64,000 nucleotides of DNA. Source: Podarcis cretensis (lineage: Eukaryota). This document shows positions 1 through 64,000 of the stretch, in pieces (within the stretch, counting starts at the first letter, position 1; each line of letters begins with the position of its first letter). A program made the position numbers and the translations under genes. A model generated the notes under the pieces. It did not search any database. It was not told where the DNA came from and worked only from the letters and a program-made list of their open reading frames with translations. The stretch is from assembly GCA_951804945.1 (NCBI GenBank), contig OX638150.1, forward strand, positions 97,154,001 through 97,218,000. The letters are read 5' to 3'.

Positions 1-3000
1 GCCAATGGGCATAAATGTTCATTGTATTGGATCAAACCACATCTCTCCATAAAAGCCAAAACAGTGTGATGTTGTAGCAATTGTCGAGTAAATTGGACCA
101 TTAAAGAAAGAGAGGGCATGGCTGGGGCACCCCTGTGAGAATTCATGTGGATTTCACAGGCCTTCTAGCACAACCAGGCAGGGGTAAATTATGCTGGTGG
201 GGGCATCTGAAGAAAATATGTATGTTGTGGTTAACATTCACTAGCATTTGCTGTCTTGCTTTGTGATCACACCTTCTGTTCACGTGAAGGAATCTATATG
301 CAGCACTGGAGCTTATCTACTTCTTTGTGTCTGGCACATTCCTTTCCCATTTTCCTTGGGGTCTGGATCAAAGATGACTTCAATAGCCTGCACTGAAATC
401 TGAAGCACAATCTCCCAAGGCTTAGTCAGAAGGTGTGGCATTTGCCGTTGTCTTCACCCACTTAAAAAAAAAAATGTGTCTAGAGATTCACAAAGATGGA
501 GAAGCCATGAAAATGGAACAGGGACAGGGGCAGTTACACATTGTGCAATCAGAGCTGCTGAAAGCCATGCAGATAGATCTTAGGAGGCCATGCTTCTTAT
601 CCATAGCAGGAAGACATCACAGATAAGAAAGGAACCGGTGAGTGGAGTTGGATGCTTAAAATGTCAAAAGTTCTAGAATATGGATGGAGACAGAGTCAAA
701 CAGAATCCGTCACAGTCCCCATGGCACCATATTGTTTCCTATATCCGGACAGTTATGGAGGGACCCCAGTTATGTGCCCTAAACGTGCATGAGTATTGGT
801 ACGCTGGAGCTAAGCACAACGATCAGAGCCAGCCAAAGACATGTTGGTCCTTGAGGCTACGTGACAAATAACACCCCTCTCCAACCCAAATCAGGGCACA
901 GTACCCAAGGCCAGCCAAGTTCTTTTGGCGCCTGATGCAGAAAATTCTGCAAGTACCTCTTCCCCTTCCCTGGCAGTAAACATGCAATAGCGATGCATGA
1001 AACAGCAAACAGCTTTCTTATTCACATGGCATCTAAGTAAGAGCATTAGAAGATCCTCCTATTGTCTAGCATCCTTTTCTTGCCTTGCTTTGTCTCGTGG
1101 TTGGGCCAGGACACACAAGAATCGTGCAGATGTGTGGGCTAAAGTTTTTACAGCGTGTCTAAGTGTAAATGACAGTGATGGCAGATTTCAAAAATCTGGC
1201 TTTACTCAGAAATGTCACAGCCAGGCCAGTTGTCTGGCATTTAAAATAAACTAAATTCCTGGCAATTGGCCCAGATACTTTTTTTAAAAAAACCCACAAC
1301 CCTCTGGCCAGGCCAGTTTTTCATGGACAGTTTGCAACTGTACTCCAAATTTTTCATTCTCTGGTGGTACAACATCTATTCAGTCATCTGACACTCTTTG
1401 GGGTGGGTCCAGGTGGGCGATCGTACACCTGATGTAGCTTTCTTGTTGCTCTTCATTGTTCTCTGTTTCTAAATATCCAGTGTTCAGTATCTCAGTGAGT
1501 CAGCCTGCCAAGTGATTTGCTGTTAAACAGAGAAGATCCTCATGTCATCAGAGGAGCAACTGGTTTGTGGCATAAACTTTCATGGACCAGAATCCGCTTT
1601 GGTCAGATTCATATCGTAGTAACCTATCAGTAAAGAGGTGCACAGATCATAAAAACAGAACTGAAGAGACAGGGGGATTTTTTTATTATGAAAAATAATA
1701 AGAAAGAAATGGGTTCAGAAACCAAACCATGCAGAAGATTAGGATGTGGCACTAATGAAAGTTTGATCCCGGCTAAAGAGTAAAAGGTCCAAACTGAGTG
1801 GGTGTAGCTCACTCCCAGCTACTGATGAAGAGTCAAAGCAAGATGAATAGTGCCTAGAGAAAGAAAAGTGGCTTCTGAAGTGAGCTAGCCACCTCTAGTT
1901 GCTGCTGAGCCCAAGTCTGATACTGTCAAATTTGCAAATGAAACAGGAGCAAGGTTACTTCAGCCCCACATGCAATGTCCCTAGTGAGTTGTCAACATGC
2001 AGCCCAGAGATCATATCAGGCTGATGCTTCCTGTATAGCTGACCCACGTCACTTCTGGTGTGGCAAATGTAAGCTGAGGAGGCTTTTGTGTGTTGTGGGT
2101 CACAGCCTGGATCCGCCTGAGCTGAGCTGACTGACTGCAGCCTGGGTGAAAACACTCTGAATCGATCACGGAGAGCCATTTGCACCCCCTTCAGATATGA
2201 GACTATTTCAGAAGGAAGAGTTGTATGCTAGCAGGGTGAGTCTGCGCTGAGGGGATGAAAGATTGCAGCGATCAGCTGTGTGAGGAGAAGAGATTTTTCT
2301 CCATCTGTCCACCCTCAAGGTCCTATTTCCTCATAAACTATTCCCTGAGACATGGAGAAAATTGAAGCTGCTCAAAAATGAAAAAGATATTTAGCGCCCA
2401 AAATGAATGAATATCTGAAACACTGGCTGACTTCCATGGAACATATGGGGAGCAGCCAGCTGAACTGATGGATTTTCTGCAGCTTGCTCTATTCTTTTTC
2501 TTTTTTAAAATGAGAGTCTGCCCCCCCCACTTCTGCCTTCTCCACCCAAAATGACTCTTCTCACAAAATAAGAAAAAAGTTTCCAAGAATATACTTGGGA
2601 AATCTAAAAACTAATAGGAACCATAGCCATACTGTTAACTGCTTGTTTCCTAGCTCCAAAACAAAAGACTGCATATGGGTCAATATTAAGATCTCTCTCT
2701 TTTTAACCATATCATTTTCCAGAGAAGGTGTTGAGCCTTTTTACCTAATCCAGGAGGGTGGGGAACCTCAGGCCTGGAGGCAAAGTGCTTTTACCTGGTT
2801 GGAATGTGTCCCTGGACTCTGATAATGTGATTGTAAAACCATAAAGATCTACATTAGTATCTGCTGCCTCTGTGGATCCTGCCCCTGAGGCAGTTGCCTT
2901 GCCTTGCCTTGCCTTGTAGGTGGGCTGGCCCTGGGGTCAGAGAGGCAGTGAGGAGAAAGAAAAAGTGCATCTCTTGGCCCTCAGTGGTGGGCAGTGATGA

Positions 3001-4331
3001 AGGCAGGAGAGGGGACACACTGAATGGAAACCAAGCCTTATGGGAAACAGTTGAAGGAGCTGTGCGAGAGGCAAGTGCTGTGGTTCTTAGTGTTAAGCAC
3101 TGCTGCCTTTTTAAATTAGCACCTTCAGAATGGAGACCACAGCATTGATGTGGGAGATATGTGTCAGAAGAAGCAAGGTGGAAAGACAGGAAATACTAGC
3201 CTTAACTAAGAAGCCATGAGCTTGCGGGTTTCTGAAATTATCAGTAGTCACAGCCCACTAACTATTTTGTTTTATCTCTGACTTCTCGCATCGCAGTCAC
3301 TACTTTTACACTTTTACATGTTGTGTGCAGATGAATCCAACACGATCTCAGACCGTGGAGATTTCTTTTTTTATTTCTCACAGCATCTTACTTTGCATCC
3401 CTTGCATTCTGCCTTATTCTCCAGATGAATCCAGGCTGAATCCAGATTTGAAGGGTCCTGAGCAAAGTCTCTCTGGTGGCTCCTTACCCCCTCCCTGCAT
3501 TTGACAGTGGCAGAGGCTGAGAGCTGCCATTTTAATTTCCCACAATGCCCTAAAGTGCCCCATGTCTTTTCACTCTGGGGTCATTGTGTGAAATTAAAGC
3601 AGAAGCTTCCAGGCTTAGCTTCCCAATGTAGCTGGGGCCTGGGGCAGGGGTAAGCACTGGTAGGCCCTACTGGGATCCTGGCCGCCATCTTAGGATGCCA
3701 GGTATGGAGGCCAGGTCTCCCCCGGTGTTGCATTGTTGTCTCTGCACAAAGTCACGTAATACAAATTTGTGGCTGATGGGAAACAGCTTGGAAGAACCTA
3801 AAACCCCATTCAAATTTAGACCCATAACAGATTTCTTCCCCCTTCAGGAGAATTTTCACATCCTTAATACAATTTTCCATGTTTCAGAAAGCGTTAAACA
3901 ACTGAGACTTTGCCCTAATGTGATGTAAACGTGATCCCCCTTCCCTTATGGGGGATTTCTTCATGTTTTCCCATTGGAGCAAACCAGTATGCCTTCTATG
4001 CCATGTATCACATTACAGCAACTTGGAGGAAATTAAATCCTTAGCATTATATATTGCTTGCTGCTGGACAATTAGGTATAGCAGCTGCAGACAAAAGTTA
4101 CCCCACCATTAGGCATTCTGCATGCTGTCAGCGCAGGGGAACAACTGAGCGAGAAAGAAGGTGGGGGAAAATGTGGGCCTTGTTGGTAAACTAGGAAGGA
4201 TTCTGGTGGCAGTTGCTTCTTTCTGCCACCCAAAGCACACCAGCTCCTGCTCTTAATGACAATTCGGTTGGAGGGGGCATTTTCTGCTGTTTACTTTGCC
4301 CCCCATGGCAAATGTGTCTATTCAGATTAGG

Positions 4332-4371
<40 letters not shown>
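4332..4371 (+). repeat. (AGAT)10 microsatellite
   Basis: Perfect tetranucleotide run, directly visible. Confidence 0.97.
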
Positions 4372-4373
<2 letters not shown>

Positions 4374-4374
4374 G

Positions 4375-4469
4375 CCCACTGATACCTAGTGAACTCTGTG
4401 GCTGAATCAGGATTTGAAATTGGGTCCTCCCAGTTCTAATTTGACACTTTAACCACAACACCACACTGC
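4375..4469 (-). mobile_element. Degenerate tRNA-headed SINE 5' fragment
   Basis: Reverse complement reads cagtgtggtgttgtggttaaagtgtcaaattagaactgggaggacccaatttcaaatcc, with box A/box B-like motifs. It resembles the SINE head at 36799. A similar remnant lies at about 20470-20555. Confidence 0.55.
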
Positions 4470-4750
4470 CCCAGGACATTTCAACAGTCAGAATTACAAA
4501 GACTAAGAGTGTGTTCACTTTACTGTTCACAGTGACTCCAGTGCACACCCACCACTGGTTTTCTAAGCTGGGTTCAAAGAGCATTAGCTGCAAAACAGAT
4601 GATGACTCATTTGAAGGTGAAAGAACTGGAATTCATCATGGGGAAAGAAATCACCAGGGGAAGACATCCTTGTCCTCAATCTGTTGTGTGGACAGCAGTG
4701 GAGGAACGTGATTTAGAAGCACAGCACTTGGATTGTGTGTACACAATCCT

Positions 4751-4752
<2 letters not shown>

Positions 4753-4788
<36 letters not shown>
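4753..4788 (+). repeat. (AC)18 microsatellite
   Basis: Directly visible. Confidence 0.97.
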
Positions 4789-4790
<2 letters not shown>

Positions 4791-5444
4791 GTGTTATCTA
4801 ATTGAGCTCAATGGGCTTTATTTCTAGGTAGGCTTGCCCAGCAAGCTTCTCTGAAAGTCTACAAAGCCGAAACATAACAGAAACATTAACATTTTGCAGT
4901 GCTCAGACCAAATAGCTCTCCCGTTTCCGTTCTGCAAACAAAATTACTCATTTTCAACTTGATTTAGGGCCATTCAGTTTAAACGCAGAGCCAGATTTTT
5001 TCTTTTCTTTGAGTACCAGTCTTGTTCTCTCTTGTTTGGCTTGGCTACATTTGGTATCGCCAACTGATGGGGAATGTGTACACGGCAGCAGGCAAGCGAC
5101 CACTGCAAGATGGACTCATGCCCAGCCTAGCTAGCAAAAGCCATCCGGCAAGCTCTGGCTTCCTTATTGGCTGGGATGATACTCAGGGAGGGCAGACTGA
5201 CAGATGGTATTTAATCTGCAGTTGTTCACCCCCTGCTCAATTTGCCCACCCCGCTGAAACCTGGAAATTCTCCACTAGCTGTTGCCCCATTTTAGAAGGT
5301 CCTTGAGAAACTAACCATTCTCTTGGTTTAGATGCACCTGGCTTCTGTAGGATATTGTTCCCACTGCTCCCACTTTCAGCATACACATGTCCTCAACACT
5401 GCAAGCGAAGCTTTGCTTGAGGATTCCTCCCAAGATAATGACAA

Positions 5445-5976
5445 TGTCAGGAACTGGCAGGACAAAGAGGAGTGGTGGGAGGCACCAGCCGGGGAACCCT
5501 CAAAGGAAACCTCACAAGAGGAAGGCTCCAAGCGGTGGGACACTGAGGAGAGGTCAGAGGGAGAAGATGGGGAGGAGGGGCTGGATGCTGAAGGGGCAAC
5601 AAGGTTTAGTGAGCAGGAAGAGCCTGTGACAGAGAGCAGTTCAGACTCCAAGGCGGAAGCAGAGGCTGCTGAAGAATATGCTGCAGCTCCCTCCCCTCCT
5701 GGTCTCCAAGAATGTGCAGAATAATGAGGAGAGCAGAACAGAGGCCAGAGGTGCACAGGCACAGTTTGAGACTGCTTGGGAAACATCTGGGAGAGGAGGA
5801 GTCTTAGAAGAGGTGAAAGGCAGGGACCTTCTGTCCTGGCCACTGCTCCATAGGGACAAGACCTACTGGGAAGTGTTGCAGAGTTGTATGCTATTTCCTT
5901 GAATTAAAGAGTTAACTTCACTGACAACAGAGCCTGCATCTTTTGTGCTGACTAGCACCTGACTCTAGCCCTGACA
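5445..5976 (+). mobile_element. Solo LTR, probably Gypsy/Ty3-type
   Basis: TGTCAGG...CCTGACA termini (7-bp inverted repeat). 5-bp TSD gacaa/ggcaa with 1 mismatch. ATTAAA poly(A) signal at 5903-5908. No internal gag/pol. Confidence 0.85.
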
Positions 5977-6725
5977 GGCAATTACACCCTGTTGTTGCTG
6001 TTAACATCTTTCGGTATTGGATGCGACTATGGGACTTGGCTGGCAGACTTTCCTAGGACTGCTCTTGTGCGGCCAGCAAGCCATGCCTGCTCCCTTCCTT
6101 GCAGTTCATTGGCTCATTCGCCAGAGAAATTCTGATGCTGGGCAAGGAAGAGGACAGTGATGAATCCAAGAAGATGCATTGCTTCCCATGACGCTGTACG
6201 TCGTTCTGAATGTCTTCCCCTCAAATAAATACTCCCTTCTTAAATGTGGAGCTGCCATTTCTGTGGCTCTCAAAGCAGGCTGTTTAGGCTCTCCAGGCAT
6301 CCACAGTGAAGGAGAGGGAGCAGGAATTTGGGTCGGAGGCTACACGATGACAGAGTGAGGTCCATGACAGGTAAAGGGGAGAATGCCTTTTTCACAGGGA
6401 GAAATACGAAGAGGGAAGATGAGGTAAGGCGGAGAGAGAAACACACACACCAGGCACGTGGGCAACTGCAGGCTGCCAGGGCCATCCACTCATGTCAATC
6501 CGAACCGCTGGTGCATGGTTTCTGGCAGCAGGAAGAACTCCCTTTGAGCCGAAGCATTTCTCATGCCATAGATGGGAGCTTTATATTCAACCCTCAAAGG
6601 CTAAATTGTCCCTGTCAGCTAGACTGCTTTTGGGTTCAGTGTAATTAGTTCTTATTTGTACTGCTGTAAAATACCAAAAGGAAAAAATAGCCCAGCCCCT
6701 TAGCAATTACTCCATAGTATATGTG

Positions 6726-7068
6726 TGGGTTAAAGCCTCAGCGCCTAGGACTTGCCGATCGAAAGGTCGGCGGTTCGAATCCCTGCGGCAGGGTGCGCTC
6801 CCGCTGCTCGGTCCCAGCGCCTGCCAACCTAGCAGTTCGAAAGCACCTCCGGGTGCAAGTAGATAAATAGGGACCGCTTACCAGCGGGAAGGTAAACGGC
6901 GTTTCCGTGTGCGGCTCTGGCTTGCCAGAGCAGCGATGTCACGCTGGCCACGTGACCCGGAAGTGTCTCCGGACAGCGCTGGCCCCTGGCCTCTTAAGTG
7001 AGATGGGCGCACAACCCCAGAGTCTGTCAAGACTGGCCCGTACGGGCAGGGGTACCTTTACCTTTACC
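6726..7068 (+). mobile_element. Sauria SINE, slightly 5'-truncated, CpG-rich variant subfamily
   Basis: tRNA-like head with GGTTCGAATCCC box B and the Sauria core gcaagtagataaataggg. (ACCTTT)n tail. 8-bp TSD tatatgtg at 6718-6725 and 7069-7076. Confidence 0.93.
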
Positions 7069-7419
7069 TATATGTGAATGCTCAGGTGCTTTCCTGACAG
7101 ACACCACTTCAGGGTTTAGGCACTTCTCCTAAGATTTCATTGCCAGCATATTGGAAGGAGGAAGCGTTGCTCCGAGTTGCTCTTTGCTTTCTGCTTGCAG
7201 GAAACAGGGGGTTCCTTTTTGGTTAAATCTTGGGGACACATACCCAGTTTACAAGGGCATGCGTGCTGTACCAAAGCATGTATGAGCATGCAGAGTCTCT
7301 GGGTGCATGAGCGCATACTCCCTCTCCGCCTCTCCTAGCATCAAGCTACTAAGCCAAATTGTGGTAATGAAAATATGAGTTTAGAGGAGGAGCAGGCAGG
7401 GCCACAGCACAGAGGTAGC

Positions 7420-7559
7420 AAAAGGTCCCAGGTTCAACCTCTGGCTTCTTCAGGTAGTTCTGGGAGAGACCCCTGCCTGAAACTCTGCTGAGCCACTGTC
7501 AGGCTGTGTAGATGGACTAAAAGGTCTGACTCCGCATAAGGCAGCTTCTAACATTCCTA
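7420..7559 (+). mobile_element. Old tRNA-derived SINE (Squam3-like; name tentative)
   Basis: aaggtcccaggttcaacc box B, body gggagagacccctgcctgaaactctg, tail gactccgcataaggcagcttc. Homologous to 59900-60065. Minus-strand remnants at about 32815-32910, 39160-39245 and 42495-42630. Confidence 0.65.
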
Positions 7560-10500
7560 GCAAAGGGTCAAATGGTCTTGTGATGGACAAAACATGCAGG
7601 GAGCAAGTAATTCCAACCACATTTACACACCTGGGCAGAGTGGATCTGGTGGCAAGTTGGAAGGGCTCCAGAATACATGCAGCCCTGTGTTTTAGGGACT
7701 CTAGTCATCAGTGAGCAAAAGACAGTCATTGAAAATGAAACTTTTGGAAGCATATCTAGTTGCTACTAACTTATGCCTGCTCCATTTAAAAACAAAAACA
7801 AAACAATAGTGAACATTATCATATGCACATCCTATCAGTGAATTTCATGGGTTAATGATTTTTGTGTATAAATTTTTTTCTTCTTGAACCTCTGATCTTT
7901 CAATGGTTCTGTTCAGTAACACAAGAATGAGCCTAGCCTTAAGCATATCTGCTTCCCACTTCCCTTTTTTCCTCTGACGTAGCCATGATAAGATCGATTA
8001 CATTTTAGATAAACCTCAGTTTGGTGTATTGTCTGAAACCTAAACTGTGGCATGTGTTAACTATGGTTAGCTCAAAACAGTCTCTCGCATACTGAATGGG
8101 GTCAAATAAATGCACTTCTTCTTCTCTGTATGCTCTGCCTGCACTATTGGCTACTTCTTCTTCTCTGTATGGATAAAGATCCCTATGTTTCACTTTCAGG
8201 TCCTCTAAAACCATAGGAATACAGCTGGAAGAGCTCTCTTTGGTCAACCTTGCTGTGCACCCAAGTGCAGACAAAGAATTAAAAGTACATCCAAAAGTGC
8301 AAGACAAAAATTTATGACCCATAAAAGCTGGCTTAAAAAGAACAATCGCCATGTCCTACAATAAAGGCTGAGTGCAGATGTGGGCGCATATAACTTTTTG
8401 TGGCTGGAAACATTTCAGGTTTGGGAAGAGTCTCATTAGATGTGTCTCTTTCTAGAAAAAGAAGTAGCCTAGAATACTTGCAGCCCTTAGAAATTGTCCC
8501 TGGTGAACAGTTCGTTCTGTCTGCAACAGACAGATTTGGGGGGGGGGGAGCAAGAGTGAAATTGACAGCTGTGAAGCAGCAAGGCCAACCGTGTTTTAGT
8601 CACTGCACAATCTCTTATTTTATACAGTGGTTTTCATGCTAAATTAGTAAATAGTGAGACACTTATTTATGGCAGTAGGGATACCATTACCTCATTCTAG
8701 ACAGACTCTCATTGGGAATCCCAGCAAGTGACCACACAATCTGCTCAAAAGACACGTGTAACACTCATATTTACAAATTTAGCTGGTTTGGGGTGCCTTT
8801 GAACTGATATGCCAACAGAGGCAACACAGCCAACCAAAGGTCCTTTTAATCACAGCAGACTTCAATAGGCAGAGAAAAGGATCTATGGATCTTATCAAGC
8901 GGATTTCATCTTCCACTCCAGGCTCCCTTGCACTCCATCTCCTTCAGCAGCCTTGGGTAGAAGGAAAAGCTGGGGCAAAGAGGTACAGACACCATATCAC
9001 CACAGGATTCACATATTACACTGAGGCCAATCTGGGTTTGCCTCCAAGTCCTGCCTGTGGGCTTTGCCATTTGATTGGTCCCAATGCAAAACAAGATGCT
9101 GGACTAGATGGAGGTTCAGCCTCACCTGTCAGGGCTGCTACTGGGTTATATATGGGGCACCTTGTGGGTGGCTTCCCTCCTTGATGGGTTTTGCAATGTT
9201 CATGGCGATAGGCAGAACTGTTCCTCACTGAGAGTAAAAAATGTAAAGGGAATGAAGGGAATATATTGCTCATAAAAATACATACTGTTCATGTGTTCCA
9301 TGCACAAGCTACTCTTGTGGTAAAAGGTCCCACAGCTGCAGGATTAATAAATCAGCATATACTCGTGCTTCCTCTGTAAAGGTCAGTGCATTTGCTGCTC
9401 TCACTTTCTCTTGAGCTAATGAATGGGATGCAAACATGTTGGCAGTTGGGTCATCCTATGTAAACCTTATTTCCGCACTCTGCAATGGGGTTTAAACTTC
9501 ATTTCCCCAGTCTGCACCCTGCCATCATCCTGTTCTTTTCTACTCAACACTCACCAATTAAAAAACAGTCTTTAATACAGAGGGATGCCAGTAGCTTTAG
9601 CAGTTCCCTGCCAAAAGACTTAAGACATTTAGATATTTACAACTCTCTCATGTTGAGTCTAGAAAGATTTGCAGTTCCTTTGTGTCCCAGATGTTAATAA
9701 ATAATAATTCAGCACCATCACCATGCCGTGCCATGACCATCGTCACAAGACCTTTGGGAAAGTTTGCTTTTCCCAAATAGTTTTTCCATGATCAAGCTGT
9801 AACGTGAACAGGTTACCTCTTTAACTAGATACAATCCTTGTTGACTCAGTGTACTAGTTTAAGCAAACATTTGACATTGTCCATTATCCTAGCCATTGTT
9901 CTACTGGCTCCTGTCTGTTATCAGGTAGTGTGGAGGGGGTGAAGAATTGTGCTCCTTTAGGCTGGAAGACTTTGTCATTGGAGACAAAGCAGTCACTGTC
10001 ACAATTGGTCAGTGTCACAATCCCACACAACATCTGCATTCTGGTTTTTGTTAGCAAAACACCTGGAACTGGACAGAAGCCAGGCAGGTGCTGAACAGCC
10101 TGCACAGGAACACCCCCATGTCTTACTCATGTTTGCAGAACGATACTGGCATGGCAAAATGCACCCATTTGCAGTTCTTTCCATGGGTTTTGCTCTGTGT
10201 GCAGCCTGCCCTGGGCTGACATGGGCCCATGGGAAATACATGACAGAAATGCTGCCAACCTGCATAATACTACAGAAAGGCATTTGAACTGGAGGCAAAC
10301 CTATTATGTGACAACGGTGCTAATTTGTTGAACGTGTAAGGTTATAGGAACTGTTTTGTGCTTCTACTTCCTTTTGGATGAAAGAGCACTGGAGATTTAT
10401 GGCAATTTGTATGCTAGCACACTGTTTACTTACAAATATACAGGCTCAGCAGGCCCAGGGGGCATCAGTCCCCACAAGCAGCAGCACCTATGGAGTTCAA

Positions 10501-10744
10501 TGTTCAAAAATTTGATTTCTCTGGCCCAGTTCTCCTTTCCAGATGTCATGGCCCACAGATAAGACGGAGTAAACAAGTGTCTCAGCCTCTTGTGACCTGA
10601 TGGCTGAGGTGACCTGTTGCTTTGAGCAACTGTAAATTAACATCTTTTATGATCAAAGCACACCAAGAACTTGTTCATGCTTCCACCTGACCCATGCCGG
10701 AAAAAGCACAGGGTTGAGAGGTTTTCCACTTGTCTCGTGCTTTC

Positions 10745-10932
10745 TAGGCACAGGTCCATGCAGTTTCTTGTTTGCTCTGCAGCTTTCTTTGGGAAAACCC
10801 GGTCTTTACCGCTGAATCGGAACAAACAGCAATCTGCGGAAAACCCAATTGCCGTTTGTTCCGATTCAGCAGTAAAGAGCAGGTTTTCCTGGGGGAATGT
10901 GGCAAGGCAAATGGAAGGATGGACGAGCCCTA
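10745..10932. mobile_element. Palindromic MITE (PIF/Harbinger-like)
   Basis: 42-bp inverted arms at 10792-10833 and 10848-10889 (38/42 complementary), plus degenerate outer inverted repeats ending gagccc-taa. Confidence 0.6.
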
Positions 10933-11635
10933 AGCTGATCTCAGGAGAGCACAGCTGGTAACTGTGTGCAAGAAGGAATTCCTCTGGCAAAGTGGCGCTC
11001 CTACCCAGTGCAGCAGTAATAAATACACGACACATATTTTGGAAAGGATTGTACAAGCATTCGGAAACTATTGCCAGAGGAAGGTTTAACAAAGGAATGC
11101 TTTGCAGTTCTGTTTACTCTACTATCACAGAGTGATATTCCCTACTGTGCAGAGGGGCCAGAATGGGGCCTGTGTTTCACTTAAACTCTTGACAGCATAA
11201 ACTCCCTACAGGATTTGTTCAGCAGCTCGAGGATTCCATAACAACAGCTTGCAAACTCTCTGCACTACCGCCTGGCTGCATCCTCACATGAACAAAGGCA
11301 AACAGCATCAGCTTCTCCGGTGGGATGTGTTGTATATATTTTTTCTATGCTCTCTCTCTCTCTCTCTTTCTCTCACACACACACACACTTATTTACAGAA
11401 CTACATTCCTTCAACTAGAGATGAAATCCTATGCCTTTTTACTTGGAAGTAAGTTTCATTAAAATCAAGTTCTGATATAATGCAGCAATCTTGCTGAAAC
11501 CTGGGGTGTACATTAGTGACTTGAAATGCAGCCCCCTCCCCAACATTTTCACAGAGCTGTTCACATCAGAGAGGGGGCAGGGATGTCTTCACTTGACATG
11601 CATGACCTTTTTGGTTTCCCTGCCCCTGCAAAGTT

Positions 11636-11705
11636 ATAGAATCATAGAATCATAGAGTTGGAAGAGACCACAAGGGCCATCGAGTCCAACCCCCTGCCAA
11701 GCAGG
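11636..11705 (-). mobile_element. Very short 5'-truncated CR1 3' end
   Basis: (ATTCTATG)n tail. Identical to the 3' end of the CR1 at about 51122-51192. 5-bp TSD aagtt at 11631-11635 and 11706-11710. Confidence 0.9.
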
Positions 11706-11747
11706 AAGTTGTGTGTGTGCTCATCTGCGCCTGCACAACTGCTGTTA

Positions 11748-11904
11748 GGGTATGTCCACATTACTGCTGATACATCAAACAGTTGTATTTGTCAAGAAAC
11801 TACAGGGTCCGTATGGATTGTGGCCAACGTGATGTGATTGCAGCTTCAAAAAATTGCAGTGGAAGCACACTAGATGCGGAGTAAGCAGTCATGCAAACAT
11901 ACCC
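11748..11904. mobile_element. PIF/Harbinger-like MITE
   Basis: TIRs gggtatgt...acataccc flanked by TTA and TAA trinucleotides. Confidence 0.6.
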
Positions 11905-11932
11905 TAAAAACGTTAGGGGCTGGATAGGAGAC

Positions 11933-12311
11933 CAGGGATGCCCGAGGGTTTGGTTTCGTCAGTACTTTTAAGCAAAATGATCTGATTCACGCTTCCTGTA
12001 ACTAATTTGTGGATTGGAATGCAGTTATTTTTCAGCTTTCATGCTTCTTCAAATTTTGTAATGTAAGGTAGTTCTGCGTTCAAAAGAAGAACCAAAATGC
12101 ATATAAAATGTGCATTTTTAAGTACGTGCAAGAATGCATGTTTTTTATTGAAATGCAAACAAAGGGGTGTATTTTATAGTAAAGCACAACCAAGAAATGT
12201 GAATTTCTGCACTTAAAAGGGGGGGGGGGCAGAACATGGAAATAGGATGGAAAGGATTTCTAAATTAGCATATGCAGAACTGGCATGGACTGATGGATCT
12301 GTCCATCCCAG
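11933..12311. mobile_element. hAT-type non-autonomous element (NAGGGATG TIR family)
   Basis: Ends cagggatg...catcccag. 8-bp TSD taggagac/tgggagac. Confidence 0.7.
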
Positions 12312-13207
12312 TGGGAGACCATCTGAGAAGCTTATGTGTATGTCACATTGAGTTCCATCATGGAAGAAAGGCAGAATGTAAAGCTAATGGGTGATACTCA
12401 ATAATAGTTAAGACTAGACCCACTGAAATCAATAGACTTAAGTAACATAGTCGATAGCGTGAGTGGCCATGTGTGAGAGAGGTGCTTCTCAGTGATGGCT
12501 CCATGGCTAGGGAATTCTCTTCCATCAGATCCACATCACATTTCTGTGCTGCAGGCTTTGCAGGGTTTTGGAGGGCACCCAAGAAATGATGTTTCTAGGT
12601 GTGGTGTTTATTAGCTGGGTACTGGCTGGACTGAATCATATTTTATCTAGCCCTGTTTTAAAAAAATCTGAGCTGCTGAGCTGCAGTTTTTAAGTTTAAG
12701 TTTTTATATCCTTGTCTTTCTCTTTTGTTGTTTTGACTGCAAGGCACACTGAACAGGTTTCTGTCCTGAAAAATATCTTAAATAAAAATATAACAAACCC
12801 ACTTAGGTCCATTAATAGGTCTGCTCTGAGTATGACTTAGTTGGAAATCACCCGGTGTAATAATAAATCAAATACTTGAGAGTTTCTTCTGTGTATACAT
12901 TGAGGTCACACAGCTGCCCAAACTAGCTTGGGGTGAGCGCTCTGGCATGCGTCTTCTTAGTTATCCCTGTCGTCTTGCCAAGTGGTTAGGCGGTTCAGGT
13001 GTGTGGAGCAACAGAAATTAGAATTTGTAGTCAACGTGGCTGCTTGTAAAAGGCCCATAGCTTGTGAAAGGGTTACGCTCCAAGAAGTCAGGAGAGGTTA
13101 TCCCAGTATTGTCCTCTGCTTTTCTTTCTGGGAAGGATGCGATCCCACATCCCATGCTGAGCAAAAGCATTGTGGGAAAGAATGAAGTAGGCCTCATCCA
13201 GGGCAAT

Positions 13208-13412
13208 GCATACCCTTTCAAATTCTCTGGAAAAAAGGGACATCACGCTTTTTTGTGTGAGATCTCGGCGGCCATTTGGGGTGCCATGACCTTGCACTTT
13301 TGCCTTGAAAATGTGTTTTTTTGGGGGGGGATGAGGTGCATGTGACTTGCCCGGGAGCGCACCCCAGAATACGCGCTTCCCAGTTTGGGGTCGGAAAAAG
13401 TTGGACGACTTG
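13208..13412. mobile_element. Degenerate DNA-transposon remnant (probable hAT MITE)
   Basis: Homologous to about 53478-53725: both share ggaaaaa-gggaca...gtgagatctyggyggccattt...gggagcrcaycc. Boundaries are approximate. Confidence 0.55.
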
Positions 13413-15110
13413 GGATACGCTAACAGTGTCGAAGCTGAGCAGGTCTGGGGATGACGTTCCTCAGCCCAACTCAGCTGCTATTTCCTCCTGTTAGAGGATT
13501 CAGACACAAGCCTTCTCAGAGGTTCAGAGGCCCTTGGCATCATAAAAGCAAGGCCCTCAAGTTTTGAGGCACCTAGCAATTAAAAAAAATATGAAGATGC
13601 ATAAAAACAAATATGGCACAATGGGGCAGTGGGGAGGTGAGAAATTATCTGAATTTATTAAAACACACACACACGTTTTCTAGCATTTTTGAGGGCAAAT
13701 GCATCAATTTGCTGCCCCAAGCTAAGAGAGCGTCACATTCTGGTTTGACAGGCATAGAAGCAAGTTGCAAAACTTATCAAACACAAAAACAAGACAAGAG
13801 AGCAAGTGCCTAAATTTGAGGCTCCCTTTGAGCTTTAGGCCCCCTAGCCCAAATGGCCCTGTACTGCCCCACCCACCACAAATGGCCCTGATCAACTGGC
13901 CAAATTGCAGCAATGGGGCAGGTAGGTGAGAAGAAATCTCAGTGTGGAAATAGTTACCCCGCTGTACCAAGGTACCGATCCAGCTCACCAAGAGAGAATT
14001 GCTGCAAATATAAGGGTGGATTGGTAGGGAGAATCCAAATCACAGGAGATACTTCCAGTCACTGGTAAGGCATAGAAATAAACATCAGACTGCTGAGAGA
14101 GTAGCAAAAGAAAAAAAGGGGGAACGCTGGGAAATTGAAGCAAGAATACCACAAGCAAATGAGGTATATTGTTTACCGTCTCTCACACAAAGCCCACAAA
14201 ACACGCCTTTTTCCCTCACGGTGACTTTACTCCCTGCAATAACCTTGATTGTTCTTCAGGCCGGTCTTCCATTCCTCCCGGGCAGCGCTTAATCATTTCA
14301 TTTCTAGGCTCAAGGCTCACTGTTTGTCATTTATCTGCATTGGCTTTTTGGCATCTGCTAGCCCAAGGTATGGGACTAATCTGAGCCACTCTCCACCTGC
14401 CCATATTATTCTTTATTATTGACTGTTCCCCTCCATTTGGCACAGGCTGCACTGGAAAAACCTCGCTTTTCTGTATAGGCACCCGGCAGAGTGGAGTCGT
14501 CCCCTCTTCCTTCTGAGGCCCTCCTGGCTTTAGGCTCACAATATTATGCTTTCCAGAACCCTCCCTTTTTCATAATCTCCAATAGCTCCTTAATAAACTA
14601 CTTAGCTGTATAAAGTATTTAACTGGTCTGTAATTTCCTGGTAAGCCAGCAGGTTCCCTAATAAATATACTAGTGTTTTGCTGGCAGCAAGCCAGGATTC
14701 AGGAATCTCTCATGAACTCCACTCGAAGGGAGCTTGTAAAAACATTTGCTCAAGCTTCTCCAGTTTCCAGCCTTCCTTCCTTTGCCATTCTCAGCTGTAC
14801 ATTAACCAAAAACCTCTCTCACTTATCAGGCTTTATTTTATATTTTTTTTTTTAAAAAAGAAGTCTACATTGTGAATTATGTTCCATCCCCCTTTAAAGC
14901 ACGTATCATTTGCAACAAAAGGCTTGGGGTGTGTACTTCTTTAAGCACAGGGGCAAAAGGTTTATGTTGCATGAGCATCTCAATCCATAGTGAAATTTCA
15001 GAACTCTTAATTTCAGCTGCCCTTCATTGCTTACCCCAACAACCCCACAGTTCGCTGCACCACAATGTCTTGAGGTCAGGCAGGGAAAAAGTGCAGCTAT
15101 GACATCTTGT

Positions 15111-15623
15111 CCATACCTGGAATACTGTGTCCAGTTCTGGGCACCACCACTTAAGGAGGACATAGACAAGCTGGAACAGGTGCAGAGGAGGGTGACCAAG
15201 ATGATAAAAGGTCTGGAAACCAAGCCTTATGAGGAACGTTTGAAGGAGCTGGGTATGTTTAGCCTGGAAAAGAGGAGACTGAGAGGAGATATGATAGCCA
15301 TTTTAAAATCTCTAAAGGGCTGTCACATGGAAGAGGGAACAAGCTTGTTTTCTCTTGTTCCAGAGGGTAGGACCAAAACCAATAGCTTCAAGTTACAAGA
15401 AAGGAGATTTTGACTAAACATTCGGAAAAACAGTAAGAGCTGTTTGACAGTGGCACAGTCTCCCACGAGAGTTGGTGGACTCCCCTTTCTTGGACGTTTT
15501 AAAGCAGAGGTTGGACATCCATCTTTCATGAATTCTTGAGATTCCTGCCTTGCAGGGGGTTGGACTAGATGACCCTCTGGGTCCCTTCCAACTCTACAAT
15601 TCTACGATTCTATGACTCTATGA
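15111..15623 (+). mobile_element. CR1 LINE 3' fragment (ORF2 C-terminus and 3' UTR)
   Basis: Encodes [12 protein letters not shown]...[16 protein letters not shown]...[23 protein letters not shown], the CR1 ORF2 end. Followed by the CR1 3' UTR and a degenerate (ATTCTATG)n tail. Confidence 0.95.
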
Positions 15624-15796
15624 CAATCCATTTGGCACCAGGCTAAACATGTTTTATTATCTCCCTGGCCATTTTAAGTGTTGGGTATTGGCTGCATTGT
15701 TGCATTTTATCTCAGTATGATTATTTTAGTTTCCTTCCGTTATAAGGCTGAAGGGTGATTTTGAAAAATCTTTTGATTTAATAAAATACAATTTTC

Positions 15797-15797
<1 letters not shown>

Positions 15798-15833
<36 letters not shown>
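15798..15833 (+). repeat. (CAG)12 microsatellite
   Basis: Directly visible; abuts an L2 tail. Confidence 0.95.
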
Positions 15834-15835
<2 letters not shown>

Positions 15836-15846
15836 CTGCAGAAATA

Positions 15847-15847
<1 letters not shown>

Positions 15848-15885
<38 letters not shown>

Positions 15886-16099
15886 ATTGATACCCTGCCC
15901 ATCTGGCTGGGTTTCCCTAGCTACTCTGGGAAGCTCCCAACAGAATTAAAAACACAATAAAACATTAGACATTAAAAACTTCCCTAAAAAGGGCTGCCTT
16001 CAGATGTCTTCTAAAAGTCAGATAGTTGTTTATTTCCTTGACATCTGATTGGAGGGTGTTCCACAAGGCGGGCGCCACTACTGAGAAGGCCCTCTGCCT
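15848..16099 (-). mobile_element. L2 LINE 3' fragment
   Basis: Minus-strand peptide RQRAFSVVAPALWNTLQSDVKEINNYLTFRRHLKAALFREVF is the L2 ORF2 end. (AAC)n tail at 15848-15885. Confidence 0.9.
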
Positions 16100-16747
16100 A
16101 GCAAAGGCAAGATGAGAGCAACACCAAGATGGCAGTGATGCAGACATTTCCTTCCCTGTCAGGAAGCCTGAAGATGGTCAGCAGCTGTTGCCAAGGTAGG
16201 TGAAGTGTGAGCATTCCCAGTGTACACACTCACCGTGAAAAAAAGTGCCTGCGACAAATGACACACCCTCATATGTAGATTCTTAAAGAAACCAGGTAAT
16301 GGGACCTGCAAGTTCTATTTATTTATTTGTTTATTTTTACTTAATAATTTGTAATTATTGGGCTTTTGTGAGCCACCTTGAATATGCTTCAGTAAATAAA
16401 ATAGATAGTCCTGAATTTTCCTTCTCAGCCAACACAGAGAGAGCTGAGTTGTCCAGTGCAGGGATTTCTGAAGCCCCATTATGTTTGGATTGGAAGAGAA
16501 GTAGAACCATATCCAGGCTTCAGTTGGGCTCTGCTTAGCTGCAAAGAGGGGGAAAGGGGCGGGGGGAAATAACAACAAAAAGTTGAAGATTGGCATCTAG
16601 ATTTCGGATTTCATAGCCAAATCTGAATAAAATCTTCAATGTTCTATTGTATTTTTGTTCTGAAGCAGATGTTTGGTTTATCTTCAACAATAATTGCTTC
16701 ATTTTTTAATTAAAAATATTTTGCATGTATTCTGTATATCTTGGGGG

Positions 16748-16750
<3 letters not shown>

Positions 16751-16784
<34 letters not shown>
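16751..16784 (+). repeat. (GT)17 microsatellite
   Basis: Directly visible. Confidence 0.97.
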
Positions 16785-16786
<2 letters not shown>

Positions 16787-17355
16787 ATGCTGGCTGTTTG
16801 CCTTCTGAAAAGCATTTGTGCTGCACTCCAGGTTCCCTCTACAATATGATAGCTTGGTTGAAAGCCTGGCCTGTTCCCCTAGAGTGCGTTGTAAATTGTG
16901 CATTAGAAACAAAGGAAGTAAGGAGGGACCGGATGCCATTTTGTTTGAAGTTAAACCATATGGCAAAAGCAATATAAGACTGAATTGCAGACTCCCTAAA
17001 ATGCCAAGCGTTATAGCTTGCTCCCCAAGGGACAGGTGTTACCTTAGAAATGAGTTGATCCTTAAAACAACTAAATCCTCTTAGACATATGCCCATCTGT
17101 TCTGCAACTAACTTCTCTAAAAGGGTTGCATTTTTAACAAAAAAAGAGTATTTTTCGGCTACAGCGGCGAGTGGCGAGTTTTTACCTTCTCCCCACAACT
17201 GCCTGCAAACTTTTTTCAAAATAAAAAGTCACGATTTCCCCATTTGAAAACAAACCAACACAATGTTCATTTGAGCTAAACCTGCTGCTGTTTTATTCTT
17301 AATATCCCAGCCCCATTTTGCCAACTGCTTTCTGGTGCATTTAATAGGTACAGTA

Positions 17356-17581
17356 CAGTGGTACCTCGGGTTACATACGCTTCAGGTTACAGACACCGCT
17401 AACCCAGAAATAGTACCTCGGGTTAAGAACTTTGCTTCAGGATGAGAACAGAAATTGTGCTCTGGCGGCACAGTGGCAGCAGGAGACCCCATTAGCTAAA
17501 GTGGTGCTTCAGGTTAAGAACAGTTTCAGGTTAAGAACGGACCTCCGGAACAAATTAAGTACTTAACCTGAGGTACCACTG
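17356..17581 (+). mobile_element. Tc1/mariner-type MITE, family A, copy 1
   Basis: TIRs CAGTGGTACCTCRGGTTA, TA TSD, internal ttcaggttaagaac subrepeats. Confidence 0.92.
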
Positions 17582-18149
17582 TATAAGGCAACAGAGAGAG
17601 AAGGCTCACAAACACTTTTTGTTTTTCCTGTGTTTTCTTCCATTTGTCCTGTGATTTGTAGGCACGGGTCTGATAGATTTTTCTTTTCGCTGCTGCAAAA
17701 GAAAACTAGCGCCCATAATCCCTGACCATGTTAGTTGAGGGCGGCTGATGGGAGCTGGGGCTCAACCATATCTTGGCCACCCCTCCCATATTCAATATTC
17801 AAATGTTGTGCCCCTGTATGGACCTCAGGGGATGCCAGAGGCAGCTCAGGAGGTCAAGGTAGACTGGGGTGAGGTACCGCTGAATTGGAACACACATCAA
17901 TCCGCAGAGAAACACATGAACATTTGTTCTGGTAAACAGTGGGATTTCCTGAGGGAAAGGAGCGGAACAAGGAGAAGTGTGGACAAGCCCTTCGTCTGAG
18001 AGTAAGATCCTTTGAACTCAGTGCGACTTATTTCTGAGTGGACACGTATAGAATCGTATAGACTCTCAAATGAATAGCTCCATGTACCTAAAAGAGAAGG
18101 TAGCTTTCCTTTGGTTTTGTTAAAGTGGGGGACGGACCTAAATAAGTAT

Positions 18150-18500
18150 AGTAACCAGACTGCTAATGGAGTTAAAGGGGGCCATCCGTAAAAGGAGAAT
18201 TTCTGTCTAAAACAAAAACACCCGTCACCATCTAACAGAGGAACTATAGCCTGCCAATGCTCTAAAAGGCAGTCGCGAGAGCTAATTATCCGCAGCAGTA
18301 TAAGACCAGCAATTCCATCTTGTCAGGCTGAGTAGCAAATCCAAATTGACCCATTTATCTGCCATGCTCTCGCACACTAATGACCCCCCTTGTACCTGCG
18401 CTGACCAAATAACCTCCCCTTCTGCCACTCACCGTATCCCAGGAAGACATTGAACTGTAATCATTTAGAGGTGCGTGAGCATAACTCTTGGCCCTGTCTC
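18150..18500. promoter_or_regulatory. Candidate conserved non-coding element
   Basis: Repeat-free, with several TAAT/TAATTA cores, TGTCAG and retained CpGs. Conservation not tested. Confidence 0.35.
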
Positions 18501-18623
18501 TCCAGCAGCACTTCTAAAGATTTACTGTCTCGGTACTTTGGAGCAGCAAAGTGGAAATACAGTGAAGGACAGTTTTGAGGTTTGCCACTTATCTGAGGGA
18601 GAGTAACAGGCAAGAGGCAAGGG

Positions 18624-18627
<4 letters not shown>

Positions 18628-18660
<33 letters not shown>
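18628..18660 (+). repeat. (ATT)11 microsatellite
   Basis: Directly visible. Confidence 0.95.
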
Positions 18661-18663
<3 letters not shown>

Positions 18664-18729
18664 TTCTATTCTGCTGTGTGTGTGTGTAATCCCACTTTCT
18701 TGCCCAAGCTTGAGCAGGATACAAATATA

Positions 18730-18961
18730 CAGGGTTAAGAACTTAATTCGTTCCGGAGGTCCGTTCTTAACCTGAAACTGTTCTTAACCTGAAGCACCAC
18801 TTTAGCTAATGGGGCCTCCTGCTGCTGCTGCGCTGCCGGAGCACGATTTCTGTTCTCATCCTGAAGCAAAGTTCTTAACCTGAGGTACTATTTCTAGATT
18901 AGCGGAGTCTGTAACCTGAAGCATCTGTAACCTGAAGCATCTGTAACCTGAGGTACCACTG
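18730..18961 (-). mobile_element. MITE family A, copy 2 (left TIR internally deleted)
   Basis: Reverse orientation with TA flanks. Left end reads cag-ggttaagaac, lacking about 10 nt of the TIR. Confidence 0.88.
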
Positions 18962-19458
18962 TAATACCACTGTTTAAATGCAGTCGGGTTGTGATTTGGG
19001 TTGCTGGCTTATCAGAAAAACACGTCTGGCCTGCAGTGTCCTGTTCAGCACAGTGGGTTAAACTTTTCCTAGCATGGAAGGAAGCATTATCACCTGCTAA
19101 TGTCTGTACAGCAGGTTTCAGCTATAGTGGCAGGTTGAAAAAGGTTGCATCCCTAGCTGTGATTTGCCCATTTCGTGAATTTCACACAAATACTCTCCAT
19201 TCATAGGCTCACAACTGGAACAAAACGGATTACGTGAGCGTGGTTCACGTGTAAAGTTCAATGTGTGTACAGCCTGTGTACCTGTTGGTTTGCAAATAGT
19301 TGAGCTGTAAAAATCAAGAAGTATGCACACAAACACTTGCAGGTACATGTCCAGAGACAATTTGTGCCCTGTGTTCAGTGTACAAGCCTATTCTCTAACA
19401 CCCACGCACCCACCCAACCAAGTAGGTCCAAGTGTCATCCAAAGCCTGTAGGTCAATA

Positions 19459-20083
19459 TAGAGATGGACTTACTGTATCTTTCAATTTTGGTTCTCTCAG
19501 CTTCTCACTCTTCCAATCTTTAATGCAGCTCTCCACATTTCTGCAGCAATTTGCGATTCAAAGAAATCTTCATGAAAATTGGTCAGAAATTTTCCCCAAT
19601 AAACAATTATTTTATGCAGTCTTGAGTAATGGGCACATGCTTGTTCGCAATTCCCCCTATTACAATGCATGTTTGTATGTCATTTTCACTAACATATTCA
19701 TTTTTACGCACACTTTCTTCCTAATACAGTGGTACCTTGGGTTACATACGCTTCAGGTTACACACTCCGTTAACCCAGAAATAGTCCTTCAGGTTAAGAA
19801 CTTTGCTTCAGGATAAGAACAGAAATCGGGCTCTGGCGGTGCGGCAGCAGCAGGAGGCCCCATTAGCTAAAGTGGTGCTTCAGGTTAAGAACGGACCTCC
19901 GGAACAAATTAAGTACTTAACCTGAGGTACCACTGTATATGGATTTTTTGGTTGGAGAATTGCTTCATAAAATCTGGATGAGTGACGTTCTGAAGGGCAG
20001 GTGTTTCGGTTCACTTATTGGAAAGAAGTGTGAATTAGGTTGTTTCTCATTAAGATGCAAAACTGAATTTCTCCCCTTCCCTA
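19459..20083. mobile_element. hAT-type non-autonomous element containing a nested family A MITE
   Basis: Ends tagagatgg...ccttcccta. 8-bp TSD ggtcaata/ggtcaaca. Body homologous to 36235-36656 and 45767-46261. Confidence 0.75.
19727..19935 (+). mobile_element. MITE family A, copy 3
   Basis: TIRs and TA TSD. 209 bp; lacks one 17-bp subrepeat. Confidence 0.92.
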
Positions 20084-20679
20084 GGTCAACAGGCATAATG
20101 AAGTCCAGAGTACCAAAAGCAGGGAGCCGATCCACTGCCGAAAGCTGGCAGCTGAAAAAAGAGATCCTGGTGGCATGAACAAACCAAGTGACATGTGAAC
20201 CTCCCATACTCTCTAGGGCAAGAGTAATGAACCTTCGGCCTTCCAGATGTTATTGAACTACAGGTCCCATCATCCTTGGCCATTGGCCATGCTTGCCATC
20301 GTTCTGATCACATGGAACACTGGGTAGATTGACTAGATGTTGCCTGCAAGCTATCTATAATTATGATTTCACGCGCTTTGGATTGTATGCCTTGGAGGGT
20401 ATGTCTCCAAGGTAGCCTCAGGACAGTCCTATAAAGTTAAATTAAAAATTGTGGTGTGTCTGTGTGTGTGTAATGAACTTCATGGCTGAGCTAGGATACG
20501 AGCCCAGGTTTTCCTGGTCCAAACCCAACACCTCACCCAGCACCACAACTTGGACTCAAGAAAGCAAGATGGTTGTGATATGAGGACTATTTCTGTGCTG
20601 ACTGTGACCCCAAATCTATTATACTTTTCTAGTAAAAACCAACAAGAATGTCTCTGTTTATTTGTACAAACGACCCCAT

Positions 20680-21110
20680 TGTTAACATTCTGATTTGGAG
20701 CTTCTGTTCCCCTTTCTGCCTTTCGGCTGAAGGCTGCTAGTTAACTGCACTTCCTCATTTTCATTTAACTGTCCAGCAAGCCCTAATTATAGCCTCTCCT
20801 TATTAAAAAAAGAAAGAAAGAAAAAAGCCTACATCCAACTCTACACAATTTACAGTCTAATGGCCCTTACCTTGTTTGTTCAGCAGAGCTTATATAATGA
20901 TTCCTGTGATTTTGATTTTTTTTTTTTTTTGGTGAAGCATAACTCTGGGATTTTACGTTTCCACTTTAAACTGTGAGTTTTACATTAATGTTTTATAACC
21001 TTGGGGTTCTAATCATAAAGTCATAAGGACTTTAATTGATTTGAAACTAGCCAGGCCCTGAAGTGTGTACATGTCAAATTGATTCAAATTGATCCAATGT
21101 GTTTAAATAC
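20680..21110. promoter_or_regulatory. Candidate conserved non-coding element
   Basis: AT-rich unique DNA dense in TAAT, TAATTA and TTTAT (HOX/CDX-like) cores. Conservation not tested. Confidence 0.35.
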
Positions 21111-21444
21111 AGCCCGTGTTAAGAAACTCATAGCATCTTGTGCTACCAGACAGAGGCCTACAGCGCTGTGCTAACATAATTATGTTGCCACCTAGGTACG
21201 CTAAATTATTGACTGGAACATATTTTTCTGTGTTTTGTTCTGGGAAGCCAGGAAAATTCACCTGGATGGCTAAGAAGATTGAAACACAATGCAGACAACA
21301 ATTTCTGTGAACCACCCTGAGACCTGCGGGTATAGAACGGTATATTATTATTATTATTATTATTTCAGCAAGTGACAACTTCCCACAGTGCATATGCAGA
21401 GGCAGCTGTTAGGCAGATCATTCATCCATAATATCCATAACCAA

Positions 21445-21595
21445 GAGCCTGGATAGCTCAGTTGGTTAGAGCGTGGTGCTAATATTGCCAAGGTTACAGG
21501 TTTGATCCCCGTATGGGACAGCTGCATATTTCTGCATTGCAGGGTGTTGGACTAGATGATCCTCAGAACCCCTTCCAATGATACAATTCTATGAT
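21445..21595 (+). mobile_element. SINE with tRNA-Ile(AAT)-derived head and CR1-derived tail
   Basis: Head tagctcagttggttagagcgtggtgctaat...gatccccgtatggg matches vertebrate tRNA-Ile. Tail ctgcattgcagggtgttggactagatgatc...ttctatgat matches the CR1 3' UTR at 15543-15623. Confidence 0.85.
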
Positions 21596-21699
21596 CCTGG
21601 CAATTAGTGAGGCTACGTTTGTGCCACTTCCACACCTGATCAGAAATTTGAGAATGGTACCGTTCTCCCCACCACTTGGTAGAGCAATGTGCTGTTTAG

Positions 21700-22008
21700 A
21701 GATAGTGAACCTGCGGCACTCTGGATGTTGTTGGACTACAGCACCCATCACCCTTAACCAACGGCCATGCTGACTGGGGCTGATGGGTGTAGGAGTCCAA
21801 CAACATCTGGAAGGTGAGCCACAGGATCCGTGTTGTTGATGTGATTGACCAGCAGTATAAACTGTATTTGTGGCTGCTCTCCTTCACCACTATTGTCATC
21901 TCTTTATGGCAGGGGTAGTTTACTTGTGGCCCTCCAGGTGTTGTTGGACTAAATCTCCCATCATCCTCGGCAATTGGCCATGCTGGCTGAGGCTGCAGGT
22001 CAGCCACC
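21700..22008. mobile_element. Two short palindromic MITEs (ccagatgttgttggactacaac family)
   Basis: Inverted arms gatgttgttggact...agtccaacaacatc at about 21720-21810, and a second copy at about 21910-22008. Related remnants near 20220, 23280, 29900 and 54360. Confidence 0.65.
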
Positions 22009-22050
22009 TATGCTTTAAGGTAACAATGAAGGTGTATACCTAGCCAAGTA

Positions 22051-22600
22051 CTGTATTTTTTGCTCTATAGGACACACTTTTCCCCTCCTAAAAAGTAAGG
22101 AGAAATGTGTGTGCGTCTTATGGAGCGAATGCAGGCGGGAGGCTCTGCTCAGCGCTCCCTTAAAAAAGCCGCATGAAGGGATGCTCTTCTCCCTCCTCAG
22201 GGAAAAGCCCCCAAGAGCCGCACACACTCTCCACACGCTCTTTAAAGGGAGCGCGGCTCGTGGGGGAGCCTTCCTCCCGCTGCCCGGGAGTGGCTGTGCA
22301 CAGCTATCCCATAAGCCAGGACAGCAAGAGGGATCACTGCGCAGCGTTCCCGCTTGCTGTCCTGGCTTCTGGCTTAGCCCCGCGCAGCCTCATCCGGGCA
22401 GGGGGAGCCTTCATCCCCCTGCCCGGGAGAAGCTGTGTGCAGCTATCCCATAAGCCGGGACAGCAAGAGGCTATCCCAGAAGCCAGATCCCTCTTGCTGT
22501 TCTGGCTTCTGGGATTCAGAATATTTTTTTTCTTGTTTTCCTCCTCCAAAAACTAAGTGCGTCTTATGGTCTGGTGCGTCTTATAGAGTGAAAAATACGG
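22051..22600. mobile_element. Tc1/mariner-type (pogo/Tigger-like) MITE, family C
   Basis: TIRs cYgtatttt..ctctata.gac..ac with TA TSD. GC/CpG-rich core with an internal direct repeat of about 140-bp period. Confidence 0.85.
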
Positions 22601-22817
22601 TAATAATATTTCAATATGATGCTATGATCTGAAAAACAGGGCTTAAGTTGGCATAACTTTCAGGTGTGAACACCAGAGTAGCTAAAGAGATGTACCCCTA
22701 AAATTTTACCATTTCCCAGCCATGTATCATGTTCCACCACCTTTTTTTTTCAGGGACCACCCTAGAGCTGGAACCGGAAAACAGCTTCCCAGAGGAGGAG
22801 GACCTTGCTTTCAGCCT

Positions 22818-22925
22818 CATAAGAACATAAGAAGAGCCTGCTGAATCTGGCCAATGGCCCGTCTAGTCCAGCCTCCTGTCCTCACAGCGGCCAACCAGAT
22901 GCTTCTGGAAGCATGCAAGAGGAAC
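22818..22925 (-). mobile_element. Old CR1-group 3' end with (TTCTTATG)n tail
   Basis: cataagaacataagaagagcctgctg...tctagtccagc. Further copies at about 9040-9140, 27184-27410, 45215-45315, 52063-52140, 52987-53150 and 58412-58590. Confidence 0.7.
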
Positions 22926-23489
22926 ACAAGCAGTGTCTTCAGTTTTAAGATGGGAGTGGGAAACCTCCAGCCCATGAGGTCTGTATTGTAGCTCTCAGTT
23001 TGAGTAAATGGCAGTTCAGGTTTTCTCCAGATTGACGTTTGCTCTGATTGAGCACTAAAGAACGGGTTTTCCATGGGAAAGGAGTCCCATGGATCCTCCA
23101 TGCTTTTTAGGTGGGGAAAGCAGAACTGTGGATGAGACCCCAGTCTCTCTTTCTCAGCCTACTCCAAACTCACAGGTGGGAGGAACAATGTAGTCAACAG
23201 GAGCTTTTTTTGGAGGAAAGGGGAATTAAAAAAATACAACAGCCTTGGATTAGTTTTTTGTAGCTTAGCAAGTGCCAGATATTTTGGACTCGCATCCAGC
23301 CCGCGGAGTTAATGATCAGGGAGGATGGCATCTGTAATCCAAAAACATCTGGGGAAAACCAGGTTAGGAAAGGCTGCCTTAGATGAGCAGAGCTTTCCTC
23401 GCCTCCTGACACTCCTGCCCCCAATTCCTGGAGTTACTAATCTATGATCCCCAAGGACCCAGGCTTTGAAAAACCTTATTTCAAGAGTC

Positions 23490-24420
23490 GGCAACTTTGT
23501 ACGTGTGTTATCGCGGAAATAATGCATATGCATTCCTTGCTGATGAATTGGTCTCTGAAGGTTGCGATAATCATGATATATTATGAATATGCTCTGCGCC
23601 TTGAAAAAGAACCTTGCTCGGGATCAGGGAGACCTGAACCCCACACTTTTCCTTCCCAGGCTCATCTCATGTTTCCTTCCCACCTGCCTTGGCTCTTTCT
23701 GTGTGTGCAGGTGTAGGATTGCCTCGCATTAAAAGCTGCATAGGCCCATTTATAATGGGGCTACCTTGCTCTTCAAAGCTAAGCAGCTGCTTTTTCTCTC
23801 CCCCCTCCACTTTTTTTTTTTTTTTTGCTTGCAGTAATGGCTGGAGAAACTTGAGAAAGGCGCAGATGCTTTGCTCATTTGTTTTGGCTCTTGCAGCGAA
23901 ATTGTCTAACAATTGGAGAGGGCCAAGCAGAGGTTAGGCGTAATGGCGCAGAGGGGACAGGATGATTTATCCGCAAAGTCAGCGCCGGGCAGAGGGATAG
24001 CTTTATCTCCGCAAGGCCCCACAGCTGGCTGATGGAGAGTTGCTCTTGTAGTCCCTGATAAGCATGCACACATGGCCTGCATAATTCTTTGGGAAAGCTC
24101 CTTTGTGGCTGAGCAGCCGATTTCTGCAAACTTTCTGCTTGAGTAAGATAAAAGATAATGAGACTCCATACATTTCCTGGCAGGGTTTCCTTCCCAAATG
24201 GCCCCCTGTAACCTCCACATTGGAAACAGATTAGAGGTCTTAATATTCCCCCTTATCACAAGCAACACCCTGGGGGGAAAGAGTTGTGCCGGTCTCCCTG
24301 CTGCTGCCACCGCTGCCACCACCATTTAAGATTTGCTTGTAAGTGTGCACAGAGCTGCTTTAGGGATGCAAACTTTGTGTTGGTCGTGCATTCTACTGGG
24401 TAGTGTGGAAAAGTAAGTAT
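23490..24420. promoter_or_regulatory. Candidate enhancer/CNE cluster
   Basis: Perfect MORE palindrome ATGCATATGCAT at 23522-23533. TGATGAATTG and TGATATATTA PBX-HOX-like sites, GATA motifs and retained CpGs. No repeat homology seen. Confidence 0.5.
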
Positions 24421-24825
24421 TTCCGTACTGTTTTTAAGCGTGTGACTTGAACCGTAAGGGAATTTAACTCCAAATCCATTAGCAACACAGGAAATTGTCT
24501 TTCAATACGGCATTTTTCCAAGGAAGAAGTTGTTATTAACATCAGCTATGAATCTGGGCTTAACAATTTAGCACCAAGAAGGTATTACTCATTGCAGGCA
24601 ATAGGATGATCCTCTGGTGTTGACGTTGGCGTTCGTTCTTTGGCACTCTTTTCTAAGCCTAAAAAAAAGAAGAATAAAGGACGTGCCATATATCAGGAAT
24701 GGGCAGACTTCAGGCTTGATGGATCTTCTTTCTTTTTTACTAGAACTCCAAGATATAACCCAAGAGCTACCAACTAGAACCCCAAGCTCCACCAACCAGA
24801 GTGAGGTATAAAACAGCTATAGTTA

Positions 24826-25003
24826 GGCTGGATCTAGACACATCGAAGAAGCAATTCATTTAAACGTGTTGTAAACTTATACAGGGAAATCTGGTAGGCA
24901 AAGATGGGACTCCACAGCGCCTTCTGGTGTCACAGTGTTATTTTTAAAAATCGCATCTACAACACATATAAAATGCTTTTTCTTTACCAATCTAGCTGAG
25001 TCC
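24826..25003. mobile_element. PIF/Harbinger-like MITE with an internal CTCF-like motif
   Basis: TTA/TTA TSD and degenerate gg...tagac TIRs. cagcgccttctggtgt at 24915-24930. Confidence 0.55.
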
Positions 25004-25560
25004 TTAGACACAAAGTTTAAACAAAAGAATAGGAAGCCCCTGAGCATACTCTCATCCAGAAAAAGGACTGAACTGAGCTTGCAGTCGTTTCACAGAAAAG
25101 TTCACTCCTGGTTGGCCTTCCACATCTCAGTAGCCTGATTTAGGTGGGGGGAATTTTGTTGTTGCTGTTGTTGTTGTTAAGTTGGGCTTTGGAAACCCTC
25201 GCTGATCTCTTGCTAGATCCTGATCTACCTTCTGATCTGCCATGCATTAATTTCAATTGTCCTGTTCTCAGGGGAATAGTATTAGCTGTCAGGGCTGCGT
25301 AATTTACCACCAGCGACACATTTTGCCCTTCTTAGCTGATTAACAGTACCCCATGTTTTGAGAATTCCAGGCAAGCAGTAAAAATATGGCATTTATTTAT
25401 TAAGCCTATGGTTCATGAGCTGCATTTGGCTTGGGTGGGTCATAATTTTTTCAGGTCTACTTTCTTTATTTATAAAATTTCTTATCTTCCCTTTGCCATA
25501 AGGCAGGTTACAGCAACAGAATATACAATTCTAAAAACACAGTATTAATAAATAAAAATA

Positions 25561-25785
25561 CAGCGGTACCTCAGGTTACAGACGCTTCAGGTTACAGACT
25601 CCACTAACCCAGAAATAGTACTCGGGTTAAGAACTTTGTTTCAGGATGAGAACAGAAATCGCGCGGTGGTGGCGCGGTGGCAGCGGGAGGCCCCATTAGC
25701 TAAAGTGGTATCTCAGGTTAAGAATAGTTTCAGGTTAAGAACGGACCTCTGGAACGAATTAAGTTCTTAACCCGAGGTACCACTG
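25561..25785 (+). mobile_element. MITE family A, copy 4
   Basis: TIRs and TA TSD. Confidence 0.92.
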
Positions 25786-27706
25786 TACCCCGATAAACTG
25801 CAAGAAATTAACTTGGAATAATTTCTCAGCCTGCCCAGCACCAACATGTGACTGTCAGCAAAAGCTGCTTTAACTTTTGCAGGGCTTTGGGTTAAGGGGG
25901 GAAAAGAGTGAATCGGACCAGAGAGCAGGACCAGAATTGGCTGAGGACTCTTCAGGTCTTGAGGTGTTTTTTTGTTAATGTGCTTTTTTGATTTTGCCAC
26001 GTGGAACTAAAAGCTGCTTCTCCGGAGACTTTGCAATATGGCTGGTTCACTGCCAGGAGGCTGCCAAATGACTATTGATTTTCTAGCAGGGACTCTGAGT
26101 TGCAGGCAGGGAGAATTGCTCTTTAGCCCAACTGCCTGCGGTGAGTAAGAGAAAGTCAGCACTGTGTAATTTAAGGACGCCAACTTGCCTTGCCAAACGA
26201 GTGTGCGTTACACACTTGCAGGATGCTTTCAGTCGCAAGCGCACAGGTAGGAAGGTTGCATTGTTTCCCTGCAGTGATTATTTCACTACTCAGGGGCATG
26301 AATGAGCTTGGATAGGTGTGGGGAGGGAGAGACATGAAAGTTTGAGCCTGGAGAGAGAAAAAAGCTAGACGCTTGCGCCAAAACAAAACAAAAACCACAC
26401 ACACACAATAAATTATTGCAGAGACCAATCAAAGGAGGGCAGGCCATCTCAAAAGGATTTCTTCCCTGCCAGCAGCAATTTTTGCCTTGCCCTTTGCCAG
26501 AGTTTTCTGTCACCTTCCTGGTCGTATACTTTCTCCAGCGCATTCCCTTTTCTTCATGTGAAGCTGGCGGTTGTGTAACTGTCTCACAGAGCTCTCTTGC
26601 ATAAACTCAAGCGCCTGTTGCTATAACTACAATGCTTGTAAATCCAGCCTCGGCCTCGTGCAATTCTTCTTCTTCTTTTTTAGGCAGCTCTTGTGGGGAA
26701 GATGCAGACAGCTTTGTTTTGCTGCATGTTAATCAGCAGGGAAGAGGGAACCCTCATGCAAAAATTCACGTTTACCTGCGTGCTTCAGAGGTATGCAGGG
26801 AGGTGCTGGTGCTGAATTTGCTTCCCTCTTTGCCCTTCTGAACCTGGAGGAGTTACTCCTACAATGCAACGGTGATGGTGGCCAATCCACAGACTTTAGC
26901 AACCTGCACAAAACGACACCAGGATAAATCTGAGCCATTGGAAAGGACCCTACCAATGATGCCTGGCACCGCACACAATTGTTTAGCTAACTCTGGAAGA
27001 CAAGAACAACCTCAGGAAAGTTATGATCCCAGCGTAGATCAATCCTGCTCTGTTTGCGTGAGAGCTAGGGTGCCACAATGGGTAGGGCTCTGAAGATGCA
27101 AGGAACTCAAATTCACATCTCGCCTCGGCCACAAAGCTCACTTGCCCTTGGGAAAGTTCCTGCTTTTCAAGATAACCTACCTCCATAATTGAACTGTGGA
27201 ACTCGCTCCTGCAGGAGCCACCAACCTGGACAACTTTAAAAGAGGATTAGGCAAATTTGTGGAGGAGAAGGCCACTAACCATGTTGGCTATGTTGAAACC
27301 TCCAGAGCTGGAGGCAGTATACTTCTGAAGACCAGGGGCTGGTAACCACAAGAGGTGCAAGTGCTGTTGCGCTCAGGCCCTGCTCACAGGCTTCCCATAG
27401 GCATCTGGATTCCTGCCATCACAAGCATATGCTCTGAGCCATGATCTATCCCCAGGATAAAATGCTTCAGCCAATCATAAAGAATCCAATTTCTCCAACT
27501 CTCTCCATACTTACCCTGTCTCATTTATTCCTTTCAATATAGTCAAAAGTGTAGAATGTTGACAGCTTTTGTGGGGGGGGGGGGCAGAAGCTGCTGGGAT
27601 ATTCTTCAGAGCGATTTCATGACATTTCCCCTACTTTCCACTCTGAGTTTCTGTAGAGCTTGCTTTCCATATTTCCCTGAGCCCTACATACATGTATAGA
27701 TTTTAG

Positions 27707-27829
27707 CAGTGCAATTTATCTAGAAAAAGAGGTGCTGGAAATCGCCATGAACATCTCTCTCATTCTCTTAGAATGGCATTGGCACCCACCTGAGAGGTGC
27801 TTGCAAGTTCTAGTGAAAGAAAAGCCCTG
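27707..27829. mobile_element. Short hAT MITE
   Basis: cagtgc...gccctg ends. 8-bp TSD gattttag/gattttat. Confidence 0.7.
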
Positions 27830-28560
27830 GATTTTATCCACATAAGGACATCCCTGCATGGGTACAGGGACCTTGGAGCTTAGGTGATATTTGTCATTGA
27901 CTTGATACTTCCATACCTGCTACCACCTGCTTCCATTTTCTTTCAAGTGCATGTGTGATGAACAAACCCCACTGTTGGTTTAATGCTGAGACTCACCTAT
28001 CCATAAATTAAAACCAAGCCCCTACTTGGGAAGAAAAATAGCCATTTTAGGATGATAGTTAGCTTATGATGTGGGAAATCCCAGAGAAGTTGGTGTGTGT
28101 ATGTGTGTGTGTGTGTATAAAATTCAGAATCCATATGACCTTGTGTAAAAAGTAGGCAATCAAGCCTATTCAAGTGAACAGGTTTGTGACTTTGGGGAGG
28201 GCAATAAGATCTGAAAGTTTTGCACAATCCACTTGGTCCAAGTGGAGTAGATTGTAAGAGATACCAGAGAAAACAGCATCAAATGAGTGCACTGTTCATT
28301 GTTAAAGAAGACAGGGATGCATTTTGCAGTCAAGGTTGCAACCAACAGAGGTGCCCCATTAGTACATGGACTTCTGCCTGTGCTACAGGACTTCCTCACC
28401 TCCATAAAAAAAAATCTGTTTTGGGCGTCCTCCCCCAACTTTCCAGAACAGATTTGGGAGGGAGATCACAGAGAGAGGAGAGGAAATCTTGTTCCACGTT
28501 AGAAGTCCTTGCCCTAACCGTGGTATAACATCCTGCTCCACATTTTATGCCTGTGGAGTA

Positions 28561-28769
28561 CAGTGGTACCTCGGGTTACATACACTTCAGGTTACAGACT
28601 CCACTAACCCAGAAATAGTGCTTCAGGTTAAGAACTTTGCTTCAGGATGAGAACAGAAATCATGCTTCGGCGGCGCAGCAGCAGCAGGAGGCCTCATTAG
28701 CTAAAGTGGTGCTTCAGGTTAAGTACGGACCTCCGGAACGAATTAAGTACTTAACCTGAGGTACCACTG
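28561..28769 (+). mobile_element. MITE family A, copy 5
   Basis: TIRs and TA TSD. 209 bp, with the same 17-bp deletion as copy 3. Confidence 0.92.
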
Positions 28770-30249
28770 TACATCCAGATTCTCTCCAGCAGGGAGGTTT
28801 CATAGGATACAAACATAAACACAATTTTAAAACTATTTCTGAAAGTTAGAACAAATAACATGGCATCCAGCATGCTGCTGAACACATGGAAGCACATGCT
28901 GCTGAACACAGAAAGGAAAGAACTTGAAAGCAAACGCAGAGAGAAGGATCTCAACCTTTCAGGATGGAGCACAGCTGAGCTGCTTGGTGTAAGAGCATGA
29001 CGGGAGGGTGGCCCTGTCTGTGCAGAAGGCTGGGAGAAACCTTGCGGGCAAAAGCTGAGTAACGAGGAAGCGAAATGCTCCTTTGCCAGGTGGCAGAGAG
29101 CCAGAGCTGTGGGCGCACGTGAGAATGTGGAAGGAGGCAGGCAGCAACCCACGCTGTCTGCACTTCAGATCTCTGAAAGGATCTCCCTGTGCCGACTGTT
29201 ACACAGAGAAAAACACAAGGGGAGGATGTGAGAGAAAGAGCAGCAAAGAACATATGAGCACTGCCTGGAGCTTCATTGCCTGACAGCAGAGAGGTTGGCG
29301 GCAGTAGAGCATCTCCATCTGCAGCCGGGGCCTGCTGAGGGCACCTGGGTCCCCTGTATTTTTATTTCTGATATTGACAGGCCGCTTTTCACCATGCAAG
29401 GCCACCACAAAGTGGTTTGCAGAGCAATCAATGAAACAACCCAGCGATCAAATAATGTGGCGTCTAAAACAATAATAAAAAGAAACCACCGACAAAGAAA
29501 AGAAGAGAGACGTAATGCAGCTGACTTGAAATGCCTGCTGGAAAAGAAAGGTTACCTTCTGTGGGGAGATGAGACCACCTAAAGAGCATCAGGAGTATAA
29601 ATGGCAGCTAATTCATTCTATAGAAAATTTCAGAGGACTTTTTAGTTCTCCGGCAAGAACTAAACTAAACTTAGTACCTGCAAGATACCGAGTAAAAGCA
29701 GGGGATACTCAGGTGACCGGATTCATCTTGAGAGCATGGACCTAGAGATGGCAGCTGCAACTAGAACCGTGGAAGGTGGCAGCGGACAGAAAACAGATCC
29801 TGATCTCTGAGGCTCCTTTATAAACAGAGGCATAGCAAGACAGCTCTAACTTAACTGATTGTGTGCTGTTATTTCAGGGCTCTGTGTCTTCAGTGGTCTA
29901 TCCATAGATGCTTTGGATTACAACTCTCATAAGCCACAGCCAGCTCAACCTCTCTGGGGTAGATGGACGTTGTAGTCCTAAACACCTGGAGGGTTGGGGA
30001 AAGCTGCCCTAAGAGGTGACTCCACACAGGACTTGCAGTCAGGTTAAAGTGGACTGTGTAGTCCACCTGGGTGGATTTCTGTGGTGGAGATGGCTCAGAA
30101 TGAATGGGACTTTCCTTCTTCCCAGAATGTTCCTCTAGTTGCTTACTCTAGTTATACTTGGGGTGTGTATTGGGTGCAGCTTTGAAATCTGTTTCATTTA
30201 AAAGCAAAAACACATTTTGGGCTTTGATGCAAATACATGTGAACAACAT

Positions 30250-30461
30250 GGTGGTCAGAATTCCAGATAAACTCGACTAGATCTGTAGAAAATGGCGTTG
30301 GTGGGGGATTTCCAAAAATTGGCAAAATGGAAAACCCAGACATATGGCAACCCATGTCGGAATTGAAGTCTTTCCTTTAAAATAGCTTAAAAACTGCAAT
30401 AGCTCAACAGCTTTGCCCTCACCCCCAAAGCTCAACAACGTTTTGAAATATGGCAACCCTA
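30250..30461. mobile_element. Partial hAT MITE (TAGGGTTGCC family)
   Basis: Right end ttttgaaatatggcaacccta and the internal sequence match 40915-41234. Left end is unclear. Confidence 0.6.
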
Positions 30462-31604
30462 AACTAGTCCCATTACCACAAAAGGTGCTGCCAAGACAAA
30501 AACGAGATAGAGGTTTCTTATTATAGTGGTGGAACTTTTTATATTTGTATCTAGCCTTTTAGTAAACCATTGTTTACAGGACCTGGGAATCATTTACCCA
30601 CAGAGTCTCCGTCTTAATCAGGGTTCAGTCTCGGTTTCTTCACTTTGCTCCAGCCCCTCATTGCATCCAGGCACCAGTTCAGGTCATGCGTAGCCTCTGC
30701 TGATTCAGATGTTACTGAGAAACAGAGGTGGGTGTCAACACCATACTGCAGACAGCTCATCTCAGCTCTCCTAATGGCCACTCCCAGTGGCTCAGTATAG
30801 ATGTTAAATGTTTATATCTGGTAAACTGCTGTAATATGTGTCCTATGATCAAGGGCACCTCTGATTTAGGACAGTAATTGCGATGAAAGACAACTGCAAC
30901 AATAAGTACAGGCTTATTACGGCCTATTTCCTCAGCAAGGACAAACTGGCATAATGTTGCTGAAATCCCTGGTATCAATTTACACTGGAAAAGAATCCAC
31001 TTTGTAATTTACAGCAGGGTACAGAGCTTGATTCTCAATCTGTTCTCTTGTGCCAAAATCCATTTACTTTGATGGGCCTTACATGAGGGCCTTTTGGGGT
31101 GGTTGTGAGTACTTTGAGAATGGCACTAAAACCCCGTAGTCCCTTAATTTGGCTATAGACTAACTGTAAATAATCACATCCCAAAGCCTTGCTCCTACTT
31201 AATCTTTTAAATGATTCCTCTGGAGAAGGCCACGCTCAATTTAAATGCTAAATCTGTGAACTTCTAAGAGTCTTTCCATGGCTGAGTCCAGAGTGAGTTG
31301 CCAATAAATAATGCTGCAACAAATGTGAAAGTCTTTGCAGCCCCCTCTTCACTGTATCTAGAGAGTAAGTGTTTTGGGTATTGAATCATGTGCTCTGGGT
31401 ATGAATTGCTTCACTTTGGCTGGCTTGTGACATGGGAGAAGACAGAAAAGGACAACCATAAGGTATCAGGAGACCCACATACTGAACTAAGTGCATGTTT
31501 GTACATGCAATGGTGATTTTGGATCTGTTAATGTGAATTGTTGTTTAATGTGAATTGCTGCTGCTGCTGTAGTTGTAATTAACCTCTTAGTAAAGCTCTG
31601 TTTA

Positions 31605-31961
31605 GGGATGTGGGTGGCGCTGTGGGTTAAACCACAGGGCCTAGGACTTGCCGATCAGAAGGTTGGTGGTTCGAATCCCCGCGATGGGGTGAGCTCCCGT
31701 TGCTCAGTCCCTGCTCCTGCCAACCTAGCAGTTCGAAAGCACATCAAAGTGCAAGTAGATAAATAGGTACCGCTCCGGCGGGAAGGTAAACAGCGTTTCC
31801 GTGCGCTGCTCTGGTTTCACCAGAAGCGGCTTAGTCATGCTGGCCACATGACCCAGAAGCTGTACGCCAGCTCCCTCGGCCAGTAAAGCGAGATGAGCGC
31901 CGCAACCCCAGAGTCGGCCACGACTAGACCTAATGGTCAAGGGTCCCTTTACCTTTACCTT
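31605..31961 (+). mobile_element. Full-length Sauria SINE
   Basis: tRNA head with boxes A/B, Sauria core and (ACCTTT)n tail. Perfect 14-bp TSD taaagctctgttta at 31591-31604 and 31962-31975. Confidence 0.96.
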
Positions 31962-32173
31962 TAAAGCTCTGTTTATCAGATATGGGGACCATTTACCCAC
32001 AAAGTCTCTAGTTTAGTGAGGCAGGCAGCCATGCCCAGTTCCATAATACTGCATTCCCTCCTCCCCCCCAGTCAGTCAGCATTCCATGTCCACTGAGCAT
32101 GTTCATTCCTCACTGGGCAAAATTTTGGTTCCCTCCCTTTAGAGCTCTCTCTCTCTTTTTCTCTTTCTCTCAC

Positions 32174-32320
32174 CAGTGGCGTAGCGTGGGGGGTGCAGGG
32201 GGGGCCGGTCGCACCGGTCGCAACATCTGGGGGTTAGGGTTACGGGGCGCAAATCCACGAGTTAGGGGGTGCAAATTACTTGCCTTGCCCCGGGTGCTGA
32301 CAACCCACGCTACACCACTG
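32174..32320. mobile_element. Young hAT MITE (147 bp)
   Basis: 17-bp TIRs cagtggcgtagcgtggg / cccacgctacaccactg. Perfect 8-bp TSD tctctcac. Confidence 0.92.
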
Positions 32321-32438
32321 TCTCTCACTCTCTCTCTCGTTTTCTTCAATCTCATGAGTTCTCCCAAGTCTGCTGATACCTCTCCTCTTATGTTTGGGTT
32401 ATAAAAGGACCCACACTCACCTCTGGCCATTGACAATA

Positions 32439-32656
32439 CAGTGGTACCACGGGTTAAGAACTTAATTCGTTCTGGAGGACCGTTCTTAACCTGAAACTGT
32501 TCTTAACCTGAGACACCGCTTTAGCTAATGGGGCCTCCCGCTGCCACCATAGCACGATTTCTGTCCTTATCCTGAAGCAAAGTTCTTAACCTGAGGTACT
32601 GTTTCTGGGTTAGCGGAGTCTGTAACCTGAAGCGTCTGTAACCTGAGGTACCACTG
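32439..32656 (-). mobile_element. MITE family A, copy 6
   Basis: TIRs and TA TSD. Confidence 0.92.
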
Positions 32657-33307
32657 TAGAGCTTTGAACTCCACAGGGGTCTTGCGGCTAACAAAAAAAG
32701 TTATGTTTCTATGATTCCCTGTACTTGCCACCTGTGAGATGCTGCAACTACTTTCCCCTAAATATTAAACGTTATTAATGGAGATGGGAGCTCCATACAT
32801 GCTACTTATAAACATATGGAGCTCCCTTATACTGAGTCAGCTCACTAGCCCTTGTAGCCCAGTACTGCCTACTTGGACTGACTGTAGTTCTCCAGGGTCC
32901 CAGGCAAGTTTTGCAGGAAACCACAGGTAAAGTGGGCACAGTGGCCTCTTGAGATCCACAGCTTTGTTTCCTGTCCATCTTCACCGACGACAATTCTGCT
33001 TGTCGCCGCTTGACTAACCGCGGCCCAGGGACAGAGGACTAACTTGACCTTTTCCCTCGATACTGGGTTTGAGGAAGTATTACCTATTGTAATATCTGCA
33101 CTCATTCTTTATGGGTTTCCAGGAGTAAAGCCAAACCAATGGTCTGTGCAGCTACATGGTGACCATCCGTGACCTATGTCAAAAGACAAACTTGTGGCTG
33201 GCAGGGTTAGGGTTAGGGTTAAATTTTTGTTTGTTTCTGGATTTAATTCATTCCAGGGCTTATTACTGAACACTCCATTGTGGTTCTGTGGAATCATGAT
33301 CGTATTA

Positions 33308-33560
33308 CAGTGGTGCCTCGCAAGACGAAATTAATTCGTTCCGCGAGTTGCTTCGTCTTGCGATTTTTTTGTCTTGCGGAGCGCGGATTCCCCGGGTATT
33401 AACGGCTTTAAGAAAAAGGAAGCAAACTCGCAAGACGTTTTCGTCTTGCGAAGCAAGCCCATAGGGAAATTCGTCTTGCGAAGCACCTCGAAAAACGGAA
33501 AACCCTTTCGTCTAGCGAGTTTTTCGTCTTGCGAGGCATTCGTCTTGCGGGGCACCACTG
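33308..33560 (-). mobile_element. Tc1/mariner-type MITE, family B (short copy)
   Basis: TIRs CAGTGGTGCCYCGCAAGACG, TA TSD, multiple ttcgtcttgcg subrepeats. Opposite orientation to 44111-44611. Confidence 0.92.
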
Positions 33561-34939
33561 TATTCATAGCATTGTTTCTATCTCTCTGCAACAACCATTT
33601 CTCCTCTCTACATCATTTTTCTTCTGCTTAATTTGCGAACAAATAGGCAAGCCATCGTTTGTTTCTGTCTCTCAAATGTCTGTATTGTTTATTTGTAATG
33701 ATTTTTATTTTTATTTAAAGCAACTTTGGGTGCGCTGTTTGTACCCTGCTGGTTTGGAGCTTTGATGTAAGTCGAGACAGGGTGTTACGAGATGGAGTGA
33801 AGCTTCACACCAGTAAAAAAAAATTCCTGGGCAAGACTCAACCGATGTATGACACATTGACGTCTGGGTTGCATATGCTGATGTGTGGGAATGTGGCAAC
33901 AAGATTCCCTTCACTTGCAGCAGGGGGTTGAATTGGGGCTGGGTCTTCAGAGTCTTCCAGCTCTTTCTTCTTGCCACCCAGGCAGCCTTCTAAAACATCT
34001 TTTTCTGTATAGCGGCAGCCCAAGACAATTTGCTGCCTGAAGCAGAATTCAGATGTGCTTCCTACCCTGACCAACATTTTGTTGTATCGTTCAGATATGA
34101 ATTCCAGCCCTCGTCTGCTATATGTGTATGTAATTTGTGGGGGGTTGTGGAAATGAGCAAGGCCAAGAGAGGTTTCCCTCTGAGGCAGGGGAAACCCCAG
34201 TTGGGAAGACGTTCTACAGGGTCTGACACATTCTGCTCGACGCTCCATTAAATTAAGGTCCCTGATGTTTAATTAATATGCTTAGACAAATGTCCTCAGT
34301 CTTAATAACTCAGGTAACAGATTGCATTGGGATTGCTTGGGATGTTGCTTTGTTTTTCCCTCCGCCCCCTGTCCTACTTTTGCTTTATACATTATTTGCT
34401 AAGAAAGGGCCAAGGGGGTCCTTCTCAGAGCTGGTCCTTCTGGTTGAGGTGTCCAGGAGGATGCCTTTGCCTCACCACTGTAATTTGCTTTGAGGTTCTA
34501 GAAAGTGCTTTTAAACTAAGCTTTTTTATTTTAAAAAAATGCTTTAGTGTATTACATGGAATGATTTACTTTTGGTGGATATCAAGATAGTGGCCATAAC
34601 TGTGGTTGCCTATCCAGTTGGCAAGGTAAGAGGGGGCCCAGGACATCATCCTGCCACAGGCTCCAAAACACTGTTCCAGGTCCATCAACAAATGCTGGGT
34701 ACAGATTAATGACTGCAGGATTTGTGCATGCGCAGAAAATACATTTAAAATTAAGAAGCAGTATGCCTCCGAGCTTATGCTCAGCTCAGATTTTCAACAC
34801 CAGAACAATGATGGCCAGTTAAGCGTTGCCAAAAAAAAGAGGATTTGCATCACCAAAATGAAAAGATGACATCAATTGCTGTATCCATTCACAAATGGCA
34901 ATTTATATACAGACAAGCAAATTTTAAAATGATTTTAAA

Positions 34940-35309
34940 AAAGGTAAAGGTAAAGGACCAGTCGTGAACGACTCTGGGGTTGCACCACTCATCTCGCTTT
35001 ACAGGCCGAGGGAGCCGATGTTTGTCCGCAGACAGTTTTTCCGCGTCATGTGGCCAGCATGACTAAGCCGCTTCTGGCACAATGGAACACTGAAACAAGA
35101 GCAGCGCACGGAAACGCCGTTTACCTTCCTGCCGGAGCGGTACCTATTTTTCTACTTACGCTTTTTGGTGTGCTTTTGAACTGCTAGGTTGGCAGGAGCT
35201 GGGACTGAGCAACGGGAGATCACTCCATTGCGGGGATTTAAACCACCGACCTTCAGATCGGCAAGCCCAAGAGGCTCAGTGGTTTAGACCACAGCGCCAC
35301 CCGCGCCCC
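34940..35309 (-). mobile_element. Sauria SINE
   Basis: Reverse complement of the element at 31605, with an (AAGGTA)n tail at 34940. Confidence 0.93.
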
Positions 35310-35345
35310 TTAATTTTTTTTTTAATGATTACTATAATTTAAATA

Positions 35346-35571
35346 CAGTGGTACCTAGGGTTAAGTACTTAATTCATTCCGGAGGTCCGTTCTTAACCTG
35401 AAACTGTTCTTAACCTGAAGCACCACTTTAGCTAATGGGGCCTCCTGCTGCTGCCGCTCCGCTGGAGCACGATTTCTGTTCTCAACCTGAAGCAAAGTTC
35501 TTAACCCGAGGTACTATTTCTGGGTTAGTGGCTTATGTAACCTGAAGCGTATGTAACCCGAGGTACCACTG
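35346..35571 (-). mobile_element. MITE family A, copy 7
   Basis: TIRs and TA TSD. Confidence 0.92.
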
Positions 35572-36234
35572 TACAATAAACACAATACAGCTTGCTTACT
35601 GGGGAAGACACCGGGTGACTTGTGCATTGGCTCAGTCTGCCAATGTGCTGCTAACGCCTGGCGAACAACTTCAAGGCTCCTGCTCTCCCTTGTTATGGTT
35701 CCTTATCTTCAAACAGGACTTCAAATAGAGGTCACCTTCAAACAGGGGACTGGCAGTCCTTCAAAAAATAGAAGACTGCCTTCTTTTCTATAAAGTAGGA
35801 CACATGGCCACCCTAATCAGAAAGGAGCTCATATTCCTGGTTTCTTGCCAAGCTCTTTTGTTTTAGCAGCCTAATTTAGAGAAGAAGAACCTTTGTATGC
35901 TTACTATTGTTAAATGACTGGGATCTGAGAAGGCCTTGTTGATCCACTGTAAATGGAAATCACATAGAGACATGCCAGCCAATCCTCATCTGTACTCTGT
36001 TCATCTCTGATTCTGTCTTGGTTTAAGATTACCCTGCATATCAAGCTAGAAAATAGGTTTCCTTAGATGGGTCCATGCCACAACAAGGCTGCAAACCTGT
36101 GAGCTGGCACCTGAAGCTGACTCTTTAACAGCAGTAAGGAGCGGGTGACTCAAGCCCTATGCAGGTGTTTTTCACGTGTAGACCCTGTGTGTGCAGAAGG
36201 GGCAGCAGGTCACACTACTGGTCCCATCTCCTAA

Positions 36235-36656
36235 GTGGGATAGACAAATGCATCAGTTTTGGTTTCTCTCAGTTTCTCATTTTTCCCAATCTTAAATTCA
36301 GTTCTCCACTTTTTCACATCAGTTTGTGATTATTATTATTATTATTTAAACCCTCTGGGAAATTCATCTATGAATTTCTCCTAATGTACACACAATTTTG
36401 CCTGGTGTACACATCATTGCAAAGCGATTTCCCCAATATGATGCTTTTTTGCATATTATTTTCATTAATATGTGCATTTGTATAGACCCATGCATTTTGT
36501 ACACATCACCTGGATGGAGAGCTGCAATGGCAGAATTCGGAGAAGGGCCAATAGCAAAGGGTGGCTGTGTTTGGGTTCCCGTATTGTTTCAGAAAGTGCA
36601 AATTTGGTACATTCACCTTTGAATGTGAACTGAATAGAATTTCTTTCCCATCCCTA
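36235..36656. mobile_element. hAT-type non-autonomous element (same family as 19459-20083)
   Basis: Shared body ttttggtttctctcagtttctc...cagttctccac. Right end catcccta. Confidence 0.65.
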
Positions 36657-36798
36657 TTTCTAGATGTCCATGAATCCACACAGGAAAAGTCTGTGTGTGG
36701 GCAGCTGCTTATTACCCTTGCCTGATCAAGGATCCTTCTCTCATGGAAGTCTCTATGTGAGTGCACAAGCTTTCCATTTGCAGGCAGTACATGGTGTT

Positions 36799-37051
36799 GA
36801 GAGCCAGTGTGGTGTAGTGGTTAAGAGCGGTAGTCTCGTAATCTGGGGAACCGGGTTCGCGTCTCCGCTCCTCCACATGCAGCTGCTGGGTGACCTTGAG
36901 CCAGTCACACTTCTTTGAAGTCTCTCAGCCCCACTCACCTCACAGAGTGTTGTTGGAGAGGAAGGGAAAGGAGAATGTTAGCCACTTTGAGACTCCTGAA
37001 GGGGAGTGAAAGGCGGGATATCGAATCCAAACTCTTCTTCTTCTTCTCTTC
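36799..37051 (+). mobile_element. tRNA-derived SINE with L2-like 3' end and (CTT)n tail
   Basis: gagagccagtgtggtgtagtggttaagagcgg box A, ccgggttcgcgtctcc box B, tail aaactcttcttcttc. Same family as 50708-51338. Confidence 0.88.
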
Positions 37052-37479
37052 TACATGTGAACACGCAGGAGGCATGGCCACACAGCATGGTCCCCTGCTC
37101 CCTTCTCCATCGCTTAGCCTCTACACGTGGAAAATGTCCAACTACTGTTAAGTACTGAGCGACAGCAAGCTTTGCCTGCTAATTGCTGCGCTTCCAACTT
37201 CTTTTATAGGGACAGGCAAGCCTATTAATTTTATTTTATTGGCCCTTTGGCAACCCTACATTTCGGGAAGTTGTGGAAGAGGCTGGGTGCTGACTGCCCT
37301 GTGCACGGACATTGTACACACATTTCAAAACGTGACACATGAAATGGATTGACGAATGCAAAACAGCCATCCCAAACGAGCGTGTGTGAACCGGAGGCAA
37401 GTTGATGTTAAATATAGCAGCTGTTAGTTTTATTCTTTTCTGTCTCCTTACACTTTGGAGATCATCTCCTCAATCAGAG

Positions 37480-37770
37480 GCACTTAAAGCAATCTTTGAC
37501 AATTCATTCACATTCTACTCTTCGCTCGAGGGAAAATAGAATTACTAATAAAAAGGCTTCGCGTGATTGCATTTGTAATAGGATACAATTTGGATCCCAC
37601 TTTCTGGAGTGGGGGGTAAAGACTAAGAAAAGTACATAGCGCATAAAGTTGCATTTTATGCAGAGAAATGCACAACGGCAGCGAGCCCATAAAGCATTGA
37701 GTTTTGTGATTCATTAAACGTTTATTCCATGTCTCTAAAAACACCCTTTGAATACATAATTGTAGACAGA
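37480..37770. promoter_or_regulatory. Candidate conserved non-coding element
   Basis: Unique DNA with unusually many CpGs and repeated TAATAAA, CATAAA and TTTAT (posterior HOX/CDX-type) motifs. Confidence 0.4.
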
Positions 37771-38413
37771 TTTGATGTGGTAAATGATGGGGGTGTTAGA
37801 TAGGAAACTGCCTTGCAGCAAGTCAAAACTGCCATTCCTTCCAGCTCAGTACTATCTATGTTGGCCGTGTCTGTTTGTAATGATAAGCCAAACTTTCTGG
37901 TTTACCATGTTTTGTCAGGAACAAGGAGTGTGCTGTTGCACCTACCCAGTCACTTCCACAACTGGTGTGAGCTAGGAAAACAAACCAGGAAACCTTGGCT
38001 TCCTGTTACATCCAAACCAGGTTTTCGTTCCCTAACAGGGGGGTGTCATTGGTGTTGTTCATGAATATGGTAGGTAATCATGTGTTTTTGTAGGAAACCG
38101 CCCTGTGATCATCAGGCAAAGGGTTGTATAGAAATTTAATGAAAAAGAGGAAGAGGAAGATCACCACCAAGGCAACAACAAACCATGGCTTCAGGTTAGC
38201 TAGCAAGCATGGCTTGTTAGGAAACAACAGAGCACAACCCTTGGTTTGAATGCAACGCCAGGAATCTAACGCCAGGAAGCCAAAGCTTTCTGGCTTGTTT
38301 CTCCCATTTCCTCCACTGGAAGGGCAAACCTTTCTCTCTCCAGCTGTTACATCCCCTCAGACTCACTCCTCCCTCCACCCCCAGATCTGGCCCTCCTCAA
38401 GGTCCATCAACCA

Positions 38414-38414
38414 G

Positions 38415-38448
<34 letters not shown>

Positions 38449-38894
38449 GTCATTTAGTTGTGTCTGACTCTTCGTGACCCCATGGACCAGAACATGCCAG
38501 GCACTCCTATCTTCCACTGCCTCCCGCAGTTTGGTCAAACTCATGCTGGTAGCTTCGAGAACACTGTCCAACCATCTTGTCCTCTGTCATCCCCTTCTCC
38601 TTGTGCCCTCATTCCTTCCCAACATCAGGGTCTTTTCCAGGGAGTCTTCTCTTCTCATGAGGTGGCCCAAGTATTGGAGCCTCAGCTTCAGGATCTGTCC
38701 TTCAAGTGAGCACTCAGGTCAGGGCTGATTTCCTTCAGAATGGAGAGGTTTGATCTTCTTGCAGTCCATGGGACTCTCAAGAGTCTCCTCCAACAACATA
38801 ATTCAAAAGCATCAAATCTTCAGCGATCAGCCTTCTTTATGGTCCAACTCTCACTTCCATACATCACTACTGGGAAAACCATAGCTTTAACTAT
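38414..38894 (-). mobile_element. BovB (RTE-clade LINE) 5'-truncated 3' fragment
   Basis: Minus-strand peptide IVKAMVFPVVMYGSESWTIKKADR is BovB ORF2. (CAA)n tail. 8-bp TSD atcaacca at 38406-38413 and 38895-38902. Confidence 0.95.
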
Positions 38895-39631
38895 ATCAAC
38901 CAAAGCAAGGCACAGAAAAATGGCTAGGCCACAGATGGTGACAAGAGACAGAGACAGTCTCTCTGACCTTATGCATAGCTCAGGATTTGTTTTCAGGATC
39001 ACAAGTAGGATAGCCAGTTATGCACTGTCAAAATTGAGGAGTTGCAGCACTCAACTCTAAGGTCTGCACTAGGAGAGAGGAAGATCCAGGAGGAAAGCTG
39101 AACCTGCAGGTTCCTATGTATATCTAAAGGTATATATGTTCATCATGCTGCAGTCTGGTCTTTTTAACTGGGAATGCCAGGAATTGATATTGGGACCTTC
39201 TGCAGGCAAAGCAGCTGCTTTATCATTCAGCTATGGTTCCTCCCCAGTCAGGATTACTATGGTCTGTGCAGCATTATCACACACTACCAGTTACGTAATG
39301 CACTTGGAAATATTGCAAGATTGACCTTTATGGTGGCAAAAACATAAACTCACTAGCAAGCTAAACAAGCCTCCATCCTTTCCGATATTCAGTAAACGTT
39401 CAGATTGAACCTTGGAAAACAACAAGGCAGTTGTTGTTCTACTGTCCAGCAGTCAGCTGAGTGATAGTTGTAGAAAGCTAGATAATTGGAAATAGAATCC
39501 CACATTTATTCAATGTGAGTAATTATCCAACGGAAAATTATAGAAGATAGCAAGAATGTAGCAAATAGCTTGGATGGTTTTCCAAGGAAAGCTGGAAGAA
39601 TGAATATGCCCTTCCTTGCTACACTATATAT

Positions 39632-40164
39632 TGTTATGTGCTGCAGTGGGAAGGGGCAGTAAGCTGTAAGCCTACTGTAATTCCTGGATCCAGAAAGTGT
39701 TAAAATCTAAGGAAGGATTTTCATGTTGTTGGAATAGCCAGACGAGCTTCTTGAGAATGGCCCTCTAAATTTGGGTTGTTAAAGTAACAAAGGAAGTGGT
39801 TGTGTGCCAGACGGCAAATGGGTGGGCCTCTCAACTCGTTGGTAGTGATTTAGAAAAGAGCTGAGTTGTGTGTGTGGAAGCTAGAAGCTGGAGGAAGAAG
39901 CAATCTGAAGCCTGTGATGGAAAGACATGCCTGATTTTTGCTTGCATCTAAAGCTATGGGTGAAGCAATATCCTATTGGGGTGTTAATGCTGTGAGTCCC
40001 TCCATCGTAGGCTCAGGCTGTATGCACGTGCAAATAAACCATATATCATAGACACCACAGTCTCTGCTACTGTTCCTCATTCCGAAGGATACACGAAGCC
40101 TGGGTAAAGTGTCTGAAACCCCTGGGATCTTGCACCACTTGAAGATTTGGAGTGGTGTGCAACA
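39632..40164 (+). mobile_element. Solo LTR
   Basis: TGTT...AACA termini, 4-bp TSD atat, AATAAA at 40033-40038, 533 bp long. Confidence 0.75.
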
Positions 40165-40914
40165 ATATACTCTTGTGAGATTACCTCAACTTTTGCAGAA
40201 CAGTAAAAGCAATGCCCTCTGGTCAAATCCACCTGGGCACCTTGTTAGTTGAAAGCACTGCTTGCCACGTAGGCAGCTAAAAGCTTATTATTGTTATTAT
40301 TTAAAAAGCATGCAGCTAAAGTCACTCACAGAGGCTTTGCCGTGTGTTTCACCCTTTGTACTTCTTCCTTGGTGGCTGACAAAACGCTTCTGGCAACAGC
40401 TTTGTTCAGACGCGGTTTCTGCCAGCTGGCCTGTGTACAAGGCCCGATCCTGTCCCTGTTGAACTCAAAGCGAGCACCGTCCTCTCGGATGCGGTGGAGC
40501 CAGAGTCAGGCTCTTTGTTTGCCACTTGGATTTACGAGAGTGCAGGTCAAGTGAAAAGGCCACAGTTGGAAGGTCAAGAGGAACACTAAGAGCTACATTG
40601 TGTACTCATTTCACAAACAGAATGGGCCCTGGAAGCGATAAGCAGCGAAATGTCTCCTGCTGTGGTGCTTTGTTCCTAAAGTAAATGTGCCATAGTAATA
40701 ACTCCACACACACCCAAGACATTTTTAGATAGTAGTTGCCACTTAGGGTTTTTCTTTCCCTGTTCCTGTATTTAGATTAAGATATGCAAAAGAGATGAAG
40801 TGAAGTAGGTTTGAGTCTGGTCAGTGGCTTGACAGCGAACCAGCTGGGAATCCCATGTATTCTGCCGCAAGTTCCATTATGGGAGAAAGGCAGGATATAG
40901 GTGGACAAAAGAAG

Positions 40915-41134
40915 TAGGGTTGCCATACGCCCTGAATTTCCTGGACATAACCAGGATTAGACCGTCAGAAACAGTGTCCGGATGGAAATCACTGAAACAT
41001 CCAGGAAAAATCAGATGTATGGCAATTCATGTCAGCAGTGCAGATTTTGACGAAGTTCCCTAAAAGTAGCTCAATAACTTTTCTTTTTAGATTTTGCAAA
41101 AAAAGCTCTCCCTCACACAAAAAACCAACTTTGC

Positions 41135-41180
<46 letters not shown>

Positions 41181-41234
41181 AAGCTCAACAACTTTTGTGT
41201 CCGTATTTTCACTTTTTGAAATACGGCAACCCTA
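40915..41234. mobile_element. hAT MITE containing (AG)20
   Basis: TIRs tagggttgccata / tacggcaacccta. Imperfect TSD aaagaag/aaataag. (AG)20 at 41139-41178. Confidence 0.8.
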
Positions 41235-43581
41235 AAATAAGCCTTATGTTTTGGATTGTTTTCCACAGGCAGAAAAGGCTTCTGCTTGTGCAACTGGGCT
41301 TTCCTCACCTGCAGGATTGTCAAGAGAGAGACCCTGGAACAGTGCATGGTGGGATGACAGGTGGATCATTTTGTTCGGCAAGCCAAAATGCTTGCCCTGG
41401 TGGAACAATCCCTTTGTGCAGCTTTGAATTCCACCCTTTGCCAGCCAGCCAGCACTTGAGAACTTGGCGGCAAACAGTCCCTGAGTCAGACACCACTGGA
41501 CCAACAGGCGATGGTGCAAAGCAAGCAGGATCACTAGTTCCCCTGCTTATATGGCAGCAGCTGTCCCTGCCTGGTTGGCTAGGGGCAGGGGGCCAGCCCT
41601 ATGTGGCCATTTCAGACCACAAAACTGCTCCTACAAAGTTGGTGTTTCAGATTTTAGCCAAAAATAAATGGACAGTGGTTTTAGTGCATTTTTACTACAT
41701 TCCTGGAACCATGCAATTGCACACAGGGCTTGTTGGCCTAACGCCCCCCCCAACCCCCACAATATTGATACAAAAGAAAAACAATGTAAAAAAGTACAAT
41801 AAATATAATAAATGAAAACAATATAAAACAACAAAAAAATGCATGCAGCTGCCATTCAGATAATACAGACATCCCTGCACTAGAAAGCTAAGTCGTGTGG
41901 TATTTTAAAAATACCTTTATCTTGATTCAAAGCATCATAATTCAGAGCTGTAATTCAGCAGTGTTACGTTTCAGTCTCCCTTTCAAGGTCTCAATTCATT
42001 CTGTGCAACTTGTCCTCCAAGGATAACCAAGTATGCCAAAGATAGATGCATGTTTATAGAATTATTTCCCCCCAGTGGTTTCTGTTGCTGGTTTCCCCCA
42101 AAGAAGTTTGTTTGAAACATACGAGGAACTAATATTTTCTCCAAGAAACTGATGCACACCCAAAGGGGGTTGTTGCCAATGGCCTTGTCAGCATATGAGG
42201 GTGTTGCCCTTTTGTGGCTGCAGGTATGTGAACAACCGCGTATGTTCATGGAGCACATATGATGATGACGACTGTGCTTGTGGTTGACCTTTATCTTCCA
42301 CGGAGGAAGGAGAATGATGATTCACTGGCAACATACTCACACATAACCTCCTGAGCGAAGGTAAAGATTGGTCCACAGCTCAGCTCAGCCACAAGTTGGT
42401 TAGAGCAAAATGGGAACAACCTGCTGAGAATTGTCTAAGGAATGGGAGTGGCAGAGCTTCAAGGAGATCTGCAGAAAAGGAATTCCTACAGGACTAGGAA
42501 GCTGCCTTGTAGTTAAGCCTCGCAGAGGCAGCTGTTTAGGGTGTCAAAAGAGGGAGCATCTCCATCTCTACCTGGGGATGCTGTGGTTGAACCTTGGATT
42601 TTCTGCCTGCAAGGCAGATGCTCTACCAATGGTGTGGTTTGGCTCAGTCAGCCGAATGCTGAATTAGGGCCGTGATCAGATTCGGTGTTATGGTGCACAC
42701 GCCAGAAGAGATTATTTATTTGCAAGATGCTGCTACTTAGACTGATGCATTTTCTGTCTGGGTTCCTGGTATCTTTTCACGGCTGCATAGCAACAAGTGA
42801 AACCTTTCACATCACTGCAACTTTGTGCTGAGCAAAGCAGCGGCCACAGATGGTTTGCCTGTCGTGTAATTGCCAAAGGCACAGGGTTCTGCTAAACAGA
42901 AAGGCGGTAGCCTCACACTTTTGCCATGTTAATGTCCACAGGTGGGGTTTTTGGGTTGTTTGGTTTGTTTTTGATGCAGATGGCACTTTGCCAGGCCGGT
43001 TGTGATTTCTTGGTACTCTTTGTTTGTTTTTAGTCTTGCAAAAGTCCCTTCAGAGCTAGAGAAGAGGTGGAGACGCATTGGCTGAAAGTGCGCAGAATTT
43101 GGAAGACAAACGGCCAGCACCTCCACCGTGACCTCGTGCCCAGAGTAAATGAGTTAAGTGTCAGTAAATGTCAATAAAATGGAGAAGGTGTGAGAAAGTA
43201 GTAGCCAGAATCCATTGTACTTATTACAGCTGCATACAACTTAATATTGACATAGCCTCTGCTCAACTGTATGTACAATAATTCCCAAGTAAATATTGCT
43301 TTTTGACAAATCAAATAGTGCTATCAGCGGGGCTTGATTTGGAGTTGGAGCTTGTCAGGGGTGAGCCCTGGAACCTGCTTCGAATTTTTGATTCCCAGAG
43401 ACTGAGCATGTGGCCTAAGAACAGAGAACTAAAAGCTGCTGGGCATGTTGTAAACTCCTTTTCTTTACCACTGAGTGCCCACAGGTGAGTCTTCGGGGTT
43501 ACAGGCTTTTCGACCTATCAGAGCATCAGCATACAGCTCCAAGTATGGGTTCCCTTTAAACCTTGCAGGTGTCATGTTTTA

Positions 43582-43717
43582 ATAGACTCAGAATCATTGG
43601 AGTTGGAAGGAACCACAAATGCAATCTAGCCAAACCCCTTGCAATTCAGGAATCTTTTGCCCAACGAGGGGCTTGAACCCATGACCCTGAGATTAAGACT
43701 CTCATGGTCCACCAACT
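43582..43717 (-). mobile_element. SINE with tRNA-Lys(CTT)-derived head and CR1-derived tail
   Basis: Reverse complement catgagagtcttaatctcagggtcatgggttcaagcccctcgttgggc matches tRNA-Lys. It is followed by a CR1 3' UTR and tail. Confidence 0.75.
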
Positions 43718-44110
43718 ACTGGTAAATCATCCTAGAATAATTGCTTCCCTCCTGTTTCCGATATTCAGAGGTGAGTGCCATGGCTTGAGCAGCAAAATTA
43801 TTTTTTAAAATTATTATTTATTAAATGTGTATAACTGCCCTTCGTCTGTAGATCACAGGGTGGTTCAAACATGAAATTCCAAAATGAAAACACAACATTC
43901 ATAATAAAACAAACACAGAAACAAACCAAGAACCCACCCCCTCCTCCCACAAACACATTTAAAAGGCCATCAATGGTTTTCATCAGCCAAAAGCCTGGCT
44001 ATAGAGAGGCTGCAGTATCCACACACAAGTTATCCACAAAGTACCAACAGGCTCAGGGGAACCCCAGGTTTTGCAGGGGTATAAAAAAAGGGAGGGGGAA
44101 CAACCTAATA

Positions 44111-44611
44111 CAGTGGTGCCCCGCAAGACGAATGCCTCGCAAGACGGAAAACCCGCTAGACGAAAGGGTTTTCCGTTTTGGAGGTGCTTCGCAAAACGAA
44201 TTTCCACTGGGCTTGCTTTGCAAAACGAAAATGTCTTGCGAGTTCCTGCGGGTTTTTTCCCCTTTCCCCCCTTTTTCTAAGCCGCTAAGTCGCTTATCAG
44301 CTGATCCGCTAAGCCGCTAAGCCGCTTATCAGCTGATCCGCTAAGCCGCTTATCAGCTGACCCGCTAAACTGCTAAGCTGCTTATCAGCTGATCCGCTAA
44401 GCCGCTAAGCCACTTATCAGCTGATCCGCTAAGCCGCTAAGCTGCTTATCAGCTGATCCGCTAAGCCGCTAAGCTGCTTATCAGCTGATCCGCTAAGCCG
44501 CTAATACCGCTAATCCGCTAAGCTGCTAATGGGCTTGCTTCGCAAGACGAAAAAACTGCAAGACGAAGAGACTCGCGGAACGGATTCTTTTTGTCTTGCG
44601 AGGCACCACTG
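44111..44611 (+). mobile_element. MITE family B, long copy with internal minisatellite
   Basis: Same TIRs as 33308 and TA TSD. Tandem array at 44277-44530. Confidence 0.92.
44277..44530 (+). repeat. 32-bp minisatellite built from 8-bp subunits
   Basis: (ctaagccg ctaagcYg cttatcag ctgatccg) x7, one unit being 24 bp, plus trailing monomers. Confidence 0.95.
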
Positions 44612-45087
44612 TACAGCCCAGTGAGAGACTGAGTATGCTGAATGGCAATGGAATGCTGACTGGAGGAGGGTCGAAAACTTCGGAAGGAGGGCAGTGGAAT
44701 GGCAGGAAACCTGAAGACCACCATTTTGCTGAAGTTCTCACTAGTTCTCTTTGATCCCCAGAAAAACAACAATAACAACACTGAGTGATCCCTTAGAACT
44801 CAGGTGGTGGCCTTTGATAAACAAACATATCCACACCATTTTATTTATTTTCTTCGTAGTGAGAGGATGCCTTCTGTCCCCCCCCCCTCACTTTTTTAGT
44901 GAAGCACTCATAGGTTTGCTTGAAAACGCACCCAGACTCTATCTAGAGATTTGTATTTTTAAAGGAGCCCACCTGTTATTGCACCACCTCTCTATGCACT
45001 TTCGAAGGCTTTGTGGGTACGTAAAACCAGGATCTGGGCATGCGACTGCTTTGCTTTAATTGACCACATGCACTCAGTGAAAAGAAA

Positions 45088-45116
45088 GGGAGGGAGGGAG
45101 GGAGGGAGGGAGGGGG
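45088..45116 (+). repeat. (GGGA)n tract, G-quadruplex-capable
   Basis: Seven G runs separated by single-A loops. Confidence 0.8.
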
Positions 45117-45766
45117 AGAAAAGCAGTTCCAGGTTTCTTAGGGTGCCAAGAATGTGTACGAAAGTTTGCTCCATTTCCCACCGCAAGGACTCCAAAGCTA
45201 TCAGGTTCTGTTTGAGGGCTTCCTATAAGCTGCTGGTTAGCCACCGTGAGGATTATAAGAAGAGGATGATGAACTAAAAGGACCTTTGGTCTGATCCAAT
45301 AAGGCTCTGCTTATTTATTACATGTAGGGCTGCAACATTTAACTGCCAAATCATTTAAATACATTATATAAAAAAGAAGTATTTATAAATACCACAAGTG
45401 TCAAGTGTGTAAAGGATAATGAGGAATACCTCCTCTAAGGTGGTGCTGCTGAAATGGGCAAAGATTGAACCAATTAATTGACCAGGACATTTAATCAGGC
45501 AATAGTTCTACTTATATTAATTTACTTCTCTTTGTTTATGAACAGTGTGAGGTTCCGAGGAGTCTCTCATTGGGACATTAATCAAGGCTACATCTGCCTG
45601 CTGTCAAACCTGTTACAGCAACAGGTCCTCCAGACTGCGCTCCTTCTGCCACCATTCGTACCCAGTGGAGCAAGAAGAGTTGCAATGCTTTGCAGCTCAA
45701 TTCTAACCCTGTCTGCTCAGAGGTAAGCTGTATTGAATCCAGTGCGGGTTCACTTCCAGGTAGAGT

Positions 45767-46261
45767 TAGGGGAGAGAGTCACTTTTGTTGCATTTTAATG
45801 AGAAACAGCCTAATTTTCACTTCTTGAAACAATACAAGAACCCAAACACAATTATCCTTCAAAATTCACACTTCTCTGAATTTTGCGAAGCAGTTCTGCA
45901 ACCAAGCAGTGTGTACAATATATATAATATGGGGAAATGTGCACAGAAATGCATACATTAGTAAGAATAATAAACCACTTTGAGGTTTTTTCCTACAATC
46001 AAGCAGTGTATAATTTTTACAAAACAAAAAAATGTGTTATATTAAGGGGAATTGCTTGCAAAAATAGGCCTATTACTCAAAACAACATACAAAAAGTGTG
46101 TATGTGTGTAAGAGAAAGACACACTAAAATTCTGGTGAACTTTCAAGGGGATTTGGGGGGGGGAGTTAGTTGCAATTTGCTCCAGGAACATGGAGAACTG
46201 AATTTAAGACCGGGAAGCTGAAGTAAACTGAAACTGACAGAATTGCCTGTTGCCACTCCCA
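45767..46261. mobile_element. hAT-type element (same family as 19459), reverse orientation, splitting an older small MITE
   Basis: Body is the reverse complement of 19459-20083. The flanks gcagctcaattcta...cttccaggtag and agtaagtggggttgcagcc rejoin into one short repeat. Confidence 0.6.
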
Positions 46262-47310
46262 AGTAAGTGGGGTTGCAGCCTTAGGGAGTGTAAACGGGCG
46301 AGCACAAAATTAAAGTTGAGCATCACCAGCTGTGCACTCCAATGAAAAGGGCCAGGAAGGCAAAGGAAAGAGCAAGCAAAGAAAGAAAAGCCTCTGTCTC
46401 TCTTGCAGCCAATGGAAAGATTCAGCCAAGTCAAAGAAGATGCACGCAAGCAGAGTGGAGCACTGCTGTGAATGTCTCTTATGTGAGAGTGGTTACCATG
46501 GCAAAATTTGCTTGTTGACTGAACAGAAAACGGTGAAAGAAATAGCACGAAGCCTGCCTGTGTGGCACATTCACAGGGCAACTGCCACAGCATCGAAGAG
46601 GCAGCTCTCAAACTGTCCCTCCAGTGCCTCAGGCCAACTTAGAGATGTTACATTTAATAAACGAAAGGATCACACGATGCTACCTTTTTTGGACCCAGCT
46701 TTTCGGGCCCAGCAACATTAAGGCAAATCTGTCCGGCTGCATTTTCTGAATGAGCTCCCGTAAACACACTGCGGTAAACCTTGGTGGAGGGTCTGCTGAG
46801 AATGCACCTCCTTGCTAACACATGGAGGAAACAAATCATAGTGCCTGTCTTAGAATTATGTGCAACTTGGGGAATATGGTTTGTTTTGCCTCAACAAACC
46901 ATCATCAGTAAGCTGAGAACAAACCTTAGCTGCAGATCCTGGCTTGTTAGGAGCAGAGCTACAGTTTCCTTAGTTTGTACATGATGCTTTTAGTTAAAAG
47001 CTTAGGGAAGCAGAACTGAAGGGCCCGTGGCAAAAATGATGGTGCCAAATGAAGCAGGGAGGGAATTTCAAAGCTGGGGCGTCCTCTTCCCATTAATCAC
47101 CTGCCTATGTATGTGGGGGTTAAAGTCTTTTTCTGTTTTCTGAACTTCTAGGGTGTCACTCACAACATACCATTATGTCCATAGGAATGGTGGTAAAGAG
47201 AGGAACGTGAGCAGGAGAGGAGCTGAGAATGAAAGAGGCAGGGATCAGGCCTTGCCTTCTGAGAGGCATCTGATTGGAATTAGCATGCTGGAGTTAATGG
47301 ACCTCTAGCC

Positions 47311-47446
47311 CAGGCATAGGCAAACTTGGCCCTCCAGATGTTTTGGGACTACAACTCCCATCATTCCTAGCTAACAGGACCAGTGGTCAGGGATGATGGG
47401 AACTGTAATATCAAAACATCTGGATGGCTGAGTTTGCCTATGTCTC
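47311..47446. mobile_element. Palindromic hAT MITE nested in an old CR1-group 3' end
   Basis: TIRs caggcataggcaaact / agtttgcctatgtctc. Perfect 8-bp TSD ctctagcc. The flanks rejoin as atggacctctagcctgatccagcagg. Confidence 0.88.
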
Positions 47447-49946
47447 CTCTAGCCTGATCCAGCAGGCCTCTTCTTGTTCACTATTTTTTATAGAAGGCAT
47501 TTTTATACTTCACCCGTTTTTCATGATTAGAATTTTAGCAGAAGTCATCAAACCAGAATGTGTCAATATGCGGCGCCCATTCATTGATTTTTTTGAAAGC
47601 TAAATTCTAACAAGCAGGCCAAGGGGGAGCAGTTGTGAAGAAAGAGTCATCCACAGCAATAAGAGGAAGGCCAAGAGGAGGAATCTGAGTGGGGTTATTT
47701 GTGGTCAGACCACAAATTCAAATCTCTTACACTGAATTGTGGCAAGTTGCCTAGCTGGAATGTCATCCCTCTTCCTAGTAGAGACATAATTCAGCCTCTC
47801 AGTTTACAGAACAGACCCGGTTAATTAACTCGCTGCCAGTAAGCACAGCACACTGACCAGCACACAACATGGTTAACTCCTCAGCTTAGCCTTTACTAAT
47901 GCTGTGTCTCAAATTCCATCTCACTTCCCACCCCCCCCAACCATTCTCCAATGGTTAATGGGATGAGAAATTGTTTCTGAACATCATCAAAGAGTAAAGA
48001 ACATTTCAATGAAATCCTTAAGGATGGGGTGCAGAGTTTTTACTTCTGAGATGGCCGAGGAGCCTTGTGAGAGTACACACTACAAGTCCTCTCTCTGGTG
48101 ATTTGCATTCTGCAGCCTTCCCAGGTGTCAACTCTTCCTGAGAGATCTATAACATCCTAGGCTGCGCTTTTTTCTGGAAACAGGAAAGCAAGGCGGCTGC
48201 CTATGTGTGCTTGACTGTTGTTTGTTGTTATTTTTTAAGGTTTTTTTAAGGTAAAAGGAAACACTTCCTTTTAAAATAAAATTAGAAAGCAAAATGATCT
48301 CAGGTGCTTGGTTGCCAGCCTCCCCAGATCCGTGTGCTCCAGGGAAGACATCCTGACCAGGTAAGTTCTCCCACATCCCCCCCCCCCCCAGATCAGAAAG
48401 TGCGGGCAGCCAGGAGTGCTGGGTAAATGTTTAATGGAAGTGAAAACACAAACCACCCATGGCTATCTTGCCATGATAAGGTAAGCTCAGCCTCACACCC
48501 ACCAAAACGATAAAAGAAATTGCCCTGAGAATGAGGCAGAAAAACAGGAGCTTTTTTTTTTCCTTGCAGGGAAGGAAAACTTTCTTGCAATTGGAGGAAG
48601 AGTTTGAAGTGCAGTACCAGCCTGTACAGGAGAACACCTCAGAGCAAAATGCAGGTGCTGAGTAGGGTCATTTTCAGGGTGCTTCAAACATCCATAAACA
48701 ACTCCCAGGCTTTGAGTTTGAGTTCAGATTCTTATTGCACATGGGAGGTGGCGATGGCTGTTTGAAATTGCTGCCCATTATCCTGGTTCTATCATTGCCC
48801 GTGGCCAGCCTGATATGTGCAGTCATCCCTTACATTTATCACTTTTTGAAAGCCACTCCACCATCGCAAGCCTTTTGCCTTTGGCACATAATCTCCTGAC
48901 CATGGAGAGCGAGCCATTGTTTGTTGGAATCTGAAGTGGTCCTCACAAGCCCAAGGAGCCCACCTTCACCCTCTGAGCTCTCTATCAGCTGTAGAGGATC
49001 TTAGCCTATGTCTCTAGTCCTGAAATGGTACTTTGGGAAAGGTGCTTATTGAAACGTGGGAATATTACTGTGTTTGGCTGCAGGATTCCCAGGGCTACGG
49101 CTGAGAGTGCATGTCTGTGTGGGAATACAGCAGACAATCATTCAGAAGTAAATTAAATTGATACATTAAATAACTTGAGCCACATCAAACTAATATTTAG
49201 ATTATTGCAGGTTCATGTTGATTTGCATGATGACTCCCCTCCCCATGTACCCTTAAGCGCCCTCAACATTTGCGTGCATGTCCCTTTATCACACTTACAG
49301 TATGCAAGATTTGTAAAGACAGCTGATAATATTTTCTACAAAAGCTGGTTGCAGTTTCCCATAGAGAGTTGTTACTCCCGGCTTACCTAACTCTCACATT
49401 TTATAGCTGGAAAAAGTAAGTTGGGCAAGCATGCCATAGAAACCTAAGTCTCCTCTGTTTGAACCTGTAGATCTACACCAAGAAACAGGGTGCATAATCC
49501 CATATTTGCTTTGGGAGATATTGCACCATGAGATATGGAAATCAAAATTGCAACAGGTTGAGGATATTTACTCAGTCCTGGTAGATATTTACTCTCTCCT
49601 CAAGACAGATAGAGCAAGTCCAGAACATTGCACGTTCCATCTGTACTGGATCGGTTTCTATCATTGTGGCCTGAGGAGATGGATAAGCTAGTTTGAAGAA
49701 CTGTGGTTGGCCACCTGCCCCCTTAACCCCTGCCCATGTTTTCTTCTTATAGCTAGCCATAGGGGTCTGACTAGGTGGGTCCAGGGAGTGATCAACGCTT
49801 CACTGGGGGAGGAAAAAGCTCCATCTGCCTAGAAGGAGGTGGTGGTGCATCTGCTGAAGAAGACCTCCCTAGACCCAGAAGTGTTAAACAGCTATCGTTC
49901 CATGGGGGAAATTCCCTTTGGGGGCAAGGTTTTCAAGAAGTTCTAG

Positions 49947-50042
49947 CTTCAGGCATGCTTGGAGGAAACTGATTACTTGAATGCATTCCAGTCTGGTTTC
50001 AGTCCTGGTTAGGGCACTGAAAATGTCTTGGTCACCCTGGTA
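49947..50042 (+). mobile_element. L2 reverse-transcriptase fragment
   Basis: Translates to LQACLEETDYLNAFQSGFSPG*GTENVLVTLV, the L2 RT QSGFR...TETAL motif with an in-frame stop. Confidence 0.8.
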
Positions 50043-50264
50043 TTTTTCTGGAGCATCTTGGGAAGCTGCATTGTACTTCACTGATTCTGCTCCTACCTCC
50101 AGGGCTGCTCCCAGAAAGTAGTTATGGGAGCCTACGGTTCTGCACAATAGGAATCCTCCTGTGGTGCCATCAGGGTTCCATTTTGTCCTCCATGCTATTG
50201 AACATCTATGTTTATTGGATACATTTGTATTAATGTCTTTCATAAGTCTTCTCAATGCAGTTTA

Positions 50265-50445
50265 CAGTCTATACTTTGGGTTACAGACGCTTCAGGTTGC
50301 GTTTTTTTGGGTTGTGGACCACCGAAACCCGGAAGTACCGGAACGGGTTACTTCCGGGTTTTGGCAGTCGTGCATGCGCAGAACTGCTAAAATGCGCTTT
50401 GTGCATGCGCAGAAGCATCAAATCGCAACCCACGTGTGCGCAGAC
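50265..50445 (+). mobile_element. Partial Tc1/mariner MITE related to family A
   Basis: TA-cag start and gggttacagacgcttcaggtt are shared with family A. CpG-rich hairpin core. No right TIR seen. Confidence 0.7.
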
Positions 50446-50707
50446 TACCTCTGGGGCATAATTAACTGCTATAGGCCATAATGAGGGGGGGGGTCTTTAA
50501 GGCACCCCACATTGTCCATGGATGAGGCCTGCTGAATATCAAGTCATAATGCATTCCACAGTTTTGAGTCCACTGCCAAAAATGCCCTGGTCCATGTACC
50601 TGCAAGTCAGATTTCCTTTACATCTAAGGACCTCAGTAGGGCTCCAGAAGAGAATCTTAAGGTATCGGAGCAGGTGGTCCTTTAGGTAACCTGGTCCGCA
50701 ACCACAG

Positions 50708-51338
50708 GAGAGCCAGTGTGGTGTAGTGGTTAAGAGCAGTAGACTCCTAATCTGGTGAACCGGGTTCGCGTCTCCGCTCCTCCACATGCAGCTGCTGGGT
50801 GACCTTGGGCCAGTCACACTTCTTTTTAGCCTGGAGAAGAGGAGGTTAAGGGGTGATATGATAGCCATGTTCAAATATATAAAAGGATGTCACATAGAGG
50901 AGGGAGAAAGGTTGTTTTCTCCTGCTCCAGAGAAGCGGACACGGAGCAATGGATCCAAACTACAAGAAAGAAGATTCCACCTAAACATTAGGAAGAACTT
51001 CCTGACAGTAAGAGCTGTTCGACAGTGGAATTTGCTGCCAAGGAGTGTGGTGGAGTCTCCTTCTTTGGAGGTCTTTAAGCAGAGGCTTGACAACCATATG
51101 TCAGGAGTGCTCTGATGGTGTTTCCTGCTTGGCAGGGGGTTGGACTCGATGGCCCTTGTGGTCTCTTCCAACTCTATGATTCTATGATTCTATGATTCTA
51201 AGTCTCTCGGCCTCACTCACCTCACAGAGTGTTTGTTGTGGGGGAGGAAGGGAAAGGAGAATGTGAGCCGCTTTGAGACTCCTTCGGGTAGTGATAAAGC
51301 GGGATATCAAATCCAAACTCTTCTTCTTCTCTTCTTCT
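50708..51338 (+). mobile_element. tRNA-derived SINE (family of 36799), split by CR1
   Basis: 5' part 50708-50825 and 3' part from about 51200 are collinear with the intact copy at 36799. Confidence 0.9.
50824..51199 (+). mobile_element. Young CR1 3' fragment
   Basis: Open [13 protein letters not shown]...RKNFLTVRAVRQWNLLPRSVVESPSLEVFKQRLD, followed by the 3' UTR and (ATTCTATG)n tail. Confidence 0.95.
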
Positions 51339-51798
51339 TTACAGGTGACCAGCATAACTTTAAATTGGGCCCAGAAATGCACTGGCAAGCAGAACAACTG
51401 ATATAATATTGGTGTAATATGTTCTGACTGGAGCTGAGTGTATGGGGTAGAAAAGATGGAGGTAGTCATCTGGGGCAACCCATTGCTTGCAAATGGAATT
51501 TCCCCCAACTTAAGCCATCTTGTCTACAGGTGTTATTAACAGCATACCCAACAGAAGCCAGCACAGCTTCCCGACCACTTGGTGTTGGGCAGGGCTGTGC
51601 CAGTGCTTGCAAATTCTGGCCAAAGAGATGAGGACTAAGGCAAAGGGGGAAACAACCCTTGCTTCTTATCACAACAGCCATTCCCCTGAGGTATTGTGGG
51701 AGGTAAATGAGGGTAATGAGGTGGACCCAACAGTTCACTCAAATGAGTGCAGGGCACAGCAGCTATACACTGTGGCACCTCCAGCATACCGAAAATGT

Positions 51799-51800
<2 letters not shown>

Positions 51801-51851
<51 letters not shown>
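51801..51851 (+). repeat. (CAG)14(CAA)3 compound microsatellite
   Basis: Directly visible; abuts an L2 3' end. Confidence 0.95.
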
Positions 51852-51853
<2 letters not shown>

Positions 51854-52058
51854 TCATTTTTTATACCCCGCTCATCCGGCTGGGTTTCCCCAGCCACTCT
51901 GGGTAGCTTACAGCATATATAAGAACATAATAAAACATCAAACATTAAAAATATTCCGATACAAGGCTGCCTTCAGATGTCTTCTAAAAGTTGTGTAGTT
52001 CTTTATCTCCTTGACATCTGAAGGGAGGGCATTCAACAGGGAGGGCACTCTACTCAGA
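51852..52058 (-). mobile_element. L2 3' fragment
   Basis: Homologous to 15848-16099 (ggctgggtttccccagccactctggg...ggctgccttcagatgtcttctaaaagt). Confidence 0.88.
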
Positions 52059-52712
52059 ACGTAATAACATAAGAGCCTACTGGATCAGGCCAATGGCCCC
52101 ATCTAATCCAGCACCCTGTTCTCACTGCGGCCACCCAGACCTAATGTTATAATGCTGAATTTTATCTTTGGCTCTCTCCACATCCAGAGCCTTTTACATG
52201 CATTTGGGATTTTGTGGGGTGTGCTGCTTATATTTGAATTTGGGAAGTCCTTGCAGTTCTCCTCCCTCCCCCAATTGTCACTTTCAGTCTTGTTGCCTTT
52301 GGAATTCTTTCAGGCTGCTTTGGCACAGGCGTGAGTGGCAGGTGTGTTGCCACCTGGGTCACATTGGCACTGCTGGAAACAAAGGAGACAATAGACTTCC
52401 AGCCATAAAAAATAAAAAAAGGCAGCTGCTTAGCAACTCCGGCTTGCACAATCTCAACCCCCACCCCTCCTGCTTCTCCAAGCAAACAAGCAGACACGAG
52501 CAGCGCAATAAAGGGAATGACAGGGGAAGAAAGAGACAAGAACTGGCTCCGACCTAGAGTTCTCTTTTTCTCTCTTTGCGTGTGTGAGGCGAAGGGATAT
52601 GGGAGAGAAGAGATTGGAGGGAATTGAAGATGGTGGCACTCCAGGGCAAAGTAGGCCAGCGTTTTCTGGGAGAATTTTTTTCAGGAAAAGGGAAGCAACA
52701 TTATATGAATTA

Positions 52713-52928
52713 CAGTGGTACCTCAGGTTAAGAAAATTCGTTCTGGAGGTCTGTTGTTAACATGAAATTGTTCTTAACCTGAGGTACCACTTTAACTAAT
52801 GGGGCCTCCTGCTGCCGCCACGTGATTTCTGTTCTCATCCTGAAGCAAAGTTCTTAACCTGAAGTACTATTTCTGGGTTAGCGGAGTCTGTAACCTGAGT
52901 GTCTGTAACCTGAAGCGAGGTACCACTG
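52713..52928 (-). mobile_element. MITE family A, copy 8
   Basis: TIRs and TA TSD. Confidence 0.9.
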
Positions 52929-55366
52929 TAGTAGTATATGGAGTAACACTATATGAATTAGTGCTGTATTGAAATCCACAACCAATATAAGAACATAAAT
53001 CATAAGAAGAGCCTGTTGAATCAGGCCAATGGCCCATCTAGCTCAGCATCCAGTTCTCAGTGGCCAAACTGTGGGAAACCTGCAAGTAGGATTTTGAGCA
53101 CAAGAGCACTGTCTCCTCCTGTGGTTTCCAGCAACTGGTGTTCAGAAACATGTTCTCAATCTCATTCTGATGGCGCTTTAGAATTTCCTCAGAATTTCGG
53201 TGACTGTGAGGTTTTGAGCTAACCTTATCACTGTGAGGTACTTAGTGTGCGTTTCTTCCCAGTAAACATTTATCCAGTACTCTGCCATATCCCTGGCTGT
53301 CCATACCTCTTGTTCTGAAAAAGGCCCATGGGAGGAGTTACCTCATGATGGCTCCCTCTGGGCTTTAAAGTGAAGTGCAGACACCCAGGAAGGCTGCAGG
53401 GTGTAGGGCACTGGGGAGATGATTTGTGGAATGAAAGAAATGGCACCCACAAGTCCCCCTCAGCTAAGTGCATGAAACATACCATCCAAGTGCCCTAGGA
53501 AAAATGGGACACCCTATTTTTTAATTGTGAGATCTTGGTGGCCATTTTGGGTGCTGTGGTCTTGTACGCTTTCACACTGTGGCCTCCCCCTGAAAAGTGC
53601 TTTGGGGGGCAGCAATCCTGCACAAGATCTCGCCTCCCCAAAGTGCTTTTTTGGGGGGTGAGGGTGAGGCGCAGGTCACCCTCTGGGTGTCTGGGAGCAC
53701 ATCCTGGAAGATGTGCATCCCAGGGGTCCAGTGATGAGAGGGAGAGACCAGCTGCAGATGGCATGGTGACCTCCATCCAGCTGAGTTGCTGTAGCATTCT
53801 AGGATGGAAAGAGGGAGCAGCAAAGTCAAAGCAGTGGAAATGTGCTGGCAGGAGCACTCTCTTGTGCTCCCTGGAAAATGCATGAAGAGCCACCAGAACA
53901 CAGCCTTTAAACCTTTTAAAGTCATATTGTTCAAGCTGGCATGGGGAATGGGTAATTCCTAGCAGATTTTATGACTAAGTAGGGATGGGGAGGGGAAATG
54001 GCTGTACAATACAAGCAATGTCTGGGAAAGTGCTGTTGAAGGCAGGAAGGTTATCCCTTAGCAGGAGGCATCATTGCGAACACATTAATGTCCCACTTTA
54101 TATGCTCTGTGCATTAAAATTTGTATACATGGGGGGGGGGCATTTCTCCTACTATATTAATTTTCGAACACAATTTTGCCTAATGTGCACATTTTTGCAA
54201 GCCATTTCCTCAGATTTAATGTAGTTTGTAGTATGTTACTTTCACTAATATTTCTATTGTGGTGTGTGTTTTGGATTGAGAACTGCACCACAAAATCCAG
54301 ATATGGACAAATTCTGAAAGATGGCCATGGTCTGCTTTGCTTATGGCATCTTTTACTAACCCTGGTGCCCTCCAGATGTGTTGGACTACGACTTCTGTCA
54401 GCTGGCTGGGGCCAAAGAAAGCTGGAGCCCAAAGCACTAAAGGATGCCAGGCCAGTGAAGGCCAGTTTATTAGAAGGAGAGGCACAGATTTGACTGAAGT
54501 GCATTAAAATGTGAACCTAAGAGATTCCTCCCCAATCTCTACTTGCTTGGAGACAGAGATCACAAGACATTTGGCTGACCCTTATGCTCAGCCCACCCTT
54601 AGGCAACAGGCATATCCTGGTATTGTTGTTCTAGTGTTAGCTTTCCTATTGTTCTTTTTGCTATATTGCTCATTTGCTCTTGTTTGCATTTTGATTGTCA
54701 TACCCTATCCGAAAGAACATAGGCACAGTGGAGTTCATAATCTGAGTTTGGAATTATTAATCTTTAAAACACTGGGGCGTGATCAAACCATTTTAGGAAC
54801 ATCTCAGTCCCCGCTGCTTTCTACAGGAGAATGAAACTGGTGCTTATCTTTCTCCTTTTGAATGCAATGGGATTTAGAATTCCTTAAGTTCAGAAGAACT
54901 GTGTTCCTAGGGTGTGACTTTTTCTGTTTTATTAGGCTGTTCTTATTGTTTTCACTTGAAAACAAAAGCATTTTGCCACACAATAAATACTATCGCTTAT
55001 CAACGATCAAACAATGAATACTGTCACATGTCAATTGTGAAATAAATATCAGCTGTCCAATGCTGACAAATATCAAATACCAAGTATTGACATCAAAAAG
55101 CAAATATTGTCAAATGTTGAATGCTGGTGTTGAGTGAGGACTGTTTGGCAGCTGCATGGACACTTGTGCCATGAACATGAAGTCCCACATGTTGAAAACC
55201 TCTAGATATTATCATGCTGCACAGAGAAATTTGGGAGAGCATATCTATGAAAACTTCAGAGTGTGCTACAGAGTGTGCTACAGAGTGTGCAATATGTTGA
55301 CTATTACAGCAGAAAGGGAACATGCCACTTTGATGTTCTATACATCGCCTAGCACACTGAAGAAAC

Positions 55367-55644
55367 CAGTACAACTACAGGGGACTCTGGGTGCCCAAGC
55401 ACCCAGAAAACTTTTTGTTGTGGGTGCTCAGCACCCACACTGCAAGGCCCCGATGCAACTTCTGGTGCCTCACGAAAAACCGGAAGTCATGTCTGAGACC
55501 TCGGAAATACTTTTTGAGGTCTCGTGAGTTCTCGGAACCTGAGTTCCTGAGTGCCACTGGAAGTTAGGTGCCGAGGTCTGATGGCGCGCATGAGGTCATG
55601 CTCACTGGGCACCCCATAACCTGGGGCCCAAGTCAGCTCCCCTG
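55367..55644. mobile_element. hAT MITE with decayed TIRs
   Basis: cag...ctg ends. Perfect 8-bp TSD gaagaaac. GC-rich body with short internal inverted repeats. Confidence 0.7.
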
Positions 55645-55739
55645 GAAGAAACTGCAGAATAGGGTAAGTCCATGAAAGCTTTTTCTTCATGGTTGTCTTT
55701 ACCTGCAAAATCTAAAGGAATCCACATGTGCCACTAGCA

Positions 55740-56000
55740 AAGGGAACAGCTTACAACAGGTAGCTGGTGATGAGCCATTAAGAGTAATTACATTCCAGCT
55801 CCCTCAAAGTCTTCAATTAAGCCCCTTGGTTCTACATGAAGTATTTGCCTCATTAAAACACGTGCCTCGTTAAAATTAAAATACCATTTGCAATGTACAT
55901 TGGAGTTTACAGTGCAGTAACCAAACGGCAGTATGCCTTTAATTTGAGAAACACCCCTTTTTGAAAGGGAGGGGATGGGTTTTATTAAATGTGTGCAAGG
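55740..56000. promoter_or_regulatory. Candidate conserved non-coding element
   Basis: Unique DNA with CATTAA, TAATTA and AATTAA cores and a CACGTG. Confidence 0.3.
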
Positions 56001-56821
56001 TAGGCACAGCCTAGAAATGGATCATAGAAGAATGGTTTTAGTTTGTTTTTGGCTAGTTTAGCATATACCACTGAAAGAAATGATATGTGCTTATTTCGTT
56101 ACACTTGAACGAACTGCTGTACTGGGAAATTTTGTAATGTGAGAATTGGCATTGAAGTGCTCTGTTCTGCCATTCTGGGTGTTTGGAGATCTAATTGTGG
56201 TGTGCTCAAACTGTTAAAAAAGAGTGCTCCTAACATACCTGTGGCATCTGTGAACAATCACAAGGACATAAGAGGTGCCTTGCTATGTTCTTGAGACTGT
56301 TTATTGAGAGGCTTTGCTCTACTTGCAGCCCAGGAAGCAACCAAATTGGGGGCTGGGGGAGGAGAATGATGCCCAAGGATTTGGCAGAGAACCATTTGCC
56401 AAACAGCTTGATAAGAGGTTTTCTCTGTATGGACCTCTCATCATACACATGTGGCAATTCAATGCAGCCAATTCGTTCATTTCTTAAATTTTTATCCAGC
56501 CTTTCTACCCAGAGGACCCCAGGGCAGCAGAACTATACAATTAAAAACATTCAGTAAAAACCAGGAAAAACATTTAAAATTTAACTGCATCTAAAATATT
56601 TTGAAAGAGTTGACCATAGGCAAGAAAAGCACCTACATTACACTCCAGTGAAAACCAGATACAAAGAAGTGCCTTCCTAGATCAGAGCAAAGGTCTACTT
56701 AGTTTAGGACCCTGTTTCTCATGAGACCCCTTTGGGAAGTTCACAAATGGGGCAGTGATAGATCTTTCCCCCATGAATTTATCCAACCCCACCTTTTAAG
56801 CCATCTAAGCTAGTGACTATG

Positions 56822-57311
56822 TGTTATGTACTGAATAAGATCCAAAATGCAGTAGTCTGATTGGTCCTAGAACAATAGGATTCAGAGTGCAGCAGTCTGA
56901 TTGGTCCTAGAACAACAGGATTCAGAATGCAGCAGTCTGATTGGTCCTAGAACAATAGGATCCAGAATGCAGCAGTCTAATTGGTCCTAGAACAATAGGG
57001 TCCAGAATGCAGCAGTCTGATTGGTCCTAGAACAACAGGATTCAGAATGCAGCAGTCTAATTGGTCCGAGAAATATAGGATCCAGAATGCAGCAGTCTGA
57101 TTGGTCCACAGGAGCCACCCAATCCAAATCCAGGTGGAAGTGAATCCGCAACCTGATTGGCCTACAGGAGAATCCCAGAATTAGCCAATCATGTGGGACC
57201 CATTGTGTAAATAATGTATATAAAACAAATATTTTGGGGAAACTTCCATTCCTCACTACTATGAGCTGAATAAAGAGCATGAAATCCACACTCGATTCCG
57301 AGTATATTTCA
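56822..57311 (+). mobile_element. Solo LTR with a 40-bp tandem CCAAT array
   Basis: TG...CA termini and perfect 5-bp TSD ctatg. TATA-like tatataaa at 57217-57224 and AATAAA at 57269-57274. Confidence 0.92.
56841..57107 (+). repeat. 40-bp minisatellite, about 6.7 copies, in LTR U3
   Basis: Unit tccagaatgcagcagtctgattggtcctagaacaatagga with an exact 40-bp period. Confidence 0.97.
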
Positions 57312-57696
57312 CTATGCATAGTCACTGACTGACAATTGCACCATTAACACCAGCTGTTCACAAGAGCAGTTCACAACAAGCTGTGGATCACTTTGTCTAC
57401 TGAGAACGAAGTTCTATGTGAGGCTTAGTCCCTGGGAAGTGTGTTTGGAATTGCGGCCTGCAGGGGCATCCGTTTGTGCTCTGACAGTGCCCTCATCTAA
57501 AATCACCACACTAGGCATGAGGGCTTAAAGCCTTCTGGACAGAAGCAAATAGGCTAGACTAAATGTTCCCTACCCAGGCTCCCTAAGCAGATGAGAAGCG
57601 TGTAAAATAGATATGTTGAATGTGCATTAAATGCTATGTTTGTGTGCATTGTGTATGAAAGTGGTTTGCATTTGCAGCATGTCTGTTTTGCAGAGA

Positions 57697-58153
57697 ACTG
57701 TAGCCACTGGGACCATATAACACTGGTCCTGAAAGACCTACATTGGCTCCCAGTACATTTCCAGGCACAATTCAAAGTGTTGCTGCTGACCCTTAAAGCC
57801 CTAAACTGCCTTGACCCAGTATACCTGAAGGAGTGTCTCCACCCCCATCATTCAGCACCGAGGTCCAGCGCCAAGGGCCTTCTGGCAGTTCCCTCACTGT
57901 GAGAAGTTAGGTTACAGGGAACCAGGCAGAAGGCCTTCTCGGTAGTCAAGCCTGCCCTGTGGAACGCCCTCCCATCAAATGTCAAGGAGATAAACAACCA
58001 TATAACTTTTAGAAGACATTTAAAGCCAAGCCCTGTATCAGGAAGTTTTTAATGTTTGATGTTTTGGTGTGCGTTTTTGTATTTTGTTGGAAGCTACACA
58101 GAGTGGCTCGGGCAATCCGGTCAGATGTGTGGCATAACAACAACAACAACAAC
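57697..58153 (+). mobile_element. L2 LINE 3' fragment
   Basis: HITLVLKDLHWLPVHFQAQFKVLLLTLKALNCLDPVYLKECL is L2 ORF2. 3' UTR and (AAC)n tail follow. Confidence 0.93.
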
Positions 58154-59899
58154 CTGCAGGACCCAGGCTTGCTGGTATCTAGAGGAGGTTAGCACAGGAG
58201 GCAGGGGACCCAAATGGCACTCCCTCAACCTGGATCTTGCCAACTAAAAATGGCTGTCCAAGTTGTGACCTTTAGATCCCTGAAGTGCACAAAAACATGC
58301 CTAACATAACCAATGGCTGATTCACACAACCTTTTGGCAGTTGTTCTGCCCCACAAGGGCCAGTTGATTAGTGATAGCAAACCTGTGTATTGCAAGATGC
58401 CCATGGTCAAGGCACTATGCCTCTGAATTCTAGCTGGTGGGAATCACAAGTGCATGAGTGCTGTTGTGCTCCGGCCTTTTTGTGGGCTTCCCATGAGTAT
58501 CTGGGGTTGACCAGCCTGAGAGCAGGATGCTGAACTAGATGGGCCTTTGGCCTCATCCTGCAGGGCTTTTCTTATCATACCCTTATGTTCTACTCTTCTT
58601 CAATAGTGGCTGCTGGGCTACAGTCATATCCGTTGGCATGCAATGTGTCGGTTAGCGCTGAGGACATTGGCCTGGTGCTCTAAGATTGCCATAGACCTTT
58701 GGGTTTAATTGTTGTGATTCTGCATCCTGCCAGGAGAAACAGAACAGATATTAATTGCTTTTCATATAACATACTCTGCACATATCTTTACTATTTTATT
58801 CTTCAACAAGATACAGCAGTGCTTCTTCTTTCCACTCTCTCTGAATATTTGCAATAAATCCACTGGCTTTGGTAAGGTTTCTATGGACACAAGGCTTTTT
58901 AGAAGAATTTGTTACACTCAAGTAATTATGTTTTATATCACATTATCCATTAGCTGTAACCTGGCAGTTGCATCCATCATAATATGCTGTTTCAGAGAAA
59001 CGGATGAATGACTTATCCCCCTTTGAGAGGCCTGGCACAATTTCTTGCTACTGAGCTGGGGTTTTTTAAAAAATTATTATGTAGGACAAGTACAAAATAG
59101 TACTTGAGGTCACATTTATGATACAGACGAGTAGAATGACTTCAGTGTGTTTTAATCTGGTTTTTAGCTTATTGCTGATTTTAATTATTTTTGAATGTTT
59201 TAAATAAATTGAATTGTTTTTAACAGGGTTTTTTTTAAAAAAAACTGATTTTATTTTTTTTGTAAACCACTTTGAGGTGTTATTACAATCTAGCGGCATA
59301 TAAAGGTTGCTAAACAAACAAACAAAACTGGTCCCAAAACCAGTTTCTCTGACCTAGCTACTTCCACAGAACCCTGGAATTGCTGCTGCTGTTGTTTTCA
59401 AGGGTGCTGAGGATGCTTTGCTTCAGATACTTTTCAGAAAACCATAATTCCAAGTCCCTAAGCAGGAAAATGTGAAATGCAAACCAGTTCGTGTCTGGTT
59501 TAATTTTATGGAGTTGGGGAGACAGCAAGCGCAGATGAGTGAGCAGGCTTCTAGTTATATCCCATTCTTGGGTTTGGCCCTGGGAAGAAATCCCCATGGA
59601 CACCCATGAGATTCCCACCCCCTTCCCACTGCAAATAGCCACTTTGAAAGGAAGATTTTCATCTGGACCACAGGTGGGGAGGAAAAGGTTAAACTCTTCC
59701 TCTTTGGCTGCGGTGCAATTATCAGCATCCTCCAGCAGCTGCTACTTGCATTTTAGTAAATGTGCATGCTGAATGCACATTGCCCTCAACCCTTTAGCCT
59801 TTATGCCACACCCCCCAGCCTGCTTCCTCCACTTTCCTGCAGCCTACTGTTTGGTGCGCTTGCTGGAGTCTCCTTGGAGCTCATTCCCTGCTCTGTGAT

Positions 59900-60065
59900 T
59901 GCAGCTTTAGTTTAGTGGCAGAGCACGCAGTTTGCATGCAAAAGGTTCCAGGTTCAATGCCTGGGAAAGACTCCTGTCTGAAGCCCTAGAGAGGTCCTGC
60001 CTGTCAGTGGGTAGGCAATTTTGAACTAATGGGCCACTGTTGTGATCCGGCATGAGGCAGCTCTT
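59900..60065 (+). mobile_element. tRNA-Ala-like SINE (Squam3-like; name tentative)
   Basis: tagtggcagagcac...ttgcatgcaaaaggttccaggttcaat head. Body homologous to 7420-7559. Confidence 0.7.
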
Positions 60066-60559
60066 TGTGTACCTGTTGTATGGATTGGTCTCCAGGAGGC
60101 AGCTGGCTGGATAAATTAACCTGCTTTGCAGCAGAGTTCTGGCCTTGGTGGCCTTAAGCTTCTTTCCCTTTCTGTTGTTTTATTTATCTATCTGAAGCAT
60201 GTTTACCGTGCTCTTCAGCCTAAGTGGTGCACAAATGTCGTGAAAAGACAGGCCCGGCCCTCAGGCCTTCAGTTTAAAAGTCATGACACAAAAGGAAAAC
60301 GGAGGGAGCGAGGGCAGGGCAAACTATTTCTCATTTCCAGAGTTATTGTAATAACCAGCCAGCATGGAAAGATTTCCAGAAGAGGATAAGTCAAAAGTTG
60401 CTGGTCTTTCAGCAGAACAGATGGAGAGACCTTTGGTGGTTTGGCTCCTTGGAGGAGAGGGAGGATATAAATCTAATAAGTAAGTGAAATTAAATTTGCA
60501 AGTTGGCCATGCAGACCACACAGTCTATATATGCACTGTAGTGTAGATTTCTGGGGATA

Positions 60560-62000
60560 TATGTGAAGAACCAGCATTTCCACACAATTGTGCAGAAAAG
60601 TTTAGAAGTACATTAACAGCATTGCTGAACCTTCTCAGAATCTATGTGCGGGTTTGCCTTTAGCGATACAACAAGGCAGCAATTTTACTTATTTATTGCA
60701 TTCGCATAGGTGGCTGCACTTAATTATTCCCTTTCTGTTAATGAAAAGAACACGCAAGGTGGCATTATTTATCAGCTATTTCTGTGACACTTTTACTGTG
60801 CAGAGTACTTTACAGCCCTTATTCGCAGAGCATCATGCTGCAACGAGATGAATTAAAAAAGATTTATAAGCATAATGCTGCCTGTGCTGCAATAATGATA
60901 ATCTAGGAAGCCAGGGAGATGGAACAGTGAAAGGAGGGTGCCATTTGAGCAAAGAAACAGCACGAAATGGGGGGGAACAAAAGGAATGCGGAATCCATCC
61001 TCGTCTGTGTAAACGCAGGGATCTGGAATAACCTGAGTGCGCTCACGAGACTCCTGTAGAGAGCAGAGGTGACAGGATTCGTCCTGCAGGGATATATCGG
61101 GGAAAATAGTTTACAGATAGCAGCTGTGATTTCATTTAATGAGCAGCTCCTCCTCCTCCAATGAACTAATGAATAGATGGGATCTATGTGTAATCTTTTC
61201 TTACTGTGTCAACCCTGATTATCCCTGGTGAGACACCGCAGCTCAGCCCCAATTGTCACTCAACCCCCCCCACCCCCATATTACTGTTGCCAACTCTATT
61301 ATACGGGGCGCAGAGTGAGGCACTGCTAGAAACAGGCACCTGCTATATAGCTTCTTGGGCGAGCTCGGGAAAGCAAATCAGTAAGGATCTGTTCCATATG
61401 CGGCGGCTGAGAGTGACAGCACATCCACCGCTTCTCCTCCCCAGCTGAGCCACCTCACAATTACCTCACGCGACCCTGTCAGTTTCCTGCTCTGCTGAGA
61501 TGCAACAAGGTTATTAAGCAAATATGATTAATGAAGGGGGATAAAAATAAAATAAAAAACTCCGGTGTGCTAGAAATTAGGTTTCAAGGCCAGCAGGGAA
61601 CTAGAGAAATTCTCTACGTGTACCTTTGGAAGTTGTGGCAGGCGTCTGCGGTGAACAGGATTTGTATATGCCACCCGAGGGGTCAAAATAATTCCAGGCG
61701 CTCTTGCTCAGAAAGAAAAAAAAAACACCACACACAGTAGGATGGATCTGGCCCATTAAAATATGATTGGGTTATTAATACAGCCTTTGAAAAATGGAAA
61801 TAAGTGAACACAACTGCTACTGAATGTATTCCTGCGGTAATTTCACAATCCCCCCCCCTTACCCACATGCAGCGTTCCAGTGACTTACTTCGATTTGCTC
61901 TGTTTTAATAGCATTCGGTATGCAAATGGGGGCTATTCCAGTGGAAGCGAAAATGATCTGGCTACCTCATACTTCATTTTGCTGTTTTTATCTAGGTTTA
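60560..62000. promoter_or_regulatory. Large candidate CNE/enhancer block
   Basis: About 1.4 kb without recognisable repeats. CpG-retaining, with PBX-HOX TGATTAATGA, several TGACAG/CTGTCA sites and the octamer ATGCAAAT at 61920-61927. Confidence 0.5.
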
Positions 62001-62946
62001 TGTGTCTTTATTTTCAAGTCCATTCAGGTTTATTAATAGTCCACAGACCTGCATGTTCCAAAACAATTCTTTTTATTCCATACAGTGGAAACATAAAAAT
62101 TCAGAAATGCTCACTGTAACAGTGTGTTTTTCACGGATTTAAAAATGCTGATAAAAAACCCCAGCACCTGTTAACAATTCTGTGAAAGTTGCTTACAGAT
62201 GCTACAGAGGTGAGAATACCAAGTTTGCAAGTCAATGACCAGGAAGGCTATCACATACTATTCTGGAGAACTTCCTAGAAAGGACAGTGCTTCTGCGGGT
62301 GCCCCACTTGCTCACGGAAGCAGTGCTGGAATCAGCGCTAATTTCCGCCAAGATCTTGCAGCAGAGACAGTGCGGCAGAGTGGAGTGGCACTTCCAGTTC
62401 CATGCTCTGCCCTTTGCAAGGGTGTTGCCTTTGCTGAATCTCCCCCTTCCCATCTTGCAGCAAGGCTTCTGGCAAAAATGGGTGGAATTTGCAGGCACTT
62501 GGCCCCCTGCAGAGTGGGTTAAGCCTGCCAGATTGGAGACAAATAGGTCCAGAGGCTCTTATGGGGAAAGTAAGAAGGATTCACTCTCATCCCTAATCCA
62601 TATTAGGCCAATAACTTTATTAGGCCAACTAAAAGTCTAAAAGTCCATATTTGTATCATATTTCAAGAAGGAGAAGTGAGTGGGAATATGTCTCTTTCTT
62701 ACCTTAAAACAATTTAGAGGTGGCCAACTAGTATGTATTCTTTCTTCTTCTTCTTTTTAAATACACCTGCCAGTTTAGCTTCTCAGCACTTGTTTGTGTT
62801 GGGAGGGCATGTCCTTCAACAGGCATTACAAGGCATTCCTGTCCTGGATGTTGCCTGCAGAGTGGTGAAGAGCACAGGTGGGGTGGAGTTTGAAGCACAG
62901 CAGTAGATACTTTAAAAAAATCAAAAATCAAAGAAAGCTTTTTTTG

Positions 62947-62948
<2 letters not shown>

Positions 62949-62978
<30 letters not shown>
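62949..62978 (+). repeat. (GT)15 microsatellite
   Basis: Directly visible. Confidence 0.97.
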
Positions 62979-62980
<2 letters not shown>

Positions 62981-63392
62981 AACCCTGCACTGTTCTGCTT
63001 TAAGAATAACAAAACCACCCCAATTCTTGTGTGTTCCTCAGTCATCATTTAAAGAGCCTCACTTCTTGTTTTTGATTTTTTTGTTTTTTAAAAAACACAT
63101 GAACCCAGATACAGGTGGAAAAACATAGGGCTCCAGTGGACAGAAATGAAGACATGGCAGGCAAAACGCAAGACGTTGTGAGAGTCCTGATCTGATTTGA
63201 GGTGCTTAGCTGCCTTCACATTTCGACTCAAAGAGGGATAAAATCACCATCCTTTTTGATAGGCAGTAAAAGTTTGGAACAGGAGCAGATGGAGTAAGGG
63301 GCTCCAGGAGCTGGCACAAGGATTGAGCTCAGTATGCAGAAGAGAGAAAGGAGTTAGATAAGGGGAAGAACAAAGAGTCCCAGAAGGGGGCC

Positions 63393-63402
63393 GGGGGGGG
63401 GG

Positions 63403-63446
<44 letters not shown>
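63393..63446 (+). repeat. G13 followed by (GA)n polypurine tract
   Basis: Directly visible. Confidence 0.95.
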
Positions 63447-63447
<1 letters not shown>

Positions 63448-64000
63448 TGTTGACAGTGGCAGCATCTCAGGCGGCAGACGCAATATGGACATTGAGAATC
63501 AAGTAGGAGTCTTGGCAAAAGTAACCAGAAGCTTTGCTGAGAGTACTTTTAGTAAAAGGGAACCAGCCATTGCTAGTTTGTGGTGAACAAGGAAAGACAA
63601 AGACAAAAAGAAAGAGCATAGAATACAGGTGAGAAGGCAAGAAATGAGAAGAAGGGCAACTTAAGCCATTTAAAAGCACAAATTAAATACTGATCACTTT
63701 GGTGCATCCCATACATAGGATTCTACTGGTTTTCAAAAGGTCTCGGGCAACCGGTCACTTCTGAAAGTGAGTCCTTGAACACAAAGGCGCACACTGACCC
63801 CAAATTGAAGAAACGTTCTTGGCCACAGCAACTCAACAGTTCAGCTGAAATGGCACTGATTTCAGGGGGCTTAACCCTACTGCCCCTGTATGGGGTTGTG
63901 GCCAGTGTCTGCAGAACAATGATACAAACACTAGGTTGCTATTCTGCATGTCAGTAAAGGGCAATTGCTGACAATTTCTGCAAAATGCAGAAGTTTAAAA

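Follow-up and report, generated by a model that had tools for sequence, protein, structure and literature searches.

Why should a solo LTR carry a reading frame that begins at its second base and takes up two-thirds of its length? The LTR in question lies near the start of the window, by which we mean the whole stretch of 64,000 nucleotides of Podarcis cretensis DNA that was analysed (contig OX638150.1, positions 97,154,001 to 97,218,000). The original prediction, made from the letters of the window, was that this part of the LTR is the decayed C-terminus of an integrase or accessory protein, in which an acidic tract is followed by a basic motif resembling the nucleosome-binding core of HMGN proteins. 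The reading that we prefer, and that as a whole we hold tentatively, is that the stretch is a U3 region with a broken frame, which probably once encoded the final ~135 residues of a chromodomain integrase, and that its arginine-rich end was likely a tether to the nucleosome acidic patch.

The LTR and its reading frame

The element (5445..5976, + strand) belongs to an old Ty3/gypsy family of the chromovirus clade and has the features of a solo LTR: TG...CA ends, 7-bp inverted ends (5445..5451 and 5970..5976, +), a length of 532 nt, related copies elsewhere in the genome, and a 5-bp target-site duplication, gacaa on the left (5440..5444, +) and ggcaa on the right (5977..5981, +), identical at 4/5 positions, with no internal region in between. 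A search of the window with four pol proteins of young elements (tblastn, E<=1e-3) gave no match. The 5′ inverted end is both the integrase attachment site and the first codons of the LTR-coded frame, and the same start is found directly behind the polypurine tract (PPT) in sister and young elements. Because a likely, putatively functional polyadenylation signal (attaaa) is present at 5903..5908 (+), where copies L008 and L029 have AATAAA, the sense of the LTR is taken to be the + strand. A DNA search of the genome returned at least 41 matches (40 scored of 2787 candidates), which apart from the window itself were 74-85% identical, and a protein search with copy L011 returned at least 151 (150 scored of 5295 candidates). 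Mean pairwise identity within the family is 0.80 (38 copies), and target duplications agreeing at 4-5 of 5 positions accompany 42/69 family loci with both ends located. The copies form a star-like tree with terminal branches of ~0.12 and two weak subfamilies, and we therefore conclude that an old burst was followed by neutral decay. Elsewhere in the window, tandem arrays with units of 8 nt and 40 nt occupy 44245-44537 and 56794-57153.

In the window copy, the frame from 5446 translates as VRNWQDKEEWWEAPAGEP...EERSEGEDGEEG...EAEAAEE and is open up to 5721, and the frame from 5448 translates as SPRMCRIMRRAEQRPEVHRHSLRLLGKHLGEEES and ends at a stop at 5805-5807. The decayed acidic part (5446..5697, +) has 34% D+E over the first two-thirds and is cut off by a frame break at 5697..5698 (+), where this copy has a gap of 22 columns against the others; two further gaps in it, one of 12 columns after 5533 and one of 15 after 5665, keep the frame. 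Behind the break come a Ser-Pro followed by an Arg/Glu-rich segment (5703..5756, +), the basic motif, which reads RHSLRL in this copy (5757..5774, +), and the family-wide stop codon of the tail (5805..5807, +), with a stop in 32/35 and 44/51 copies. The order of SP or TP followed by an Arg-rich run recurs in the young families A and C and in sister copies. An acidic frame from the second base, a single frameshift near 5670-5700 and a coding share of about two-thirds had all been predicted, and all were found, the coding part amounting to 363/532 nt (68%). In 20,000 first-order Markov samples of matched composition, this particular frame stayed open for 127 codons in 1.0-1.7% and any of the three frames in 3.0-4.8%. 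Neither window frame matched a Pfam family at E<=10, the frame of L011 matched 0 Pfam families, and a protein search with the latter among longer proteins gave no match at E<=10. An ATG in the flanking DNA opens a 130-codon frame into the acidic part (5332-5724), which is likely a chance occurrence.

The frame can be followed across the family. We aligned 57 copies, drawn from 69 copies with both ends and the window copy through a length filter of 430-680 nt, with named duplicates and mis-called starts taken out, and counted a stop as shared when at least a quarter of the copies have it at one alignment column. In the frame that begins at LTR base 2, 65/7278 codon cells (0.9%) are stops, none of them shared before the one at 5805, which is present in 44/51 copies; in each of the other five frames, 1.7-5.0% of the codon cells are stops and 2-8 positions have a shared stop. 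A 38-copy alignment gave the same stop pattern. Between base 2 and the stop there are 411 well-occupied columns, which is divisible by 3. The acidic and basic parts belong to one frame, since two of the 57 natural copies, L011 and L019, can be read through without interruption. Net divergence between the two subfamilies, calculated without L314 and L025, is highest at third positions (0.023 vs 0.013 and 0.004; permutation p=0.026), although third positions are also more divergent within groups (p=0.035), so that part of this signal may reflect CpG placement. The frame-preserving indel bias that had been anticipated did not emerge clearly: multiples of 3 make up 53/143 private indels in U3 and 18/64 behind the stop, and 8/21 and 0/10, respectively, of the shared indels. 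This is expected if most indels arose after insertion. Finally, the peptide of 5446..5697 resembles the tails of sister LTRs L114, L117 and L125, with 0/500 shuffles reaching the score.

Integrase frames that continue into the 3′ LTR

A full-length element of the window's own family, with the integrase and chromodomain fused to the LTR frame as had been predicted, did not turn up: internal sequence beside the LTR was found at 0/144 other family loci (39 located through the DNA search and 105 through the protein search, out of thousands of candidates; the flanks of 29 copies had been checked earlier). Three PPT-junction patterns were tried and gave no junction for this family, their matches being solo copies, members of sister families and a fragment duplicated near chromosome ends (subtelomeric), and a guessed primer-site pattern for the 5′ LTR junction gave 0 matches. 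Because none of the 144 loci has internal sequence, we infer, rather than observe, fusion to pol in the family itself. Two loci, L307 and L332, share 87% identical sequence 67 nt past the LTR end, either an internal 5′ remnant or another repeat. In 17/20 loci of the set L031-L050, a fragment with a related LTR start lies in a 93-99% identical block near many contig ends; this block is a subtelomeric duplication.

In sister and young families, the claim that pol runs through the PPT into the 3′ LTR is borne out. Sister LTRs with the same VRDW..EEWW start, including L109/L117, L114, L119, L125, L140 and L145, come after an integrase, a chromodomain and a G-rich PPT in the same phase. Their 5′ parts are homologous to that of the window, at the DNA level in 4/9 sister LTRs, which beat all 100 shuffles, and as peptide in 6/9, for which 0-2 of 500 shuffles reach the score. 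At G000:C8:14.9-15.7 Mb (L118-L142), the end of one decayed sister element is repeated at intervals in ~20 copies, which probably form a tandem segmental array.

Younger families emerged when the genome was searched for Chromo domains (1051 candidates, of which 150 were scored). Their elements L101, L102 and L103 encode RT, RNase H, integrase, SH3-like and Chromo domains in uninterrupted frames that are 1544, 1333 and 1269 codons long. In L101, L103, L104 and L105 the frame reaches 310-364 nt into the 3′ LTR before it stops, or 55-75% of its length, as compared with 68% in the window. In family A, 16/27 ends are in phase and 14/27 reach 115-120 codons into the LTR. Outside these 27 ends, further loci (20 minus 9 left out of the comparison) are in phase in 11/11 cases, 8/11 with tails of 100-120 codons; L051-L053 were left out as two host-gene-like matches and one orientation slip. 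Of the 27 family-A 3′ ends (L054-L080), which are otherwise near-identical, the remaining 11 lose the phase at a G-run close to the PPT/LTR junction. This shift would remove the tail and may be an assembly error in the homopolymer or real slippage that yields tail-less integrases. Among named proteins, the one closest to a young relative comes from Podarcis muralis (93%).

The tails of these young families are under purifying selection, as had been predicted for comparisons between subfamilies. Their dN/dS, from pairs that are not independent, is 0.35-0.50 in four pairs of family A and 0.96 in a fifth, 0.19-0.36 in six pairs of family C (with dS reaching 2.6 and two of the pairs close to saturation) and 0.57 in the single pair of family B. 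All open tails have 20-34% D+E over their first two-thirds, and an Arg/Lys-rich last third is common to all families (0.30-0.38 K+R in the young tails); the tails of different families barely align. A chromodomain is found at the C-terminal end of the integrase in the young families and in the sisters with homologous 5′ LTR parts. An extra acidic block lies between chromodomain and PPT in families B and C (L081-L100), whose chromodomains presumably are without some of the aromatic-cage residues kept by family A and the sister family. On the basis of these relatives, the LTR-coded stretch is very probably the coding tail of an integrase, and we consider it equally probable that the window's own family had this tail fused to a chromodomain integrase. 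Of the two options in the original prediction, an integrase or an accessory protein, the tail is part of integrase in the young families, and for the window's family this assignment is carried over from them.

The young elements resemble vertebrate chromoviruses in their domain order (gag-PR-RT-RH-IN-Chromo) and in their 5-bp target duplication. A complement of the primer site within the LTR extends over 10 nt in L101 and L104 and 7 nt in L103 and is absent from L105; the 10-nt complement in 2/4 young elements fits the self-priming described in the accessible part of one report (PMC6317226). In family A (L101) this complement lies at LTR nt 391-400, behind the stop, and in family B at nt 275-284 (L104:2452-2475), within the coding tail, which stops at nt 310. 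If it marks the transcript start, the core promoter of family B may itself be coding. Two raw RNA runs on L101:300-1600 gave depths of ~0-6 over internal sequence and 2-40 over the LTR from reads mostly 90-95% alike, depths that carry no information on translation of the tail, and an RNA search with L101 listed no RNA holder. The family-A element of L105 sits within a tandem satellite with a unit of ~186 bp (1-1518 and 7129-7501, oriented). Three public Podarcis gene models (P0006, P0008, P0014) place an ATG at the family-A LTR start and fuse the tail with gag or with a receptor gene; they are likely annotation artefacts.

Tails of this kind appear in other reptiles. Among 157 proteins, 34 resemble retroelement chromodomain ends, and those of Rhineura floridana (XP_061449381.1), Vipera latastei (KAM3854145.1) and Crotalus adamanteus (KAK9395746.1) continue past the chromodomain with an acidic stretch, which gives way to an Arg-rich end; that of Salvator merianae (A0A8D0E9M8) has the acidic part. 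All of these are gene models in which the LTR junction was placed by a GGxV motif in the protein. Fish proteins (Hemibagrus, Prochilodus) have RGRP repeats, which we take to be AT-hook-like, at a neighbouring place. Several relatives stop or turn disordered shortly past the GGxV junction, and the LTR overlap is short in the fish relatives P0010, P0130 and P0139. On these few protein sequences, the long tail looks squamate-wide.

The basic end and the nucleosome acidic patch

Arginines 1, 2 and 5 of the motif contact the acidic patch in HMGN (RRSARLSA), Dsup (RRSSRLTS) and Dot5 (RRSARIAT), according to the accessible parts of two reports (PMC13347269, PMC12487698), and phosphorylation of the motif serine is modelled there as blocking this binding (PMC12487698). 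The RRSxRL motif proposed for the window is literally absent from it, the copy reading RHSLRL, and an HMGN-like RRSxR is found in 4/51 copies of its family. Codons 1 and 3-6 of the motif are well kept (R 46, S 43, L 48, R 44 and L 48 of 51), which is no proof of selection because shared descent explains it. The second position (codon 5760) is H in 22, C in 15, R in 7 and another residue in 7 of the 51 copies, and it is a CpG-type site, with CG in 7, TG in 17, CA in 27 and TA in 1 of 55. The original prediction traced the altered motif to CpG decay, and this codon varies as do the other CpG sites that are decaying in the LTR. An inherited His at 5760, to which the skew of CA over TG might have pointed, was rejected, the skew being inside the range of other CpG-like sites.

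In family A the tail reads RRSARLKA, matching 7/8 HMGN consensus residues, and RRSARL is kept in 12/14 full-length in-phase tails (L054-L080), across subfamilies with 15-25 non-synonymous differences in the tail. RRSxRL is absent from the translated tails of families B and C and of the sister copies, which have Arg-rich ends, and from the Rhineura, Vipera and Crotalus proteins. Behind a chromodomain, RRSxR occurs in 2/34 retroelement-like proteins, namely the Podarcis family-A protein and P0092, a chromodomain-retroelement protein that ends in RRSARLAAAH. The window's basic segment bears a marginal likeness to that of family A (4-10 of 500 shuffles reach the score), and its family has Leu at motif position 4 where HMGN, Dsup and Dot5 have Ala or Ser.

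Modelling of the peptide on H2A-H2B, which the original prediction had proposed, gives weak support. A complex fold of the last 50 residues of the family-A tail of L101 with the H2A-H2B of the same genome scored 0.42, against 0.02 for the best of 3 controls, with at least 27% of contacts in common between runs and a partner pLDDT of at least 43; this result concerns family A and not the window's family, gives no interface, lies outside the calibration because it involves a peptide, and may draw on remembered solved acidic-patch complexes. In that calibration the pass mark was reached by 51/78 solved complexes and 2/108 mismatched ones, and passes at 0.60 or under comprised only 5/78 solved complexes and all 4 passing mismatches of 180.

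A proposed second chromatin contact on the integrase

In the young relatives, a gag-pol or pol frame runs through integrase, chromodomain and PPT, enters the 3′ LTR at base 2 and ends at a stop 310-364 nt further in, and we propose the same fusion for the window's family. The chromodomain would recognise a methylated histone tail, the disordered acidic stretch would act as a long spacer, and the RRSxR-type end would make a second contact with the nucleosome, as in HMGN and Dsup. This two-point grip by chromodomain and arginine motif, with the acidic stretch in between, is a model that we advance with less than even confidence. Reverse transcription would copy U3 into the 5′ LTR, and LTR-LTR recombination would leave it in solo LTRs, where the tail would decay neutrally. 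U3 lies upstream of the transcription start in the layout of an LTR, and solo copies should therefore not express the tail.

The evidence can be read in other ways. As the main alternative, the tail might be a real integrase extension that uses its basic end for nuclear localisation or, as a helix, for general binding of DNA or RNA, its HMGN likeness being incidental. What all families have is an Arg/Lys-rich last third (0.30-0.38 K+R) and not RRSxRL, fish relatives have RGRP repeats at a neighbouring place, and the nuclear localisation signal and targeting segment of Ty1 integrase are C-terminal, according to the accessible parts of two reports (PMC7459421, bioRxiv 2019.12.18.879569). We nevertheless regard this reading as unlikely, if not markedly so, because family A matches 7/8 HMGN consensus residues and keeps them across subfamilies, because P0092 ends in the same motif, and because nuclear-signal and tether roles are compatible with one another. 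Alternatively, in line with a second idea of the original prediction, the acidic tract may be the working part, loosening the nucleosome through chaperone-like binding of H2A-H2B or H3-H4, with the basic end bending back onto it as a phospho-switch. Such a role would suit the 20-34% D+E over the first two-thirds of all open tails and the second acidic block that families B and C have from chromodomain to PPT, but neither window frame has a Pfam match at E<=10, the sequence of the tract is not kept between families, and a purine-rich U3 yields Glu easily; we judge it quite improbable.

It is also conceivable, at rather low probability, that the tail, though translated, serves for the most part as a tolerated spacer, which stays open only since a stop is hard to place in the PPT and promoter and whose conservation is that of promoter DNA. 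This would be in keeping with tails that barely align between families, with the 11/27 family-A 3′ ends that are out of phase at the G-run, and with the short overlap in the fish relatives P0010, P0130 and P0139; however, DNA-level constraint would not give a dN/dS of ~0.19 at a dS of ~1, as seen in family C, and proteins of lacertids, an amphisbaenian and vipers all have the acidic part first and the basic part behind it. Most improbable of all is that U3 in the window's own family was never coding, a purine-rich promoter having left one frame open by chance. The lack of a linked pol among 144 loci, the finding that any of three frames is open in 3-5% of samples and the want of a clear frame-keeping indel bias are all that such a reading would expect. 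Yet this open frame is where sister and young families lead one to expect it (a 1-1.7% outcome by chance), its peptide resembles sister tails that follow a chromodomain, its layout and stop position are those of family A, and subfamily differences lean to third positions.

The arrangement proposed here, in which the coding tail of a chromodomain integrase lies in U3, has partial counterparts. In plant CRM elements of group A, the accessible part of one report describes how the pol frame extends into the 3′ LTR and there codes for a targeting motif (PMC3059260). The likeness lies in a targeting motif coded in the 3′ LTR by an extended pol frame. In CRM the CR motif replaces the chromodomain, whereas the squamate tail is added behind it; the relatives described here keep a Pfam Chromo domain, live in a vertebrate (squamate) host and have an acidic-then-basic tail, and centromeric clustering is not evident from the places of the listed copies. 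Fish relatives have an LTR overlap of a few codons and RGRP repeats before the LTR, in contrast to ~100-135 codons in squamates. HMGN, Dsup and Dot5 likewise have a short RRSxR(L/I) motif in a disordered, charged protein, of which RRSARLKA in family A is the nearest counterpart; here, in contrast, the motif is LTR-encoded, sits on a retrotransposon integrase and has a putative binding role, with Leu as its fourth residue in the window's family and His as its second in the window copy. Foamy virus Gag, KSHV LANA and CMV IE1 resemble the proposed tether in that they, too, fasten a mobile genome to nucleosomes by a short arginine-anchor peptide, but these tethers are on Gag or latency proteins and not on integrase. 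The targeting segment of Ty1, a member of the Copia superfamily whose tether partner is RNA polymerase III, is to our knowledge not encoded in the LTR. A short C-terminal segment of Ty1 integrase serves as nuclear localisation signal and tether, according to the accessible parts of two reports (PMC7459421, PMC10050235), and the foamy virus Gag chromatin-binding sequence shapes integration sites, according to the accessible part of a review in which the word 'retrotransposon' has 0 occurrences (PMC9040877). In the literature that we covered, with most subscription journals and, for the first point, repeat databases outside its scope, we came across neither a vertebrate chromovirus with a long LTR-coded tail nor a retrotransposon integrase with an HMGN-like motif.

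If the tail acts as we propose, it would allow an integrase to grip the nucleosome acidic patch directly beside its chromodomain, with a grip that could be switched off by mitotic phosphorylation, as in HMGN. A broader form of the proposal, to which we give somewhat less credence, is that squamate chromoviruses use a U3 tail of 100-135 residues as a second chromatin-reading module, with an HMGN-type anchor in at least two lizard families. In the young elements, the promoter region doubles as coding DNA over 55-75% of the LTR. Integration-site choice of vertebrate Ty3/gypsy elements is largely an open matter, and the tail offers a short peptide for nucleosome assays. Solo LTRs are usually seen as regulatory remnants; if our reading is correct, hundreds to thousands of them would be fossils of the tail. 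Solo LTRs can preserve the trace of a protein domain that a family has lost, here in a family whose loci yielded no internal sequence.
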